Source: an uncultured Phycisphaerales bacterium (GTDB lineage: Bacteria > Planctomycetota > Phycisphaerae > Tepidisphaerales > Tepidisphaeraceae). Taken from it: a stretch of DNA of 64,000 nucleotides. How positions within the stretch are numbered: the first letter of the stretch is position 1; each line of letters opens with the position of its first letter. The DNA is taken from the NCBI GenBank assembly GCA_963758525.1, contig CAVWVQ010000003.1, forward strand, positions 1,600,001-1,664,000, read 5' to 3'. Position numbers and translations under genes: made by a program. Below, piece by piece: positions 1 to 64,000 of the stretch. Under the pieces are notes generated by a model. It was not told the DNA's origin and searched no databases. It saw only the letters and a list, made by a program, of their open reading frames with translations.

Positions 1-928
1 GCTTCTGCAAGGCAACGAAGAAAAGCGGAAACTGCTGCTCACCAACGGCGCGGTCGACCTGGCCTACGCGATCCCGGAAGCCGGCCGGTTTCGAGTGAAT
101 GCTTTTCGCAGCCGTGAGCATTATGCGATCGTCATGCGCCGAATCGTGACCAAGATTCCAAACTTTACCGATCTGGGTCTGCCTCCGCAGATGGAGGAAT
201 TTGCCAATGTGCATCGCGGGATCGTGATCGTCTCTGGCACGACCGGAAGTGGCAAATCCACGTCGCTTGCGGCCATCATCGGCAAGATCAACCGCACCCG
301 TGCCGAGCGCATCATCACCGTGGAAGACCCGATCGAATTCCAGCACGAGAACGCCAAGTCGCTGGTCAGCCAGGTGGAAGTCGGGCAGGATTCGATCAGT
401 TATGACTATGCGTTGCGGGCGATGATGCGTCAGGATCCCGACGTGATCCTCATCGGCGAAATCCGCGATTCGTTTTCCCTGACCACCGCCCTGCGCGCCG
501 CGGACACGGGCCATCTGGTTTTTACCACGGTGCATGCGACCAACGCGCCGATGACGATTTCCCGATTCGTCTCGCTCTTCGACAAGGACCAGGCGGAATT
601 GCAGCGCACGCAGCTCGGGCTGAACCTCGTGGCGGTCGTCTGCCAGCGTCTGGCGAAGAAACGCGACGGCAAAGGACGCGTGCCGGTGGTTGAAATCATG
701 ATGGCTACCCCGTTGGTGCGAAAATACATCTATGAAGGCGAGTTTGAAAAGCTCAAAGGGACGGTCGGCAACAAGGAAGCCGGGTCGCAGAGCTTCGATC
801 AGCATCTGACGGAACTGTTTCACAAGCAGATCATCGACGTAGCCGAAGCCAAGCGGCTCGCGAGCAATGTGGACGCCTTGAGTTTGGCCCTTCGCGGGAT
901 TGGAAACAGCGATACGCGGCTCAAATAG
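1..928 (+). CDS. pilT: PilT/PilU-family type IV pilus retraction ATPase, 5'-truncated by the window edge
   Basis: Open frame from base 2 (…AGRFRVNAFR); Walker A GTTGSGKST, TVEDPIE, RQDPDVILIGEIRD, AADTGHLVFTTVH. Confidence 0.9.
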   Translation, partial: LLQGNEEKRKLLLTNGAVDLAYAIPEAGRFRVNAFRSREHYAIVMRRIVTKIPNFTDLGLPPQMEEFANVHRGIVIVSGTTGSGKSTSLAAIIGKINRTRAERIITVEDPIEFQHENAKSLVSQVEVGQDSISYDYALRAMMRQDPDVILIGEIRDSFSLTTALRAADTGHLVFTTVHATNAPMTISRFVSLFDKDQAELQRTQLGLNLVAVVCQRLAKKRDGKGRVPVVEIMMATPLVRKYIYEGEFEKLKGTVGNKEAGSQSFDQHLTELFHKQIIDVAEAKRLASNVDALSLALRGIGNSDTRLK

Positions 929-1020
929 CAGTTCTTGCGCGGCCTAAATGCCCTATCTTGCCCGATGGCTGGCGATGGGCCTACCTTTCGATTGTGGCGG
1001 ATTGCGGGTCTTGCGATGGC

Positions 1021-1087
1021 AGGGGCGGGATTCAGCCCGCCGTTTTCTCGGCCGGCCAACGAATCGGCGGGATGAATCCCGCCCTAC
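1021..1087. repeat. REP doublet (GTAG-type)
   Basis: aggggcgggattcagcccgccg … cggcgggatgaatcccgccctac: two inverted copies, each an imperfect palindrome; the right copy reads GTAG+palindrome on the minus strand. Confidence 0.75.
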
Positions 1088-1342
1088 TCAGACCCGATCG
1101 CCACTTTCGACCGCCATACCCGGCGATGACTTTCGCCGCACTCGCTCGTCGCTTGCGACGTAATTCCTGCTACAATACTCGCTTGCTTGCCGACAACTGT
1201 TCGATAGCGAGGAGAAACAGCGGCCTCGTCGGCCAATAAACTCCCCGGGCTGAGGGTTCCTCTATTTCGTCAGCATCTTGAGTTTGCCACGCCGCATGTG
1301 CGGCTATACTTCCACTCGCACGGGAACGACTGAGAACCAACC

Positions 1343-4300
1343 ATGGCTACCGACCCCCGCTTCCTGGCCGACTCCGGCCGTGAAGTCTTCACCGGAAACG
1401 AACTGCTCATCAAGGGCGCGCTGGAAGTCGAAGGCGGCGTGCATCTTCTGACCGGCTATCCGGGCTCGCCGGTCGCGGGATTCTTCGACGTCATGGGCGA
1501 CATCAAAGATCTCCTCAACTCCCACGGCGTCCGCGCGTTTCAGGCCAACAACGAAGCATTGGGGGCCGCGGCCGTGAACGGATCGCAGATGATGCCCTGC
1601 CGGGCGATCGCGACGATGAAAAATGTCGGCGTTCACGTCGCGGCCGACGCGCTGGCACTGGCTAATCTTGCCGGTGCACATCCGCAGGGCGGCGCGATCA
1701 TCATCATGGGAGAAGATCCCTGGTGTGACAGCACGCAGGTTCCCGCGGACAGCCGATTCATCTGCGAGCACTTGCGGATGCCGGTTGTCGAGGCCGGCGG
1801 GCCGCAGGAATTGAAGGATTGGATCAATCTCGCCTTCAAGCTCAGCCAGGCCGCGCGGCTCTACATCGGATACATCGTCACCACCGCGCAGGCCGATGGC
1901 GGCGGCACCGTTCTGTGCCGCCCGAACCAGTTTCCCGACCTCAACACCATCCACCGTCAGGCGCTGGAAACGCAGGCAATCGATCTCAATCGCGTGCTGC
2001 TCCCGCCGCGCACCTGGCGGGAAGAATTGCGGATTCCCGAGCGATTTGAGGCGACGATGAAAGCCGCCCGCGAGCTGGGCGTCAATCGCATCGAATGGCA
2101 TCGGGATGCTCCCAGCGGCGACCGCGCGCCGCTCGGTTTCATCGCGACCGGGATGGGCGCGGCGTATCTCAAGCATGTGCTGGCGGACCTCGGTCTGGAC
2201 GGCGTTTTCCCGATCCTCCGAATGGGAATGAGCTATCCGGCAGACGTGAAGCTTGTCGCGGAGCTTTCCGAACGATGCACTCAAATGATCGTCGTCGAGG
2301 AGCGCCGCAGCTTCCTCGAAAAGAACATCCGCGACACGCTCTTTCGCGTCTTCCCCGCCGAGCGCGCGGGAGAGATCGTCACGCGCATCTACGGCAAGGC
2401 GTTTCCCCACGGACTGCCCGGCATTCCGGATTCGCGCGGGCTCAATCCTTCCGTCCTCTCGCAGGTTCTCATTCCCCTCATCAAGGCGACCGAACAGATT
2501 CCCGCGGAGCAGCGCAACGGCCGGCTCACTGCCGTGATGGACCGCCTGCGAAAGGCGAGCAAGCCGAAGCTGCAGGTCATTTCCGACAAAATCGTTCCGC
2601 GCACCGCCACCTTCTGCCCGGGTTGCCCGCATCGCGACAGCTCGGCAACGCTGCTGGAACTCCGCCAGAACTTTGCCGACCCGAAATACATGAAGGAGCA
2701 TCACGGCTCCGGCCCGGTTGACCTGGTCGCGCATGGTGACACCGGCTGCTACACCATGCTCATGTTCGCCCCCACCGAACAGCTCATGCACAACTACTCG
2801 GGCATGGGGCTCGGCGGCGGCACCGGAAGCGGAATCGATCCGTTCATCACCAACAAGCAGATCGTCTTCATGGGCGATGGCACGTTCTTCCACTCGGGAC
2901 AGATAGCCATCTCCAACTCCATCAAGGTGAACCAGAACATCACCTACATCATCCTGGAAAACAAAACGACCGCGATGACCGGCCATCAGGAACACGCCGG
3001 CACCGAACTCGATGTCGTCGGCAACCGCTCCTATATCCAGGACATCGAAACCATCGTGCGCGGCATGGCCGGAACCAGCCCGCTCACTGTCGAGCGGCTC
3101 TCCCCCGCCAATCGCTCGCGCTACCGCGCGGTGCTGGAGCACACGATCCTTCGCGACGGCGTGAAGGTCGTTATCGCCGACAAGGAATGCGGCATTACGC
3201 ATCACCGCAAGGTCCTCCAGAAAGAGCGCCAAACGATCAAGAAGCATGGCTACCTCCCGAAGAAGACGCACATGAACGTCACGACGGAGGTGTGCGAAAA
3301 CTGCCTCGAATGCACCAAGCAGACCGCCTGCCCGGGCCTGACGATTGCCGACACCGACTACGGCAAGAAGATCGACACCGATCTCACGTGGTGCGTGAAC
3401 GACGGCGCCTGCGAGCGCGTGACCGCGAGCAACGAGGTCGGTCTGAGTGTCAAGCCGTGCCCGAGCTTCGAGCAGGTGACGATCGTCCGTCAGCGCCGCC
3501 GCCGGTATACGCTGCCGCACATGGGGCTGGACAAGCTTCCCGAGCCGCCGCGCACGCATGAGATGCTTAAGCCCGGCGGCGTGTGGCGCTGTCACATGGC
3601 CGGCGTTGGTGGAATGGGCATCGGCGTGATCAACGCCATCCTCGTGCGCGCCGGTCACAAGCAGGGCTACCGCGTCGTCTTCGCCGACAAAAAGGGCCTG
3701 GCCATCCGCAACGGCGGCGTCTATTCGCAGATCACGTTTGTGAATGACGGGCCGGAGGGGCAAGAGGGTTCAGAGTCCAGTGGCCAGTCGCCGCGACGTT
3801 CAGGGTTAACGCAGGGTTCAGGGTTCAGGGTTCAGGGTTCAGGAACAGCGAATGCGCCCGATACCGGCAGCGCTTCTCCTGCCTCCTGCTCTCCTGCTCT
3901 CCTCTCTCGCGATAGCGGCCCATCTTCCCTGAACCCTGAACCCCGACCCCTGAACCCTCTCTCGATCCCTGAACCCCGACCCCTGAACCCTCAATATCCG
4001 ACCACTGGCAACATCCCCTACGGCCGTGCGGACCTGCTGCTTGGCGTCGATATTCTCGAAGCCGCCCGCGCGATCGATCCGCGCGAGGAATTTCGCGTTG
4101 CTTCCACGGAGTACACCGCGGCCGTCCTCAACACTTATAAGCAGCCGACCGTCTACACGCTGCTGGGCAGGAATGATTTTGACCCCGATGCGCTGCGCGA
4201 AGAAATCTTCGAGCATTGCAAGCCGGACAGCTCCTTTGCCCGCAATCTGTCCGAACTCTGCGAACAGCGGCTCGGGAGCAAACTGTATGCGAATATTCTC

Positions 4301-5260
4301 ATGCTCGGCGTTGCCTTTCAGCTCGGGTTGATTCCCGTTTCCCCGCGGTCAATCGCCTGGGCGATCAAGGATTCGATCCGGCGCGATCACCGCAAGAATC
4401 TGAAAGCGTTCAACATCGGCCGAAAGCTTGCGCTCGAGCCTCGCGCCCTTCCGCGCAAGCCCGTTCCCGAAACGTGGGAACAGCTTGTCACCAACAAAGT
4501 GCGCATCCTGCGGAAGACGAGTCTGTCCGGCCGCGGCGTCGCGATGCAGTTCGATCGCATGGTGCAGGGGGCGATGAAGCAGATGCGCGATCTGCCCGAA
4601 GAGGCGAAATACGATCTGGCGCTGCGCATCTACGACGTGCTGCAGTATCAGGACTACCCGCTGGCGAAGTGGTACGTCGAACTCGTGCGCGGCGTCTATC
4701 GGCGCGACTCGGCCCCCCGCGGCTATCTTGCGACCATCGCGGTGATCTGGAATCTCGCGAAAGTCACATTGATCAAGGATGAGCCGTACGTCTCGTACCT
4801 GCTCACGCGATTCGAGAAGAAGCAGCGCGACATCGTGAAATATGGCGTCGACGTTTCCAACGGCGATCGCATCGTCTACCGCCATCACACCAATCCCGAA
4901 TTCAACATCGGCAAACACCGCATCCGCCTGCGCCTTACAACAACGGACTGGATGCTCAGCATCGTCCGCCATTGCAAATGGCTGCGCAAACTCCCCAACT
5001 GGCATCATCGCGAAGTCGCGTTTCGCAATTGGTACGTCGGGCTGCTGAGCCGGGTGAATCTCACGCACGATGCCGGCTACGCGCAAGCCGTCCGCGTGTT
5101 CCGCTGCGCCGAGGAAGTGACCGGCTACCGCGAAATCCGCTATCCCAAGCAGGACCGCGTTCGGGAGGCCATCGAATCCGAGTTGACCAGGCAAGTGACC
5201 CCGCCCCCCGAAGCGCCGATGTCCGTCTTGGACGGCCTCCGCTCCCCGGCGGGGGCGTAG
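1343..5260 (+). CDS. Fused indolepyruvate:ferredoxin oxidoreductase (IorA+IorB-like), 1305 aa
   Basis: GYPGSP, FCPGCPH, GDTGC, TPP motif MGDGTFFHSG…ENKTTAMTG, CENCLEC ferredoxin motif, AGVGGMG and GLAIRNGGV of the beta subunit. Confidence 0.92.
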   Translation: MATDPRFLADSGREVFTGNELLIKGALEVEGGVHLLTGYPGSPVAGFFDVMGDIKDLLNSHGVRAFQANNEALGAAAVNGSQMMPCRAIATMKNVGVHVAADALALANLAGAHPQGGAIIIMGEDPWCDSTQVPADSRFICEHLRMPVVEAGGPQELKDWINLAFKLSQAARLYIGYIVTTAQADGGGTVLCRPNQFPDLNTIHRQALETQAIDLNRVLLPPRTWREELRIPERFEATMKAARELGVNRIEWHRDAPSGDRAPLGFIATGMGAAYLKHVLADLGLDGVFPILRMGMSYPADVKLVAELSERCTQMIVVEERRSFLEKNIRDTLFRVFPAERAGEIVTRIYGKAFPHGLPGIPDSRGLNPSVLSQVLIPLIKATEQIPAEQRNGRLTAVMDRLRKASKPKLQVISDKIVPRTATFCPGCPHRDSSATLLELRQNFADPKYMKEHHGSGPVDLVAHGDTGCYTMLMFAPTEQLMHNYSGMGLGGGTGSGIDPFITNKQIVFMGDGTFFHSGQIAISNSIKVNQNITYIILENKTTAMTGHQEHAGTELDVVGNRSYIQDIETIVRGMAGTSPLTVERLSPANRSRYRAVLEHTILRDGVKVVIADKECGITHHRKVLQKERQTIKKHGYLPKKTHMNVTTEVCENCLECTKQTACPGLTIADTDYGKKIDTDLTWCVNDGACERVTASNEVGLSVKPCPSFEQVTIVRQRRRRYTLPHMGLDKLPEPPRTHEMLKPGGVWRCHMAGVGGMGIGVINAILVRAGHKQGYRVVFADKKGLAIRNGGVYSQITFVNDGPEGQEGSESSGQSPRRSGLTQGSGFRVQGSGTANAPDTGSASPASCSPALLSRDSGPSSLNPEPRPLNPLSIPEPRPLNPQYPTTGNIPYGRADLLLGVDILEAARAIDPREEFRVASTEYTAAVLNTYKQPTVYTLLGRNDFDPDALREEIFEHCKPDSSFARNLSELCEQRLGSKLYANILMLGVAFQLGLIPVSPRSIAWAIKDSIRRDHRKNLKAFNIGRKLALEPRALPRKPVPETWEQLVTNKVRILRKTSLSGRGVAMQFDRMVQGAMKQMRDLPEEAKYDLALRIYDVLQYQDYPLAKWYVELVRGVYRRDSAPRGYLATIAVIWNLAKVTLIKDEPYVSYLLTRFEKKQRDIVKYGVDVSNGDRIVYRHHTNPEFNIGKHRIRLRLTTTDWMLSIVRHCKWLRKLPNWHHREVAFRNWYVGLLSRVNLTHDAGYAQAVRVFRCAEEVTGYREIRYPKQDRVREAIESELTRQVTPPPEAPMSVLDGLRSPAGA
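3764..3992. repeat. In-frame inverted heptamer-array element (GGGTTCA)n…(TGAACCC)n inside the oxidoreductase
   Basis: cagggttcagggttcagggttcagggttcagg on the left, ccctgaaccctgaaccccgacccctgaaccct on the right; translated as GSGFRVQGSG…LNPEPRPLNP. Confidence 0.9.
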
Positions 5261-5397
5261 AGCCACGACTCTCGATCGTCTGCCATGGCACTTCAAATGC
5301 GCTGCTTGTGAGCCGGACGCTCCCCCGGCGGGCCCGGGATGTAACGCGGAGCAGGTTGTTTGAGAATCCCGTGTGCTCCCCGCTACAATCCCCTGCC

Positions 5398-5686
5398 ATG
5401 CTCACCAAGGCAGACATCGTTAAAAGCCGAGATGAGATCATCGCCATCGCTCAGCGGTACGGCGCCAGCGACATCCGCGTCTTTGGGTCAGTCGCCCGCG
5501 GCGATGCCACCGAAGATTCCGACCTCGCCGTGCTCGTGCGGCTTGAGTCGGGCGCACGCTTCTCGACCAGGGCGGGCGTTTCATGGATCTGCGAGATCTG
5601 CTGGGGATTAAGGTTGACGTGATCTCGGATGGCGCAATGACGGGCCGATTCGGCTCGAACGTGCGCCGCGAGGCGGTGCCACTGTG
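5398..5686 (+). pseudogene. MNT nucleotidyltransferase antitoxin, frameshifted near 5550
   Basis: MLTKADI…VFGSVARGDATEDSDLAVLV continues in another frame as GRTLLDQGG…LLGIKVDVIS…VRREAVPL*; second catalytic Asp reads as Ala. Confidence 0.8.
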
Positions 5687-5810
5687 AGGTCCGAGCGCGA
5701 CCGACTTCTGGATATTCTCGACGCAATTGACGTGGTGGTGAAATATCTGCCAAGGGAGCGCGCCATATTCGATGGCGATCCCCCGCTTCAATCGCACATC
5801 TATCGCGGAG
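5684..5810 (+). pseudogene. Truncated HepT/DUF86-like toxin (N-terminus only)
   Basis: Abuts the MNT stop; RSERDRLLDILDAID…FDGDPPLQS, then similarity is lost; no R-x4-H motif. Confidence 0.7.
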
Positions 5811-5846
5811 CCCATCTCGCGGCGCGCAACGTAGCTGCCCTTACGC

Positions 5847-6548
5847 TTATTTCTCCATCCGGCCTATCACAGCCGCTCGGATTTCCGCTGGGTTGTAAGA
5901 CGCCTTGGCGCTGACGCGCAGGATCGGGATGCCGGCGGCCGATAGAGCGCGGTCCTTAAATGCGTCGCTCTCAATCACACGGCGTCGCCGATGGGTTTGA
6001 TCGTCAAGTTCGATCACCATTAGGAGCGCCGTCGAATCACAATCGATCAGCACGAAGTCGACGTGCTTCTGGGAGATCTTTGAGAAAAAACCGGCCTTTC
6101 TGGCGTCAGCGGAGCAATCGATTAGATCCGCGAGTCGTACTTTCGCCGCGATCGTAACGCCGTGCGGAACGGCGCGAGTCAGCATGTGATAGAATGCCCT
6201 TTCGCCGGGGGATAGAAGTGTTTTGCGCGAGAAATATGGCAGACGTTGGGAACGGCTTGGGTGGAGCCATCTCAGCGCTGCGACAGCCAGCACGATAATG
6301 ACAAACGCAATCGCGGCGAAGCCAAGAAATGACGAGTGATCCAGGATGCTTGCCGACCCTTCGTAGCGGACTGGCGGTAATCGTAACTTGAACTTGGCTT
6401 GGCGGCGCTCCGCGCAGGTTGCCCGAGTTTCAGCGGGCCCGATTTCAATCGGCCGCTGCGAAATTTTTCCTGATGTTGCCGCGAAGCGGTACATGGCCAT
6501 TGCAGAGCTAAGCGAGGGCGATTCGGGCCAGAGGAGACGATCCCACAC
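5847..6548 (-). CDS. DUF2726-like membrane-anchored protein (true start probably near 6350)
   Basis: TM segment, LLSPGERAFY, KVRLADLI, KHVDFVLID, IELDDQTH, AGIPILR. Confidence 0.8.
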   Translation of the reverse strand: MWDRLLWPESPSLSSAMAMYRFAATSGKISQRPIEIGPAETRATCAERRQAKFKLRLPPVRYEGSASILDHSSFLGFAAIAFVIIVLAVAALRWLHPSRSQRLPYFSRKTLLSPGERAFYHMLTRAVPHGVTIAAKVRLADLIDCSADARKAGFFSKISQKHVDFVLIDCDSTALLMVIELDDQTHRRRRVIESDAFKDRALSAAGIPILRVSAKASYNPAEIRAAVIGRMEK

Positions 6549-6629
6549 CTGATTGCCGCTCTCTCGCCTGAAACGTAAGCACTTTTCAGGGAACTACTTA
6601 GTTCGATTCTTTCCGGAGCATCCTACCCC

Positions 6630-8933
6630 ATGTTGCGAAATCGACGCTTCATATCCGCCGCGCATGATGCCTCTCGTTTTTTGATGGAAGGCTTGGAATC
6701 GCGCCAGTTGCTCTCGGCGACGCTGACGAGCTCTGGAACCTTAAACGTTCAGGGCACCGGCCATGCGGACTCGATCACGGTTGGATTGAATCCGCAGAAC
6801 ACCAGCATGCTCGACGTTTCGATGAATGGAAAAACGCGCTCGTTTGATGCCGCGGACGTTCAGAACATCAACGTGAATGCCGGCGGCGGGAAAGACAATG
6901 TGAGCTTGGGCTCCACATTGACAACTCCGGCGACGATTCTGGGCGGCGCGGGCAATGACACGCTGACCGCGGGCAGCGGCGACGACACGCTCAACGGCGG
7001 GACGGGAAACGACACCCTCATCGGCGGCTCCGGTCAGGATAACCTCGTCGGCGGCACCGGAAACGACACCATCGAATGCGGGCCCGGACAGTCGCAGGTC
7101 AACGGCGGCACTGGGAAAGACAGCGTCCAATTCACCCCCACCGCCGGCGTGGCGCTCGACACCCTGCCGCAGGCGGTTCAAACCGGACTCACCACTCTCG
7201 CACAAGGCGCGACAATTTCCGACGTTCAGGTTTTCCAGGACGATCATCAGACTTACTACGGCACTTCCGTCACGATCGACAGCCAGCAGACGCGCATCGT
7301 CGTCGATTCGTCGGGAAATCCGGTCGGCAACGCTCCGCCCGGCAGCGGTGGCGGTTCGCCCGGCGGGGGATCGGGCGGTCAGGGACAGGGGAGTCAGGGG
7401 AACGGACCCGCCGCGCCGGCCGGCGTCCTCGGACCTGTGATCAGCACGGATGCAACCGCCGACACAATCACCCTGACGGCCAGCAATCCATGGGGGCCGC
7501 CCAAGCAGACGACATTTAAAGTAACGTCCACGACCGCGATCACCGCCGACGGTAATACCGTCGCGCTCTCCGCGCTGACTGCAGGGACATTGGTTGCCGT
7601 GCAGACCAGCGGCGCCGATTCGACCACGGCCACTTCCATTACCGCGCTCGATCGACGGGTCGGCGGCGTCGTGACCGCGATCGACACGACTGCCGACACA
7701 ATCACAATCAAAGATCCCAGCGGAACATCGACGACCTACACGGTCAGCCCAACCGCGACGGTGACGCTCGATGGGACTGCCAGCACATTTTCAGCGATCA
7801 CCACCACTTTGCATGTGCAATTGAAGCTCGCGGCACTCGATGGCACTGTGACGAGCATCATCTCCGACCCGCAGGACAGCTCCGGCGGCGGACCCGGTGA
7901 CTCCGGCAACCCGGGCGGAAGCGCCGGCGATCCCACCAGCGGCGCAGGCAACCCAGGCGGAACATCAGGCAACCCCGGCGGCAATCCAACGCAACTCGGG
8001 CCGCACGGAACGGTCGTCAGCGTCGACACCGCCGCTGACACCATCACGCTGCAAGTCGGAACCGCAAGTCCAACCAGCTACACCCTTACTTCCACTGCTA
8101 CCGTAACTCTGGACGGCGCGGCAAGCACGCTCTCTGCCCTTGTGGCAGGCGACAACGCAGGCTTGCAACTCTCTTCGGATGGCACAACAGTCGCCGCTAT
8201 CCAGGCGAATTCGCCAGGCACTTCCGCCAACCCGGGCGGAAACACCGGCGATCCCACCGGCGGCTCAGGTAACCCCGGCGGAAGCTCCGGCAATCCCGGG
8301 GGCAACCCCACGCAACTCGGTCCGTACGGGACCGTCGTCAGCGTCGATACAACAGCCGATACCATCACCCTCCAATCCGGCGCAGGCAGTTCGACGACCT
8401 ACAGCCTCGCTTCCACGGCTACCGTGACTCTGGACGGCGCCGCCAGCACGCTGTCCGCGCTCGGTGCCGGCGACAACGCGGGACTTCAGCTCTCCTCTGA
8501 CGGCAAGACCGTGACCGCGATTCAAGCGAATTCGCCCAGCGCCTCGGGCGATCCCGGCACCCCGACCGGCAGCCCTCCCGCAGGCTCGGGCAACACGGGC
8601 GCTCCCACGGGCAACCCCCCTGCCGGCTCGGGCAACTCCGGCGGTCCCACCGGAGGTTCGGGAAATCCGGGCGGCAATCCCGCTCCTCTTGGCCCGCATG
8701 GAGCCATCGTGAGCGCGGACGCAACGACCGACACCATCACGCTTCAAGCCGGCACCGCAAGTCCGACAACCTACACCGTTGCGTCCACGGCCACGGTGAC
8801 TTTGGACGGCGCCGCCAGCAGTCTCTCCTCACTCGTGGCGGGCGACAACGCGGGGCTGAAGCTCTCATCGGACGGAGTGACGGTGATCGCGATCCAAGCC
8901 AACTCGCCAGCGACCAGCGGCATGCCAAGCTGA
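6630..8933 (+). CDS. Exported repeat protein: LESRQLLS motif, RTX-type Ca-binding repeats, repeated beta domains (DUF5666-like), G/P/N-rich linkers
   Basis: GGxGxDTL nonapeptides; repeated [15 protein letters not shown]…ATVTLDG… units. Confidence 0.8.
7975..8910 (+). repeat. Three intragenic domain repeats
   Basis: [17 protein letters not shown]…[12 protein letters not shown]…IQANSP occurs three times with high identity. Confidence 0.85.
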
Positions 8934-9132
8934 TGGAAACCTCGACGCGATCAGACTACATAACGGGCCGAGATTGCCCGACGAGCAGTCCCCTCTGTCG
9001 AGCGTGCGAAGCACTCCAAATCGTTTAGTAAGCCGCCTCGCTCGCGAGGCGTGGCCAGATGCGAATGTTGCTGCGGATCAGATGAACTGCGTCAGCCGCA
9101 CACGGCCTCCCGCCGCAGCGAGATTGGGCCGT

Positions 9133-10536
9133 TCATGTGGCCGTGGGAAACGTGTCTACCTCGCTGCCTGACGCGGACGAGATGTATTGCAGTTCCGATG
9201 CATGCACTGCATTGCCGGAGTCGATGGCGGCGGGAATTTCTGCCTCGTAAGCGGATTGATCGGCACCTGGAGATAACAGACCGTCCACGGGCGCAAACGA
9301 ATCCGAGTATTGATTGGGTTTCCACGGATCCGGACCGCTGGCGGTCCCCAGGAGGCGGCTGGGGGAGAAATAGGCCGTCACCGGATTGTCATCGACCAGC
9401 AGCGAAGCGAAGAACTGAATGGCGTCGTCGTGCTCGCTGAGCGGATTCGTAGAGGCGGGGAAATTCACGGCAAACGCGTCTGCCGCCGTCGCAGGGCTGA
9501 TCGCCGAGCCGAGCACGGACGCGCGGAACGCCCATGACACATTTGCGTGAGCGGCGAAGTTGATCTCGCCGGGGTGATCCTGGTTGTACGTTTTGCCGCC
9601 CTTGAGCGTGATGGTGATCGGTAGGGACGGAAGCCCAAAACTCGGCAGCACCTCCGACCCCGGGAGTTTGAGAGTCGCGGGGACGCCGCGAGCGGCATCC
9701 AGCGCCACAATGCTCTGCACTTTGCCCAACCCATCCTGCACGAGCCGGCCAGCCAGTTCGTCTCCGACATCGGCACCCCAACTGTGTCCGATGAGATTGA
9801 GTTCGCCAGCCGCAAAACCGTACGAACGCAATCGTTCCGCGCTCCAGACGCCTACCGGCTGAATCCAATCCTGTCCTGTGAAATCCGTATATTCATTCTG
9901 ATACGATGCCCCCTTCGCCCAATTCAGTGTCAGAATCTGATTATCCTGAGCAGCCAGCGCATCGGCGATGGGAGCCAGAGCGGCCGGTGTATCACCGCGG
10001 CCATGAATGAGCAGCCAGCTCGTCGCATTCGGATCGATCAGACCCCCATCCGTGCGACGGATCGAGACCGGCGTCCGCTGTCCGCTGCGCGTGGCAAAAC
10101 CATGCAGCAGATTCGTCGCCGCCACAAATTTCTGGCTGCTGGCGATGCTGAGATCGCCGGCCGCATCCGCAAAGGATCCCGCCTTAAAATTCACTTGAAC
10201 ATCGCCGACTCCAAATGCGCCGCTGAAGTGATAGAGAAAAACGGAGGGATCAGAAGCATCCTGCTTCGGCCGGCCATTGATCTTCACCTTCGAGACCGCT
10301 CTTCCGCTCAGCGTAAACTCAGGCGAAGCGTCAAGTACCGATCGAGCGTTGAGCTGCGAACCAGGCGTCTCGAACCGTATTTCCAAAGTGTGTTGCCGGT
10401 TCAACTCCGTCGCTGAAAAAAAGCTGCCGGCGACAGGACTTACCAATTCGGCCATCGCTGTTCCAGCCGAGAGAAGCCTGCGGCATTCCAACGGCTCGAT
10501 CGCACACTGCGGAAATGTGGAAGTTCGCAATTGCAT
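9133..10536 (-). CDS. Exported alpha/beta-hydrolase (lipase-like)
   Basis: LECRRLLS motif, WLLIHG, nucleophile elbow [12 protein letters not shown]. Confidence 0.8.
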
Positions 10537-10783
10537 TGATAGAGAAAGAAAGCGCGGGTGCGCGAACGTTCAACATTACGCAACCCACCGGGCGGTGGCT
10601 ACAGAACCCGCCATTTGTCCTTCCTGCGGGCGTGCTCGATTTTTCCGGGAGCTCGCAACTCCGGGGGAGGGTTGGGGGCTGGCGCAAATAACAGGAAATG
10701 GTTACGGAGGCGGGTTCTTACTTCCTGCCCCCCAACTCGTTGCTCTCATTCCCATCCCGATCCCGTACCGCCTACCATGCCCT

Positions 10784-11833
10784 ATGCAAATCGGTATCGA
10801 CAGCTTCGTCGCCTACGCTCCCGACCCCACGACAGGCACCACGATCAGCCCCGAACAGCGAATCGCGAACTTGATCGCGGAGATCGAGCTGGCCGACCAG
10901 GTTGGCGTGAATTTGTTCGGACTGGGCGAACATCACCGTCATGATTTTCTGGATTCTGCTCCGCCGGTCATTCTCGCGGCGGCGGCGGCGCGAACGCGAC
11001 GCATCCGGCTGACCAGCGCCGTCACCGTTCTCAGCGCCGCGGATCCCGTACGCGTGTTCCAGGAATTCGCCACGCTCGATCTGATCTCTGGCGGTCGCGC
11101 GGAAATGATCGTGGGCAGAGGATCATTCATAGAGGCCTTTCCGCTCTTTGGCCTGGACCTTGACGATTACGAATCGCTGTTCACCGAGAAGCTGGATTTA
11201 CTGCTGAAGCTGCGAAAGGAAACCCAGGTGCATTGGAGCGGAAAACACCGGCCGGCGTTGACCGGCCAGGGTGTTTATCCCCGGCCCACGCAGAATCCGT
11301 TGCCGGTCTGGCTCGGAGTTGGCGGCACGCCCGAATCCTTCGTGCGGGCCGGCACGCTCGGTCTGCCGTTGATGGTTGCGATCATTGGCGGTGAACCGCG
11401 CCGGTTTCGACCGCTGGTGGACCTGTACCGCAAAGCCTGGCGCGACGCTGGTCATCCCGCCGGCGAAGAAAAAGTTGGAATCCATGCACCGGGTTACGTC
11501 GCTTCGATCGACCAGCAGGCTGCGGATGACTTTTTTCCCGGCTACGCCCAGGCATTCACCAAGATCGGCCGCGAACGCGGCTGGCCGCCGGTGACACGCG
11601 CCCATTTCGAAGCCCTTCGGGGCCCCACCGGCGCACTGATCGTCGGCAGCCCCGACTCGGCGATTGCCAAGCTGCGGATGTTCAATGACGCATTGGGCGG
11701 CATCGTGCGCCTCAGCTTTCAGATGAGCGTCGCCGGTCTCTCGCATGAACGAATGCTCGGCTCGATTGAATTGATCGGCAGCAAGATCGTGCCGGCGGTG
11801 CGCGATTCAGCGACACCGAATCAGGGATCGTAG
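10784..11833 (+). CDS. LLM-class flavin-dependent oxidoreductase
   Basis: [52 protein letters not shown]. Confidence 0.93.
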
Positions 11834-12043
11834 AACTCATAATCATTGTCGAACCACCGCGTCCGCATGTAGACTCAAATTTCACCGCGTTACCAATCGC
11901 TTCGTTTATCGAGAGGTCGTCAAGCACACGCGCGCCGAGCCTTCCCTGCGAAGCACGCTTGGCGCAGGTCGGGGCTGCAGCCAACGCACAAATTCATGAA
12001 GGCAGCTCGTGGCTTGGCCCGCGCCGTCGGGTAAAATGCGAAT

Positions 12044-12637
12044 ATGACTGCGGCAAAGAAGCTGAACGTCACCTCGGAGGACGATTACCTCGCGTCCGAA
12101 CTCACCTCAGAGATCAAACACGAATATCTCGGCGGCGTGGTGTACGCCATGGCCGGGGCGCGGAACCAACACAACCGGATTGCCACGAGGGTTCTAGGCA
12201 TGCTGTTTGGTCGGCTGAGCGGAAAGCCGTGCCAGCCATGCAATTCGGATACGAAGATCCGGGTCCGGATGCCGGGGCACACGAGATACTACTACCCCGA
12301 CGCGTCGGTGGTCTGCCAGCCAAACCCTCCAGGCGATTCGTTCGAGGACCAGCCGGCGGCGGTCTTCGAGGTCCTGTCGCGGGGGACCCGGCGTATCGAC
12401 GAAGGGGAGAAGAAGGATGCCTATCTGACCATTCCATCGCTGGCCGTTTACGCGCTCATCGAGCAGTCGTCGCCGACCATCGTTATCTATCGGCGGACGG
12501 GTCAGCAATTCGTCCCCGAAGTGTACGAGGGGATCGACGCGGTCGTTCCGCTCCCGGAAATCGGAGCAGACCTTCCGTTGGCGGAGATTTATCAGGGAAT
12601 GAATTTTCTGCCTGAAGCGGATGAATCGGACTGTTAA
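12044..12637 (+). CDS. Uma2 (DUF820) family endonuclease-like protein
   Basis: KHEYLGGVVYAMAGA…HNRI, YYPDASVVC, FEVLSRGTRRIDEGEK. Confidence 0.9.
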   Translation: MTAAKKLNVTSEDDYLASELTSEIKHEYLGGVVYAMAGARNQHNRIATRVLGMLFGRLSGKPCQPCNSDTKIRVRMPGHTRYYYPDASVVCQPNPPGDSFEDQPAAVFEVLSRGTRRIDEGEKKDAYLTIPSLAVYALIEQSSPTIVIYRRTGQQFVPEVYEGIDAVVPLPEIGADLPLAEIYQGMNFLPEADESDC

Positions 12638-12691
12638 CAGGCGGTAGAACTGAAAACCGGTAGGACATCCTGGACCAACTGCAGAGGGCTT

Positions 12692-13240
12692 ATGCACGCT
12701 TTTATTCGCGGGTCTTTGTTCATCATCGTCACAGGCATGATCAGCGGGTGTGGTTCGGTCATGGGGCCAAAATCCGACGCGCCGACGTCAACGCCCGCGG
12801 ATAAAGTTGCAGACGCCAATACCTGCGTGATGCAATCCGCCGGCGTCAACGTGCTGCGGCTGACAATGTCGCCCGACACGAAATGCGCAGCTCAGGACGG
12901 CCTGCTCAAGTTCAAATCCCCGCAATTTGAAATCGAAGTGTGGCTGGTGCCCGCAGCGCAGACTGTGGACGAGGCGATCGGCCGCCTCGACACACAGATC
13001 GCAAGCGAGTTCAAGGATTTCAAGGCTGACAGCACGACCGACTTGAGCGTTGCCGGCGCTCCCGCAAAGCGATTGGTCGGCAAGGGCCATGAAGCCGACG
13101 ATGGTGACAACGGCGACGCCGACATCATTGTGTTCAAAGTCGGCGGCCACGTATTCGTCGCCTGCACCCACGATGAGCGTCTGAACCCCCCTGCCCGTCA
13201 AGGGTTGCTAACGCTGGTGCAAACCGCCGAAGCGCCGTAG
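12692..13240 (+). CDS. Hypothetical lipoprotein
   Basis: Signal peptide with ISGC lipobox; coding-like composition. Confidence 0.65.
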   Translation: MHAFIRGSLFIIVTGMISGCGSVMGPKSDAPTSTPADKVADANTCVMQSAGVNVLRLTMSPDTKCAAQDGLLKFKSPQFEIEVWLVPAAQTVDEAIGRLDTQIASEFKDFKADSTTDLSVAGAPAKRLVGKGHEADDGDNGDADIIVFKVGGHVFVACTHDERLNPPARQGLLTLVQTAEAP

Positions 13241-13259
13241 AAAGCGGTTGGGTTGATGA

Positions 13260-14330
13260 TCAGGCCGCGGCGCTGACGACGCCCATCTGCGAAGCGAAGA
13301 GCTGGGCGGCGGTGACGGTCACAATCCCATCGCTGGGGTTGGAGTTGTTGGTCACCCCGTCCACGCCCCAGGGGTTGCGGAGGACCACGTCGGTTCCGGT
13401 TCCACTCGGATCGGCCACGGTGGCGACCACTTCGTAGGCATGACTGCCGATCAGGGGAGCGCCCTGGGCGGGGGTATTGATGCCGATCGTCACGGCGTCG
13501 TTGGCGTTCAACTGGTTCTGAATCGTGTTGACCAGGGCAGTGGCGTCGCTGCTGCTGTAGAACCCGGTGCTGGCCACGTTGAAGGTGCTGAAGGCTTCGG
13601 TCATCCAGCCGCTGTTCAGCGAGGCATAGCTGTTGGCGCCGGTGCGAACTTCGGCAAAAGCCTTCTCCATGATCGCAACCCAGGTCGAACCCTGCTGCCC
13701 CAGGCCGGCATAGGCCAGGGCGCCGTTGCTCAGGGTCGGAAGGTTGCCATCGACGTGAACATATTCGGGGGTCGAACCTTTGAAGATCTGAACCACATAC
13801 GTCCCGTCGCTCTCCGCGACGATGCTCTTCTCGATCCGGGCCGGGTCAACCTTGGCGATCGCCGCCAGGGTCGAGAGGTAGTAGCAGTCGCCCAGTTCGC
13901 CCTGGTGGATGTCATCCTGCGTCGGGCCGTTGGAGGCAAACAGCGGACGGCTCGAGAAGTTCGTCTCGGTCGTCCCGCTGACCGAAACGGCGGGCTCGGC
14001 AGCAACCGGAGCCGCAGCGGCGATCGTCCAGCCGGTCGTCACGACGGTGGTCGTGGTGGTCGTCGTGGTGGTGGTCGTCGCAATCGTCTTGGACAGTTTC
14101 GCGGTCTTGCTGGGCTTGGCCGGCTTGGCGGGTTTCGCCGGTTTCACGGGCTTGGCCGGCGTCTTGTGCGCGGGAGTCACTTTCTTGGAGACATGCGCGC
14201 TGCCGACATTCAGGGTAATCTCGTGCAGGCCGGCTCCGATCGGCTGGCCGACAGTCAGGAGGCTTCCCGAGAGCAGTTCCCGGGTCTCGAGGGCTTCAAT
14301 CACCGCGGTGCTGATCGTGTTGTTTCGCAT
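13260..14330 (-). CDS. Exported calpain-like (C2) cysteine protease
   Basis: LETRELLS motif; QGELGDCY, SHAYEV, LRNPWG catalytic motifs; KPA and poly-T linker; purine-rich RBS before ATG 14330. Confidence 0.88.
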   Translation of the reverse strand: MRNNTISTAVIEALETRELLSGSLLTVGQPIGAGLHEITLNVGSAHVSKKVTPAHKTPAKPVKPAKPAKPAKPSKTAKLSKTIATTTTTTTTTTTVVTTGWTIAAAAPVAAEPAVSVSGTTETNFSSRPLFASNGPTQDDIHQGELGDCYYLSTLAAIAKVDPARIEKSIVAESDGTYVVQIFKGSTPEYVHVDGNLPTLSNGALAYAGLGQQGSTWVAIMEKAFAEVRTGANSYASLNSGWMTEAFSTFNVASTGFYSSSDATALVNTIQNQLNANDAVTIGINTPAQGAPLIGSHAYEVVATVADPSGTGTDVVLRNPWGVDGVTNNSNPSDGIVTVTAAQLFASQMGVVSAAA

Positions 14331-14806
14331 GGCTCTTCCCTTCCGATTTCCTGCCGCACGACTGGCAACGTCAGCGGCGAAAATGAAATCCAATACATTG
14401 GGAAGAGAGGCAAATCGGATTCTTTGGGTTCCTCGGGCCCGATAAAAACGTGGATCAAAAAGCGCGGAAGCGGTGCCCCGGTTCGATGATGCGTTTGGAA
14501 AGATGATCGAGGGCCCGGTGGGTCGGAACACCGGCTGCCAGCAAAGCCACGGATGGCCATCCGTGGGTCTTCTTCACGAACGATGTTCACGAGGTAGACC
14601 GACGCGGCCGCTCCATCATTCGATATCAGAATGGGTCTTCCGCTGGCGAAGATCCATCGGAGAATGAACTTTCACCTGAAGCAGATGAAATCGGACGGGG
14701 GAAGGAGGGTACCGTCTGAAAGGGGCGGACGGGCGGTCCTTCATACGCTCCATCGCGGAGGCGACGCTTGCGATCCGATAGGCACTAAAGCGGGGCGTTG
14801 GTTCAT

Positions 14807-15217
14807 TTACTGCCGGATCGGGTCGCGCGGAAACACGCCGGCTCGGATCCAAGCTGTGCGCAATTCGACACGGTGAGTTGGCGGCTATGACGTACTCTGT
14901 TGTTCGGCCGATCGCGGTTCGCCCGACAAGGAGCGCGCCGTTCCAACGGAAGCGTTGGTTCCATACATTCACGCGCGGATGGAAGAGGCGGGTAAGCGCC
15001 TTTGTTTTTGGGTCGATTCCGGTGATGTTCGGGCCTTGTGCAAACTGCACTCGGGGCACGCGAGAGCCAGGTTGTCCTCCGTGGTTTGGCCACCGTGCTG
15101 GCGGGCGATGATGTGGTCAAGCGGGAATGGGAGATGGGAGAGGGACTCAGGTGATCGGCAATACTCGCAGAAACCGCCCGCGCGCCGGCGTACAGTGGAT
15201 TCGGCTTTACGGTTCAT
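14807..15217 (-). pseudogene. HNH endonuclease with two frameshifts
   Basis: VRRRAGGFCEYC…DHIIARQHGG…NLALACPEC, continuing in other frames as GPNITGIDP…LFHPR…GRTAIGRTT and WIRAGVFP. Confidence 0.8.
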
Positions 15218-15223
15218 CAGCGT

Positions 15224-15496
15224 TTAAGCCGTCTTTCGGGGAGACTGGAGCGACAGCCGCGCTTTGGCCTGCAGCAACATCAGCGCCGTGTTCGCCTGCA
15301 CGAGGCTTTCAAGTTCCTCGCGCTCGCTGATTTCCAGGTCAGACTGATCTTTGGAAGCCAGCCGCTTGTAGCGTTGGAGGTCTGAGGGGGCAAAACCAAG
15401 TGACAAAATGAAACGCGCTGCCTCGGGCGGCATGTCCGCGATGCCTGGCGCGACAATCCGGTTCCAAATCGACTGCGATTGAGCGGCGACAGACAT
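15224..15496 (-). CDS. Small helical protein upstream of the HNH gene (putative antitoxin)
   Basis: 90 aa, 6 nt from the HNH start; PEAARFILSL…EREELESLV…LLQAKAR. Confidence 0.65.
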   Translation of the reverse strand: MSVAAQSQSIWNRIVAPGIADMPPEAARFILSLGFAPSDLQRYKRLASKDQSDLEISEREELESLVQANTALMLLQAKARLSLQSPRKTA

Positions 15497-15711
15497 GCTG
15501 CAGTCATTCCTTCCTTGTGCTTCTGCTATAGCCGACACCGAATTGTAGCAGCCCCCCCGGGAAATCGCTCAGCTTCTTGCCGGTTGGGGGGCCGGACATG
15601 TACCACCTCGACTGAATGGTCGTTAAAGAACCGCATTGATAATTAGATCATGGGCCTTGATGCGACGATGTTTTCGCTGTTTTTCTGACAGCCCATCGCT
15701 ACACTGATTTC

Positions 15712-16437
15712 ATGCCCGTACACGACTGGAGCCGGGTCGACGCCGCAACGTTTCATGCTTTTCACACGGCTTGGATAACTCATCTCAGCGAAACGCTGAA
15801 TGGGGGGATTCTGCCCGACGGATACTATGCGATGCCCGAGCAGCACGCTGGCCGGTGGATCGCCGACGTACTTACCCTACAGACTCAAGTGGCGCGACCA
15901 CAGTCCCGCGCCGATGACGTGGGAGTTGCGGTTGCTGACGCTCCTCCTCAGGTCCGCCAGAGACTGGTTTCACCTCCTTCGGCTCGCGCGGTGCGCCGCA
16001 CTTTGGCGATACGACACGTCAGCGGACATCAGATCGTCGCCCTGATCGAAGTGATTTCGCCTGCCAACAAAGACCGAGCCACGCACGTCCGCGACTTCAT
16101 CGACAAGGCCGAGAGCGCGCTGGCGCTCGGGATCCATGTGCTGATGGTCGATCTGTTTGCCCCCGGCCCGTTTGATCCCATGGGCATGCACTGGGCGCTC
16201 TGGGAGCGTTTGGTGGACGAACTGTCGCCGCATTTGGAGCGTGAACCCCTCACGCTCGCATCATACCTGGCAGGGCCGCAACCGGAGGCGTATCTCGAAT
16301 ACCTGTCCGTGGGCCTGCCGCTTGCGCCAATGCCGCTGTTTCTGAATCCCGACCGCTATGTCAGCGTGCCGCTGGAATCGACCTATTCCCTCGCGTTTCG
16401 CGGCCTGCCGGCTGTCTGGCGCCAGGTGCTGGAGTAG
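15712..16437 (+). CDS. DUF4058-like protein
   Basis: MPVHDWSRVDAATFHAFH, VALIEVISPANK, LGIHVLMVDL, PLFL…VPLESTY. Confidence 0.8.
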   Translation: MPVHDWSRVDAATFHAFHTAWITHLSETLNGGILPDGYYAMPEQHAGRWIADVLTLQTQVARPQSRADDVGVAVADAPPQVRQRLVSPPSARAVRRTLAIRHVSGHQIVALIEVISPANKDRATHVRDFIDKAESALALGIHVLMVDLFAPGPFDPMGMHWALWERLVDELSPHLEREPLTLASYLAGPQPEAYLEYLSVGLPLAPMPLFLNPDRYVSVPLESTYSLAFRGLPAVWRQVLE

Positions 16438-17036
16438 GTATGGTCGTATCGCTCGGGGCAAGCGTGCCCGGTTCCCATTGAACACGCATTTCGCAGTTCC
16501 GCGAAGAGCTTTGCCAGGGAGACTGGCGTCTGATGGGCATTGAGCCCGCTGGGATTGGGCAGCACCCAGATGCGTGTTTGCCCGATGGCTTCCGCCTGCA
16601 ATCCCAGCGCGGCTTTTTTTCGACCAAAGCCCGTGCGATAGGCGCCGATGCCAAGGATCGCCAGCATCGCCGGCTGGTACTTCCGCACAGTTTTCTGCAA
16701 ACGCAACGCTCCTGCGATCAATTCCGCGTCGGACAATTCCGCGGCCGTCGCGGTGGTGCGGTTCACGAAGTTAGTGATGCCGTAGCCATAGGAGAGCAGT
16801 TCCGCCTCCTCGAAGGGCTTCAACAACCGTGGCGTGAATCCGCCCGCATGCAACGCCGGCCAAAACCGGTTTCCCGGCCGCGCGAAATGGTGCCCGGTCG
16901 CCCCCGACCAGAGCCCGGGATTGATTCCGCAAAACAGAACCTGCAAATCCGTTGCGATTAAGTCGGGAATCGACTTGTCCTTCGCAGCCAGCAATTCAGA
17001 GGGGGTCGGCTTGGGGGTTGGTACCGATGTTTTCAT
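16383..17036 (-). CDS. mug: G/U mismatch-specific DNA glycosylase
   Basis: VLFCGINPG, HHFARPGNRFW, GITN, LPNPSGLN; the C-terminal extension overlaps the neighbouring gene. Confidence 0.9.
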   Translation of the reverse strand: MKTSVPTPKPTPSELLAAKDKSIPDLIATDLQVLFCGINPGLWSGATGHHFARPGNRFWPALHAGGFTPRLLKPFEEAELLSYGYGITNFVNRTTATAAELSDAELIAGALRLQKTVRKYQPAMLAILGIGAYRTGFGRKKAALGLQAEAIGQTRIWVLPNPSGLNAHQTPVSLAKLFAELRNACSMGTGHACPERYDHTYSSTWRQTAGRPRNARE

Positions 17037-17505
17037 GGTCGAATCGTAGGCCACGCATGAAGTCCTCCGCCCTCAGCACACTCAGTCTTGGAAGTCTTCG
17101 CCTGAGGCGCTTGGCAGCCTCGTCATGCCCGGTGGTCAGGGCAAGCAGATCGTTGTCCGCCGTGATCAAGTGAGTGGCATCGCCCGCGATCGCCAGCTCC
17201 AGAAACGACTCGTCTCGCGGGTCGCGCGGAAGACGGAATCGGTTTGTGATTCGGCGGTAAAAGTCGCTCACGTATCGCAGCCGCTCCGGTGACGCGGCAA
17301 TCTCAGGCCGGTCAAGCTCCGGTACCGCTCGACCAGCTCCGGGCGGGCCAGGACCGCTCGATACTCATCAAGAGTGGGTGAGCTTAATAAGGGAACGCCG
17401 GGTCTGACAGGCCGTGACAATCCGACCAGACGCCGAGTTGACGTTGATGAAAGCACGGACGATCGTGCTGGTATCGAGGACTAGACGATGAGTGCTCCCG
17501 GGCAC
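16996..17505 (-). pseudogene. PIN-domain toxin with several frameshifts
   Basis: RLVLDTSTIVRA / LDEYRAVLARP / PRDPRDESFLELAIAGDATHLITADNDLL in different frames. Confidence 0.78.
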
Positions 17506-17510
17506 GCGGG

Positions 17511-17690
17511 TCAACCTCGTCGCCGTTTCTCGTCATGGTAAGCGGTTCTGGCCTTATCGACCAAGACGTCGATCTCGCTCTCGTCCGTCTCCCGCCCCGG
17601 TCCGAGAAGCTCCTCGAACGAGGTATTCTTGGCGCGCTCTGAAGTGGCGAGGTCTTCCTCCACGAGGTGTCGTAAATACTGCTGCGGTGT
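17511..17690 (-). pseudogene. 5'-truncated antitoxin remnant
   Basis: Frame reads TPQQYLRHLVEEDL…SFEELLGP…EIDVLVDKAR…RG* just before the PIN start; no start codon. Confidence 0.55.
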
Positions 17691-17754
17691 GTCGCGTAAG
17701 TTCCGCGATCCATTCCACGGACAGATTCATGTCAACGATGATCTGCACGCTCAA
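17688..17754 (-). pseudogene. DUF5615-like PIN toxin, first ~22 codons only
   Basis: IIVDMNLSVEWIAEL, overlapping the DUF433 stop. Confidence 0.7.
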
Positions 17755-17978
17755 GTGATGACCAGCGGTTCTTCCCGCTCTTCCATCCGCCAGGCCGCGT
17801 ACGCCAAAACCGCGTCAATGTCTGCGGCCTCGAGGTAAGGATACGCATGCAGAATTCGCTCGCGGGAATGGCCGGCTGCCAGCAAACCCAGGATGGTGCC
17901 GACGGTTACTCGAAGACCGCGGATACAGGGCTTGCCACCCATGACGGCCGGATCGTGGGTGATGCGAGAAATCTGCAT
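17751..17978 (-). CDS. DUF433 antitoxin
   Basis: RITHDPAVMGGKPCIRGLRVTV…YPYLEAADIDAVLAYAA. Confidence 0.92.
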   Translation of the reverse strand: MQISRITHDPAVMGGKPCIRGLRVTVGTILGLLAAGHSRERILHAYPYLEAADIDAVLAYAAWRMEEREEPLVIT

Positions 17979-18193
17979 GACCTACATTTTATCACGCTCG
18001 TCGCCAGATGCGACAGCGACGGCTGGAATGCACGTCATCAATCTTCAGGATTTCCAGCCGGGGATCACTTGCGGCAGTCGCCGGGACTCTGAGATTATGC
18101 ACTGGGGGATGCTGAAGCTGACAGGCGTCGTGATTCGTCACCCGGATTGGCAGCGCAAAGCACCCGCGGCTCCGATGGCTGCGAAAAACCCGG

Positions 18194-19711
18194 CTACTCC
18201 ACGGCCGTGCCGGCCAGCATGCTATGCTTTCTACCGTAGAAAAAATAGACGGCCAATCCGATCCCCAGCCAGATGATCAGCCGCCACCAGTTTTCCACCG
18301 GCAGAGAAAACATCAGCAACGCGCAGGACATAAACCCGAGAATCGGGAACAGCGGCCCCAGGGGAACTCGGAAGGGACGTTTGGCGTGCGGCTGTGTCCT
18401 GCGCATGATCGGCACGGCCGTGCAGACGATCAGGAACGCAAAGAGGGTGCCGATGTTGGTCATCTCCGCGAGCAAACTTAATGGCAGGAGCCCGGCCATT
18501 GTGGCGACGAATAGGCCGGTCAGGATGGTCGAGATCCACGGCGTGCGAAATGTCGGGTGGATCGCGCCGAAGAAGCGTTTGGGAACCAGCCCGTCGCGGG
18601 CGAGCGCCAGCATCACGCGCGGCTGACTGAGCATCAGCACCAGCAGCACCGAGGTGATGCCGGTCATCGCGGCCCCGGCAACCAGATATTGCATCCACGT
18701 CAAACCGGCTCGGCGAAAGGCGTCGACCACTGCCGCGTCGCGGTCGATCTGGGTGCTGGGAACCATCCCCGTCAGCACGATAGCAACGCCGATGTAGAGG
18801 ACCGTGCAGATGATCAGCGAGGCGATGATGCCGATGGGCACATCGCGCGAGGGGTTCCGCGCCTCTTCCGAATGAACGGAGACCGAGTCGAAACCGATAT
18901 AGGAAAAGAAGATGATTCCGGCTCCAGCGAGCATCCCCAGCGGCTGGCCATTGGGCGCGGCATGTCCAGCCAGCGTGTGGCCGAAAAAAGCGATGCCGGT
19001 GTATCCGAAGGGGGCGAACGGATGGTAGTTGGACGACTTGATGTAAAACGCGCCGATCCCGATCACCATCAGCACGACGAGCAATTTCACCACCACCATG
19101 ATGGCATTGAACGTCGCGCTTTCCCTGATCCCTTTGACCAGCACTACGGTCAGAGCAAACGTGATCAGCACCGCAGGCAGATCGATGATGGCGCCCGTCG
19201 CGACAAACCCCGCGCGGGCATGGCCGCCGCCGGGTTGCAGCAGATAATCGAACGGCGCTCGAGCCAGCGCCGCGGGAAGATATTTCCCCAGTCCAAACAG
19301 CGGCGCGAACTGCTGAAAATGCGCCGACCACCCGTGCGCCACGGTCGCCGCCCCCACCGCATATTCCAGCACCAGATCCCACCCGATGATCCACGCCAGC
19401 AGTTCCCCGAGGGTGGCATACGCGTACGTGTACGCCGATCCCGCCACCGGCACCATCGACGCCATCTCCGCATAACACAATGCCGCGAACACGCACGCGA
19501 TCCCCGCCACGGCAAACGAAACAATGACCGCCGGCCCCGTGCGATCGTGCGCCGCCTCGCCGATGAGAATGAAAATCCCCGTGCCGATGATCGCCCCCAC
19601 GCCCAGCGCCGAGAGCTGCACCGGCCCGAGGATGCGATGCAGCGTGTGCTCCGATTCTCTTTCGTCCCGTAATTGGTCGAACGGTTTGGTCCTGAAAAGC
19701 TGGCGGATCAT
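18194..19711 (-). CDS. APC-family amino acid permease
   Basis: LGVGAIIGTGIF, CYAEMASMVPVAGSAYTY, FFSYIGFD, EEARNPSRD; multiple TM helices. Confidence 0.95.
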   Translation of the reverse strand: MIRQLFRTKPFDQLRDERESEHTLHRILGPVQLSALGVGAIIGTGIFILIGEAAHDRTGPAVIVSFAVAGIACVFAALCYAEMASMVPVAGSAYTYAYATLGELLAWIIGWDLVLEYAVGAATVAHGWSAHFQQFAPLFGLGKYLPAALARAPFDYLLQPGGGHARAGFVATGAIIDLPAVLITFALTVVLVKGIRESATFNAIMVVVKLLVVLMVIGIGAFYIKSSNYHPFAPFGYTGIAFFGHTLAGHAAPNGQPLGMLAGAGIIFFSYIGFDSVSVHSEEARNPSRDVPIGIIASLIICTVLYIGVAIVLTGMVPSTQIDRDAAVVDAFRRAGLTWMQYLVAGAAMTGITSVLLVLMLSQPRVMLALARDGLVPKRFFGAIHPTFRTPWISTILTGLFVATMAGLLPLSLLAEMTNIGTLFAFLIVCTAVPIMRRTQPHAKRPFRVPLGPLFPILGFMSCALLMFSLPVENWWRLIIWLGIGLAVYFFYGRKHSMLAGTAVE

Positions 19712-19782
19712 GTTCCGCGCAGTGTAAATGACCTTACCCAGCCGGCATAATCCAAGCGATACATTCACAGGGAAGACCATTT

Positions 19783-20031
19783 ATGCCAGCCACCACCATT
19801 CGCATTCGTTCGGCATCGCATCAGGCGCTCAAGGAGTTGGCGGCGATGAGCGGGCGCTCCCTTCAGGACGAACTCGACCGGGCTGTCGAACAGCGGCGGC
19901 GAGCTGTTTATCTTGAGGGGCTCAAGGCGGACTATGCAGCGCTGCAGCAGGATCCGAAGGCCAGCGCCGACTTTCAGAAGGAGGTTGCGCTGTGGGATGC
20001 TGCAAGCGGTGACGGCTTGGAGAAGTTGTGA
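19783..20031 (+). CDS. Ribbon-helix-helix antitoxin-like protein
   Basis: TTIRIRSASHQALKELA…WDAASGDGL; GTGA overlap with a MazF-like remnant. Confidence 0.75.
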   Translation: MPATTIRIRSASHQALKELAAMSGRSLQDELDRAVEQRRRAVYLEGLKADYAALQQDPKASADFQKEVALWDAASGDGLEKL

Positions 20032-20126
20032 CGGCAGCTCCGTTGCGCGGGGAAATCGGAGTAGTCTCAGCGGTCGTAGTGGCGGAAGTGGAGCGACGGC
20101 TGAAGTTCCTGTTGGACTTATCTTGA
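20028..20126 (+). pseudogene. PemK/MazF toxin with an internal deletion (32 aa)
   Basis: MTAAPLRGEI joined to GVVSAVVVAEVERRLKFLLDLS, resembling the two termini of MazF. Confidence 0.7.
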
Positions 20127-22322
20127 GAGGGAGGGCTGCGTGTCGCTCCGGCACCAGCGGCGCCAGAGATCGCGATAGACCGTCTCAAGTCGGCGGGTGA
20201 AGGCGGCGCCATCGCAAAGAGGAGAATCCTGCACGCGACGGCGCATGCGCATTCGCAACTGGTGCAGTTGCTGCAGGTTGCCTTCCACGCGCACGGCCGC
20301 AGCGACGAACTCGTCGGGCATCGAAGCTACGAATTCGTCCAGTCCGACGCAACGCATTACGCTGGCGGCCATTCGTCCGGCGTGGCGATCGCCGCGGAGC
20401 GTCAGCATCGGCACGCCCATCCACAGCGATTCGCACGCGGTCGTGTGTCCGCTCCAGGGCAACGTATCCAGTGACAGGTCCACGGCGCGGTAGACACCCA
20501 GGTAGCCATCCGAATCTGCCGGCGCGTGGCGCAGGTCGAGACGATCGGAGCTGATGCCGCGCTGGTTGAACTGCGCAAGCAGATGCTCCCGAGCCCGGCC
20601 ACGGAGGCTGTGACGAAACACCAGGAGCCGGGCGGTGGGGATGGCTCGGAGCACGTTGCACCACAAATCGAGGACGGGGGCATTGATCTTGGCCAGGTTC
20701 TGCAGCGATCCCAGCGTGAACTGGCCGGTCCCAAACAGCGCCGGCAAGGGCGACACGTCCGGCGCCGCTTTGGGCGGCGCATAGCAGCAAAAGCAGCCGG
20801 GCAGACGGACCAGTTCTTCGGTCGAACATGCCGGGGAAGACGCCGGTGTGTCGTTTGGGTCCACGACATCATCGGTGAGCCAGTAGTCGATGGTTTCAAG
20901 TCCGGTGGTATTGGGATAGCCGAGGTAGGTGATCTGCACCGGCGCCGGCCGATGGGCGAGCGCCCGCAATCGGCTGCCGGCGGTGTGGCCGGCCAGCTCC
21001 ACCAGGATGTCGATCCCGTTAGCGCGAATTTGCCCGGCGAGCTCGGCGTCGTCCAGCCGGGGGGTCCAGCGCCAGTGTTTGGCTTTCGTCTGAAACCAGC
21101 TGGTCATCGTGTCGGGAATCCGCACCTCGGCATAGCAAAAGGTTTCGAACCGAGCCGGATCATGGTGTGCCACCACTGGAGCGAGGAAGTGGCCGACCGG
21201 ATGGCCGCACAAATCCGGCGAAAGGTAGCCGACCCGGAGGCGGCGATCCGGATCACGGTCATGCGCCGCGCGTGGATGGGCTCCGCCGGCTTGCATGCAG
21301 CGCCGGCCCCACTCACGGTGCGCGGCCAGCAGTTCGGCGGCGCTGACACTCGGGTCGTAGCTCAGGCAGGCCAGAAGGTTGCTGTGTGCCTGCGGATCGG
21401 TCGGCTGCCGCTCCATCGCCTGCCGATATGCTTTCTTCGCTTCGTCGAGCAGGCCCTGCTCCTTGAGCGCGTTGCCGAGGTTGTTCCACAAACCGGAACG
21501 GTCCGGCGCGTAGGACAGCGCCTGGCGCAGATAGTCTTCGCCCTCGTCGGCCCGGCCGCGGAGGATCAGCGCCATCGCGAGGTTATCGCAGGCGTCGATG
21601 TAATCCGGCTTCGCCGCAACGGCTCGCAGGTAAGCGTCGATTGCTTCGTCGAGGCGCCCCTGGGCCGCTAGCGCGGCGCCGAGGTTGTTGTTCGCTTCGG
21701 CATTCTGCGGCGAGATCGCGATCACCTGCCGAAACATCGCAATCGCTTCGTCGCACTTTCCCTGTGGAACGAGGATGGTGGCAAGGTCGTTGAGAACATG
21801 CGGCACATCCGGACGCAGGGCCAGCGATTGCCGATAGGCTGACTCCGCTTCTTCGAGCCTGCCCTGCCGCTGCAGGGCCCGGCCCAGGTTGTAATGGAAC
21901 GACGCGTCGGCCGGCTTGAGGCGCACCGCGTTTTTCAAAGCGGTCACTGCCTCATCAAGCTTGCCCAACTCGATGAGAGCGTTGCCGAGATTGTTGTACG
22001 CGTCGGGATAATTTGGATCGGCCTGGAGTACCCGCTGATAACAATCGACCGCATCCTGCAAACGGCCCCGCGTCGATAGCGCGGCCCCGAGGTTGTTGGT
22101 GACTTCGCGATGCTGCGGCCGAACCGCGAGCGCCCGCCGATACAGGGCGATTGCCTCGTCGATGTCGCCCTGCACGTGGCGGACGACGCCGCAAAGATAG
22201 AGCGCATCGACATGCCGGGCGTCCGCTTGCAGGACTTGACGATAGTGCTGCTCCGCCAGTTGCAGGGCACCCGCCTGGTGATGCCGCCAGCCCTGTGCCA
22301 TCAAGTCGCCGAGCTTGGCCAT
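20118..22322 (-). CDS. TPR + GT41 (SPINDLY/OGT-like) glycosyltransferase
   Basis: Multiple TPRs; LRVGYLSPDLCGHPV, IDILVELAGHT, APVQITYLGYPNTTGL, LDTLPWSGHTT. Confidence 0.92.
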   Translation of the reverse strand: MAKLGDLMAQGWRHHQAGALQLAEQHYRQVLQADARHVDALYLCGVVRHVQGDIDEAIALYRRALAVRPQHREVTNNLGAALSTRGRLQDAVDCYQRVLQADPNYPDAYNNLGNALIELGKLDEAVTALKNAVRLKPADASFHYNLGRALQRQGRLEEAESAYRQSLALRPDVPHVLNDLATILVPQGKCDEAIAMFRQVIAISPQNAEANNNLGAALAAQGRLDEAIDAYLRAVAAKPDYIDACDNLAMALILRGRADEGEDYLRQALSYAPDRSGLWNNLGNALKEQGLLDEAKKAYRQAMERQPTDPQAHSNLLACLSYDPSVSAAELLAAHREWGRRCMQAGGAHPRAAHDRDPDRRLRVGYLSPDLCGHPVGHFLAPVVAHHDPARFETFCYAEVRIPDTMTSWFQTKAKHWRWTPRLDDAELAGQIRANGIDILVELAGHTAGSRLRALAHRPAPVQITYLGYPNTTGLETIDYWLTDDVVDPNDTPASSPACSTEELVRLPGCFCCYAPPKAAPDVSPLPALFGTGQFTLGSLQNLAKINAPVLDLWCNVLRAIPTARLLVFRHSLRGRAREHLLAQFNQRGISSDRLDLRHAPADSDGYLGVYRAVDLSLDTLPWSGHTTACESLWMGVPMLTLRGDRHAGRMAASVMRCVGLDEFVASMPDEFVAAAVRVEGNLQQLHQLRMRMRRRVQDSPLCDGAAFTRRLETVYRDLWRRWCRSDTQPSLSR

Positions 22323-22552
22323 GTCATGGAGTTTATCCGGGGCGAGCGGGAGCGGCCACGTGTGTCGCTCGCTTCTTCGTCGCCAGTGACATCAGAAACA
22401 GCTGGCGCATGCCGTTGTTCCTGATGTTCTCGGCCGCCAGACGCACGATGTCGGCGCGGACCGCGGCGGCTCGCTCCGGACTCTTTTGGTCCAGGCTCGA
22501 AAGCAGCTTCTGAACGGGCCCCAAGCGCTCTTCAAGGGCAACAAGTATGGCG

Positions 22553-23248
22553 TCATCCGACGAAGGTCTCCAAGAATTCCTGCGGGGACGTCTCGTCGCG
22601 TGAGTGCTTTGCCGTTTGGCGCTCGTTGAGCCAGTGCAGCCAACTGAAGATCCCCGAGCCGGTGAGCGTGGAGATTTCGTGCAGCGCCGCGCTGGGGTTG
22701 ATGCGCTCGACATCGGTGCGGAAGACGCGCGAATCGAACTTCACCAACGACCGCAGATCGGTCTTCGTCAGAATTACGCCGCTGACGCGCTCCAGCAGAG
22801 CGGAATACTCCATCGCCTTGTCGTCGCCGCCGCTGACAGAGAGAACTGCGACGGATGCGTCCTGACCCAGGTCGGGCAGGTCCATCAGACCACCAGCGCA
22901 TTCAATCAAGACCGTGTCGAATTTCGACAGGTCGATCTGCGCCAACACGCGCCAGATGGCCGCGGCCGTGGGAACCGGCGCATCTACATGCGCCACCATT
23001 CCCGCGGCTCCATGCAGCCGGTCGGCGTCGCGGTCCGCGGCGGGATTGACGACAATTACGGCCACGCGCGTTGGATGCGGCAGATGTTTGAGCGTTTCCA
23101 GAATCAGTTGCGTCTTTCCCGCACCGGGCGGGCCGATCAGACGCACTGCCAGAACGCGATGCCGCGCCAACGCCGTGCGGATCTGCGCCACTGGGGACAG
23201 ATGAAGCGTGAACCCCGGTTCGGAATTGCGAGTCGTAAATTCAGTCAT
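22553..23248 (-). CDS. HypB/UreG-like GTPase paralogue B
   Basis: GPPGAGKT, GGDDK, LTKTDL, ISTLTGSGI; RBS GGAGG; no CH or CP metal motifs. Confidence 0.82.
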   Translation of the reverse strand: MTEFTTRNSEPGFTLHLSPVAQIRTALARHRVLAVRLIGPPGAGKTQLILETLKHLPHPTRVAVIVVNPAADRDADRLHGAAGMVAHVDAPVPTAAAIWRVLAQIDLSKFDTVLIECAGGLMDLPDLGQDASVAVLSVSGGDDKAMEYSALLERVSGVILTKTDLRSLVKFDSRVFRTDVERINPSAALHEISTLTGSGIFSWLHWLNERQTAKHSRDETSPQEFLETFVG

Positions 23249-23271
23249 GGCATGCCTCCGTGAAAGCGGTT

Positions 23272-23961
23272 TCATTCCTGAAACCATTTGGTGAACGGTT
23301 GAAACAACGGCGGAGCCGACGGTGTCCGCTTCTTCAGCGGAGCGTGAAACTCCAGCCATTTCGATAACGTGTCAATTCCCTCGTTGCGACGGATTGAAGT
23401 GCGAATGACTTCGAGCCCGGGCTTCAAACGGGCGACATCATTGTTGAAGACGTCGAAATCGAACGTCACCAACTGCAGCAGGTCGCATTTTGTTAACACC
23501 AGCAGGTCGGACTCGCTCACCAGGAACGGGTACTCGACCGGCTTGTCGTGCCCGCCGGCGGCGCTGAAGACGCCGATGCGAAGATGATGCCCCAAATCGA
23601 ATTCGACCGGGCTGACGTTGTTCCCGTGACTCTCGATCAGCAGCAGGTCCAGTTGCGGCAGGTCGAGCTGCCCGAGGCTCTCGCCGACCAGTTCGGCGGT
23701 CAGGTTGTCGGTCTGGATCGGCACCGCCGGGATCCCATGCTGGGCGATTCGGGCGACTTGCCGATCCGCGCCCAGGTTTGCGATCATCACTGCCGCTCGC
23801 GTCTGAGGATCCCGACGCAGCAGCAGCGCCTCGATCAGGGACGTCTTCCCCGCCCCCGCGGGGCCAACCACGCTCGCGACGGTCACTCCCTGCGCCTCAA
23901 ATCGCTTCCGCAACATCTGTGCGGCCAGCCAATTCGATTTGAATTGACCCCGAATCGTCAT
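23272..23961 (-). CDS. HypB/UreG-like GTPase paralogue A
   Basis: GPAGAGKTSLIE, FDLG, GHDKPVEYP, LTKCDLL; RBS AGGAG. Confidence 0.85.
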   Translation of the reverse strand: MTIRGQFKSNWLAAQMLRKRFEAQGVTVASVVGPAGAGKTSLIEALLLRRDPQTRAAVMIANLGADRQVARIAQHGIPAVPIQTDNLTAELVGESLGQLDLPQLDLLLIESHGNNVSPVEFDLGHHLRIGVFSAAGGHDKPVEYPFLVSESDLLVLTKCDLLQLVTFDFDVFNNDVARLKPGLEVIRTSIRRNEGIDTLSKWLEFHAPLKKRTPSAPPLFQPFTKWFQE

Positions 23962-24014
23962 AGTGCTCCTGCTTCGCGCTGAACGTAATATTGCCCCGCA
24001 AGGCTGTCGGTGCG

Positions 24015-24053
24015 AATCGGTGCATGCTGGGTACTCGGCGTAGGTAAAACCAC
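24015..24053. promoter_or_regulatory. Bipartite motif, copy 1
   Basis: AATCGGTGCAT-N13-CGTAGGTAAAACCAC, matching 27525-27563. Confidence 0.55.
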
Positions 24054-24119
24054 TCGGGACGGCTAGGGCGCTCTGCTGCCGCTGGACAGCACGGTCATTC
24101 ACCGTCATCATTTTTCGTT

Positions 24120-25286
24120 ATGGCACGTGCGGGCGGAGCGCGCAGCGGGCGCAAGAACATGACGGCCAGCAGGCAGCTCGCCGGCGCCCTGCACGAGAGC
24201 GAGGAGCGGCTTCACGCCATTGTCAATGCCGCCGCCGATGCGATCATCACCATCGACGAGCGCGGCATGATCGAATCGCTGAATCCCGCCGCGGAGCGGC
24301 TGTTCGGATATCGATCCAGCGAATTGCTCGAAACCAATATCCACCGCCTGATGCCAGAGCCGTTTCACCGCGAACATGACGGCTACCTCCGCAACTATCT
24401 CCGCACGGGCCGGGCGAAGATTATCGGGATCGGGCGCGAAGTGGCCGGATTGCGCAAGGACCAGACGACATTTCCGATGAACCTGTCGGTGAGCGAAGTG
24501 CGGGTGCGCGGCCGGCGCTTGTTCACCGGCATCGTGCACGACCTGACCGGCCGGCGCGCGCTCGAACGGCAAATCCTCGAGGCCGCCGCCAACGAGCAGC
24601 GCCGCATCGGGCAGGACCTGCACGACAGCTTGTGCCAGGATCTGGTCGGAATCGCCTTCGCCATTGATCACGCCCGGCGGGCGCTCTCCGGCGACGCGGC
24701 GGCGCCGAATAACGCACTGGCCGAGCTCTCCGACGCCGTCCGTGCCGCCGCGGGCCAGGCCCGCGACCTGGCCCGCGGGCTCAATCCCGTGAATCTCAAG
24801 TCCGGCCTCTGGAGCGCCCTGGACAGCCTGGCCGCGAGAGTCTCGCAGTCGTTCGCCGTCCAGTGCAGCTTCCGCTGGGACCGTGTCGCCAGTGTGCGAG
24901 ACGAAACTGCCGCCACGCATCTGTACCGCATCGCCCAGGAAGCGGTCGGCAACGCCGTCCGCCATGGCAAGGCCAAGCGAATAGAAATCACCCTCGCTGT
25001 GCGCGGCGGCACGCTCGTCCTGGCCGTCGCCGACAACGGAATCGGCGTCCCCAGGAGCGTCATCCAAGGCATCAAACAGGGCTTGGCTGTGACGCCGAAG
25101 CGCCCCGGCAACAAGCCTCCCGGCATCGGTCTGCAAACCATGCATTTCCGCGCCCGCGTGCTCGGCGGGGCTTTTGACGTGACGGCCCGCAAAGGAGGCG
25201 GTACCGTCATTACCTGCACGATCCGCCACGAACCGGCGCCCGCGCCCGTGCGGCGCGTCTCGGGAAGGACATCAGGCGGAAAGTGA
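24120..25286 (+). CDS. FixL-like PAS sensor with a NarX/UhpB-type (HisKA_3) histidine kinase
   Basis: DAIITIDERG…NPAAERLFGY…LMPEPFHREHDGYL…IIGIGREV; EQRRIGQDLHD; QEAVGNAVRH; DNGIG. Confidence 0.9.
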   Translation: MARAGGARSGRKNMTASRQLAGALHESEERLHAIVNAAADAIITIDERGMIESLNPAAERLFGYRSSELLETNIHRLMPEPFHREHDGYLRNYLRTGRAKIIGIGREVAGLRKDQTTFPMNLSVSEVRVRGRRLFTGIVHDLTGRRALERQILEAAANEQRRIGQDLHDSLCQDLVGIAFAIDHARRALSGDAAAPNNALAELSDAVRAAAGQARDLARGLNPVNLKSGLWSALDSLAARVSQSFAVQCSFRWDRVASVRDETAATHLYRIAQEAVGNAVRHGKAKRIEITLAVRGGTLVLAVADNGIGVPRSVIQGIKQGLAVTPKRPGNKPPGIGLQTMHFRARVLGGAFDVTARKGGGTVITCTIRHEPAPAPVRRVSGRTSGGK

Positions 25287-25344
25287 GACGTTCCCCGATC
25301 GGACGCGTGCCGCGCATCGTCGCTGGGGGACTTTTGGGAGAGCC

Positions 25345-26018
25345 ATGGCAAAAACCACCAAACCCCCCGCAGCCGGCAAGAAGAGAATCTTTCTGGTTGA
25401 CGATCATCCGATCGTTCGCAAGGGGCTGGCACAGTTGATCGACAGCGAGCCGGACCTTTCCGTCATCGGACAGGGAGAGGACGCTTACAGTTGTGTTCGC
25501 GCGATCCGTGAGACCAAGCCGCACCTTGTTTTAGTGGATGTATCGTTAAAGAACAGCGACGGGATCGAGCTGGTCAAGGAACTCAAGGCGCAGTCGCCGG
25601 AGTTGGCGGTGTTGGTCGTGAGCATGCACGACGAATCGCTGTATGCCGAGCGGGCGCTGCGGGCGGGGGCGGGGGGATATGTGATGAAGCAGGAGCCGCC
25701 GGAGACGTTATTGTCGGCGATCCGCGCCGTGCTGGCGGACGAGGTGTATGTGAGCAGCAGGATGGGGGCAACGCTTTTGCAGCGAATGGTCGGTGCGAAG
25801 AGCGCCCTGCGCTGCCGATGGACCGGCTCACCGACCGCGAATTGGAGGTCTTCCGTATGATCGGCGCAGGCCACAGCGTCAAGGAGATCGCCGACAAGCT
25901 TTTTCTGAGCGCGAAAACGGTGGAAGCACATCGCGAGCACATCAAACAGAAGCTCGATATCCGCAGCAGCGCCGAGCTGCTGCGGTTTGCCATTCGCAAC
26001 ACGCCCGATGCGAAATAG
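25345..26018 (+). CDS. NarL/LuxR-family response regulator, frameshift near 25800
   Basis: Receiver domain LVDDHPIVRKGL…; HTH LTDRELEVFRMIG…LSAKTVEAHREHIKQKL in the next frame. Confidence 0.88.
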
Positions 26019-26105
26019 CCTGGCGCGGCAAGAGTTCGCGGCGATATACGTCCACCGATTCTGCGGGATGTAGGTTTTTTGCGATCGGCCTGGCAAATCG
26101 GAACA

Positions 26106-26987
26106 TCACCGGCAGTTCGCGCAACTCCCCCCGCTCTTCGTGCTCGCCGGCCGGCTCGATTTTCGCGGACACGCAGCGCCGTGAGCACATTCATGGCATC
26201 GTTTCTTTTCTGAGCCGGCGGCAGGAGCGGGAGCGGAGGCGTTCGCCCCGGTCAGCGCGGCCTCGCGCAGGCGAATAACCGGGATCACCGCATCGATCAT
26301 TTCGTCAACCGACAGCTCCCCAGCATTGAGCGTCATTGTGAACTGCTCGGGTCTGATGACCTTGAGCTGCCAGAAGCGCCGGAAGAATTCGGCGCGGTGA
26401 ACGTCGGCTTCCTCAAGGCGGGCGGCCGCCTCGTGAAGCGAAATCTGCTCGCGTTCGGCGAAGTGTTTGATTCGATGCTCCAGGGGAGCAACCAATCGAA
26501 GATGGATCGCTCCGGGCATTGCCTCGGTGACAAACGTTCCCCCTTGCCCAACGATGATCGCATGCCCTCGCTCCGCCAAAGCACGAATCGCTTTGATCAC
26601 GCCCTTGTAGGCCCGCACCTCCGCAAGGTCCGGAGGCTGAGGATGGCTGGAGATGGCATCAAGCAGAGTCGTGAACCAGGAGCGGTGCCGGTCGGGAATC
26701 GTCTCAATCAGCCCCTGCGAAACGTTAGTCTCGGCGGCAACGCGCTCCACCAACTCGCGATCCCACGCGGACCAGTCGCCGGCGCCGTCAGCGTTTAGAC
26801 GCTCTGCCAGGCGGTGCGAAAAGGAAATTCCCCCAGCACCGGGTTGTCTGCTGACAGTGACAAACGCTCGCGGCACCGCCGGTGTTCCCAGCTGTGGGCC
26901 GCGAGTCCCTACATGCAGCGCCGCCTCCAGAACCTTGCTGGCGGCGTCGAGATGGGTTGCGGAGCCTGAACTGCTTGGCGTCGTCAT
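26106..26987 (-). CDS. Cytidylate-kinase-like family protein
   Basis: VTVSRQPGAGG, WDRELV, AIIVGQG, RLVAPLEHR. Confidence 0.82.
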   Translation of the reverse strand: MTTPSSSGSATHLDAASKVLEAALHVGTRGPQLGTPAVPRAFVTVSRQPGAGGISFSHRLAERLNADGAGDWSAWDRELVERVAAETNVSQGLIETIPDRHRSWFTTLLDAISSHPQPPDLAEVRAYKGVIKAIRALAERGHAIIVGQGGTFVTEAMPGAIHLRLVAPLEHRIKHFAEREQISLHEAAARLEEADVHRAEFFRRFWQLKVIRPEQFTMTLNAGELSVDEMIDAVIPVIRLREAALTGANASAPAPAAGSEKKRCHECAHGAACPRKSSRPASTKSGGSCANCR

Positions 26988-27015
26988 GGCATTATCACTT
27001 TCTTGTCAAGCCGGA

Positions 27016-27471
27016 TCACCCGGCGGTTGAAGCTTTCATCTGCTTTCTGAGGTAACTGGCAACACGCATCGGCGACATGCGCGTCAGATCCTTTGGCAAT
27101 TCGTCAACGACGCGGCCCGCCGTCGCCGGGCCTAGATGGCTCCGGAGCAGACCGAGAAAATGTGCCGGCGCCACCAGCACCAGCTCGTCAAATCGTTCGC
27201 CCGCCGCTGCTTCGTCGAGAACGTCCGCCAACGCGCGGGCGAACTCCACGGCTTTTTGCTCGTGCGGATCGGTCCGCGGCTCCATCGCGGACATCACGTT
27301 GCCGCAGGATTTGTCCACGCGGCCCAGGCCGTCGCTGACCAGCTCGCTGGCGTGCTGCATTCCTTGCGGGTTGCGAAAAATCTGGATCAATTCCAACCGA
27401 TCCCTTCTTCCTGCCGCGCTCAGGAGACGCGCGCGTCCGGCGTCCGCGATCAACACCCATCGTTTTTCCAT
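27016..27471 (-). CDS. Host-attachment-protein (AttH/baeRF-like) family
   Basis: WVLIADAGRAR, FARALAD, LVLVAPAHFLGLLR, KDLT. Confidence 0.85.
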   Translation of the reverse strand: MEKRWVLIADAGRARLLSAAGRRDRLELIQIFRNPQGMQHASELVSDGLGRVDKSCGNVMSAMEPRTDPHEQKAVEFARALADVLDEAAAGERFDELVLVAPAHFLGLLRSHLGPATAGRVVDELPKDLTRMSPMRVASYLRKQMKASTAG

Positions 27472-27524
27472 CGGCTGCTCCGGTTCGACTCTCCTTCATC
27501 ATGCGATACGAGCGGGCGGGCGGA

Positions 27525-27563
27525 AATCGGTTCATTTCCCCCCGCGTTCGTAGGTAAAAGCAC
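27525..27563. promoter_or_regulatory. Bipartite motif, copy 2
   Basis: AATCGGTTCAT-N13-CGTAGGTAAAAGCAC. Confidence 0.55.
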
Positions 27564-27666
27564 CGATCCCCCATCGGAGCCAGGCTGCAATGCGGATCGA
27601 GCGCCAATCCGATTCCCCGCGACCCGCCCCCGGAGCGATGATGATTGTGGCTCTGCGAAAGGAACC

Positions 27667-27987
27667 ATGGGCCACCGACAACCCACCCTCACTCAACTGA
27701 AGCAAGCGTTGCGAACGAGCGTCTGCGCGAGTTGCCCATATCGCAGACGGTGCGTCAGAGGGGAAGGATTGCGTCGCGCGTGCGAGGTGGATTGCCCGCT
27801 GTTCGCGGCGCTTCCGGCGCTGGCGGAACGCGCCGAGCGGATCGATCCGATGGTCGGCCATCATGAGAACGTCCTGCGCGACACGATCTGCCAAATCATG
27901 GAAAAGACCGATGACGCCAGCGCAGCGCGGCTGCGCGGATGCCATCGTCAGGCCGCGAAGGTTCTGGCGCGTCTGTTGAATGTCTGA
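27667..27987 (+). CDS. Small Cys-rich hypothetical protein
   Basis: RBS AAGGA; CASC…C…CEVDC; 19 nt upstream of the ADH gene. Confidence 0.6.
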   Translation: MGHRQPTLTQLKQALRTSVCASCPYRRRCVRGEGLRRACEVDCPLFAALPALAERAERIDPMVGHHENVLRDTICQIMEKTDDASAARLRGCHRQAAKVLARLLNV

Positions 27988-28006
27988 AAGCAAACGGAGG
28001 CATCAG

Positions 28007-29070
28007 ATGCCGTCTGCCACCATGAAGGCCAATGTTTTCCGGAGCGTCAATTCGATCGGGATTGAAGAAATGCGCCGTCCCGCGCGGGGGCCGGCAGCGC
28101 AATTATTCGAATTACGCTCACGACCATCTGCGGCACCGACCTGCATATTCTTCGCGGAGAGTATCCCGTGAAGCCCGGCCTCATCATCGGCCACGAGCCG
28201 GTGGGAGTGATCGAAGAGCTGGGCGAGGGCGTGACCGGGTACAAAGTGGGCGAGCGCGTGCTCGTCGGCGCCATCACGCCGTGCGGGCAATGCCTCGCCT
28301 GTCTGTCGGGGCATCTCTCGCAGTGCGGACACGGTGAGGGTTATGAAGCCATCGGCGGGTGGAGATTCGGCAATACCATCGACGGGTCGCAGGCCGAATA
28401 CCTCCTCGTTCCCAACGCGCAGGCCAACCTTGCCAGAATCCCCGACGATCTCACCGACGAACAAGTGGTGCTGTTGGCCGACATCGCGTCGACGGGATTT
28501 TCCGGCGCGGAATCGGGCGGAACGAAGCTGGGTGACGCGGTCGTTGTCTTTGCGCAGGGGCCCATCGGGTTGTGTGCAACGGCGGGCGCCAAGCTGATGG
28601 GCGCGTCACTGATTATCGGCGTGGACGCCGATGAGCACCGGCTTGAAATGGCCCGACAGATGGGAGCCGACATGGTTCTCAACCCGCGCATGCGACGTTG
28701 TTTCCGAGGTCCTGCGTTTGACGGGCGGCGTCGACGTCGCAATCGAAGCGCTCGGAACCCAGGAAACCTTTGAGAATTGCCTGCGTTGCCTGCGCCCGGC
28801 GGAACGCTGTCGAGCTTGGGCGTATACTCCGGCAAGCTCCACTTGCCTTATCAGGCGATTGCCGCCGGACTGGGCGATCATCGCATCGTCACGACGCTCT
28901 GCCCCGGCGGCAAGGAACGCATGCGCCGCTTGATGAATCTCGTGCGCTCCAGGCGTTTCGATCCCACGCCGCTGCTGACGCAGTCATTTTCACTGGGAGA
29001 GATCGTCAAGGCCTACGAGCTCTTCGGCAGCCGCCGCGACGGCGTCCTGAAGGTCGCCATCCGGCCATAG
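28007..29070 (+). CDS. Zn-dependent alcohol dehydrogenase (MDR) with about three frameshifts
   Basis: ICGTDLH, GHEPVG, CGQCLAC…C, QGPIGL, DVAIEALG, LCPGGKERM spread over frames. Confidence 0.88.
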
Positions 29071-29126
29071 CCATTATGCTCGATGCGATGCCAAGCGTAT
29101 ATATCGGTGGACGACCGCTGATCGAC

Positions 29127-29168
29127 TGCACTCGGCAGGAGTCGAACCTGTAATCCTCGGTTGCGAAG
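29127..29168 (-). repeat. att-like copy of the tRNA-Arg 3' half
   Basis: 42 nt with 3 mismatches to 35945-35986. Confidence 0.9.
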
Positions 29169-29259
29169 GTCGCTGGTTGAAGTGGATTTCTCAAGCTTTT
29201 GGTGACAATTCGGTGACAGATTTGGCGACTATTGTCCTCGGGCGCATCGCCATTCCGGG

Positions 29260-30167
29260 TTAATGGAGCAATTCGGTTTCCCTCAATAGCGTCAGGCAGT
29301 CACAATCCATAAAAGCACTGTAGGAACGGGTTCCGGTGATTCTGCTGCGGATGTCGAGAAGCTCGGGCGGTTTCATGTCTTGGCCGTTCCCACTACGAAC
29401 TTGTCTTTCAGACTTTCCCTTAGCTGCAAACGGTCCATGTTCAGCGGGTGATAGCCGAAACCGAGAAAAGCGACTTTTTCAGCCCGCCGCAGCGCCAATT
29501 GGGCCTTTAAGAATGGCTCCGATCTCGGTTCTGCCTCGTGGATGATCTGAATAGCTGCCGCGGCTCGCTTCGCGGTTTCCCCTCGCATGTCTCCCGTGAA
29601 GTCTCCGTAAGGGACAGCTTCCAGGTTGCCAAGCATCCCGTGAACGTGGTGGATTGGCGTTCCCTTCATTACTTCAATGACCTGGGGCTCGCTCTCCTTG
29701 TACCACGCCATAAGCTAGCGCTTCAGAAAATAGTCAAAGCAACGGTCGTAGTTGAAGGTAATGAAAGTGACTTCATTGACAGCAAATTCCTTGAGGTCGT
29801 GGCCTGCCATCTTCTTGAACAGATAGTGCATCCAGTTGACCGAACGATACTCAATTTTGAATGTGGCCTCTCGCTGCTCAAACGGAAGCAGGCAGAGTGC
29901 AATCATCAGCTTTCCGATGTCGAGGTGTTCTCGGTGGCTGGCCAGCAACTCGTCAATGGAATCATAATTTACTTCGTCGATCAGCTTTCTGAGTTCACCA
30001 TATTGCTTCTGGTCAATGTTCCCGGTGTTTGCGAGAATCTGAAAATCTCCGCGTTCGATTTTGAAGCATTCTCGCCGGATCAACGCCATTAACTTTGAGC
30101 CTGACGGGTAGCTGAAATCGCAGGACGAACCCGCGCCGAGAACAAACACGGTGTTATGCTTCAGCAT
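29260..30167 (-). pseudogene. SIR2-like protein with an in-frame TAG (29715-29717) and a 3' frameshift
   Basis: VFVLGAGSS, FITFNYDR, HVHG, FLGFGY. Confidence 0.8.
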
Positions 30168-30355
30168 GCCCGAATTCTATGGCCGCTCTGCGGGCACTTA
30201 CAGGGCAAATACTCTGGCAGGAAAAGGGGCAAGACGAGTACAAGGAAATTGTCGCGGATCTATCGACAGTACGGTTGCTACCGCTTATCGGCGCGCTCGA
30301 AGCAACACTCGCGGGCGGAGATGGCGTCGTCCTGTTCCAATGAAGCAGCCCCCCT

Positions 30356-31288
30356 TCACGCTGCTTTGCCACGGGGGATGTTAAAGATCGGCTCCCACCT
30401 GCCGACCAACGCACGGACGACGCCAAAGCGGTAATCGCTGTTTGAGCCGGGCATTTGTACATACTGCCAAGAAAGCCTTTGCGGATTAGGCTGCCACAAT
30501 TCCGGCTGAAACAGCGGCACTTCTGCTATCCGGCGCTGGTTCATAATGCTTTCCTCGATATCCTCCGTGCCTGCTACGAAAAGACACGTTTCCTGCTCAA
30601 AAAGTGTATAAACACCCATTTCTGATGGCAGTCCCACAGCGTCAAATTTGAGATGCTTGCTCCAGCGTAAATCATCGATGATTTTCGGCTTCAGCTTTGT
30701 ATTTGCACCTTTCTTCCGAGTGTTCAATGCGGCCCAACGGTATTCGAATGACGAGTAACCGGGCGTAATCGATGCAGCGAGCTTGTCGAATTCCGCAACG
30801 AGATTCGGGTGGGCTAAGGTCGTATCAACCGAGGCGCCGTACCGGTAATACATGGTTCTCGCTGCGACCTCACTGGCGACAGCATAGCGCCACTGATCCA
30901 AGACGACGGACCGCTTGGATTTCGCCTTGAGCTTATTGTGCTTCCGCAGGCCAATTAGCGCGACGTTCAGACGGAAAACCGTGTCGTCGAGGCCGAAATC
31001 CGCGCACGCTTTGACAAATTCCCGGTCAAGTTTCGGATCAGCCAGAACTCGGTCGGACGAGAATCCCTGTCGCACTTGCAAGAAGGCCCGAGTGACGGCC
31101 TTTTCATATTTTTTTGTCAGGTCATCCTGCGGATTGAGATCCTCGGTATACGGCTTACGACGTACTAATAGATTGGAAAGCGTGGCAGCTAGCTGGGCCG
31201 AACCGATTTGCCCATCATGGACGGCGACGCGATGTCCCAAGGTTGCGCCCATGCCGGCTGCGATTGCAAAATGATTGAGTTCGGCCAT
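30356..31288 (-). CDS. Protein with two internal repeats and a degenerate GIY-YIG-like C-terminus
   Basis: SDRVLADPKL…LRK and VDTTLAHPNL…TRK repeats; LPSEMGVYTLF…LFVAGTEDI…PIFN. Confidence 0.7.
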   Translation of the reverse strand: MAELNHFAIAAGMGATLGHRVAVHDGQIGSAQLAATLSNLLVRRKPYTEDLNPQDDLTKKYEKAVTRAFLQVRQGFSSDRVLADPKLDREFVKACADFGLDDTVFRLNVALIGLRKHNKLKAKSKRSVVLDQWRYAVASEVAARTMYYRYGASVDTTLAHPNLVAEFDKLAASITPGYSSFEYRWAALNTRKKGANTKLKPKIIDDLRWSKHLKFDAVGLPSEMGVYTLFEQETCLFVAGTEDIEESIMNQRRIAEVPLFQPELWQPNPQRLSWQYVQMPGSNSDYRFGVVRALVGRWEPIFNIPRGKAA

Positions 31289-31299
31289 GGCAGCAGTTC

Positions 31300-31698
31300 T
31301 CAGCCGAAATTCGAGAAGGTGTAGAACATTCCGTCAACGATCAGCGCCACCTCTCCCTGTTCCATTTCCTTGCCCAGCTTCTTGCAGAACGCACCGAGCT
31401 TTGCTTGCAGCTTCTTGTCGGATGCCTGTTCCTCAGTCATGTAGCAATGCAGAAGAATGGGGGAATCGGGCACTAAATTACCGCCATTTTCATCATCGCG
31501 CCAGATTCCCTCTGCTTTTGGCATCACAGTAGCGCCACCGTAGTTTTCGCCGAAAAACTTCAGGCTGTGGTCCTTCCATTCGTCCTGGTTAAGCAGCGGC
31601 TTTCCCACGCGATCAGCGCTTGGGATAAATAATATGGTGAGCACGCGTCGAGTGGCGGTCGCACCCGGTATCTTATGCCCTGTTTTGGTCACTGACAA
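31300..31698 (-). CDS. Hypothetical small alpha/beta protein
   Basis: YGGATVMP..EGIWRDD..G.LV…MEQGEV; tight spacing with its neighbours. Confidence 0.7.
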   Translation of the reverse strand: MSVTKTGHKIPGATATRRVLTILFIPSADRVGKPLLNQDEWKDHSLKFFGENYGGATVMPKAEGIWRDDENGGNLVPDSPILLHCYMTEEQASDKKLQAKLGAFCKKLGKEMEQGEVALIVDGMFYTFSNFG

Positions 31699-31728
31699 TC
31701 CCCTAACAAGTCAGGCGTATCCTCGTCA

Positions 31729-32652
31729 TTATGCGGCTATCTCAGCGGTCCCGACGGCCTCCGCCTTCAGCCGGCTACGAGCCAGCTTCGCGTATTGTGG
31801 ATTCAGCTCGATGCCGAGGAAGCGGCGGCCATTGCGGACCGCCGCCACTCCGGTCGTGGCGGTGCCAGCAAAACAATCAAGAATCAGTTCGTCCCTGTCG
31901 CTCGTGGCAAGCACAAACTGCTCCACCAGTTCCAGCGGGAAAGTCGCGAAGTGGTCTAGCCGAGACCGTGCCGTAGCACATTCGATCACATCCCGCGGAA
32001 TAGTCCCTTTTTCATTCAGTTTGAAAGTCTTTCCTTTGCGGAACCGCTGTCCCTGGGGCCCGGCCTCTTCTTGCGCTTTTTTACCGCCATACGCCTGGCC
32101 TCCGGACCATCGACGGAGCGTGACCGCCGAGTACGGCACGCGAATCGAATCAGCGTTGAACTTGTAGCCACGCGCAGCCTTGGTGAGAAACAGAATGTGT
32201 TCGTGGGAGAAACGCCAGCGGTCGCCAGCGCCGTCCGGCGCGGCGTCCGATTTCGACCAGATTAAATCATTGCGAAGCGTCCAGCCCGCTTCGCATGCGG
32301 CGATTGCGAGTCGCTGAGGGACGAGTTGGAGCGACTTGTTGATATACGTGTCGCCGACAACAAAGAAGCAGGAGCCGTCGGGTTTTGTCACCCGGAAAAG
32401 CTCCCGAAAGATATTTTTCATCCGGGCTATATAGTCGCCAACGGAGGTCTCCCATCCCATCTGCCCCCTAACGTGGTAGTCTTTTTGGCGGTAGTAGGGT
32501 GGCGAGGTCACCGTGGATTGCACGGAGCCTGTCGTAACGTCGCTCAACTTCGTTTCCGCTGACCCCTCCACAATATCGCCGTGCAGCCGTTCGAGTTCAT
32601 GCAGCGGCGCAGTCCGTTTGCGCCCACCCGACTTGCGATCGGAGATCGCCAT
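31729..32652 (-). CDS. Beta-class N4C/N6A DNA methyltransferase
   Basis: Motif IV TSPPY before motif I DCFAGTATT; HFATFP; GIELNPQY. Confidence 0.92.
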   Translation of the reverse strand: MAISDRKSGGRKRTAPLHELERLHGDIVEGSAETKLSDVTTGSVQSTVTSPPYYRQKDYHVRGQMGWETSVGDYIARMKNIFRELFRVTKPDGSCFFVVGDTYINKSLQLVPQRLAIAACEAGWTLRNDLIWSKSDAAPDGAGDRWRFSHEHILFLTKAARGYKFNADSIRVPYSAVTLRRWSGGQAYGGKKAQEEAGPQGQRFRKGKTFKLNEKGTIPRDVIECATARSRLDHFATFPLELVEQFVLATSDRDELILDCFAGTATTGVAAVRNGRRFLGIELNPQYAKLARSRLKAEAVGTAEIAA

Positions 32653-32832
32653 ATGTCACCTGTCAGCTGAGATGTATCGCGTCACCATCCGTGGGAACGC
32701 CGCGCGGACCCCATCCACCATGTTCCATCGGCACGATGCGAAACGACACGTTAGTCGTTCTGCGATCAGCGCTTGCAGCCCGCCTTCGGCCTGGGAGTCT
32801 CCCGTGGTATCATCCGCGCGTCAAGGAGAATA

Positions 32833-34003
32833 TTGGAAGGTTCGACGCTGACACAATCCCGCCGCCGTGCTTCTGCGCCGCGCCGGCTGGCGCAGCGGAA
32901 TTCTTTGCGGGTATCGGTCTGGTCAGGCTCGCGTTGGAAAAACATTATTGGCAAGTCGTATTCGCTAACGATATCGACCCAGACAAACAGGAGATTTATG
33001 AGCACAACTTCGATGACGGTCATTTTCACCTCGGTGATATCCATAAATTGAGCCCAGATGATATTCCCGATTGCGAGCTGTTCACCGCATCCTTCCCTTG
33101 TAATGACCTGTCGATCGCCGGGTCGTGGTCGGGGCTAAGTGGCAAGGAATCGTCAGCATTCTGGGGCTTGATCGATATCTTGAAGGCGTTGAAAGGTAGG
33201 CGCCCACCGCTCGTGATGCTCGAAAATGTGGTCGGGTTTCTGCAATCGGGGGGCGGCCAGGATTTTGAGACTGCCCTCTTGGCCCTCAATCAGGTGGGTT
33301 ACACCGTCGACGCGTTTATCTTGAACGCAGTTCATTGGGTTCCTCAAAGTCGGGCGCGACTGTTCGTCATCGCCAAGGCTGATGGCCTCTGTGAAAAACC
33401 TCTCCCCTTTGCGATGGAAACGGACGCGCGTCCCGATGCGCTGTTTACATTCATCAACACGCACCAAAATATTCGCTGGGATATCAGTGAGCTGCCCCGG
33501 CTTCCGAAGCCGCGCACGAGACTTCGGGATATCATCGAAAATTTGCCAGACGACGACCCACATTGGTGGAATGACCAGCGAGCGGCATATTTCTTCAGTC
33601 AGTTCAGCGAGCGCCACCTCATGGCGGTGCGCTTGATGCTCGGTCAGAAGACCTATCAGTACGCGACCGCATTTCGCCGCGTGCGATACGGCAAGAGCAT
33701 GGCAGAGCTGCGCACAGACGGGATCGCCGGATGCTTGCACACCCCCGGGGCGGGAGTGGGCGTCAGATTCTGTTCAAAGCGGGAAAGGGGAAATTCCAAG
33801 TGCGGTTACTGACGGCCAGGGAATGCGCACGCCTGCAAGGCGTTCCCGATGACTACGTGATTAAAGTGCCGCTCAACCAAGCGCTGTTTGGCTTTGGCGA
33901 TGCGGTGTGTGTTCCCGCTGTGCGATGGATTGCCAAGCACTATTTGACGCCCCTGGCTCTGGAAATTACTGCTGACCCTTTTCTATTTGCGGCCCCTCAT
34001 TGA
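32833..34003 (+). CDS. dcm: C5 DNA cytosine methyltransferase, apparent frameshifts near 32890 and 33745
   Basis: EFFAGIG, SFPCNDLS, ENVVG, PQSRARLF, RECARLQG, FGDAV; AAGGAG before TTG 32833. Confidence 0.88.
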
Positions 34004-34012
34004 GACCCACAA

Positions 34013-34969
34013 ATGTCTTTTGCGCAATACGAAAGCTCGTTCACCGAATGGCACGATGAGTACATGATGAAGGGCGGAGCCGACGTTCCTGCTCGCCTGC
34101 TGACACTCCTCGGCTTATTGGAGCGACTGCGGGAACTTCCCGTGCTTGACCTCGACCAGCATAAAGCCGACAGCGGGATGCAACTCATTGAGCACAACGC
34201 CTTCGTAGATCGCGCTCTGGCACGGTTCGCAGTGCAATCCCCGGTTCAGGAAAAGGGCCGGCGCTCAAACAATTTGCACGCATGGGCGAATTCCCTGTTC
34301 GCCTGGCTCACAGCCGCGGGCTTTCAGCAAAATGCGCCGAACGACGACCTTCTGCTTGGGGCACAAGCGGTCGCCGCAAAACGACTCGCTCTAATCAACG
34401 ATGACAAGCCGCTGATCGCCCGTTACAGCAAAGGAACCGCAGTCGCCGTTATTGCAGACATTCTCGACCAGGCTCAGGAAAAGAAGCGGGCGAAGGACGT
34501 TGCCGAGTACCTGGTCGGCGCGAAACTTGAGCTTCGGTTCGGCGACGGGGTGGTCCAGCCCAAGAACGTAAACACGCCGAGTCTCGGTCACCTGGCCGAT
34601 TTTCGCATTGGCAATACTGCGATTGAGGTGACCACAGTCGAGCGCGCTGACAAGTCTCATCTTGATCAGATCACCCGGATTCTGCAGAACACGGGCTTAC
34701 AAGTCTGGCTGCTCACGAGGATGAAGGATCGCGAGAAGTGGCAGCACGCAGTAGAAGCTCTGTTCGATGCTCAGGTTCTGCGCATTGTGGTGGCAGACAT
34801 AGAAACCTTCGTCGGCCAGAACGTGTCTGAGATTGGCAAGTTTCAAAGCGAGGACGTCGCGAAGGCTCTATCCGCGCTTTTCGAGCGTTACACAACACAC
34901 TGGCTTCCACCGATCGGCGCGGGGGGATTGCGAATTGTCAACATGGAAACGGGAGGTGCCGTGCGTTAG
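34013..34969 (+). CDS. DUF4928-like putative restriction endonuclease
   Basis: EYLVGAKLELRF, DFRIGNTAIEVT, DIETFVGQNVSE; 9 nt after dcm. Confidence 0.7.
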   Translation: MSFAQYESSFTEWHDEYMMKGGADVPARLLTLLGLLERLRELPVLDLDQHKADSGMQLIEHNAFVDRALARFAVQSPVQEKGRRSNNLHAWANSLFAWLTAAGFQQNAPNDDLLLGAQAVAAKRLALINDDKPLIARYSKGTAVAVIADILDQAQEKKRAKDVAEYLVGAKLELRFGDGVVQPKNVNTPSLGHLADFRIGNTAIEVTTVERADKSHLDQITRILQNTGLQVWLLTRMKDREKWQHAVEALFDAQVLRIVVADIETFVGQNVSEIGKFQSEDVAKALSALFERYTTHWLPPIGAGGLRIVNMETGGAVR

Positions 34970-35241
34970 ACAGGGCGTTACCGTCGATCTGGCGTCGCCT
35001 CTTCCTGCACCCATGCTAAGATGATCTCTCGCGCTGTAGCCGCATCAGTTTCGGTTGAGTTTGCGTGGTCATTATAGACCGTGACTTACTCTCGCGAGTC
35101 AGGCGGGAAACCACCGCTCCATTTCCAAGAAATCGGCTTTCAGATTCGCAAGCTGTTGCTGCTCGGCCATGGGCGCTCCTGGTATGGGGAACAAGAATCA
35201 TATTATCGTTAGAATCTGTTGCACCCCAATCCGGTACATCC

Positions 35242-35676
35242 ATGGCGGACACTTTTACCCAGGTGGAACGGTCGCGCATCATGGCGGCGATCAAATCACG
35301 TGATACGAAGCCGGAGCTTTTAGTTCGCAGACTGATTCACCGCCTCGGCTATCGCTACCGGTTGCATGATCGCTCGCTTCCTGGCACCCCCGATATCGTC
35401 CTTCCCCGCCTCCAAAAAATTGTCAACGTCCATGGATGCTTTTGGCACATGCATTCGTGTCAACGTCACCGAAAAGCACCGGCCACTCACCCGGATTATT
35501 GGATCGCTAAACGAACAGGAAATGCCGCGAGGGATCGGAAGAATCTGGCCGAACTGCGTCGTCGAGGCTGGGATGTCCTTACGATCTGGGAATGCAGAAC
35601 GAAGAATGCGGCGGAACTATCAAAACTCCTCGTTAAGTTCCTTGCGATGAAACGGGTAAAGACAGAGGGACCTTGA
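35242..35676 (+). CDS. vsr: Very short patch repair endonuclease
   Basis: RSRIMAAIKSRDTKPE, LPGTPDIV, VHGCFWH, N..RD, IWEC. Confidence 0.93.
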   Translation: MADTFTQVERSRIMAAIKSRDTKPELLVRRLIHRLGYRYRLHDRSLPGTPDIVLPRLQKIVNVHGCFWHMHSCQRHRKAPATHPDYWIAKRTGNAARDRKNLAELRRRGWDVLTIWECRTKNAAELSKLLVKFLAMKRVKTEGP

Positions 35677-35944
35677 GTTGGTTAGTACAAGTGTGTTTCC
35701 TGCTTCTGTTGTACGGGTTATGCAGGGAGTTCGCATTTGCCGTCATCCTGGAACGAGAGTGGCCGGGGAAGCTCGTCGTGATGAATCGCCGGAGCTTGAA
35801 GAAAGTTCGTTAGTCGGCAGCGGCGTGAAGTAGGTCGGCCCCCTCCGCATGACGATCGCGTGGGGGTCAACTGACCAGGTCCTTTTGGTGACACGAATCG
35901 GTGCGAGCCCACTGGCGGCTCACGTAAATCCTTGTTATTCCTAA

Positions 35945-36018
<74 letters not shown>

Positions 36019-36025
36019 TTCATGT

Positions 36026-37459
36026 TTATGTCGCCGGGGGCGCATCCGACACGACATCGGGAGCCGGAACTGGCGCGGGTGGCGGCGGCGCGGTTTCGGA
36101 TAAGGGAACTACCGCGGCCGCGTCGCTGGGGCGGTTGGTGGTGAGTTCGCCGAAGTCTTCGTCGGTTTCTTCAACGTATACGTCGTCGAGTTCCGTAGCG
36201 TCCACCTCGGCGCGCATCAGGGTGTAAATGATCGTGTTGGCGGAGAAATAGAAGCTGAGCACGAAGGCGGCCAGCATGGCGATGACGAGATAGATCCAGA
36301 AGGAGATGATGCCGGCGGCGAGGGCGTCGGCTCCTTTGAGGGAGTCGTAGGCGGGAGGATAGGCGAGGGAGCGGAGATCGGGGGAGGGCCAGATGGCGGG
36401 GAAGTAGGTGCCGGGCTGGCCCTTGAGCCACCAGGCGGCGAAGAGGTGGGCCAGCTTGAGCATGACGAAGACGAACCAGTGGGCAAAGGCGTAGCAGAGT
36501 GCGCCGTAGATGAGTGCGACGGCACTGTAAAAGATCATCCGCCAGGGGCGGGCGAACACGTAGCTGAAGCTTCGGCTGATGGCGTCGAAGCTGTCGGAGC
36601 CTTCGACGGCGATGGTCGGATACATGAGGTTGAAGCCGGCGAGAGTGCCGGTGGCGACGAGGGCCATGACGAAGCCGGCGATGAGCGCGAGGAAGAAGAA
36701 GCAGGCGGCGACGACGGGCCCGATGTAGGGGATGTAGAAGAGCAGGGCGCCGAAGGCGACGGCGACGCCGGCGACGAGAATGATGATGATTGGGATCAGC
36801 GGGGCGAAGATGAAGCTGAGGATTTTGCTGGTGGAGAAGCTGACGGCCTGGCGGAGAGAGATTTTTTCATCGCGGGCGACGTGGACCGCGGCGATGCGTG
36901 AGATGGCTCCGCCGAAGACGGCCCAGACAATCAGGAAGATGGCGAAAAAGAAGATGCAGTAGACGAGATGGAATCGGAGGAGCCAGCTGGGGCCGATGAA
37001 GAGGAAGTTGGTCAGGCCGTGGGCGACGACGCCCCAGTCGGTGTAGGAGGCGTTGATGATGGCAGAGGCCTGGCGGACTTCGTAGGAGAAGAAGAGGGTG
37101 GAGATGCCAACTTTGGGGCCGAGTGCGCCGCCCTGGGCGCTGGCCCTGGCGAGTTCGAGGGCGCGGGTCATGTCGCCGTACAGCGCCTGTTCTGGCAGCG
37201 GGAGATTGCTGAAATCACTGCGGGCGGCGTGGAGCCAGCGGAGTTCTTCGTACTGCTGAATATCAAAGGCGTTGGGCAGCGACGCGCTGGGCCAGACGGC
37301 GTCGAGAATCCGCCCGCCGGCATAGAGGGAAAAGATCAGCAGCAATCCGAGGACGAGCTTGGAGGGGTGAATGGCGATGCGGAACGCGCGGAAAATATGC
37401 GTAAAGGGGAAAGTCTCACGCCAGTTGATGGCTCGGATCGCCTGCGATTCGTCCGCCAT
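36026..37459 (-). CDS. Multi-pass membrane protein of unknown function
   Basis: 477-aa ORF with many TM segments and strong codon bias. Confidence 0.8.
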   Translation of the reverse strand: MADESQAIRAINWRETFPFTHIFRAFRIAIHPSKLVLGLLLIFSLYAGGRILDAVWPSASLPNAFDIQQYEELRWLHAARSDFSNLPLPEQALYGDMTRALELARASAQGGALGPKVGISTLFFSYEVRQASAIINASYTDWGVVAHGLTNFLFIGPSWLLRFHLVYCIFFFAIFLIVWAVFGGAISRIAAVHVARDEKISLRQAVSFSTSKILSFIFAPLIPIIIILVAGVAVAFGALLFYIPYIGPVVAACFFFLALIAGFVMALVATGTLAGFNLMYPTIAVEGSDSFDAISRSFSYVFARPWRMIFYSAVALIYGALCYAFAHWFVFVMLKLAHLFAAWWLKGQPGTYFPAIWPSPDLRSLAYPPAYDSLKGADALAAGIISFWIYLVIAMLAAFVLSFYFSANTIIYTLMRAEVDATELDDVYVEETDEDFGELTTNRPSDAAAVVPLSETAPPPPAPVPAPDVVSDAPPAT

Positions 37460-37620
37460 ATTGCGGAAGCTCCTTTCCCTTGATGGCCCGCGGGACCGCC
37501 GGATTTGAACGGGTCGTCCGCCTGTGCGCGGGGATTATAGTCTGGGGGGATGCGGGATGCGAGGAGGCGGAGGGCACCCGCCGCGGCGGGTAAACTGCGG
37601 CACGGAGGCACGAGGGGGAC

Positions 37621-37681
37621 AAATCCGAATGACGAAACCCGAATCCTCGAATCAAATCCGAATGACGAAGCCCGAATGACG
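37621..37681. repeat. CGAATGA-type heptamer array
   Basis: aaatccgaatgacgaaacccgaatcctcgaatcaaatccgaatgacg; relatives at 58117-58287, 58941-58979 and about 62477. Confidence 0.8.
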
Positions 37682-37779
37682 GAGCGGGAGGCGCGATCGC
37701 GCTTCACTGTGCGTTTTGTCTTCGTTCGCTTCGTGCCGAGGGTTTGCCGACGAGAGGAGGGGGCGCCGGGAGGCGGAGA

Positions 37780-37869
37780 TTGCAAATTCGAAATTTCAAA
37801 TTTCAAATTTCAAATTTTAAATCTCAAATTTCAGATCTCAGACTTCAGACCTCAAATCTCAGATTGAAA
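37780..37869. repeat. TTTCAAA/TCTCAGA heptamer array
   Basis: About 12 degenerate 7-nt units; AT-rich. Confidence 0.9.
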
Positions 37870-37877
37870 GGTGGGAA

Positions 37878-38066
37878 TCACGATGCTTCGTCTGGCTGGC
37901 CTTCGGGTGCTTCTCCATCCCCGTCTTTCTCCACTGGAATCTGATATTTTCCGTCGAGCCAGCGGCCGAGATCGATCAGTTTGCAGCGCTCGCTGCAGAA
38001 GGGATAGGGACCGCGCGCGTTGGGATCGGGGGCGGGAACGGGTTTTTTGCAGATGGGGCAGTGCAT
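37878..38066 (-). CDS. yacG: DNA gyrase inhibitor YacG
   Basis: CPICKK…[21 protein letters not shown]. Confidence 0.92.
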
Positions 38067-38086
38067 TTCGGATGTCTGGCGGATGC

Positions 38087-38160
38087 GATTTCAAATTTGA
38101 AATCTGAAATTTTTCTCAAAATGCAAAATCTGAAATTTCTCAAAAGTGCAAATCTGAGAC
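38087..38160. repeat. TTTGAAA/TCTGAAA heptamer array, inverted relative to 37780-37869
   Basis: tttgaaatctgaaa…tctgaaa…tctgaga. Confidence 0.8.
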
Positions 38161-38185
38161 ACTGCGAGGCGCTTCGGCTCCAAGG

Positions 38186-38605
38186 CTATCGCTTTCTCTT
38201 GGAGGATGAACTCTTGGCCTGGGGTTTTGGCGCTGATGGCTCGGACTTAGGGGCTTCGCTTTTTGGGGATTCGGATTTAGCGGGGGCGGACTCGGAGGCC
38301 GCAGGTTTGGCTTCCGTTGGCTTGGAGTCGGAGGACTTGGCATCCGACGGCTTTGCGTCGCCGGATTTGGCTTCCGCGGGTTTGGGGGCGGAATCGGCTT
38401 TGGCGGCGTCTTTGTACGATTCGGAACGATAGTCCGTGATGTAAAAGCCGCTGCCTTTGAAGATGATTCCTGCGCCGGTGCCGATGAGGCGCTTGAGCGC
38501 GTTTTTGCCGCACTGGGGGCATTTGCGGAGCGGGCCGGCCATGATCGATTGGAATTTCTCGAACGCGTGGCCGCAATTGGAACATTTGTAGTCGTAGGTG
38601 GGCAT
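38186..38605 (-). CDS. FmdB-family zinc ribbon protein
   Basis: MPTYDYKCSNC…CPQC…FKGSGFYITDY; low-complexity K/S/P/A tail. Confidence 0.9.
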   Translation of the reverse strand: MPTYDYKCSNCGHAFEKFQSIMAGPLRKCPQCGKNALKRLIGTGAGIIFKGSGFYITDYRSESYKDAAKADSAPKPAEAKSGDAKPSDAKSSDSKPTEAKPAASESAPAKSESPKSEAPKSEPSAPKPQAKSSSSKRKR

Positions 38606-38619
38606 TGGATTAGGAGAAT

Positions 38620-38724
38620 AAGGGACAAAGGGACCAAGGGACTAAGGCACAAAGGGGGAGCGCATCGAAGTTGACGGAGCAGAATTTCACTTTGTCCCTC
38701 GGTCCCTTCGTCCCTTTGTCCCTT
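38620..38724. repeat. Inverted octamer arrays (AGGGACNA)n…(TNGTCCCT)n
   Basis: Four units on each arm. Confidence 0.88.
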
Positions 38725-38725
38725 C

Positions 38726-39274
38726 CTACTCCACCGACTTGCTCACGGCCACCTGGGCGGGGCGCAAAGTCCTGTCGTGGAGGCTGTAGCCCTTGTTGAA
38801 AAGCTGCACGACGGTGGGGACTTTGTATGTGGAATCCTGCTGCATGATCGCTTCGTGCCGGGAGGGATCGAAGGGGGTGCCAGGAGCGGGAGCGATTTCC
38901 TGCACCTGCTGCTGCTTGAGCACGGAGAGCCATTGGTCGTGGACGATTTGCATCCCTTTGAGGATGGTTTTGGCGTCTGCCTTCCCGGGATCGACGGCCA
39001 GGGCGCGCTCGAAATTGTCGATGACCGGCAGAAGGCTTTTGATCAGACTGCTGTTGGCGTATTGGAGGCGCTGATCCATCTCGATCTGGCTGCGCTTCTG
39101 GGCATTCTTGAACTCGGCGGTGGCGCGGGCGAGCCGCTCGAAAAGCGAGTCGCGCTCCGCCTTGAGCTTCTGGTACTCGTCGCCGGCATCGGCACCCGGG
39201 GCGGCGTTTTCTTCCGGTGCGGGGCCTGTGTCAAAATTCTGCTGGTTTTCGTCGTCGATTGGAATGGTTGCCAT
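38726..39274 (-). CDS. grpE: Nucleotide exchange factor GrpE
   Basis: AEFKNAQKR, LLPVIDNFERAL, FDPSRHEAI, GYSLHDRTLRPAQVAV. Confidence 0.95.
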   Translation of the reverse strand: MATIPIDDENQQNFDTGPAPEENAAPGADAGDEYQKLKAERDSLFERLARATAEFKNAQKRSQIEMDQRLQYANSSLIKSLLPVIDNFERALAVDPGKADAKTILKGMQIVHDQWLSVLKQQQVQEIAPAPGTPFDPSRHEAIMQQDSTYKVPTVVQLFNKGYSLHDRTLRPAQVAVSKSVE

Positions 39275-39298
39275 GGGAACTTTCCGGGCCTGATTCAA

Positions 39299-40429
39299 TC
39301 AGTCGCCCTTGATGGCTTGTTTGAGTTTGTCCACGAAACCTTTTCGCTGCGGCATGGTGGCGCCGTCTTCGAGGGCCGAGAATTCACGGAGAAGCGTTTT
39401 CTGCTTTTCGGTGAGCTTGCGGGGGATTTCGACGACGATCTGCACGAGCTCGTCGCCGGTTTTGGAAGAGCGCAGGTCGGGCAGGCCCTTCCCCTTGAGC
39501 TTGAAGACTTCGCCGTGCTGCGAGCCGGGGGGAATTTCCAGATCGGTGACGGCTCTGAGCGTGGGGACTTCGATTTTGCCGCCCAGCGCGGCAAGAGTGA
39601 ACGAAATGGGGATCTGGCAGACCAGGTCGTTGCCGTGGCGCGTGAAAATCGGATGAGGGCGCAAGGCGATGTAGCAATGCAGATCGCCCGGCTGCGCGCC
39701 GTTTTCACCGGCTTCCCCTTCGCCAACCACGCGCACGGCCTGACCCTCGTGGACGCCGGCGGGGATTTTGACGGTGATGACTTTGCGTTTGAGCTGGCGT
39801 CCGGTGCCGCCGCAGGAAGGGCACACGTCGCGGATGACCGTGCCGCGTCCGCGGCAGTTGGGGCAGGCGGTGACCATGCGGAACATTCCGCCGAAGCCCT
39901 GTTGGGCGACGCGTCCCTGTCCGCCGCATTGCACGCAGACGACCGGCGAGCTTCCCGCCTTGGCGCCGCTTCCCTTGCAAGTGTCGCACACATCCTGTTT
40001 TTCAACTTCGATGGTCTTCTCGCACCCCGCGCCGACTTCGGAGAGCGTGAGCTGGACCTGCATTTCCAGGTCGAACCCGCGTTGAGCCCGCGCCTGCCCG
40101 CGCTGGCCTCCGCGACCGCCTAACGCGCCGCCGAAAATATCGTCGAACATCGAGAAGATGTCGCCGACGTCCATGTGCGAAAAGTCGTGCTGCCCGCCGA
40201 CGCCCTGGTGGCCGAACTGATCATACCGCCGGCGTTTTTCGTCGTCGGAGAGAACCTCGTACGCCTCGGCGCATTCTTTAAACAGAGCTTCGGCCTCGGC
40301 TTTATTGCCGTCGGCGCGGTCGGGGTGATACTTCATCGCCAGCCGGCGATAAGAGCGCTTGATCTCCTCCCCGGAGGCGGTCCGGGTGACGCCAAGCACT
40401 TCGTAATAATCGCGTTTTGTCGTGGCCAC
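39299..40429 (-). CDS. dnaJ: Chaperone DnaJ
   Basis: J domain with HPD, G/F region, four CxxCxGxG motifs. Confidence 0.97.
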   Translation of the reverse strand: MATTKRDYYEVLGVTRTASGEEIKRSYRRLAMKYHPDRADGNKAEAEALFKECAEAYEVLSDDEKRRRYDQFGHQGVGGQHDFSHMDVGDIFSMFDDIFGGALGGRGGQRGQARAQRGFDLEMQVQLTLSEVGAGCEKTIEVEKQDVCDTCKGSGAKAGSSPVVCVQCGGQGRVAQQGFGGMFRMVTACPNCRGRGTVIRDVCPSCGGTGRQLKRKVITVKIPAGVHEGQAVRVVGEGEAGENGAQPGDLHCYIALRPHPIFTRHGNDLVCQIPISFTLAALGGKIEVPTLRAVTDLEIPPGSQHGEVFKLKGKGLPDLRSSKTGDELVQIVVEIPRKLTEKQKTLLREFSALEDGATMPQRKGFVDKLKQAIKGD

Positions 40430-40445
40430 GTTCGTTCCTGAAAAA

Positions 40446-40490
40446 GCGAAAGACACAAAGATAGCGACCGGCTATCTTCGTGTCTTCGCG
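40446..40490. repeat. Hairpin between groEL and dnaJ (AAGACAC/GTGTCTT type)
   Basis: gcgaaagacacaaagatagc-gaccg-gctatcttcgtgtcttcgc. Confidence 0.7.
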
Positions 40491-40606
40491 CGGTCAGGAT
40501 TAAATTATAGGGCGACTGCTTCTCTCAGCGCTGACCGGATCCCCGGGGGATCACACGGCGAACGTGCTCGCCGGCTGCACGAACAACAACGAATGCCAGA
40601 CCCGCA

Positions 40607-42232
40607 TCAGCTCACCGCGCCGGCGATGGCGGGGACGTCGTCGCCTTCCTTCAGTTCCGTCACGAGGACTTCGGTTGTCAGCGCCAGAGCGCTGACGCTG
40701 GCGGCGTTGAGCAGCGCGGTGCGGGCCACCTTGGCCGGGTCGAGAATGCCCGCTTTGAGCATGTCGCAGAATTCGCCGGTGCCGGCGTTATAGCCCCAGT
40801 TGGGGTTCTTGTTGGACAGGATTTCGTCCACAATCACTTCGCCGTCATCACCGGCGTTGTCCGCGATCTGGCGGGCCGGAGCACGCAGCGCTTCGATGAC
40901 AATCTCAAATCCGATTTTCTCGTCACCGCGGGCTTTGGACTTCCCATTTTCGACGACTTCGATGGCGCGGAGGAATGCGACACCGCCGCCGGGGATGATT
41001 CCCTCTTCGGCAGCGGCCCGGGTGGCGTGGAGCGCGTCATCGATCAAATCCTTGCGCTCCTTCATTTCCATTTCAGTTGCGGCGCCGGCCCGGATGACGG
41101 CAACGCCGCCGGTGAGCTTGGCGAGGCGTTCCTGGAGCTTTTCCTTGTCGTAATCGCTGGTGGTCTTGTCGATCTGCGAACGAATCTGGTCGGCGCGGCC
41201 CTCGATCTCCTTGCGCTTGCCGGCGCCTTCGACGATCAGCGTGTTGTCCTTGTCGACGGTGATGCGCTTGGCTTGACCGAGGTCTTCGAGCTCGACGTTT
41301 TCGAGCTTCAGACCGATGTCTTCGCTGATGAACTTTGCGCCGGTGACGACTGCGAGGTCGGCCATGATCGCCTTGCGGCGGTCGCCGAATCCCGGGGCCT
41401 TGACGGCGCAGATATTCAGCACGCCGCGCAGCTTGTTGACGACCAGGGCGGCGAGCGCCTCGGACTCAACGTCTTCGGCGATGATCAGCAGCGGCTTGCT
41501 GGAAGTCACGATCTTGTTGAGCAGCGGGAGCAGCTCGGCGAGATTGGAGATCTTCTTTTCGTGAAGCAGGATGTAAGCGTCTTCCAACACCGCCTCGAGC
41601 GTGGTCGGGTTGGTGAGGAAATAAGGGGACATGTATCCCTTGTCGAACTGCATTCCCTCGGTGTATTCGAGCGTGGAGTCGGTGCTCTTGCCTTCGTCGA
41701 CGGTGATGACGCCTTCCTTGCCGACTTTCTCCATCGCGTCGGCCATGAGGTCGCCGATCTTCTCGTCGCCGTTGGCGCTGATGGTGGCGACGCGCTTGTA
41801 GTCCTCGCGTCCCTTGACCTTCTTGGAGAGCGCGGTGATCGACTCGGCGGCCAGCTCAGCGGCTTTGAGAATGCCGCGCTGGATAACGACAGGGTTTGCC
41901 CCGCCGGCCGCGACATATTTGAGACCATTGCTATAGATCGCCTCGGCAAGCACGACCGCGGTGGTGGTGCCATCGCCGGCGACATCGCCGGTCTTGCTGG
42001 CGACCATGTTCACCAGCTTGGCGCCCATGTTTTCGAAGGGTTGCGGCAGCTCGATCTCTTTGGACACGGTGACGCCGTCCTTGGTGATCCGCGGGCTGCC
42101 GAAGGATTTCTGCAACACCACGTTGCGACCGCGCGGCCCCAGGGTCGCTTTGACGGCCCGAGCCAACTGTGAAAGGCCGCCGGCAATTTCCGCCCGTGCG
42201 CCCGCTTCAAACATCATTTGTTTCGCTGCCAT
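40607..42232 (-). CDS. groEL: Chaperonin GroEL, copy without a GGM tail
   Basis: [35 protein letters not shown]. Confidence 0.98.
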
Positions 42233-42247
42233 GTCTATAACTCCGAG

Positions 42248-42326
42248 TCAGGGTACAGGGTTCAGGGTGTCATGGTTCAGGAGGCCAGTCTTTTACTGAA
42301 CCCTGAACTCTGACACCCTGAACCCT
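42248..42326. repeat. Inverted GGGTTCA/TGAACCC heptamer arrays, same family as 3764-3992
   Basis: cagggtacagggttcagggtgtcatggttcagg…ctgaaccctgaactctgacaccctgaaccct. Confidence 0.88.
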
Positions 42327-42370
42327 CTTTGTGCTTTTTGCGGAATGCGTCGTTCGCGCAGATCCGTGAA

Positions 42371-42658
42371 TTACTCCAGAACGCCCAGAATGTCCGTCTC
42401 GCGAAGGATGACGAACTTTTCGGTGTTCACTTCGATGTCGGTGCCGGCGTACTTGCCGTAGTAGACGGTGTCGCCGGCGCGGACGCCGATTTCCATCGGC
42501 TTGCCGTGGTCGTCGAGCTTTCCGGGGCCGACGGAAATGACTTTGCCCTTGGTGGGCTTTTCCTTGGCGCTGTCGGGAAGCACGATCCCGCTGGCGGTTT
42601 TCGTTTCGGCTTCCGACTGCTTCACAATAACGCGATCTGCTAGAGGTCGAAGTTTCAT
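42371..42658 (-). CDS. groES: Co-chaperonin GroES
   Basis: MKLRPLADRVIV, TASGIVLPD, VGPGK. Confidence 0.97.
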   Translation of the reverse strand: MKLRPLADRVIVKQSEAETKTASGIVLPDSAKEKPTKGKVISVGPGKLDDHGKPMEIGVRAGDTVYYGKYAGTDIEVNTEKFVILRETDILGVLE

Positions 42659-42697
42659 AGTTTGGTTCTCCTCAATTATCCGCTGCACAACACTGTT

Positions 42698-43066
42698 TCA
42701 TGCGGCCAATACTGGGCCAGCCGCGACCAGCTTCTTTCGCTTCGGGTCCACCGATGCGTTGAAACCTTCCAAAGTTCGAGCACCGAGGAGCGATTGATCG
42801 CCGGGCTCACCGAACACCACTTCATCTACCGTGAAAAACTTCTCAACATGTATCACCACAAATCCGACGCTCCTGGTGATCTCCTGTCCATTTGCCATGA
42901 CAAACGTGACATCCTTCTTCTCGCGTTGAACTCCTATACGCTCAAGCGATTTTGCGGAAAGCCAGGTGTAGTCAGTGCCGGTATCGACAAGGAGCTTCTC
43001 GACCCGCACCGACCGATGACGATCTCCTACGTTCTCGATCTTGCATCCCACTCGAAAAGCTCCCAC
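42698..43066 (-). CDS. Clan AA (retropepsin-like) aspartic protease
   Basis: LLVDTGTDYT, MANG, LLGARTLE, VDP. Confidence 0.85.
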   Translation of the reverse strand: MGAFRVGCKIENVGDRHRSVRVEKLLVDTGTDYTWLSAKSLERIGVQREKKDVTFVMANGQEITRSVGFVVIHVEKFFTVDEVVFGEPGDQSLLGARTLEGFNASVDPKRKKLVAAGPVLAA

Positions 43067-43082
43067 GACTTACGTTCCCTCT

Positions 43083-44822
<1,740 letters not shown>

Positions 44823-44984
44823 TCAGGCGAAGTCTCCGGGCCTGCGCCTGCGGCGGGTAAAGCGCCGTGAGGTGTGCGTATAACAAAGGCAATGCCGGAA
44901 GAGAGCGGATCAGGATGCTCGTATAACTCCATTCTAAGCATTGGCTTATAGATAACGCCGCTTCGCGGCAGCGGCGCGCCTTAG

Positions 44985-45039
44985 CTGTCAGGGTGGCAGC
45001 GGCAAAGGAATCACGCAAATGGGGTTGCCATTGTGGCAG
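44985..45039. promoter_or_regulatory. Two YTGYCA-N3-TGGCAG palindromes upstream of the chaperone operon
   Basis: ctgtcagggtggcag at 44985-44999 and ttgccattgtggcag at 45025-45039. Confidence 0.45.
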
Positions 45040-45050
45040 GCAAAACGACA

Positions 45051-45080
45051 CCGCCGCGTCAGCGGTCACTGACGCGGCGG
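45051..45080 (-). terminator. Probable intrinsic terminator
   Basis: Perfect 12-bp stem ccgccgcgtcag/ctgacgcggcgg followed on the minus strand by tgtcgtttt. Confidence 0.55.
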
Positions 45081-45167
45081 AGTGCGATGAGAAGGTTCGA
45101 TATTTAACGAACGTCGAGCTCTCTCGGGCAGTCGCTAAGAGCCCGTTTCAGAACTGAAAATCCACCA

Positions 45168-45252
45168 CCCACCCCGAGTCTGAGCTACTCCGAAGGCTCG
45201 GATTTTCGCGTGTTCGATCCGAGCCTTCGGAGTATCTCAGACTCGGCGTGGG
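45168..45252. repeat. Long REP/MITE-like inverted repeat
   Basis: 36-bp arms with 2 mismatches and a 13-nt loop. Confidence 0.85.
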
Positions 45253-45303
45253 GTTACGACATCGCCTCTAAACGACCTGAACGCGTCAATCGAACCGTGT
45301 CGA

Positions 45304-45807
45304 TTACGACGCCGTGTGACCGGCGGCTTCCAAGTTGATCACGCTCTCGGCGAGCTTGGAAAGCTTCTTGTCCGTCGCGGCTTCTTCGTCAAGCGTCTCC
45401 TGAAGTTGTTTGGCGGCTGATTCCTCGCCCAGCAGCTTCGCATAGGCGCGCACCGTGCCGTACCCAGCCATCTCATAATGCTCGACGCGTTGCGCGGCGG
45501 CGATCAGCCCGGCATCCTTCACTTCGTCGACGGCATCTTCTTCGATCATCTCCTTGCCCTCCTCGACGAGCCCTTCCATAGCCTTGCACTTTTTGCCAGT
45601 GGGCTTTTCCCCGAGCTTCTCGAAGATCTTGGTGAGCCGTTCGACGTGGCCCTTGGTTTCCTCCAGATGTTGAAGGAATCCGGCTTTCAATTGGTCATCG
45701 GTCGCGGCTTTGGCCATTTTCGGCAAGGCTTTGACCAGTTGATTCTCCGCGCTGTACAGGTCGCGCAGTTCGTCAACGTACAAATCCCGAAGGTCTTCCA
45801 TTTCCAT
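45304..45807 (-). CDS. Ferritin-like DUF892 (YciE/YciF) protein
   Basis: LRDLYSAENQL, HLEETKGHVERL, AQRVEHYEMAGYG; RBS AGGAG. Confidence 0.93.
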   Translation of the reverse strand: MEMEDLRDLYVDELRDLYSAENQLVKALPKMAKAATDDQLKAGFLQHLEETKGHVERLTKIFEKLGEKPTGKKCKAMEGLVEEGKEMIEEDAVDEVKDAGLIAAAQRVEHYEMAGYGTVRAYAKLLGEESAAKQLQETLDEEAATDKKLSKLAESVINLEAAGHTAS

Positions 45808-46108
45808 GATGTGTCTCCTGCAAAAAAGTATGCGAGTTCTATTTCCACCCGGCCCTACAAGTCCGGCATGCGGGTGCAAAGCAATCGGGATGCCTTCGAC
45901 GCCAGCAGCAACCCCCCAGCGCGAAAAACCCGAGCGACCCGTCGCTACGCGTGCGATTCCGGCTCTCAGGAATTTCCGCGGATCGGCGAACAGCGTCATA
46001 TTTTCGGAGGAACGCCAAGGTGTGTCACAAACGGATGAGGCTCGATTATTGCAGGGTTCGGCCTGCGGCGCGTTAGACTATGCGCAACGCTTACCGAGAG
46101 GGCAGCAC

Positions 46109-46570
46109 ATGCCAAATCCAGTGCCGGATCCGTCCATCGTCCTCAAAGCGGTCGAGACTTATCTCGGCCTGGCATATGAAGGCGCGCCGCCGCTGGTCGT
46201 GCAATCGCAATTGCGAATGATCCGTTCGGCGGGAGCCAACCTGTATAAGTCGCCGGTAGTTGTCCGCGACCTGGCCAATCCTCCGACGCGCTATTCAATG
46301 CGGCTTGGGAACCGCTATTACCCGCACATGAAGCTGAACATGGAACTCGCGCCGGATGACCAGGTCTGGCTCTTCCGCGCCGACACGCACGACCGGCACG
46401 TCTGCCCGCCGGAAAACTCCCCGGAATATGCTTCGTTCGTCAGTCTGATGGAACAGAATCAGAAGCTCTCCGAAGCGATCGAGACGGCCTGGGCACAACA
46501 GGGATTGCCGACGTTCAAGACATATCTTCGCGACGATCTGGCGCGCCGGCAGGCGGCGCTGGGCAAATGA
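46109..46570 (+). CDS. Hypothetical protein
   Basis: RLGNRYYPHMKL…DTHD; coding-like bias. Confidence 0.7.
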   Translation: MPNPVPDPSIVLKAVETYLGLAYEGAPPLVVQSQLRMIRSAGANLYKSPVVVRDLANPPTRYSMRLGNRYYPHMKLNMELAPDDQVWLFRADTHDRHVCPPENSPEYASFVSLMEQNQKLSEAIETAWAQQGLPTFKTYLRDDLARRQAALGK

Positions 46571-46589
46571 CGGAGCAGTCCCAGCGGAG

Positions 46590-46623
46590 GGGGAAAGAGG
46601 GAAAGAAGGGAAGAGGGAAAGAG
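46590..46623. repeat. Purine-only octamer array (GGGAAAGA)n
   Basis: About four degenerate units between convergent genes. Confidence 0.65.
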
Positions 46624-46646
46624 TCGCGTGAGCGCGCAGTGGGCGT

Positions 46647-48689
46647 TTACTCCTCTTCGGTCTTTGGCTTGTACTGATTCACCACCTGCTGCTGCACCTG
46701 CGGCGGCACGGGTTCGTAGTGGCTGAGCTGCATCACGAACGATCCGAGGCCGCCGGTGACGCTCTTGAGCTGGGAGTGGTATTGCATCACTTCGGAGAGC
46801 GGGACCTGGGCGCTGACTTGCGCCATGCCGCCGGGGAGGATGTCGGTGGCCTGGATTCGGCCGCGCTTGCCGGAGAGATCGCCGGTGATGCTCCCGACAT
46901 TCTGCTCGGGCACGATCACTTCCAGATTGACGATCGGCTCAAGCAATACCGGCCTGGCTTTAAGGAAGGCATCGCGAAACGCCCACTTGCCGGCGGTCTT
47001 GAAGGCGATTTCCTTGCTGTCGACAGGATGATGTTTCCCATCGGTGACGACGACTTTCACGTCCTGCACGGGATAGCCCGCGATGATCCCCTGGTCGACC
47101 AGCTCGCGCACGCCCTTCTCGACGGCGGGAATGTACTGGCCGGGAATCGTCCCGCCGAAGACTTCGTCGGCAAACTCGAATCCCTTGCCGCGTTCCAACG
47201 GCTCGATTCGGAGAAAGACCTCGCCGAACTGTCCCGCCCCGCCGGTCTGTTTCTTATGGCGATGGTGCCCTTCGGCGCTCTCGAGGATGGTCTCCCGATA
47301 GGCGATCTTCGGCGGCTTGGTATCCACGTGCAGCCCGCGATTGGCGAGTCGTTCCAGGATCAGGCGCAGGTGCAATTCGCCGATGCCGCTGATCACCACT
47401 TCGTGCGTCTGGCGATCATGTCCCCATTTAAAGGTCGGATCTTCCTCGGCCAGCTTCGAGAGGGCGCCGGAGATCTTCGTCTCGTCGCCGCGCGCCTTGG
47501 GAGTGACGGCCAGACCGAACATTGGCGTGGGAAAGACCAGCGGACGCAGGTGCACCGAATCGAGCGCGTGATCGTCGTGCAGAACATCGCCGACATGCAC
47601 TTCTTCGATTTTCGCAACGGCGCCGATGTCGCCGGCGATGACCGCGTCCGCCTCGCGATGATCCTTGCCTTGCAGATGCAGCACGTGCCCGAGCTTGACC
47701 GATTTTTTGGAGTGACCGATGTAAACGTGCGTGTTGCCGCTGGCTTTTCCCTGATGCACGCGGAAGATCGCGAGCTTTCCGACAAACGGATCGGTCGTCA
47801 CCTTGAACACGTGGGCCAGCAGCGGCTTATTTTGGTCGGGCTGATATCCGAACGGTTTTTCGTCGTTCGCCGTGCCGGTGAGAAACGGCCGGGGGTTGCC
47901 CTCGAGCGGACTCGGAAAGTGCCGAGCGATGGCGTCGAGCAGTTCGATGATTCCCACGCCGTTCTTTGCGTCAGTGAAGAGGATCGGAACGACGTGCGCC
48001 TCGTCCATCGCGCGCTCGAAGGGAGCATGCAGCGCATCATAGTTTGGCTCCTCGCCGCCGAGGTATTTCTCCATCAGCCCTTCATCGAGCTCGACGATCT
48101 GATCGAGAATTGCAGTGTGGGCCGACTCCACGGAGGAGAAGTCACTCTTGCCGGTCTTGTCGAGCAGGCAGTCAACGACAGCCTTGCTTCCATCGCCCGG
48201 GAGGTTGATTGGCATGCACTCGTGGCCGAACGTTTCCTGAATCTGTGAGACCAAATCCTCCAGATCCAGTTCGGGCAGATCGATCTTGTTGATCACAATT
48301 GCGCGCGGCAGATTCCGCTCACGGGCCGCCTCCATGATGCGCCGCGTGATGACCTCGATGCCGTGCTGCGCGTTGATCACGACCACCACCGTTTCGACCG
48401 CGGGCAGACACGCCAGCGCCGTCCCAACCAGATCGGGCGCTCCGGGCGTGTCGATCAGATTGATGCGCTTCCCCGCGTGATCGGCGTGCAGCACCGCGGA
48501 AAAGATCGAGTGCTTGTGCTCCTTCTCTTCCTTTTCAAAGTCGCTGAAGCTCGAGCCGTCGGCCACGGAACCGAGACGGCTGACGGTGCCGCTTTTAAAC
48601 AGCATCGCATCGATCAGCGTCGTCTTCCCCGCGTTCCCCTGGCCGGTGAGCAGAACGTTGCGAATATCCGCGGTTGAATAGGTGGGCAT
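46647..48689 (-). CDS. fusA: Elongation factor G paralogue (EF-G2-like)
   Basis: GNAGKTT, DTPG, NKID, GELHL, KKQTGGAGQF, LLEP; divergent switch I (HKHSI); not in a str operon. Confidence 0.9.
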   Translation of the reverse strand: MPTYSTADIRNVLLTGQGNAGKTTLIDAMLFKSGTVSRLGSVADGSSFSDFEKEEKEHKHSIFSAVLHADHAGKRINLIDTPGAPDLVGTALACLPAVETVVVVINAQHGIEVITRRIMEAARERNLPRAIVINKIDLPELDLEDLVSQIQETFGHECMPINLPGDGSKAVVDCLLDKTGKSDFSSVESAHTAILDQIVELDEGLMEKYLGGEEPNYDALHAPFERAMDEAHVVPILFTDAKNGVGIIELLDAIARHFPSPLEGNPRPFLTGTANDEKPFGYQPDQNKPLLAHVFKVTTDPFVGKLAIFRVHQGKASGNTHVYIGHSKKSVKLGHVLHLQGKDHREADAVIAGDIGAVAKIEEVHVGDVLHDDHALDSVHLRPLVFPTPMFGLAVTPKARGDETKISGALSKLAEEDPTFKWGHDRQTHEVVISGIGELHLRLILERLANRGLHVDTKPPKIAYRETILESAEGHHRHKKQTGGAGQFGEVFLRIEPLERGKGFEFADEVFGGTIPGQYIPAVEKGVRELVDQGIIAGYPVQDVKVVVTDGKHHPVDSKEIAFKTAGKWAFRDAFLKARPVLLEPIVNLEVIVPEQNVGSITGDLSGKRGRIQATDILPGGMAQVSAQVPLSEVMQYHSQLKSVTGGLGSFVMQLSHYEPVPPQVQQQVVNQYKPKTEEE

Positions 48690-48806
48690 GATCCGTTTCC
48701 TCGTTCCAGACGAACCGGGGGAAGTATACCAACGGATGGGGGAAAGGCAGTGGGAATAACAAGTTGCGAAACAGGCATGATCCCAGAGATTTCAATCTGA
48801 AGGAGA

Positions 48807-49424
48807 TCAGATCGCGCATCCCACCGCCCGCGTGACCGCGACCGGCACGGTCCGGCCGGCAACGACGGCGTCGAGCGCATCGCGCAGATCATGTTTGTCC
48901 GCTTCATAGCGCCGCTGGCCCAGGCTGATATACGAATTATCAATCCGGCCGCGGTACGAAATGGAGCCGGTCTGATCGAGGAGTATCGCCTCGGGCGTGG
49001 TTGTTGCGGCGTATTTCGTTACCAGCAGGTGGCCGGGATCCAGCAGGACGGTGGGCGCCAGCGCAAATTCACGGGCATGGTCCCGCACCTGGTCCCTGGA
49101 GAGATTCGCATCGACATCGACCAGGAAGAACCGTACCCCATGTGATGCGTACGCCTCGCTGAGCCGATTGATCTCCCCGGTGTAGGCGTTGCAGATCGGA
49201 CATTCCGCCGCGACGAAGATCAGCACAGTGGCCCGCTGACCAGGCTGCATCATCAATGGGCGGATCTGATGGCTGTCCGTATCCGTCAATGTGATCGGGA
49301 TTTCCCTCGCTGGGGAAAGCGTCGATGGTTGCGCTGCGTCGTACGTTGCCATACACCCCGAAACGATGAGCGCGCAGCAGAGCAGCGGAGGAATCGCTGC
49401 AAGGTGGAATGATCGAGGACGCAT
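48807..49424 (-). CDS. Redoxin (thioredoxin-like) lipoprotein
   Basis: VSGC lipobox, ECPIC, TTPE, YRGRIDN, GCAI. Confidence 0.85.
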   Translation of the reverse strand: MRPRSFHLAAIPPLLCCALIVSGCMATYDAAQPSTLSPAREIPITLTDTDSHQIRPLMMQPGQRATVLIFVAAECPICNAYTGEINRLSEAYASHGVRFFLVDVDANLSRDQVRDHAREFALAPTVLLDPGHLLVTKYAATTTPEAILLDQTGSISYRGRIDNSYISLGQRRYEADKHDLRDALDAVVAGRTVPVAVTRAVGCAI

Positions 49425-49560
49425 GTCGGGTTCAAGCTCTAACGCGTGCGAACAGATTATTATTCTATTGTCGGCCGCGCCTGAATCCCTGACCCTGTGA
49501 ATGGCAAAAAAGTCAAAAAGAATTTGATATCAGCGCTGCTTCTCCGCACCACGCACCCGA

Positions 49561-49583
49561 CACGGGCAGGATGCCCGTGCCAC
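49561..49583. repeat. Single REP (GTGG-type)
   Basis: cacgggcaggatgcccgtgccac. Confidence 0.7.
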
Positions 49584-49648
49584 GCGGGGGAATCGGCGGC
49601 GAATGACTTTTGACACGTTTTCGCGGAGAAGCTATTTCATTGCGGTTG

Positions 49649-50059
49649 ATGCCGCTGCCGAACGATAGCGCGACGACTCCAGTTGCCGGGCGGTTTATCG
49701 GCGGCGTGTTTGGCTTTGCGTTTGCCGGCATTGGGCTGACGGTTCTGGGCTTCCTCTGGGGATCGCCCTTTGGGGAGTGGGACTCGCCGCCCATCTTCTT
49801 CCGCATTGCCGGCAGCTTCATTGCGCTGGTTTTCGTCGGCGTCGGAGGAACGGTTCTGATCGCTTCGATCAAGGGCCGGATCGCGGGACAGACGAGCGGC
49901 AGCCCCGTTTCTTCCGCAGCGATGCCAAGCGTGCCCGCGACGTACATCTGTCCTCATTGCGGCGCTCCGCTCCCTGCCAAGGCGGATGTCTCTCCGCTGG
50001 GCGACGCGAAATGCCCGTTCTGCCATACCTGGTTCAACATTCATCAAAAGCCCGCGTAG
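49649..50059 (+). CDS. Two-TM protein with a C-terminal zinc ribbon
   Basis: Two hydrophobic helices; CPHC…CPFC. Confidence 0.7.
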   Translation: MPLPNDSATTPVAGRFIGGVFGFAFAGIGLTVLGFLWGSPFGEWDSPPIFFRIAGSFIALVFVGVGGTVLIASIKGRIAGQTSGSPVSSAAMPSVPATYICPHCGAPLPAKADVSPLGDAKCPFCHTWFNIHQKPA

Positions 50060-50082
50060 CTCGCTCAAGCTCCATGAGGGGC

Positions 50083-50442
50083 ATGTCCGATAATGACACC
50101 ATGTCATTCGATGCCGTCGTCGCGAATCCCGGTCGTCTGCAGATTCTCACGGCTCTGGCAGTGGAAGAACGCCAGGACTTCGTGCAGCTCCGCGGCGTCA
50201 CTCAACTCACCGACGGCAATCTCAGCGCGCACGCCAAGCGTCTGCAATCCGCAGGCATGCTGCAGATCGACAAGCAGTTCCGGGACGGGAAGCCCGTGAC
50301 CAGCTTTCTGCTGACCCCGGCGGGACGAAGCGCGCTCGAATCGCACGTCAGAAAGCTCTTCGCGGCGATCAGTCAACGGCGGATTTCTGCTCCGGCCCCC
50401 TCCGTACCCGCGCGAGCGATTCTGGTTCCGCCGGGGGACTGA
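50083..50442 (+). CDS. Winged-helix (MarR/ArsR-like) regulator
   Basis: RLQILTAL, LTDGNLSAH, LTPAGR. Confidence 0.85.
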   Translation: MSDNDTMSFDAVVANPGRLQILTALAVEERQDFVQLRGVTQLTDGNLSAHAKRLQSAGMLQIDKQFRDGKPVTSFLLTPAGRSALESHVRKLFAAISQRRISAPAPSVPARAILVPPGD

Positions 50443-50445
50443 TGC

Positions 50446-50554
50446 GTACCACGGGTTTCCAACCCGTGCTGACGACGCCGTTGAACGCAGCGCGCTCTCA
50501 GGATCCTCTTTAGTTAGCTTTGCGCAAATCGCACGGGTTGGAAACCCGTGATAC
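50446..50554. repeat. REP doublet
   Basis: gtaccacgggtttccaacccgtgc … gcacgggttggaaacccgtgatac. Confidence 0.85.
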
Positions 50555-50616
50555 ATTCGTCGCGTGAGCGAAACAGACCGCTAAACAACCAGCGCGCGCG
50601 AGATTACACTCCCCCC

Positions 50617-52076
50617 ATGCCCCAAGAAAAATCCTGGCAAGCCCGGATCTCCGAGTCCACCGATGCGATCGCCCAGAAGTTCGTCGAGTCGATCAGCTAC
50701 GATCGCCGGATTTACAAGCAGGACATTGCCGGGTCCATCGCTCACGCCACGATGCTGGCAAAGGTCGGCCTGATCAGCGATAGCGAGCGGGACGCGATCA
50801 TCGAGGGGCTCAAGGGAATCGAGCGCGACATCGAAGCCGGCAACTTCGTCTTTGACGAGGCGATGGAAGACATTCACATGGTCGTCGAAGCCGCGCTGAT
50901 CGAGCGGATCGGCGAGCCGGGGCGGAAGCTGCACACGGGGAGGAGCCGGAATGATCAGGTGGCGCTGGATCTGCGATTGTGGCTGACTGATTCGTCGCGC
51001 GTCATAGAGGAGCGTATCGAAACCCTTTGTAAAGAGTTGGTGTTTCTTGCTGATCGCAGCGCCACAACCGTCATGCCCTCATTTACGCATCTCCAGCGAG
51101 CCCAACCCATTTCGGCAGGCGCGGAAGCTCTCGCATGGGCGCAAATGCTATTTCGCGATCACGCACGCATTCGATTAACCCGACAGGGTTTTGGCGCAAA
51201 TCAATGGAAGGAGGGGGAAGACGGGCCGCTCGGAAGCGGCGCAATCGCTGGAACGTCAGTCCCGTTGGACGCGCATCACACTACAACGTTGCTCACATAC
51301 CAGGATCCGGCTGCCCGACATGCGACTCGGTACTTCCTTCGGGGCCCATGGAGCAGCATTGAACAGACAGCGACACGCGACCATGCCTGTGATTTCGTCT
51401 ACGCCTGCGCCATGATCTCCCAGCACCTCTCCCGCTGGGCCGAGCAGTGGATCATTTACATGACCACCGAATTCGGCTTCATCAAGATTGCCGACCGGTA
51501 TACGACGAGCAGCTCGATGATGCCGCAGAAGCGGAACCCGGACATGCTGGAGCTGATCCGCGGCCGATGCGGGAACGTCTATGGCGATCTGTTTGCCCTG
51601 ATGACGATCCTGAAGGGTTTGCCGATCGGCTACAACCGCGATCTGCAGGAGGACAAGCGAATCGTCTTCCGCGCGTATGACACGGTCAGCAGTTGCCTGA
51701 CGATGGCGGCTGCGATCGTCAATTCCGCGGAATACGACAAGGAGCGGATCGAACCCACGCTCGACCGCGGATTTCTCGATGCGACCTCGCTGGCGGAGTA
51801 TCTCGTGACAAAGGGCGTCCCTTTCCGAACCGCGCACCACATCGTTGGAACACTTGTTGCCCGCTGTGAAAAGGAAGGGAAGCACGCCCTGTCGCAATTG
51901 AGCGTGGAGCAGTTCAACGAGGTGATCGCCTCCAGGAGCGATGTGCGGATCGGCACGGAGGTATACGAGGCGCTGGGGCGCGGAACGTGGTGAAGCGCTA
52001 CCAGAGCGCCGGCGCCGCGGGGGGAAAACCTTTTGAAGAGCAATTGAAGTCGTGGAAGGAAAGACTGGGGATGTGA
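50617..52076 (+). CDS. argH: Argininosuccinate lyase, apparent frameshift near 51978
   Basis: EDIH, HTGRSRNDQ, THLQRAQP, SSMMPQKRNPD, YNRDLQEDK, PFRTAH; continues NVVKRY…ERLGM* in the next frame. Confidence 0.93.
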
Positions 52077-52107
52077 TTGTTTCCCCCCTTTCCGTGCGTT
52101 CTCCCCT

Positions 52108-52191
52108 TTTAGCCCGGTCGCTTGCGACCGGATTTGGGGACGACAGATGCGCTCGGGAGAAGACAATCCGGTCGCGAGCGACCGGGCTAAA
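52108..52191. repeat. REP doublet (TTAG-type) upstream of the RAYT gene
   Basis: tttagcccggtcgcttgcgaccggatt … aatccggtcgcgagcgaccgggctaaa. Confidence 0.88.
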
Positions 52192-52214
52192 AAAATTAAA
52201 ATGAAAGGAATCCG

Positions 52215-52808
52215 ATGATTATCGCGACTCACTTGATCATCAGCGCGTACGGGTTCTGGTTACCCAACGATCCTCGCGGGTCGTGGTCCGATTTCGTCCG
52301 ATCGTGGGAACTCTACAAGTTCGGGCCCGCGACGAAGGTCAGGGGCCGACGCTCCTACGCGCATGATCCGCATGATGTCGCGCTTCGGCGGGCCGCGAAG
52401 CTGGCGCTGAAATATCCGCCCGTCCGATTCGACGAAGCGCAGCGGTTCGCGATCGCGGAAGGATTCGCGCGGGCTTGCGCGGATGGAAAGTACACCTGCT
52501 TCGCCTGCTGCATCGGATACGATCACGCACATCTTGTGCTGGGGAGGCACGAACGCGATCCGAAGATTGTCGCCGGGCATCTGAAATCGCATGCGACGCG
52601 GGAATTGACGCAGCGGGGAATTCACCCGCTCGACGGAAATGTCGGGAAACGCGGCGGGTTGCCCACCCCCTGGAGCGAGGGATGCTGGAAGGTGTTCATC
52701 GAGGATCACCCCCAACTCCGTGCGGCGATCGCATACGTGCAGCGCCATCCACACAAAGAGGGATTGGCGCCACAGGCTTGGAGCTTTGTCCGTGCCTTGA
52801 CGATGTGA
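52215..52808 (+). mobile_element. REP-associated tyrosine transposase (RAYT, Y1 HUH)
   Basis: AYGFWLPNDPRGSW, HUH motif DHAHLV, catalytic Tyr in AIAYVQRHP; adjacent REP doublet. Confidence 0.85.
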
Positions 52809-54154
52809 TGACGCGATCCGCAACCAAACAAAAATTCTTCCCAAACCTCCTCATCGACGTTCGCGGCCGGCGGACTACGATCGGGGCCGAGCTGCGCGGG
52901 GCGGTGGCGACGTTTTTGACGATGGCCTACATCCTGCCGGTGAACGCGGGGATTCTGTCGGCGGTGATGGGAAGCCGGCTGGCGCCGGCGCTGGTCGCCA
53001 CGACCGCACTGGCGGCGGGGATCTGCTGCATCCTCATGGGTGTCTTCGCGAATGTTCCGATCGCATTGGCCAGCGGGATGGGGCTCAACGCGCTGGTCGC
53101 ATTCACGCTGGCGAAGGAAGCCGGTTCGTGGCAGACGGCGATGGGCATGGTTGTCGTCGATGGGATCGCCATTCTCGCGCTCGTGCTGCTGGGGCTGCGC
53201 GAGGCGGTGATGCGGGCCATTCCCCATGAACTGCGCTTGGCGGTCGGCGCGGGGATCGGTCTGTTCATTGCCCTGATCGGACTTTCCAACGCGGGGATTG
53301 TGCTGCAGGGCGTGCCGGCCCCGCCGGTCGGACCCCTGCTGGCTCCCGGGGATCTGCATCAAAAAGCGACCTTTGTCGCGGCGCTGGGACTGATTCTCAC
53401 GGCGGCCCTGATGGCGTGGCGGCTCAAGGGGGCGCTGTTGATCGGCATCCTCGCCACGACCGCGATCGCATTCGCGTGCGGGATCGCGCATCTGCCGGAA
53501 CAGGGCTTTTCCCGCCCCACTTTCGCGGGCGTCGCTTTTCATGCCGACGTGGGCGGTGCGCTGCACTGGAAGTTCGCGCCGCTGATCTTCGCGATCATGA
53601 TGGTCGACTTCTTCGACACGATCGGAACCGCCAGCGCCATTGCCGAGGAGGGTGAACTGGCGGACGAGCGCGGCAATATTCCCGGCGTGCGCCGATTGCT
53701 CATCGTCGACTCCCTTGCCGCCAGCATCGGCGGACTGCTCGGCGTCAGCTCCAACACCTGCTACATCGAAAGCGCCACCGGCGTCGCGGAGGGCGCCCGC
53801 ACGGGTTTGCACACCGTCTTCGTCGGCGCGCTGTTCCTGATCGCCATCGTCTTGGCGCCGCTGGTCGCGGTCATACCCGCCGCGGCAACCGCGCCAGCGC
53901 TGATTCTCGTCGGCTTCTTCATGATGCGCCAGATCGCCGAGATCGACTTCGATCAGCTTGACGTCTCCATCCCCGCGTTCATCACCCTGCTGACCATCTT
54001 CGCGACGTTCTCGATCGCACACGGCATCGGATTTGGCGCCATCGCTTTCGTTGCCATCCGCGTGCTGACGTTCAAGCCGCACAAAGTGCATCCGCTCATG
54101 TACGCGGTCACGGCAGCGTTTGTGGCATATTTCATCTTTGCTCCGCGGGGATGA
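52808..54154 (+). CDS. NCS2/AzgA-family nucleobase permease
   Basis: TFLTMAYI, ASGMGLNA, DFFDTIGT, YIESATG…GARTGL. Confidence 0.93.
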   Translation: MTRSATKQKFFPNLLIDVRGRRTTIGAELRGAVATFLTMAYILPVNAGILSAVMGSRLAPALVATTALAAGICCILMGVFANVPIALASGMGLNALVAFTLAKEAGSWQTAMGMVVVDGIAILALVLLGLREAVMRAIPHELRLAVGAGIGLFIALIGLSNAGIVLQGVPAPPVGPLLAPGDLHQKATFVAALGLILTAALMAWRLKGALLIGILATTAIAFACGIAHLPEQGFSRPTFAGVAFHADVGGALHWKFAPLIFAIMMVDFFDTIGTASAIAEEGELADERGNIPGVRRLLIVDSLAASIGGLLGVSSNTCYIESATGVAEGARTGLHTVFVGALFLIAIVLAPLVAVIPAAATAPALILVGFFMMRQIAEIDFDQLDVSIPAFITLLTIFATFSIAHGIGFGAIAFVAIRVLTFKPHKVHPLMYAVTAAFVAYFIFAPRG

Positions 54155-54191
54155 GCTGCCATCGGATGCGCGGCCCCTCGCCCGCGTCCCC

Positions 54192-54776
54192 TTACTTCGC
54201 CGGCTGACCCGTTGCGAGCCGTGCGCAGTGCTCGAAGAGAGTTTGCCATTCGATCTGCTGAAACCGCAGGGCGGCGGCGTACCGCGCGTCGCGTGCGTTG
54301 CCGTGGACGGATTCGACCAGATCTGCCAAAGCGCTGCCCTCCCAGTTGCCGGAGGTCAATCGACGGATCAGGCGATCATCCGCGGCGTCTCCCGCCGCCG
54401 AAGCGGCCAGTGCCGCCAGTGACTTGTTCACTTCATGCGTTCGGCAGCGTGCATACCAATACTTGGCGTTGGAGAAGTCTCCTTCCCGGCGGTGCACGAT
54501 CGCGTGCCAGAACGATCCGGTCGGGGAGGCGATGTCCTGTGCCAGCCGATGAGCTTCATCCAATGCCTCATGCCCGAGCCACAGGCCGGCCAGAACGGCG
54601 CTGGCGTTTTGCGCGTCGCGAACCGCAGTTTGAAACAACTGCGATGGGATCACGCCCGACAGCAGCGAGCGAGCGGCGGGTGACGTCGGCGCTGAAATGA
54701 CAAGCGCGCCGGGCTCGCTCAAGGGCTTGTGTGCCAACGCGATCGCGAGCGGAGAGAGAACATTGGTGAGCGGCAT
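54192..54776 (-). CDS. Conserved hypothetical protein
   Basis: AHRLAQDI…FWHAIVHRREGDFSNAKYW…EWQTLF. Confidence 0.75.
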   Translation of the reverse strand: MPLTNVLSPLAIALAHKPLSEPGALVISAPTSPAARSLLSGVIPSQLFQTAVRDAQNASAVLAGLWLGHEALDEAHRLAQDIASPTGSFWHAIVHRREGDFSNAKYWYARCRTHEVNKSLAALAASAAGDAADDRLIRRLTSGNWEGSALADLVESVHGNARDARYAAALRFQQIEWQTLFEHCARLATGQPAK

Positions 54777-55016
54777 GTCCGCATTCTAAATGACCTTCGG
54801 CCTTCTGGAGAAGCCGAGAATGTCGCGTGTCGCACGGACAAAACGTCAGCCGTCTCGCTCCCCAGCCTGATTGAACAGGCAGTTTCTCCGCAAGCATGAG
54901 GCCGCTGCACGTGCGAGGAGCCGGTTTCTGGAAATTCGCTGATCCCCTCGGGTCCTCGGCACGGGATTTACTCAGTCAATCTTGTGTGGGTGCATCAAAA
55001 CTAAGGAGAACTGATC

Positions 55017-55472
55017 ATGTTTCGTCGAACTATTGTCTTATTGAGCGCGGTGGCTTTGAGTGGTTGCGCTGCTATGAACGGCCCCACTACACAGACCTCC
55101 GAAGCCGATCGCGCCGCGGTCTCGCGGCCGACGTCAGAAGAGTTGGCGGCGTACGCGGGGCACGCGAAGTTCCCGGCAGACGAGACGCCGAAGAACGACC
55201 TGCAGGTCGCATCGATCATCAGCCCCGACAAGAGCACGATCAAAATCTACAACTTCAGCGGCGATTCGCTTCGCGACGTCGACGTATGGGTCAATGGGTC
55301 GTATGTGCAACACGTCTCGGGCATTTCCCCGCAATCCAGCGTGCTGATTCACGTCGATGAGCTGTACAACGGTCTGGGCAAGAGCTTTTCCAGCCAAAGC
55401 GAGCCGGTGAGTCGCGTGCAAATTGCGACCGATCACGGGCTCTACACGACGTGGGGTCCGGCGTCCGACTAA
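55017..55472 (+). CDS. Lipoprotein, paralogue 1
   Basis: RBS AAGGAG; LSGC lipobox. Confidence 0.78.
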   Translation: MFRRTIVLLSAVALSGCAAMNGPTTQTSEADRAAVSRPTSEELAAYAGHAKFPADETPKNDLQVASIISPDKSTIKIYNFSGDSLRDVDVWVNGSYVQHVSGISPQSSVLIHVDELYNGLGKSFSSQSEPVSRVQIATDHGLYTTWGPASD

Positions 55473-55508
55473 AAGCAATCCTTGGATCAATATCGCGCCA
55501 GTCCGTAC

Positions 55509-55570
55509 GCAGCCCCGGATGTACATCCGGGGCTTCTTACATCCGGGGCCTCTTGCGTCGGGCTTACGCA
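55509..55570. repeat. REP-like palindrome with a partial duplication
   Basis: agccccggatgtacatccggggct followed by tacatccggggc. Confidence 0.65.
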
Positions 55571-55672
55571 ATTCTCTCAACTTCCTCCGCGGGACCGTCC
55601 GATAACTCGAATGGACGGCCTTTCGCGCTCGAACGGGCCGGCGTCGATTCCGATTTCTCCGGAGGCAGAATC

Positions 55673-56131
55673 ATGAAGTTGCACGTTTGTATTGCACTGC
55701 TGGGCGTGGGCCTGACGCTGGGCTGCTCGGGCCGCCCGTCGGTCATTCCCAACTCCGACCCCGAGTTGCGGAAGACGATGGCCGAGCTGTCGGCGGACGC
55801 AGCCAAGCGCCATCCCTACAAGGGCGACGTGCCGCGCGGCGGCGAGGCGCTGGCCCGGGCCAGTGTCGACTACACGTTCAAGACTATCCAGATCCTCAAC
55901 TATTCCGACATCGACTGGGAAGATGTCGAAATCTGGGTGAATCAGAACTACGTGCTGTACGTTCCGAAAATTCCCCACGGCAAGGAGGGAGCGAAGACGC
56001 TGGATTTCCAAATGTTTTTTGACGACAAGGGGGAGTATTTCTGGACTCAGAGCGGCAAAGTCAAAATCGACCAGCTTGAAATGCTTCGCGATGGGAAACT
56101 GTACACGATCAAAATGGCGCCTGCCGACTGA
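55673..56131 (+). CDS. Lipoprotein, paralogue 2
   Basis: RBS GGAGG; TLGC lipobox; shares a motif with 55017-55472. Confidence 0.78.
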   Translation: MKLHVCIALLGVGLTLGCSGRPSVIPNSDPELRKTMAELSADAAKRHPYKGDVPRGGEALARASVDYTFKTIQILNYSDIDWEDVEIWVNQNYVLYVPKIPHGKEGAKTLDFQMFFDDKGEYFWTQSGKVKIDQLEMLRDGKLYTIKMAPAD

Positions 56132-56157
56132 TCGCGGTTTCAAAAGGTCATCAGATG

Positions 56158-56197
56158 AGCCGCGGAAGCGCCTTGGAGGGTGCGCCGCGGCTTTTCT
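56158..56197 (+). terminator. Probable intrinsic terminator between convergent genes
   Basis: agccgcgg…ccgcggct followed by ttt. Confidence 0.5.
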
Positions 56198-56203
56198 GTT
56201 TGC

Positions 56204-56491
56204 TCAATCCTCGTATTGATCGGCGTCGTCGTCGCCGGATGCTTCACCCGCGGTCGGCTGCTCCGCAAAGTAGGTGAAGACGCTGCGCACGTAACGCACG
56301 CACTGGACCTTGTGCAACTCGTGGACGCGGGCAGCCTCGACAGACCCTTCGACGACGCTGTTGTCGTTGTCGACCGATTGAACGGACAACCCGGCCGTCT
56401 TCAGCGTTTGCACGACCTGCTGGGTCTGCTCGTCGGTCAGATCGTCGAGCACCACGATCACGTCCGTCATTTCGATTTCAGGTGATTTCAT
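56204..56491 (-). CDS. Small acidic hypothetical protein
   Basis: RBS GGAG; DVIVVLD…LKTAGLSV…VVEGSV…VRYVR. Confidence 0.7.
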   Translation of the reverse strand: MKSPEIEMTDVIVVLDDLTDEQTQQVVQTLKTAGLSVQSVDNDNSVVEGSVEAARVHELHKVQCVRYVRSVFTYFAEQPTAGEASGDDDADQYED

Positions 56492-56752
56492 GTTCTTCTC
56501 CGGCCGGCAATTTACCGGGGAAAGCATCAATTTCGCAAACAATCCGGCGTTTCCCGTGGCTTGCGCGTTGCTGAAAATCGTGGGGTGAGGGGGAAAAGCA
56601 AAGGCCCGGAAAGTGTCACGCACCCAAAATCGTGTGAGGAGGGTGTGGAAGCGGTTGACAACCCAGCGTCGGCAAACGTACCTTGCGCCTGCTTTGCGGC
56701 GATCGGCATCCGTCCCTCGATTTTTGGATTTTGTTAGCATCGGCGGCCAGCT

Positions 56753-58078
56753 ATGCGCGTCTTCATGCTCGGCTGGGAGTTCCCTCCCTTTATCAGCGGC
56801 GGTCTGGGGACTGCCTGCTATGGCCTCACCAAGGCCATGAGCGCGCTGGGAACCGACGTGATGTTCGTCCTGCCTCGGCCGGTCTCCACCCCCTTTTCAA
56901 CCCATGTGCGGCTGGTGAGCCCGCAGCGCGGCTCGGCGCTGGCATCACCGGACACGGAGATGCGGCTCGATGAGTTTGAACGCGTCACCTTTCGGACCGT
57001 CAATGCGGATATCACGGATCCTTATCAATCAGCCGCCAGCCGCGCTCAGCAACGGTCGCGGACGAGCAACTTCGGTGCGACCAACCCGGCGGAAGCCGGC
57101 GCGGGCAAATCGGGCTTCCTTGGGCCGAATAAGCCGGCGGGGTATGCCGGTGATCTGTTTGCCGAGGTGCAGCGTTATGCGACCCTGGCGGCGGAGATCG
57201 CCCGCCAGGAATCCTTCGACGTGATTCACGCGCACGATTGGATGACTTTTCCCGCGGGTCTTGCGGTTTCGGGCATCAAGGGCGTGCCGTTGGTCGTGCA
57301 TGTCCACTCCACGGAATTTGACCGCAGCGGCGCGCACGTCGATCAGCGCATTTACGATATCGAACGCCGCGGCATGCACGGCGCGATCAAAGTCATTGCC
57401 GTCAGCTATCTGACGAAAAATCAGATCACCCATCAATTCGGAATCGATCCGGGCAAGGTCGAAGTGGTCTACAACGCGATCGAAGCCAACGGGGAAGGAT
57501 TCGATCAGGAGAAGTTCAGCATCACCAAGGATGAGAAGATCGTTCTGTTCCTCGGCCGCATCACCATGCAGAAAGGCCCCGAATATTTTCTCGCCGCGGC
57601 AAAAAAGGTGCTTGAGGTGATGGACAACGTCAAGTTCGTCATGGCCGGCAGCGGCGACATGATCCGCCGCACCATCGAGATGGCCGCCGAGCTGGGGATC
57701 GGCCACAAGGTTCTCTTCACCGGCTTCCTTCGTGGGGGCGATGTCGAAAAAGTCTTCAGGATGGCGGATCTGTACGTGATGCCGTCGGTCAGCGAGCCGT
57801 TTGGCATCGCTCCGCTGGAGGCAATGAGCCACGACGTTCCCGTCATCATCTCAAAGCAGTCGGGCGTCAGCGAGGTGCTCACCCACGCGCTGAAGGTCGA
57901 TTTCTGGGACGTCACCGAAATGGCGAATAAGATCATCGCCGTCCTCAAGCACCCGCCCCTGGCCGCCACGCTCCGCCAGCACGGGAGCTTCGAAGTGCGG
58001 CGGCTGAGCTGGAACGACGCCGCCCGGGCGTGCGTGCAGGTGTATGAGCAGGCGCTGACGCTGACGGGCAGGCGCTGA
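56753..58078 (+). CDS. GT4-family glycosyltransferase
   Basis: GWEFPP..SGGLG, HAHDW, LGRITMQKG, EPFGIAPLEAM. Confidence 0.93.
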   Translation: MRVFMLGWEFPPFISGGLGTACYGLTKAMSALGTDVMFVLPRPVSTPFSTHVRLVSPQRGSALASPDTEMRLDEFERVTFRTVNADITDPYQSAASRAQQRSRTSNFGATNPAEAGAGKSGFLGPNKPAGYAGDLFAEVQRYATLAAEIARQESFDVIHAHDWMTFPAGLAVSGIKGVPLVVHVHSTEFDRSGAHVDQRIYDIERRGMHGAIKVIAVSYLTKNQITHQFGIDPGKVEVVYNAIEANGEGFDQEKFSITKDEKIVLFLGRITMQKGPEYFLAAAKKVLEVMDNVKFVMAGSGDMIRRTIEMAAELGIGHKVLFTGFLRGGDVEKVFRMADLYVMPSVSEPFGIAPLEAMSHDVPVIISKQSGVSEVLTHALKVDFWDVTEMANKIIAVLKHPPLAATLRQHGSFEVRRLSWNDAARACVQVYEQALTLTGRR

Positions 58079-58103
58079 CGCTGACGGGCAGGCGCTGACG
58101 CTG
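58048..58103. repeat. 20-bp tandem repeat (2.8 copies) across the GT4 stop codon
   Basis: (gcaggcgctgacgctgacgg)n. Confidence 0.9.
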
Positions 58104-58116
58104 CTGTTTACAGCGG

Positions 58117-58287
58117 GAATTCGATGACGAAGTCCCAATCCTCGAATCAAAGAATCAAATCCGAATGTCGAAGTCCGAAGCTCGAAGCAAAATGCGGGAT
58201 GTCCCCACACCCTCTCTCCCGTTTCGAATTTCTTCATTCGAGTTTCGAGCTTGATTCGAGGATTCGAGCTTCGACATTCGAACTTCC
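58117..58287. repeat. Inverted CGAA-heptamer arrays
   Basis: …cctcgaatcaaa…tccgaatgtcgaagtccgaagctcgaa / ttcgagcttgattcgaggattcgagcttcgacattcgaac. Confidence 0.85.
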
Positions 58288-58324
58288 CGCGATTACCCGG
58301 ACATGGCTACCCGCCCCATCGGCG

Positions 58325-58836
58325 TCACCGCGCCGATCGTAACGCCAGAATTAGCTCAATCTCCCCATCCTGCCGGCCGAGCTGCGCGGCGATCTCGCGC
58401 GGCGATCGTCCCTCGTCGGCAAGCGAGTAGATTTCCGAGTGCGCCGCCTCGACCGGCACCTCGGGCGCTTTGGATCGCGGCGCGATCGGAGCCGCCATCG
58501 CGTACGGCGACACTCTGGTCCCCTGCGTCATTTCACGTAGCTGGGCGATTTTTTCGTCCGCTTCCTTGATCAGCAGTTCCAGCTTCGCGGACCGCGTGTC
58601 GATCTGCGCGGTGATTTGCCGGGCCATGGCGGAGAGCTCCACCAGCAAATTTGACATGTCGCGCTCAACCGCCCGTTGCCCCGCAAGGCTGCCGGGCGCG
58701 CGCGCTTCGCCAGCGGATCTTTCCTCCGCGTCATCGGCCGAAAGATGGCATAAGCCATCGTGAGCGCCGCCGCGCCGATGATCAGCCATCGGGTGGTGGG
58801 ATCGATCGTCTGAATTTGCAGCAACAATGCCGTCAT
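58325..58836 (-). CDS. Membrane-anchored coiled-coil protein with a C-terminal HTH-like segment; frameshift near 58695
   Basis: TM start in ORF 58570-58836; IYSLADEGRSPREIAAQL…GEIELILALR in the other frame. Confidence 0.7.
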
Positions 58837-58940
58837 GAAGTATGCCGCGTTGCATCCTGCCGCACAGGTGCGGGGGATTCAAGCAGGGATGACAGGGGCG
58901 AGCGAAGAAAATGCCGTGACTGCGACTGTAAGAACCCGAC

Positions 58941-58979
58941 GAATTTGATTCAGGGATTCTGGTTTCGTCATTCGGGCTT
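58941..58979. repeat. CGAATGA-family half element in reverse orientation
   Basis: Reverse complement resembles 37621-37660. Confidence 0.7.
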
Positions 58980-59050
58980 ACTCCAATGACTCCCCTTGTG
59001 CGGCACGGATCGGTAGAATCCCTCTCCGCTCCGCAGAAAGGACCCAAACA

Positions 59051-60622
59051 GTGTCTTCCAAGCGTCCAATGGTGCTGATCGTTCGTGACGGATGGGGAAA
59101 GAACCCGTACCCGCAGTGGAATCAGGCGAACGCGGTCTATCTCGCCAGGCATCCGGTGGCAGACCGTCTGCTGGCGGAATTTCCCAGCACGTTGATTCAC
59201 ACCAGCGGATTCGACGTCGGGCTTCCTGAAGGAACGATGGGCAACAGCGAGGTTGGACATCAGAACATCGGAGCCGGGCGGATCGTCGACCAGGAATCGG
59301 TCAATATCACCAAGCAGATTCGCAACGGCCAATTTTACGACAACGTCGAGCTCAATGCCGCGGTCTCGCACGCGTTGCAGAAACAATCGACGCTTCATCT
59401 GTTCGGCATCGTTTCCGACGCGGGCGTTCACGGACTGCTGGAGCACCTGTACGGCTGTCTCGAGCTCTGTCGGCGACGGGGATTGTCGCGCGTGTTTCTC
59501 CACGCTTTTACTGATGGCCGCGATACTTCACCCAACTCGGGCCGGGGATATGTGCGCGAGGTCGAAGCGAAGATGAACACGCTGGGCGTGGGAAAAGTCG
59601 CCACCGTCACCGGGCGCTACTATGCGATGGATCGCGACAACCGCTGGCCGCGCGTCGAAAAAGCGTATCGCGCCATCGCGCAGGGGCTGGGGGCGAAGTT
59701 TCGCTCGGCTGATGACGCGATCACTCACTACTACGCGAACCCGCTCGAGCCGAACATGAGCGGGGACGAGTTTGTGGCTCCGTCGATTATCGGTGATGAC
59801 GGGGTGACGCCGCGCGCGGTCGTCGCGGCAGACGACGCGGTGCTTTTTTACAACTACCGCGGCGACCGGCCGCGCGAGCTGACCAAAGCTTTTGTGCTCG
59901 ACGATTTTACCGGCTTCGATCGCGGGCCGAAGCTTCCCCTGCATTACTGCACGATGACCGCATACGAGCAAGGCCTGCCGGTCCACGTGGCCTATCCCAA
60001 GCCGCCCAAAATGGTGAACATTCTCGGCCAGCTCATTTCCGACATGGGATTGCGGCAATTCCGCTGCGCTGAGACGGAGAAATTTCCGCACGTCACGTTC
60101 TTCTTCAATGACTATCGCGAAGCGCCGTTCCCCGGAGAAGATCGCCACATGATTCCGTCGGTGCAGGTCAGCACCTACGACCAGATGCCGGAGATGAGCG
60201 CCTATGGAATCTGCGACGAGGTGGTCCGGCGGGTGGATTCGGCCGTCTACGATCTGATCGTCGTCAACTTCGCGAATTGCGACATGGTGGGCCATACCGG
60301 CGTGCTGCCGGCGGCGGTGCGCGCGGTCGAACACGTGGACATCTGCGTCGGGCGCGTGCTGGAGGCCGTCTCCAGGCAAAATGGCTCGGCGATCGTCACC
60401 GCGGATCACGGCAACTGCGAGCAGATGATCGATCCCGCGACCGGCGGCCCCCACACCGCCCACACGACGTATGACGTGGAGTGCATCCTTGTCGATCCGC
60501 GACTGCCGGGCAAGAAGCTCGGCGAGGGCCGTCGGCTTGCCGACCTCGCGCCGACGGCGCTGGAAATCATGGGCCGTCCGATTCCCGCCGAAATGAACGG
60601 GCGGTCGCTGCTGCAAACGTAG
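59051..60622 (+). CDS. gpmI: 2,3-BPG-independent phosphoglycerate mutase
   Basis: DGWG, MGNSEVGH, FTDGRD, GRYYAMDRD, AETEK, DMVGHTG, TADHGN. Confidence 0.97.
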   Translation: MSSKRPMVLIVRDGWGKNPYPQWNQANAVYLARHPVADRLLAEFPSTLIHTSGFDVGLPEGTMGNSEVGHQNIGAGRIVDQESVNITKQIRNGQFYDNVELNAAVSHALQKQSTLHLFGIVSDAGVHGLLEHLYGCLELCRRRGLSRVFLHAFTDGRDTSPNSGRGYVREVEAKMNTLGVGKVATVTGRYYAMDRDNRWPRVEKAYRAIAQGLGAKFRSADDAITHYYANPLEPNMSGDEFVAPSIIGDDGVTPRAVVAADDAVLFYNYRGDRPRELTKAFVLDDFTGFDRGPKLPLHYCTMTAYEQGLPVHVAYPKPPKMVNILGQLISDMGLRQFRCAETEKFPHVTFFFNDYREAPFPGEDRHMIPSVQVSTYDQMPEMSAYGICDEVVRRVDSAVYDLIVVNFANCDMVGHTGVLPAAVRAVEHVDICVGRVLEAVSRQNGSAIVTADHGNCEQMIDPATGGPHTAHTTYDVECILVDPRLPGKKLGEGRRLADLAPTALEIMGRPIPAEMNGRSLLQT

Positions 60623-60704
60623 GGAAACGGTAAGCGTCTGCGCATCGTGTCTTCGACGGGTGTGATCTATAACGGCTTTGACTGCGCCGGCACCAACTCA
60701 TACC

Positions 60705-61076
60705 ATGAAACAGCGATCCGGTCTGGAGTTCTTTATGGACCGTTCAAAGGAAGCTGTCGCGCTGCGTCTGGCCGAGGCGCATTACGCCGTCGAGCCGGGG
60801 ATCGAGCTCATCATTCAACTTCTAGCTTCCCCTGAGCGCGAGGCCGATCCCAAGGAGCCGATCAAGCTGCTGGAAGTGAACCCGGACACGACGGCCAGCG
60901 GCATTCATCCGCTGTTCTTCGGCCCCCATGCCGCCAGCGGCATCTTTCATCCCTCGGTCATCGTCGAGATCACACCCGACGAATACGAACAAATTCAACG
61001 CGATCCCTCCTTGTTGCCCAACGGGTGGCGGCTGGGCCAAAATTTCGCCAGACCGGTACCGGCGGCGCAGGGATGA
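60705..61076 (+). CDS. Hypothetical protein, first gene of a two-gene cassette
   Basis: EPIKLLEVN…VEITPDE…LPNGW; ATGA overlap with the next ORF. Confidence 0.7.
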   Translation: MKQRSGLEFFMDRSKEAVALRLAEAHYAVEPGIELIIQLLASPEREADPKEPIKLLEVNPDTTASGIHPLFFGPHAASGIFHPSVIVEITPDEYEQIQRDPSLLPNGWRLGQNFARPVPAAQG

Positions 61077-61174
61077 TCCCCTACGACGAATGGCGCATCG
61101 CCTACGCGAAGCAGGCGGCGGCTGATTTATGCGCCAGGGAGAAACTGCTTTTTCGGCGATCAGCTCCGAGCTAA
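61073..61174 (+). pseudogene. Truncated partner gene with a HEPN-like first helix
   Basis: MIPYDEWRIAYAKQAAADL… stops after 33 aa. Confidence 0.5.
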
Positions 61175-61191
61175 TTGAACGAGATGTCGTG

Positions 61192-61229
61192 CGATTCCCG
61201 CCGAAATAAACGGGCCGTCGCTGCTGCAA
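61192..61229 (+). repeat. Direct repeat of the gpmI 3' end (60579-60616)
   Basis: 38 nt with 2 mismatches. Confidence 0.9.
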
Positions 61230-61270
61230 TGAACCTTCTCCGCGGCCTGCCGCGGGGTTATCGTGACGCA

Positions 61271-62467
61271 ATGAAACCGCGCTTCATGCTGGCTGCATGT
61301 CTCCTCCTTTTATCTCCGATCATGGCTCTGGCCGATCACGCTGCTTCGCAACCTGCGGTTTCGCCCTCGCCGGAGGTTGCGGCGCTGCCGGTGATCGCGG
61401 AACTGCCCGATCCATTCTTATTCCAGGATGGATCGCGGGTGAAAACGCCGGAGGAATGGCCGCGACGGTGCGCCGAAATTCTGGAGCTGTTTCTCAAATA
61501 TGAGTACGGGCATCCGCCGATGAGCTTCACTGCAGTGACCGCCACGCAGGACTCCGAGACCGACAATACAGAGATGCATTGCACGGTGGCGAAGCTCAAG
61601 CTGCATGTTGCCGGCGACAGCGGGTTGACGGTGCCGTTGGTGCTGACGATTCCCCAAGGCAGCGGCCCGTTTCCGGTGATCGTCACCGGGGATCTGGGAT
61701 GGGGGGCGGTGAAGCCGGAGATCGTGACGAAGGCGATCGGTCGCGGCTACGCGCTGTGTGAATTTGATCGGACCAACTTCGCGCCGGATTCGTCCGATCG
61801 CAAGCACGGAATTTATCCGCTCGATCCCAGCGCCGACTGCGGCGCGAGCGCCGCATGGGCGTGGGGGTACAGCCGGGTGATCGACTATCTGATCACGCGT
61901 CCCGACATCGACGCGAAGAAAATCATTGCCAGCGGTCACTCGCGCGGCGGGAAAGCCGTTCTGCTGGCGGGGGCCATGGACGAGCGCATGGCGCTGACCA
62001 ATCCCAATGCCTCGGGCGCCGGCGGCGGCGGATGCTTCCGTGTGCAGGGCCAAAAGAGTGAGGATCTCAAGGCGATCGTCACGCGATTCCCATTCTGGTT
62101 CGGCCCGCACTTCTCCGATTTCATCGGTTACGTCGATCGGCTTCCCTTCGATCAGCACGAGCTCAAGGCGATGGTCGCGCCGCGGGCGCTGCTCACCACC
62201 GAATCGCTCGACGACAAGTGGGCGAATCCGTCGGGAACCCAGGCGACTTATGTGGCGTCGAAGGTCGTCTTCGATTTCCTCGGCGCCGCCAGCAAGACGG
62301 GAATCCACTACCGCCACGGTCCCCACGCGCACACCGAAGAAGATTGGACCGCCCTGCTCGATTTCGCGGACGCGCGACTGATGGGAAAGAGCAACGAGGC
62401 GAAGTTTGATGTCCTGCCGTTTCCGGATCAGCCCCCGGCATTTAGCTGGACGGCGCCGGAGAAGTAG
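61271..62467 (+). CDS. Secreted CE15-like (glucuronoyl) esterase
   Basis: Signal peptide, LPDPF, AWAWGYSRVIDYL, GHSRGGK, LPFDQH. Confidence 0.88.
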   Translation: MKPRFMLAACLLLLSPIMALADHAASQPAVSPSPEVAALPVIAELPDPFLFQDGSRVKTPEEWPRRCAEILELFLKYEYGHPPMSFTAVTATQDSETDNTEMHCTVAKLKLHVAGDSGLTVPLVLTIPQGSGPFPVIVTGDLGWGAVKPEIVTKAIGRGYALCEFDRTNFAPDSSDRKHGIYPLDPSADCGASAAWAWGYSRVIDYLITRPDIDAKKIIASGHSRGGKAVLLAGAMDERMALTNPNASGAGGGGCFRVQGQKSEDLKAIVTRFPFWFGPHFSDFIGYVDRLPFDQHELKAMVAPRALLTTESLDDKWANPSGTQATYVASKVVFDFLGAASKTGIHYRHGPHAHTEEDWTALLDFADARLMGKSNEAKFDVLPFPDQPPAFSWTAPEK

Positions 62468-62597
62468 CTTTGCGAAAATCCGAATAACGAAACCAGCCCC
62501 CCACCGCCAGGTGCAAGTCGGGCGCGAGCGATCGCAATGTCGCCAGCGAAGCGTAAGGCTATTGCCAAACGGCGGTCGCGAACCAGCGGAATCAAAA

Positions 62598-63053
62598 CTA
62601 ACCGTTACGACAATCCCATTGACTGATCTGAAATCCGCTTCCCGACCGACTTATCTTAAATCGCTGGCCCGGCGATGCAGTTTCCGCCAGAGCCAAAATG
62701 CTCGGCATTTTTGTGATGATAATTCGCGCGCGTTCGTGGCCTGCCACTTGTGTCAATGATTTTCCTCGCAGAAAGAACCCGGTAATTCTTCGTCGCGGCA
62801 GGATTAGATGCAAGGGTGGACCCTTCGCATGGATCCTAGGCCCGGATCGTCCAACATCGGAAGTGATAACGATCCAATCTTCGGGAGGTGTCAGCACGTT
62901 GGTCCAGTCGCGATCGAGCGCGCCTTGGTGTCCCATATATGTAATCAGGAAATGCGACTCGATCGCAGGGAATTGCAATTTCAGAAATTCCTGAACGACC
63001 TCGGCGCATTTCTTGGTAATGCACTCATCAAGCATCACCCTTATTCGTTTCAC
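62598..63053 (-). CDS. PIN-like toxin (VapC45/DUF5615-like)
   Basis: VMLDECI, DRDW, WIVITSD; downstream of a DUF433 gene. Confidence 0.72.
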   Translation of the reverse strand: MKRIRVMLDECITKKCAEVVQEFLKLQFPAIESHFLITYMGHQGALDRDWTNVLTPPEDWIVITSDVGRSGPRIHAKGPPLHLILPRRRITGFFLRGKSLTQVAGHERARIIITKMPSILALAETASPGQRFKISRSGSGFQISQWDCRNG

Positions 63054-63070
63054 GCAGCGGCCCCCAGCTC

Positions 63071-63744
63071 TTAAGCTGCTCCGCGCAGAAAATCCTCAAA
63101 CCGAAGCGCAACTTTGATGTCTTCAATCGATACGTCACAAATTTTCGCCGCCGCCTCGACAGACCCTTCAGCCAGCACGGAGTTTACAAGAGTTTCAACG
63201 GTGTAATTGCAGCTCTCAACTACTGGAGCACCCATTGGCGGGATGGGTCAAGAACAACACCCACCGCCGATTTTGGGCGATAGGTTCTAACCAATCCATC
63301 TTCGTTGAATGTAACGTCGTCCAAATAAGGAAGTATCACCGGCTCCATCAGATAATGTTTGGCATAGGGACCGGAAGCTTCGACATATGTGCCGTCCGGC
63401 AAACCAAGAACAATCACGTCGCCGAGCCGATAAATTCGTATATCCCTCGCCAGCGGGAAACGGAAACCCATTTCCTCCGCCTTGCTCGCGGTTTGCCGAA
63501 TTCTTTGCAAGCTGGTGTTGTGATTTAGCCGTATGGAACGCACGGCCATCAATTGAACGAGGTCAACAAAGCTGACAACCGCCCCTTCACTTTCAGGCAT
63601 CATTCGCTTTACGGCTGGCCCCCGCGCCGCGCTGGCGTCAAACCATCGCGTGACCGTTTGTGGGCGCAGTCGGGCCAGATACGCAGCTTGCCGTTGCGTA
63701 TAAATCCCTTGGGCAAGAACATCGGCTTCTGCTATCGCGATCAC
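63071..63744 (-). CDS. HTH + DUF433 antitoxin (VapB45-like), frameshift near 63232
   Basis: GIYTQRQAAYL, SFVDLVQ, VVLDPSRQW then GAPVV…DIKVALRFE in the next frame. Confidence 0.78.
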
Positions 63745-64000
63745 GACGGTTCACCTTCGTAAACATTATAGGGAAAAACAAAAGAGAATGCAAGTTGTAA
63801 CTCATTGCTGTGAACAAGTTTGCGCTAAAGTCGGCGCACCGGGGCATTTATGGCAAGAAAATTGGAAGCCGCATCGAGATCACGAAAGATTTTTCATACG
63901 CCACAACTTTGGCTGACCCCAAACAATATCGGCAGCTCAACGGAGGACCGCGCGCAGGTTTCCCCTGGCGGAGTCGAGTGACGCGCGGGCTTCGGCTGCG

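Follow-up and report, generated by a model that had tools for sequence, protein, structure and literature searches.

The DNA analyzed here (the window, 64,000 nucleotides from an uncultured Phycisphaerales bacterium) contains two adjacent genes for a 132-aa S-adenosylmethionine (SAM)-lyase-like protein and a 310-aa partner. From sequence comparison and predicted structures we tentatively interpret them as a toxin-antitoxin-like pair, in which the toxin would destroy SAM and which accompanies methylase and restriction-modification (R-M) loci. The effector of the surrounding island is likely the small SAM-lyase-like protein and not the SIR2-like gene located downstream, and its role in defence is putative.

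Organization of the island and the SIR2-like gene

The island spans positions 29127-35993. It is bordered by the tRNA-Arg(TCG) gene (35945..36018, minus strand), which represents the integration site, and at the other end by a 49-nt copy (88%) of the tRNA-Arg 3' end (29127..29175, unstranded), which marks the island boundary. The G+C content is 55% in the island and 61% in the genome. Two genomes of the same genus keep the tRNA gene and the flank, and the island genes were unmatched there among the matches listed. Three genes are tightly arranged on the minus strand (31729..32652, 307 aa; 31300..31698, 132 aa; 30356..31288, 310 aa), spaced by only 30 and 11 nt, and the Dcm-like, DUF4928 and Vsr genes run divergently from them. 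The preliminary description was therefore correct in placing a tightly spaced trio within a tRNA island, head-to-head with a Dcm-nuclease-Vsr unit. Promoter and terminator scans remained at chance level. A CTCCTT block conserved in the divergent region was considered as an operator and rejected, as it reads as the ribosome-binding site of the Dcm gene on the other strand.

The SIR2-like gene (29262..30167, minus strand) begins 188 nt downstream of the trio. Its reading frame is broken twice, at an in-frame TAG (29717-29715) and by a frameshift near 29375. Frameshifts were found at 11 of 64 genome places probed by tblastn (at least 12 in 67 kb), so those in the window may be assembly errors. 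This may apply to the frameshifts in both the SIR2-like and the Dcm-like gene and leaves the in-frame TAG aside. The gene carries SIR2-like motifs, and the assignment was made through its relatives, which match SIR2_2 and KomC: Pfam SIR2_2 was matched by 9 of 13 aligned relatives and not by the copy of the window, for which PADLOC gave only a SIR2 match with E 0.0013. The preliminary description had listed it as the fourth co-oriented gene. It does lie on the same strand and in the same island, but it is separated by the 188-nt gap, broken twice and recognizable as SIR2-like only via its relatives. The proposal that a methylase/reader module activates a downstream SIR2 NADase could draw on the shared strand and island and on the SIR2-like motifs of the gene and its relatives. 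It is largely refuted by the gene neighborhoods, since a SIR2-like gene is missing from all 15 related loci for which at least 1.5 kb of downstream sequence is available, and the pair from all 14 fetched SIR2-like loci. The conserved association of SIR2 with sensor genes that characterizes Thoeris, DSR and the like is absent here. Together with the gap and the two breaks, this makes the activation of a SIR2 effector very improbable, and the gene seems to be carried in the island as a passenger not linked to the pair.

The small protein resembles phage SAM lyases

The 132-aa protein, to which no identity had been assigned before, turned out to be the most informative gene product of the island. 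Structure model and profile point to a SAM-lyase-like protein of the PII/CutA fold and thus to a candidate toxin or SAM sensor. It was modelled as a monomer with a pLDDT of 91. In a Foldseek search with this model, the phage SAM lyase Svi3-3 (6ZM9) was the best match (E 1.7e-6), and in a wide structural search Svi3-3 reached Z 11.8 (rmsd 3.2, 119 aligned residues), followed by the next chain with Z 8.9. The model thus has a PII-like ferredoxin fold nearest to Svi3-3. Svi3-3 was also the best PDB match of the wider family sequence profile (A4), with a weak E-value of 0.017, and the profile built from close homologues (A2) reached no SAM lyase in the PDB.

SAM lyases convert SAM to MTA and homoserine lactone. 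Gly56, Glu69 and Gln104 are described as their three strictly conserved residues, and the exchanges E69Q and E69A almost abolished the activity of Svi3-3 (PMC7877911, in extract). G64, W66, D78 and Q114 of the 132-aa protein correspond to G56, Y58, E69 and Q104 of Svi3-3. Within the family, Gly is found at the Gly56 position in 51 of 52 members, Gln at the Gln104 position in 51 of 52 and an acidic residue at the Glu69 position in 52 of 52. The latter is Asp in 38 members, including D78 of the window, and Glu in the other 14. The Glu105 position of Svi3-3 is occupied by Gly and the Tyr58 position by Trp. Because Asp replaces the catalytic Glu69, albeit as a conservative change, the protein was not assigned to the SAM lyase family. 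None of the 52 family members matched the SAM-lyase Pfam models at E<=1, and a weak match to DUF3574 was obtained for three. In PHROGs the 132-aa protein matched phrog_3543 alone, whose function is not annotated.

Like Svi3-3 (6ZM9/6ZMG/6ZNB) and the T3 SAMase, the protein combines the predicted fold with the ligand-site residues Gly and Gln, and its residue aligned to Glu69 is acidic as well. It differs by an identity of only 13%, by Asp, Trp and Gly in place of Glu69, Tyr58 and Glu105, and by its chromosomal gene, which is paired with a downstream partner, unlike those of the phage enzymes. SAM lyases of the Svi3-3/T3 type are homotrimers with active sites between the subunits; our model covers one subunit. 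A host-encoded lyase of the PII-like fold is the SAM-AMP lyase of CorA-associated type III CRISPR systems (9GAB/9GAD), in which the T-loop likewise carries an acidic residue and the B-loop a Gln. However, it is the weaker match (E 1.8e-3) and cuts SAM-AMP instead of SAM. No CRISPR genes were seen in the island or in the scanned neighbors of related loci. Besides such SAM-AMP lyases, the same fold also serves non-catalytic sensors (PII, CutA).

The partner protein carries a degenerate GIY-YIG domain

The 310-aa partner consists of an N-terminal arm, a tandem HTH-like domain (RD) and a catalytically degenerate GIY-YIG domain. The arm (residues 1-42; 31163..31288, minus strand) is, judged by its sequence, likely homologous to the N-terminus of ribbon-helix-helix (RHH)-like partners, whose genes follow those of small-protein relatives (hhalign 76%, E 2e-5). 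Bridging sequences are present, the homology is modest, and hmmsearch with the full RHH-partner profile gave no significant match to the arm. The model confidence is low in this part (pLDDT 62-70 over residues 1-30). The idea that the arm mimics the N-terminus of the small protein itself was discarded (hhalign 0.2%).

The RD (30698..31120, minus strand) is composed of two four-helix repeats and is predicted to bind DNA. Two repeats of about 40 aa had been noticed before; the repeats exist, but they align over 59 columns with a period of 76 residues (hhalign 97.6%, E 4e-12). R115, R184, R191 and K192 are invariant, and the invariant Arg/Lys residues lie on the last helix of each repeat. Repeat 1, compared as part of the larger model, gave middling Z-scores of 5.0-5.6 against trihelix and winged HTH domains (VIA-align), and Foldseek returned no match for the RD.

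Residues 205-306 (30371..30676, minus strand) adopt a GIY-YIG fold, as indicated by a profile match to the UvrC GIY-YIG domain (E 3.5e-8) and by structural Z-scores of 6.0-6.8 against five GIY-YIG structures. In GIY-YIG nucleases the Arg is catalytic and the Glu binds the metal. In the partner, F237 replaces the second Tyr, A239 the Gly, S247 the Arg and V291 the Glu; Y227 and N303 are kept. The degeneration already suspected for Tyr and Arg is thus confirmed and extends to the Glu. The Arg is present in 0 of 18 rows of the partner type and in 104 of 105 stand-alone relatives. Compared with the UvrC N-terminal domain, R.Eco29kI and T4 EndoII, the fold is alike, but four of six checked motif positions are replaced and the domain is fused to RD and arm. 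Judged by residue loss and structural comparison, the 310-aa protein looks more like a reader of DNA than a nuclease, in accordance with the earlier suggestion.

The RD is common to Planctomycete methylase fusions and GIY-YIG nucleases, and the RD and GIY-YIG parts of the partner derive from a Planctomycete methylase/GIY-YIG nuclease pair. In the genome of the window, no active-type RD-GIY-YIG protein or RD-methylase was found that would define the RD target. A search of the phylum with profile A3 matched 341 of 401 genomes, nearly all via the GIY-YIG part alone; full-length matches came from 13 genomes among the 150 listed.

The two genes form a conserved pair

For the analysis of related loci, the first 160 were chosen because they resembled the 310-aa protein. 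Of 21 loci having upstream DNA, 17 show an intact small gene immediately before the partner gene, which corresponds to a conserved two-gene operon as in type II toxin-antitoxin systems. In the other four (L082, L083, L088, L090) the small gene is gone and the partner sequence is kept, with two of the partners damaged. Indirectly, the pairing is also seen in the small-protein matches on contigs of at least 1.5 kb, 16 of 20 of which lie on contigs equal in size to a partner-match contig. In other genomes, too, the trio is found next to R-M genes, in support of the earlier interpretation, but without SIR2. Pfam, NCBIfam and PADLOC contained no relevant family for the 132-aa or the 310-aa protein, so the arrangement corresponds to no named system, as already supposed. 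A search covering mainly open-access papers found no description of the pair among the papers listed.

Relatives of the small protein pair with RHH-like proteins of about 110 aa, which form 1,199 clusters. Pfam RHH_5 was detected in 4 of 120 such partners among the matches listed. A second, distant SAM-lyase-like lineage has an unrelated partner with a helical part and an RHH domain (Pfam HicB/Arc RHH match). It occurs both without RD (L198) and with RD-GIY-YIG, and in the latter form a D12 methylase is adjacent in all 12 loci whose length allows a judgement. Two separate captures of the RD are assumed mainly because the partners and the small-protein lineages differ; the RD tree was a quick version without bootstrap.

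In HigBA and HicAB the toxin gene comes first. With these type II systems the pair shares the small two-gene operon and a partner in which an N-terminal arm precedes a putative DNA-binding part, and the HicB/Arc and RHH_5 matches add to the likeness. The position of most RHH-type pairs as isolated islets and the four loci in which the partner sequence outlasted the small gene also speak for a toxin-antitoxin-like nature. In contrast to HigBA and HicAB, the DNA-binding part here is a predicted tandem HTH with a dead GIY-YIG domain. The searches brought up no known toxin of a toxin-antitoxin system with a SAM-lyase-like fold.

Instead of an enzyme, the small protein could be a PII-like sensor without catalytic activity, which detects SAM, SAH or MTA, binds the arm and tunes a DNA-binding regulator of methylase/R-M genes according to methyl-donor status. 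The Asp in 38 of 52 members and the predicted DNA-binding partner with its dead nuclease would suit such a role, and the link to methylases described below fits it equally well. Moreover, PII-like proteins are described as mostly ligand sensors working on partners (PMC10890737, in extract). However, the RHH-type pairs are mostly isolated two-gene islets amid unrelated housekeeping genes with no consistent target of regulation, the divergent region of six aligned loci showed no operator-like repeat, Glu is kept in 14 of 52 members, and the closest structure is a lyase and not CutA or PII. We regard the sensor as a possible but rather unlikely explanation.

Phage SAM lyases are known for their anti-restriction role, and two loci adjoin integrases (L214, L203). 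The pair might thus be an anti-restriction cassette of a mobile island, whose SAM lyase briefly disarms type I R-M and BREX on entry, with the partner merely an autorepressor. This is decidedly unlikely. Relatives were found neither in viral contigs (by a pattern-limited search) nor in 50,697 phage records, and plasmids gave one weak match. The destruction of SAM would disable the methylases of the same operon too, and an autorepressor needs no RD-GIY-YIG on top of an existing RHH domain, as in the second lineage.

Association with methylases and R-M genes

The first gene of the trio (31729..32652, minus strand) encodes a 307-aa N4-cytosine/N6-adenine DNA methyltransferase (Pfam PF01555, N6_N4_Mtase, E 2.8e-42) with the SPPY motif at residues 50-53. 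It is the first operon gene in the close subfamily, with genes of 68-77% identity at the same place in L001, L002, L003 and L085. Other related loci have a D12 methylase or no methylase. The divergent unit comprises the Dcm-like C5-cytosine methyltransferase gene (32830..34003, plus strand; Pfam PF00145 in two pieces), the gene of a DUF4928 protein, which is a candidate type II restriction endonuclease (34013..34969, plus strand; REase_II, E 2.3e-9), and the gene of a Vsr mismatch endonuclease (35242..35676, plus strand; TIGR00632 above cut-off). The Dcm-like gene has a frameshift near 33745 and apparently another near 32890, where the 5' break was read from the sequence; it is 70% identical to its counterpart in L003, and this comparison detected one frameshift. 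Dcm positions were confirmed with a local Dcm profile (one of four seeds wrong) and by the comparison with L003. In relatives the DUF4928 slot is taken by HNH or GIY-YIG genes, and three family genomes have Dcm-Vsr units without the trio, one of them with DUF4928. The SPPY methylase and the Dcm-nuclease-Vsr unit are thus context of the pair and not fixed members. A type II R-M system formed by the SPPY methylase and the 310-aa protein was rejected, as a cognate active endonuclease is lacking and the GIY-YIG residues are lost.

Among the RD-bearing loci that extend at least 1.5 kb to both sides, 13 of 19 have a DNA methylase within 1.5 kb; among loci without RD, 0 of 19 do. The loci are kin and not independent. 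Control loci were annotated by a Pfam scan of up to six long ORFs per locus, trimmed to 330 aa. Three methylase families adjoin the RD module, and after the loss of catalysis the module has been retained, with identities of 30-80% and invariant Arg/Lys residues.

A plain selfish addiction pair, in which RD-GIY-YIG is a substitute DNA-binding domain acquired by chance fusion within shared islands and uncoupled from methylation, would account for the 6 of 19 RD-bearing loci with no methylase nearby. The pair of L104, tail-to-tail with a methylase/nuclease locus, indicates a possible donor, and the kinship of the loci points in the same direction. We consider this unlikely in view of the module's occurrence on two different partner types, its conservation after the loss of catalysis and the three adjoining methylase families.

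Further systems for comparison are type II R-M loci with Dcm and Vsr and R-M guard systems, among them PrrC-EcoprrI. The genes described here lie head-to-head with a Dcm-nuclease-Vsr unit, also in five close relatives, and by analogy the pair could back up restriction through cell arrest. Unlike PrrC-EcoprrI, the island has no ABC-ATPase/HEPN effector, the candidate effector would act on SAM, and the R-M unit is also found without the 132-aa/310-aa pair.

Possible function of the pair

In the toxin-antitoxin-like switch, which we tentatively prefer, the small protein would be a SAM-lyase-type enzyme acting as toxin. It would be kept inactive by the N-terminal arm of the partner, whose tandem HTH and dead GIY-YIG domains would bind DNA. 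Beyond the pairing, the predicted fold, the descent of the domains, the missing nuclease residues and the methylase association, which the analysis established, four steps are assumed with decreasing confidence. We are most confident that SAM or a close derivative is a ligand of the small protein and, next, that this protein forms a complex with its partner. Less confidently, it would cleave SAM although Asp occupies the catalytic position. Least confidently, SAM would drop and methylation halt when the partner is lost or displaced. A neighboring SAM-independent nuclease would then cut new DNA of host or invader, leading to arrest or death. As a result, the methylase/R-M island would be stabilized and infection could be aborted. 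High expression of the T3 SAMase inhibits growth, and its toxicity is greater in the presence of the type II system EcoRV (10.1101/2023.02.27.530186, in extract), which provides a mechanistic precedent for a SAM-destroying toxin beside an R-M system. Counted against the switch are the Asp in place of the catalytic Glu, the Gly and Trp at the Glu105 and Tyr58 positions, the occurrence of the fold in non-catalytic sensors and SAM-AMP lyases, the modest homology of the arm, the missing SAM-lyase Pfam matches, the methylase-free RD loci, the Dcm-Vsr units without trio, the kinship of the loci, the choice of the first 160 by similarity and the missing RD-GIY-YIG or RD-methylase of active type in the genome.

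The destruction of SAM might also be a weapon of host defence. RD and dead GIY-YIG would read unmethylated incoming DNA and release the SAM lyase; the collapse of SAM would stop host and phage methylases from protecting the invader, a SAM-independent nuclease would stay active, and the cell would arrest. The reader parts were taken from a Planctomycete methylase/nuclease pair, and the design is found on two SAM-lyase-like lineages. As an account of the pair, this too is improbable. If true, a classic phage anti-restriction enzyme would have been turned into a host effector.

So far, SAM lyases are known as anti-restriction weapons of phages and SAM-AMP lyases from type III CRISPR systems. The analysis also revealed an unlisted Planctomycete pair of methylase and GIY-YIG nuclease, both proteins of which have a predicted DNA-binding module in common. 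That the partner became fused to a specificity module of methylases and nucleases in two lineages, with methylases of three kinds nearby, suggests that methyl-donor control is linked to R-M. The chromosomal SAM-lyase-like family with antitoxin-like partners, which form more than 1,000 clusters, would represent a new toxin chemistry if active and a new class of SAM sensors if inactive.

Gene organization of the island

The island comprises 6.9 kb, is flanked by tRNA-Arg and a 49-nt copy of the tRNA-Arg 3' end and has a G+C content of 55% (61% for the genome). Attachment-like repeats are present, and no integrase was found among its ORFs. Between the Vsr gene and tRNA-Arg, about 230 nt (35700-35930) contain no long ORF. 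On the minus strand, an SPPY N4/N6 methylase gene (32652-31729; Pfam E 2.8e-42) is followed by the ORFs of a small protein of 132 aa (31698-31300) and its partner of 310 aa (31288-30356). The coordinates and gaps of these three genes agree with the preliminary description, which had joined them with a SIR2-like gene in one candidate defence operon. Dcm (frameshifted), DUF4928 and Vsr are encoded on the opposite strand. Relatives belong to Tepidisphaeraceae and other Planctomycetota.

The SIR2-like gene begins 188 nt beyond the 310-aa ORF and carries two breaks, an in-frame TAG and a frameshift. Frameshifts are frequent in this assembly, where they showed up at 11 of 64 tested places, so that such breaks may not be biological. 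A zinc alcohol-dehydrogenase-like gene (28003-29070) and a response-regulator gene (25345-26000), both named from ORF reading without a scan, also appear frameshifted, which fits the frequent indels. At 19783-20212, a small RHH-like ORF (19783-20031) and a short ORF adjoin a TPR/glycosyltransferase-like gene; by eye, this unit looks like another TA pair.

The label SIR2-like is fair, since 9 of 13 aligned relatives match Pfam SIR2_2 and KomC is a weak match among the relatives. The proposed coupling of a methylase/reader module to SIR2 did not recur. The gene is absent from all 15 related pair loci whose downstream sequence extends for 1.5 kb or more (three duplicates dropped), and of 14 SIR2-like loci retrieved from the class, none has the pair within 1.5 kb. 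One genome harbors both, on different contigs. The SIR2-like gene appears to be a passenger, and a coupled module is highly improbable.

The small protein resembles SAM lyases

The predicted model of the small protein (pLDDT 91) has the phage SAM lyase Svi3-3 as its best Foldseek match (E 1.7e-6). Svi3-3 also led when 48,161 chains were searched by structure (Z 11.8, rmsd 3.2, 119 aligned residues; runner-up Z 8.9) and ranked first when a 52-sequence family profile was compared with the PDB (E 0.017). Paired residues (small protein/Svi3-3) are G64/G56, W66/Y58, D78/E69, Q114/Q104 and G115/E105. According to excerpts of PMC7877911, only G56, E69 and Q104 are strictly conserved in SAM lyases, and Svi3-3 E69Q/A is nearly inactive. 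Gly and Gln are each kept in 51 of 52 family members, and the E69 column holds Asp (38/52) or Glu (14/52). The fold together with these residues suggests that the small protein likely binds SAM or a relative of it. It is not classed as a SAM lyase, since its residue at the E69 position is Asp. SAM-AMP lyase has the same fold but cuts SAM-AMP, not SAM (excerpt of PMC12255297), and PII-like proteins are frequently sensors (excerpt of PMC10890737). That the small protein is a non-catalytic sensor or regulator is a somewhat unlikely alternative. Twenty phage proteins share its fold at E<=0.001; neither a pattern-limited search of viral contigs nor a search of phage records gave close relatives. 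A role of the pair as an anti-restriction cassette appears quite unlikely.

The partner protein and the RD-GIY-YIG forms

The 310-aa protein is a chimera, as judged from sequence and its predicted model (pLDDT 91.5): an N-terminal arm, modelled with lower confidence, is followed by a helical middle domain (RD) and a GIY-YIG fold. RD contains two repeats of four helices each, with a spacing of 76 residues (hhalign 97.6%) and with R115, R184, R191 and K192 invariant; its likeness to HTH domains reaches only Z 5.0-5.6. Among 160 loci, RD and GIY-YIG occur together in four forms. In form A1, they follow an N6/N4 methylase within one fusion protein, and the catalytic Glu is replaced by Gln in 69 of 85 cases. 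Form A2 stands alone directly behind A1 and has a complete site (Arg 104/105, Glu 98/105). Form B is that of the window, and the Arg is present in 0 of 18 rows, which bears out the earlier reading of a degenerate GIY-YIG. In form C, the fusion is to the end of a helical+RHH protein; Arg and Glu are kept, the second Tyr and Gly are lost. A1 and A2 look like an unlisted R-M pair with one common specificity module; PADLOC holds no model for A2. This two-gene locus is recurrent in Planctomycetes (L006-L080, L094-L160, e.g., L009:6200-8735), and some Planctomycete genomes carry only the A1 fusion. Full-length RD-GIY-YIG was found in at least 13 of 401 phylum genomes among the matches listed, and the B copy is the only one in the window's genome.

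Origin of the pair

In 17 of 21 loci, the B protein has an intact small gene directly in front of it; in the other four the small gene is lost and partner sequence is retained. Of 401 phylum genomes, 12 gave relatives of the small protein, and of 401 class genomes, 14 did. Many of these relatives are followed by an RHH-like protein of about 110 aa, whose family has 1,199 or more clusters; its named members come from Myxococcota, Acidobacteriota and Deltaproteobacteria. The N-terminus of these partners is similar to the B arm (hhalign 76%, E 2e-5); hmmsearch with the RHH-like partner profile did not detect the arm. FastTree placed B-type small proteins among RHH-paired ones. Arm and tree thus suggest that the B form likely arose by RD-GIY-YIG taking the place of RHH.

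Isolated two-gene islets of a SAM-lyase-like gene and an RHH-like partner (L162-L168, L173, L189-L191, P0098-P0217) form a large family and may represent a new type of TA pair that spans several phyla. The RHH-like partners carry ALGA and GGRP motifs, and most members of the family have no Pfam name. In a third SAM-lyase-like branch (VPEGDR...WDRV; L169, L174-L176, L178-L179, L181-L185), the protein encoded next is short, ends in a basic tail and has no detectable RHH. One genome (G092) has up to seven family matches. Two deletion fusions may be real or assembly chimeras: L090:1741-2553 joins the methylase N-half to RD, and P0057 joins the small-protein N-half to the partner's second repeat.

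Form C loci (L022, L040, L049, L066, L102, L118, L129, L134, L151, L159, L206, L207) encode a distant SAM-lyase-like protein (motifs G-x-Y and Q-E-S) and, behind it, the helical+RHH+RD+GIY-YIG protein, with a D12 adenine methylase alongside. This second pair also occurs without RD (L198). In a quick RD tree, B and C modules lie apart, C grouping with A2 (support 90, unstarred). RD-GIY-YIG was probably captured twice.

Linkage to DNA methylases

In the close subfamily, an SPPY methylase with 68-77% identity lies in front of the pair in L001, L002, L003 and L085, and in part also in L090; Dcm is head-to-head with each of the five units. The nuclease gene between Dcm and Vsr is exchanged among these loci, being DUF4928, HNH with HTH or GIY-YIG with HTH. 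D12 methylase adjoins form C in 12 of 12 loci of sufficient length and lies upstream in one B locus (L100). Of 31 RD and 24 non-RD loci, tallied after exclusion of duplicates and the window itself, 12 and 5 were removed for short flanks, so that both flanks measured at least 1.5 kb. A DNA methylase lies within 1.5 kb in 13 of 19 RD loci vs. 0 of 19 without RD, although these loci are kin and not independent counts. When the 19 controls were scanned again with Pfam, one RNA and one small-molecule methyltransferase but no DNA methylase came up. Against the link, 6 of 19 RD loci have no DNA methylase within this distance, and three genomes of the family have Dcm-Vsr units that the trio does not accompany. 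A selfish pair, which RD-GIY-YIG joined by chance fusion, would agree with the six RD loci that lack a methylase; we regard it as unlikely.

Possible function of the pair

The literature searched, mostly titles and abstract openings, gave no account of RD or of a SAM-lyase-like protein that is encoded on a chromosome together with a partner; PMC12839542 names SAM lyase only within its reference list. The parts are of known kinds, and their combination is without description in the searchable literature. A bolder case, SAM destruction as a host defence triggered by DNA, is unlikely. The most economical reading, which we favor tentatively and in which we infer every functional step, is a toxin-first TA-like pair with a SAM-cleaving toxin tied to a methylase locus. 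The partner would restrain the small protein with its arm and couple it to the locus through its DNA module. Upon release, SAM would be drained and methylation would stop, leaving new DNA open to a SAM-independent nuclease. A precedent for such a SAM-draining mechanism is T3 SAMase, which is toxic at high expression and whose toxicity increases when EcoRV is present (excerpt of 10.1101/2023.02.27.530186).

Follow-up and report, generated by a model that had tools for sequence, protein, structure and literature searches.

Why should most spacers of a single chaperone operon be occupied by short tandem repeats of unrelated sequence? The operon lies in a window of 64,000 nucleotides from an uncultured Phycisphaerales bacterium, and all of its genes are on the minus strand. 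The gene names proposed in an earlier note on this DNA were confirmed by Pfam and, for FmdB, by NCBIfam. The first gene of the cluster, a groEL paralogue (43083..44780, PF00118), is followed by a clan AA aspartic-protease-like gene (42698..43066, PF13975), whose position differs from relative to relative, and then by groES (42371..42658, PF00166), groEL (40607..42232, PF00118), dnaJ (39299..40429; PF00226, PF00684, PF01556), grpE (38726..39274, PF01025), an FmdB-family zinc-ribbon gene (38186..38605, NCBIfam TIGR02605) and yacG (37878..38066, PF03884).

Repeats do occupy most spacers, being found in five of the six within the range 37621..42326, and in five of eight when the two spacers above groES are included. 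Between groES and groEL lies a gene-less hairpin of GGGTTCA heptamers (42248..42328, minus strand; RNA fold z -6.3), consisting of a 5' arm at 42296-42328 and an inverted 3' arm at 42248-42284. A gene-less hairpin of AAGGGACN octamers (38620..38725, minus strand; z -7.9) fills the grpE-fmdB spacer, its array and inverted array beginning immediately 3' of the grpE stop codon. The yacG gene is flanked on both sides. A decayed TTTCARA array of the 3'-arm type (38088..38157, minus strand; z -1.4), which is a single arm, lies ahead of its start, and a 12-unit TTTGARA array of the 5'-arm type (37779..37865, minus strand) lies 3' of its stop and reaches a z of -4.3 solely through its self-complementary unit. 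Because both arrays face outward, yacG was ruled out as cargo between arms; their polarity marks it as a conserved operon gene between two half elements. Further downstream, sequence inspection and an inverted-pair search revealed a nested remnant (37599..37740, plus strand), in which a single CGAATGA arm at 37621-37681 is enclosed by outer arms of GGCACGRA octamers, at 37599-37615 and 37729-37740; RNA folding of 37600-37745 gave a z of +0.75. The layout of array, spacer and inverted array that had been ascribed to most blocks is present in three of five (z -5.2 to -7.9). The AAGACAC block between groEL and dnaJ proved to be a 17-pair hairpin whose arms each hold no more than about 1.5 units, and so is not an array. 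Two families recur elsewhere in the window, as had been claimed: GGGTTCA at 3812-3991 and CGAATGA at 58964, with a variant at 58120-58285. All of the blocks sit between protein genes and none within an rRNA gene, and an Rfam search of them returned no match at gathering score, only sub-threshold miRNA and snoRNA matches.

All five operon families are dispersed over the genome, at 21-90 loci each (GGGTTCA at 67, AAGGGACN at 35 and TTTGARA at 21). The genome-wide census proposed for such arrays counted 314 of 7-mers and 333 of 8-mers, whereas simulating the non-coding DNA with an order-3 Markov model yielded 3 of each; 301 of the 314 7-mer arrays fall outside our gene calls. By these crude calls, arrays are present at 8.8% of co-directional, 10.7% of convergent and 12.4% of divergent junctions; the lack of a preference for co-directional junctions weighs against the derivation from cassettes set out below. 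Most of the arrays belong to a handful of particular families whose polarity is fixed, arm order within families is fixed (32/33 and 29/29), a single variant word of 17 nt is repeated exactly at 84 places in the genome, and elements are found nested within the loops of others. The density of arrays in the chaperone operon is high without being unique: 44 of 5069 runs of eight junctions hold at least four with arrays, as the run in this operon does. A chaperone-specific role was ruled out, since identical families occupy the rpsS-rplV, rplD-rplW and secY-map junctions of a ribosomal-protein operon, the names of these genes being taken from translations rather than a family search.

Arrays of this kind could in principle arise by local polymerase slippage, with template switching supplying the inverted arm and no dedicated spreading system. 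Slippage has been put forward as the cause of heptamer excess (PMC4692102, PMC4679880), and the copies here do differ in unit number. However, the 3' arm of an element resembles the 5' arm of the same element no more closely than it does the arms of other copies (mean percentile 0.40-0.65, six families). This, the prevalence of few fixed-polarity families and the clustering of arrays around PF05635 genes described below make slippage a very improbable source.

Arrays vary among relatives at the same junctions. Within Tepidisphaerales, the groES-groEL spacer holds arrays in 62/113 cases, with 40 different units, and the grpE-fmdB spacer in 28/116, with 23 different units; the corresponding counts are 18/108 for dnaJ-grpE and 2/81 for fmdB-yacG. 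The grpE-fmdB filling differs in each of the three nearest relatives, and array state changes at least 22 times on a GrpE tree of 118 rows. Among close GrpE relatives, unrelated fillings of 7-mers, 8-mers and what we take to be GTAG-type palindromes alternate with spacers of 2-13 nt. The earlier note had set the test of looking for small cargo genes in orthologous spacers of the operon, and there were none (0/113 for groES-groEL, 0/116 for grpE-fmdB). With a gene in 2% of elements, such a zero would have a probability of 0.11; with a gene in 5%, the probability would be 0.004. Outside the family, about 69 sampled loci, which do not span every family, likewise yielded no cargo 3' of groES. MITEs are marked by a target-site duplication and by terminal repeats shared with a transposase; no such duplication was apparent by eye in eight groups of relatives that are themselves too distant for a firm call.

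Cargo genes do occur in elements of the same families elsewhere in this genome. Three of the operon families match the arms of cassettes carrying a PF05635 gene (the four-helix-bundle, 23S-IVS protein) at 88-93% identity. Within the same genome (G000), the GGGTTCA 5' arm is identical at 30/33 positions to the 5' arm of a cassette at C3:3097241, the AAGGGACN element at 27/29 to that of a cassette at C3:4377228, and the CGAATGA arm at 53/60 to an arm of a cassette at C3:3373190; for the TTTGARA unit, no cassette with such arms was found. A strict array detector found arrays on both sides of 4/8 PF05635 genes and 1/4 GxxExxY genes in this genome, against 5/911 small genes. In the PF05635 loci sampled from relatives, 82/89 had an array and 62/89 a matching inverted pair. 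Junctions here that are orthologous to cassette sites of relatives carry arrays in 9/20 cases, compared with 318/3603 of all co-directional junctions (p 2e-5). The cassette gene is co-oriented with its upstream neighbour in 65/67 cases, and a full cassette sits inside dnaE2 with the host frame still open. Across relatives, the same junctions occur in three states: empty, with a gene-less hairpin, and with a gene cassette.

Based on the arms shared with cassettes of the same genome, the three junction states, the fixed arm order, the nesting and the co-orientation of the gene, we think it rather probable that the repeat blocks belong to genome-wide hairpin families that are gene-less, non-autonomous derivatives of four-helix-bundle cassettes of the IVS type, landing repeatedly in and replacing each other at stop-start junctions. 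As the operon's own junctions hold no cargo, this kinship rests on other junctions. The single spreading mechanism suggested in the earlier note is supported in part, by the common architecture of unrelated units, the kinship to small-gene cassettes and the variation among relatives, and lacks cargo at the operon's own junctions. Weighing against the derivation, the groES-groEL unit matched a cassette sampled from the same genome in only 2/36 genomes (shuffled mean 1.2, p 0.36), with just one to four cassettes sampled per genome.

The same states could be reached if each junction had inherited an old cassette vertically, its units drifting and its gene being lost in place with no ongoing mobility. 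Drift in place remains compatible with the data in that an AU test does not reject a single clade for eight cassette proteins at one junction (p 0.158), and the cassettes nested in dnaE2 are mostly of one clade with related 8-mer units. We nevertheless regard this history as decidedly unlikely, given the alternation of unrelated fillings and near-empty spacers among close GrpE relatives, the 84 exact copies of a variant word and the elements nested in loops of others.

A transposase acting on the repeats is another conceivable source of mobility. REP and REPIN elements are non-autonomous extragenic palindromes, present in many copies and associated with RAYT transposases. The elements here resemble that general description in being non-autonomous, extragenic, palindromic and numerous, but their arms are tandem 7-8-mers. 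The genome has 23 matches to Y1 (RAYT) transposases and six to reverse transcriptases, and the presumed GTAG-type palindromes share the same junctions in some relatives. Nevertheless, an array lay nearby, on either side, in 0/23 Y1 and 0/6 reverse-transcriptase genes. Movement by these enzymes, which could still act in trans, seems most improbable.

The earlier note had also proposed that the arrays act on mRNA stability or processing and so tune subunit ratios. In a fuller form of this proposal, the hairpins would be kept because they stabilise the mRNA or are processed by RNase III, thereby fixing the proportions of the chaperone subunits, and any family would suffice. Occupancy is strongly junction-dependent, as the counts above show, the genome encodes RNase III, RNA pairing in the groEL-dnaJ hairpin is under selection (see below), and groES is among the repeat-associated genes named in Xanthomonas (PMC4692102). 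As a general role, however, the tuning of subunit ratios is unsupported, because G-U pairs do not exceed A-C pairs on the transcribed strand of the hairpins as a class (in this genome, 143 vs 151 over 102 elements; for the spacers of relatives, 82 vs 107, 100 vs 127 and, in a third set, 58 vs 66). The sense strand is the better folder in 52/102 elements, no co-evolution of arms was seen, and 41/116 grpE-fmdB spacers do not exceed 30 nt. The dnaE2 cassette, with its open host frame, also sits badly with efficient cleavage. Taken together, these points make retention as mRNA elements unlikely.

Returning to the cassette derivation, its mechanism can be sketched in conditional terms. The cassette protein would bind the repeat unit of its own element, in the form of RNA or of single-stranded DNA, and would assist in copying that element to junctions that are transcribed. 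Catalysis might come from a host recombination or repair enzyme or from a GxxExxY nuclease-fold protein. The cassette gene would then be lost and the hairpin would decay under little selection. More tentatively, these may be an undescribed kind of protein-guided mobile hairpin. Every four-helix-bundle or GxxExxY protein would then be specific for one unit of 7-8 bases, that of its own element, and would place elements at the stop-start junctions of transcribed operons with no transposase encoded alongside; the families would compete for these sites and overwrite each other, nest in frame (as in dnaE2) and sometimes be domesticated as 5' RNA structures. If true, such hairpins would account for the long-noted heptamer excess in bacterial genomes. 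They also bear on what PF05635 proteins, which are very common, do in the cell. One junction runs through about 40 unrelated units with its architecture constant, and hairpins that seem unselected stand in the same operon as one that is likely domesticated. Matched pairs of arm and protein from a single genome make binding specificity, RNase III cleavage and mobility testable.

Cyanobacterial STRR are intergenic tandem heptamers whose origin is unexplained. The excess of intergenic 7-mer arrays is shared with STRR as generally defined; going by that description, the units differ and 8-mer families are also present here. A close parallel to the full form is the intervening sequence in helix 45 of the Coxiella burnetii 23S rRNA, which combines heptamer repeats with a stem of 28 bp and an S23p gene (PMC4990558). 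Both kinds of element have a long terminal stem (28 bp in Coxiella and about 25-35 bp in this genome), tandem heptamers, a PF05635 gene in the full form and a patchy presence; within the window, the terminal inverted repeats and long stem are shared by 3/5 blocks, and the PF05635 ORF between arms is absent from the window blocks and from the 113 + 116 orthologous spacers. The 23S sequences lie in an rRNA gene, whereas the elements here lie in mRNA junctions, in hundreds of copies and many unit families, mostly without a gene. The 23S sequences are excised by RNase III without re-ligation; by analogy, the RNase III encoded here might hypothetically cleave the hairpins. The GGGAATC repeats of Xanthomonas and GGGGAYT repeats of Nostoc, interpreted as G-quadruplexes, are similarly intergenic heptamer arrays, often in inverted pairs adjoining stop codons, but with one family per genome and, in the available part of the text, no report of a cargo gene or of unit replacement at a site (PMC4692102). 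The TAACTGA arrays of Beggiatoaceae resemble those here in their fixed orientation immediately ahead of start codons, but are described as direct repeats, and the terms 'helix bundle', 'S23' and 'intervening' are absent from the available text (PMC4679880). Our search of the open-access literature, main texts only, turned up no publication that connects PF05635 genes with repeat-armed cassettes in mRNA.

The groEL-dnaJ hairpin, GAAGACAC...GTGTCTTC (40446..40491, minus strand), differs in kind from the other blocks, being vertically conserved and under RNA-pairing selection. Its core of 17 pairs at 40449-40487 has a z of -5.2. The hairpin is present in 43/68 spacers, where its covariation is 0.374 against 0.234 after shuffling (0/500) and G-U outnumbers A-C by 54 to 9. 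The CIRCE operator is a fixed 9-9-9 inverted repeat; it was rejected for this inverted repeat, as the motif in its familiar form has no match in the window at up to three mismatches and the spacing here is 5 to 91 nt. Four ORFs in relatives' groEL-dnaJ spacers, presumably toxin-antitoxin genes, had no NCBIfam match. An intrinsic terminator would have a GC-rich stem with a U run behind it. A terminator-like match coincides with the hairpin, in a window with 13 such sites against 11.9 expected by chance, and the 12-nt tail has a mean of 4.5 T across 46 spacers. Upstream of the hairpin lies a TATAAT (40504..40509, minus strand), which we predict to be the -10 box of a promoter for dnaJ inside the operon. 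This hexamer was not detected by a two-hexamer promoter scan and is proposed on recurrence: in 21/43 spacers a -10-like hexamer occurs no more than 45 nt upstream of the hairpin, against 3/43 in a control window, and in 18 of those 21 it is at -19 to -23. The hairpin is likely a domesticated element of an 8-mer family at the 5' end of a dnaJ transcript, or an attenuator; as an 8-mer-type hairpin it was likely fixed early and now probably serves as an RNA structure at the beginning of an internal dnaJ-grpE transcript. Beyond the operon, a second TATAAT (37534..37539, minus strand), recognised by eye in most of 12 spacers, is predicted to serve the next gene (36026-37459) as its -10 box, and the repeats at 37599-37865 would sit between the end of the operon and this predicted promoter.

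The window covers positions 1600001-1664000 of contig C3. The chaperone operon runs along the minus strand in the source genome, G000 (6.47 Mb, 61% GC), in the order groEL, aspartic protease, groES, groEL, dnaJ, grpE, fmdB and yacG; the GrpE relatives of the window are titled Tepidisphaerales, Tepidisphaeraceae or Phycisphaerales. Repeats occupy five of the six operon spacers considered, in line with the earlier note, which had placed them in most spacers. The common layout it described, of array, spacer and inverted array, holds for three clear hairpins (RNA fold z -6.3, -5.2 and -7.9), but the fmdB-yacG array consists of one arm, as does the CGAATGA block. The CGAATGA arm is nested within a pair of octamer arms, and like nesting is seen at position 596830 of contig C3 and in L005, a locus from a relative.

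The arrays might have been unique to the chaperone locus, yet G000 holds 67, 35, 21, 83 and 90 loci of the five operon families, and these are found in the ribosomal-protein operon too. Using our own array detector, we recovered 314 7-mer and 333 8-mer arrays against three of each in simulated non-coding DNA, with 301 and 292, respectively, lying outside our own, crude gene calls. Arrays are present at 318/3603 co-directional, 81/754 convergent and 93/752 divergent junctions, and the chaperone operon is array-dense, though not uniquely so among runs of eight junctions. Arm order is fixed within a family, the GGGTTCA arm coming first in 32/33 pairs and GGCACGAA in 29/29; first-arm units follow stop codons and their complements precede starts (GGGTTCA counts, 40 versus 7 and 24 versus 0). 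By this rule, applied by eye to the TTTGARA family, the arrays flanking yacG face outward and are parts of two separate decayed elements.

Two operon families recur within the window, as had been claimed: GGGTTCA as a hairpin with an inner octamer array (3812-3991), and a CGAATGA-like hairpin with a 20-mer triplet beside it (58048-58290). A GGGAAAGA array lies at 46588-46623. Elsewhere on C3, higher-order tandem amplification was seen at 925767-926563 (45-nt units, GAAGTCA family) and 4092660-4093700 (~380-nt units, CGCGAAGA family), and GGGTTCA and TTGCAAA arrays lie between putative tRNA genes at 3765000-3765530.

The families are linked to gene-bearing cassettes, repeat-armed elements carrying a small gene for a PF05635 four-helix-bundle (23S-IVS) protein or a GxxExxY protein. 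Identity to cassette arms is 30/33, 27/29 and 53/60 for three operon blocks. G000 has eight PF05635 and four GxxExxY matches; under a strict detector, arrays flank both sides of 4/8 and 1/4 of these genes and of 5/911 small genes, and accompany none of the 23 Y1 transposases or six reverse transcriptases. Judged by eye, both arms are present at 6/8 PF05635 genes. PF05635 occurs in 59/61 genomes of the family; a genome flagged as unpublished, G004, enters this tally and possibly one row of the pooled spacer counts below, and no conclusion depends on it alone. Of the 253 matches we examined 90, drawn from the top portion of the ranked list, and set aside the one from G000 itself; an array is present at 82 of the remaining 89 loci and a matching inverted pair at 62. 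The gene shares the orientation of its upstream neighbour in 65/67 cases and of its downstream neighbour in 73/78.

Forty-one of the relatives' PF05635 loci correspond to 20 junctions in G000, of which six are no longer than 9 nt, five are longer without arrays, eight have arrays but no PF05635 gene, and one contains a cassette with another unit. Arrays stand at 9/20 of these junctions, which are not a random draw, against a background of 8.8% (p 2e-5). At C3:1706499-1706726, the junction between a response-regulator-like and an HDOD-like gene (judged by their translations), G000 has a gene-less GGGTTCA hairpin where nine relatives have cassettes with nine different consensus heptamers. Related units grouped loosely in a tree of 90 proteins, and a single clade for the eight intact cassette proteins of this junction was not rejected (p 0.158).

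To follow the operon junctions themselves, we sampled 141 grpE loci, the window and 116 further groES loci, counting distinct sequences; rows from related genomes are not independent of one another. Arrays were found in 62/113 groES-groEL spacers (40 consensus units, some near variants of one another), 28/116 grpE-fmdB spacers (23 units), 18/108 dnaJ-grpE, 2/81 fmdB-yacG and 4/45 spacers after yacG, and in no shuffled spacer. The arrays are not invariant among relatives: units turn over at groES-groEL and grpE-fmdB, none of the three nearest relatives agrees with the window at grpE-fmdB, and 3-12-nt spacers are interspersed with filled ones along the GrpE tree. The cargo that the earlier note proposed to look for between the arms did not appear, with a PF05635 gene in none of the orthologous spacers, no GxxExxY gene in the subset searched for it, no cargo gene after groES in ~69 loci outside the family, and all grpE-fmdB spacers at or below 243 nt. 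In 2/36 genomes, no more than chance, the groES-groEL unit agreed with that of a cassette sampled from the same genome. Together, the missing cargo and the chance-level match weigh against a model of simple scars; they suggest that hairpins lacking a gene move by themselves or that the gene is quickly purged at these junctions.

Small two-gene modules, presumably akin to toxin-antitoxin pairs, are frequently inserted in the groEL-groES and groEL-dnaJ spacers of relatives (L003, L005, L009, L010, L011, L014, L016, L017, L018 and L019); they sit after the hairpin, outside its loop, and four of their ORFs had no NCBIfam match. The clan AA aspartic-protease-like gene (window 42698-43066) lies before groES, after groES or nowhere in relatives.

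The suggested role of the hairpins as mRNA stability or processing elements found no support for the class, which bears no sign of selection as RNA. On the transcribed strand, G-U shows no excess over A-C across 102 G000 elements (143 versus 151) or in relatives' spacer elements (82 versus 107, 100 versus 127, 58 versus 66), and an arm resembles its own partner no more than it does the arms of other copies. The groEL-dnaJ hairpin (40446-40491) differs, with G-U at 54 versus 9 for A-C over 46 spacers, inherited pairs being counted repeatedly. It is present in 43/68 spacers versus 0-2 in other spacer classes. Its covariation, in 39 sequences selected for bearing the motif, is 0.374 versus 0.234 when shuffled (0/500 shuffles as high) and 0.08-0.18 with slid partners.

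A conserved -10-like hexamer precedes this hairpin in 21/43 cases (18 at -19 to -23) versus 3/43 in a control window; in the window it lies at 40504-40509 on the minus strand, ~22 nt before the hairpin and ahead of dnaJ. We infer a candidate internal dnaJ promoter in Tepidisphaerales, whose transcript would carry the hairpin at its 5' end; alternatively, the hairpin may be an attenuator. The spacing varies (5-91 nt) and there is no CIRCE match, both of which argue against an operator, and no Rfam family matched. The hairpin is likely a domesticated element of the 8-mer family, given its 8-mer-like arms and the extra units in some relatives.

Arms shared with cassettes, three junction states, unit turnover, nesting and co-orientation are what we observe. 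Mechanistically, the cassette protein would recognise its repeat unit and the element would be copied into transcribed junctions, with catalysis from the host or a GxxExxY enzyme, after which the cassette gene would be lost. We take PF05635 proteins to resemble the nucleic-acid-binding Avd and GxxExxY (Pfam match PDDEXK_3) to have a PD-(D/E)XK fold. The blocks are real and work as a non-autonomous cassette of the IVS type would outside rRNA, differing from the 23S rRNA IVS in location and, at these sites, in cargo. The Coxiella IVS is reported to combine heptamer repeats with a 28-bp stem, cleavage by RNase III and S23p (PMC4990558). Heptamer arrays are known from Xanthomonas, Nostoc and Beggiatoaceae, with no cargo link reported in the available portions of those papers (PMC4692102, PMC4679880). 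Searches of openly accessible article texts turned up no account of repeat-armed cassettes lying in mRNA junctions.

One cassette is nested in a gene. In G000 (C3:4375103-4378474) and all eight relatives with this arrangement (L167, L175, L186, L189, L190, L191, L195 and L210), dnaE2 stays in one open frame across a four-helix-bundle gene that has octamer arms and is read in a second frame. The error-prone polymerase identity is supported by NF004225, above cut-off for L189. In a separate count, the host frame is open in 7/7 dnaE2-nested cassettes versus 4/78 other cassette loci. The open frame suggests that the element is tolerated by read-through and not removed by splicing. The G000 dnaE2 also bears gene-less repeat inserts in frame close to each end, and its frame changes near 4378150.

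At 33216-35676 of the window, what we take to be a DNA methyltransferase frame stops early, with a short continuation at 33731-34003, and is accompanied by a 318-aa ORF and a presumed Vsr-like ORF. Two 321-nt repeats with 21-nt sub-repeats lie in a coding-like region at 7902-8650.
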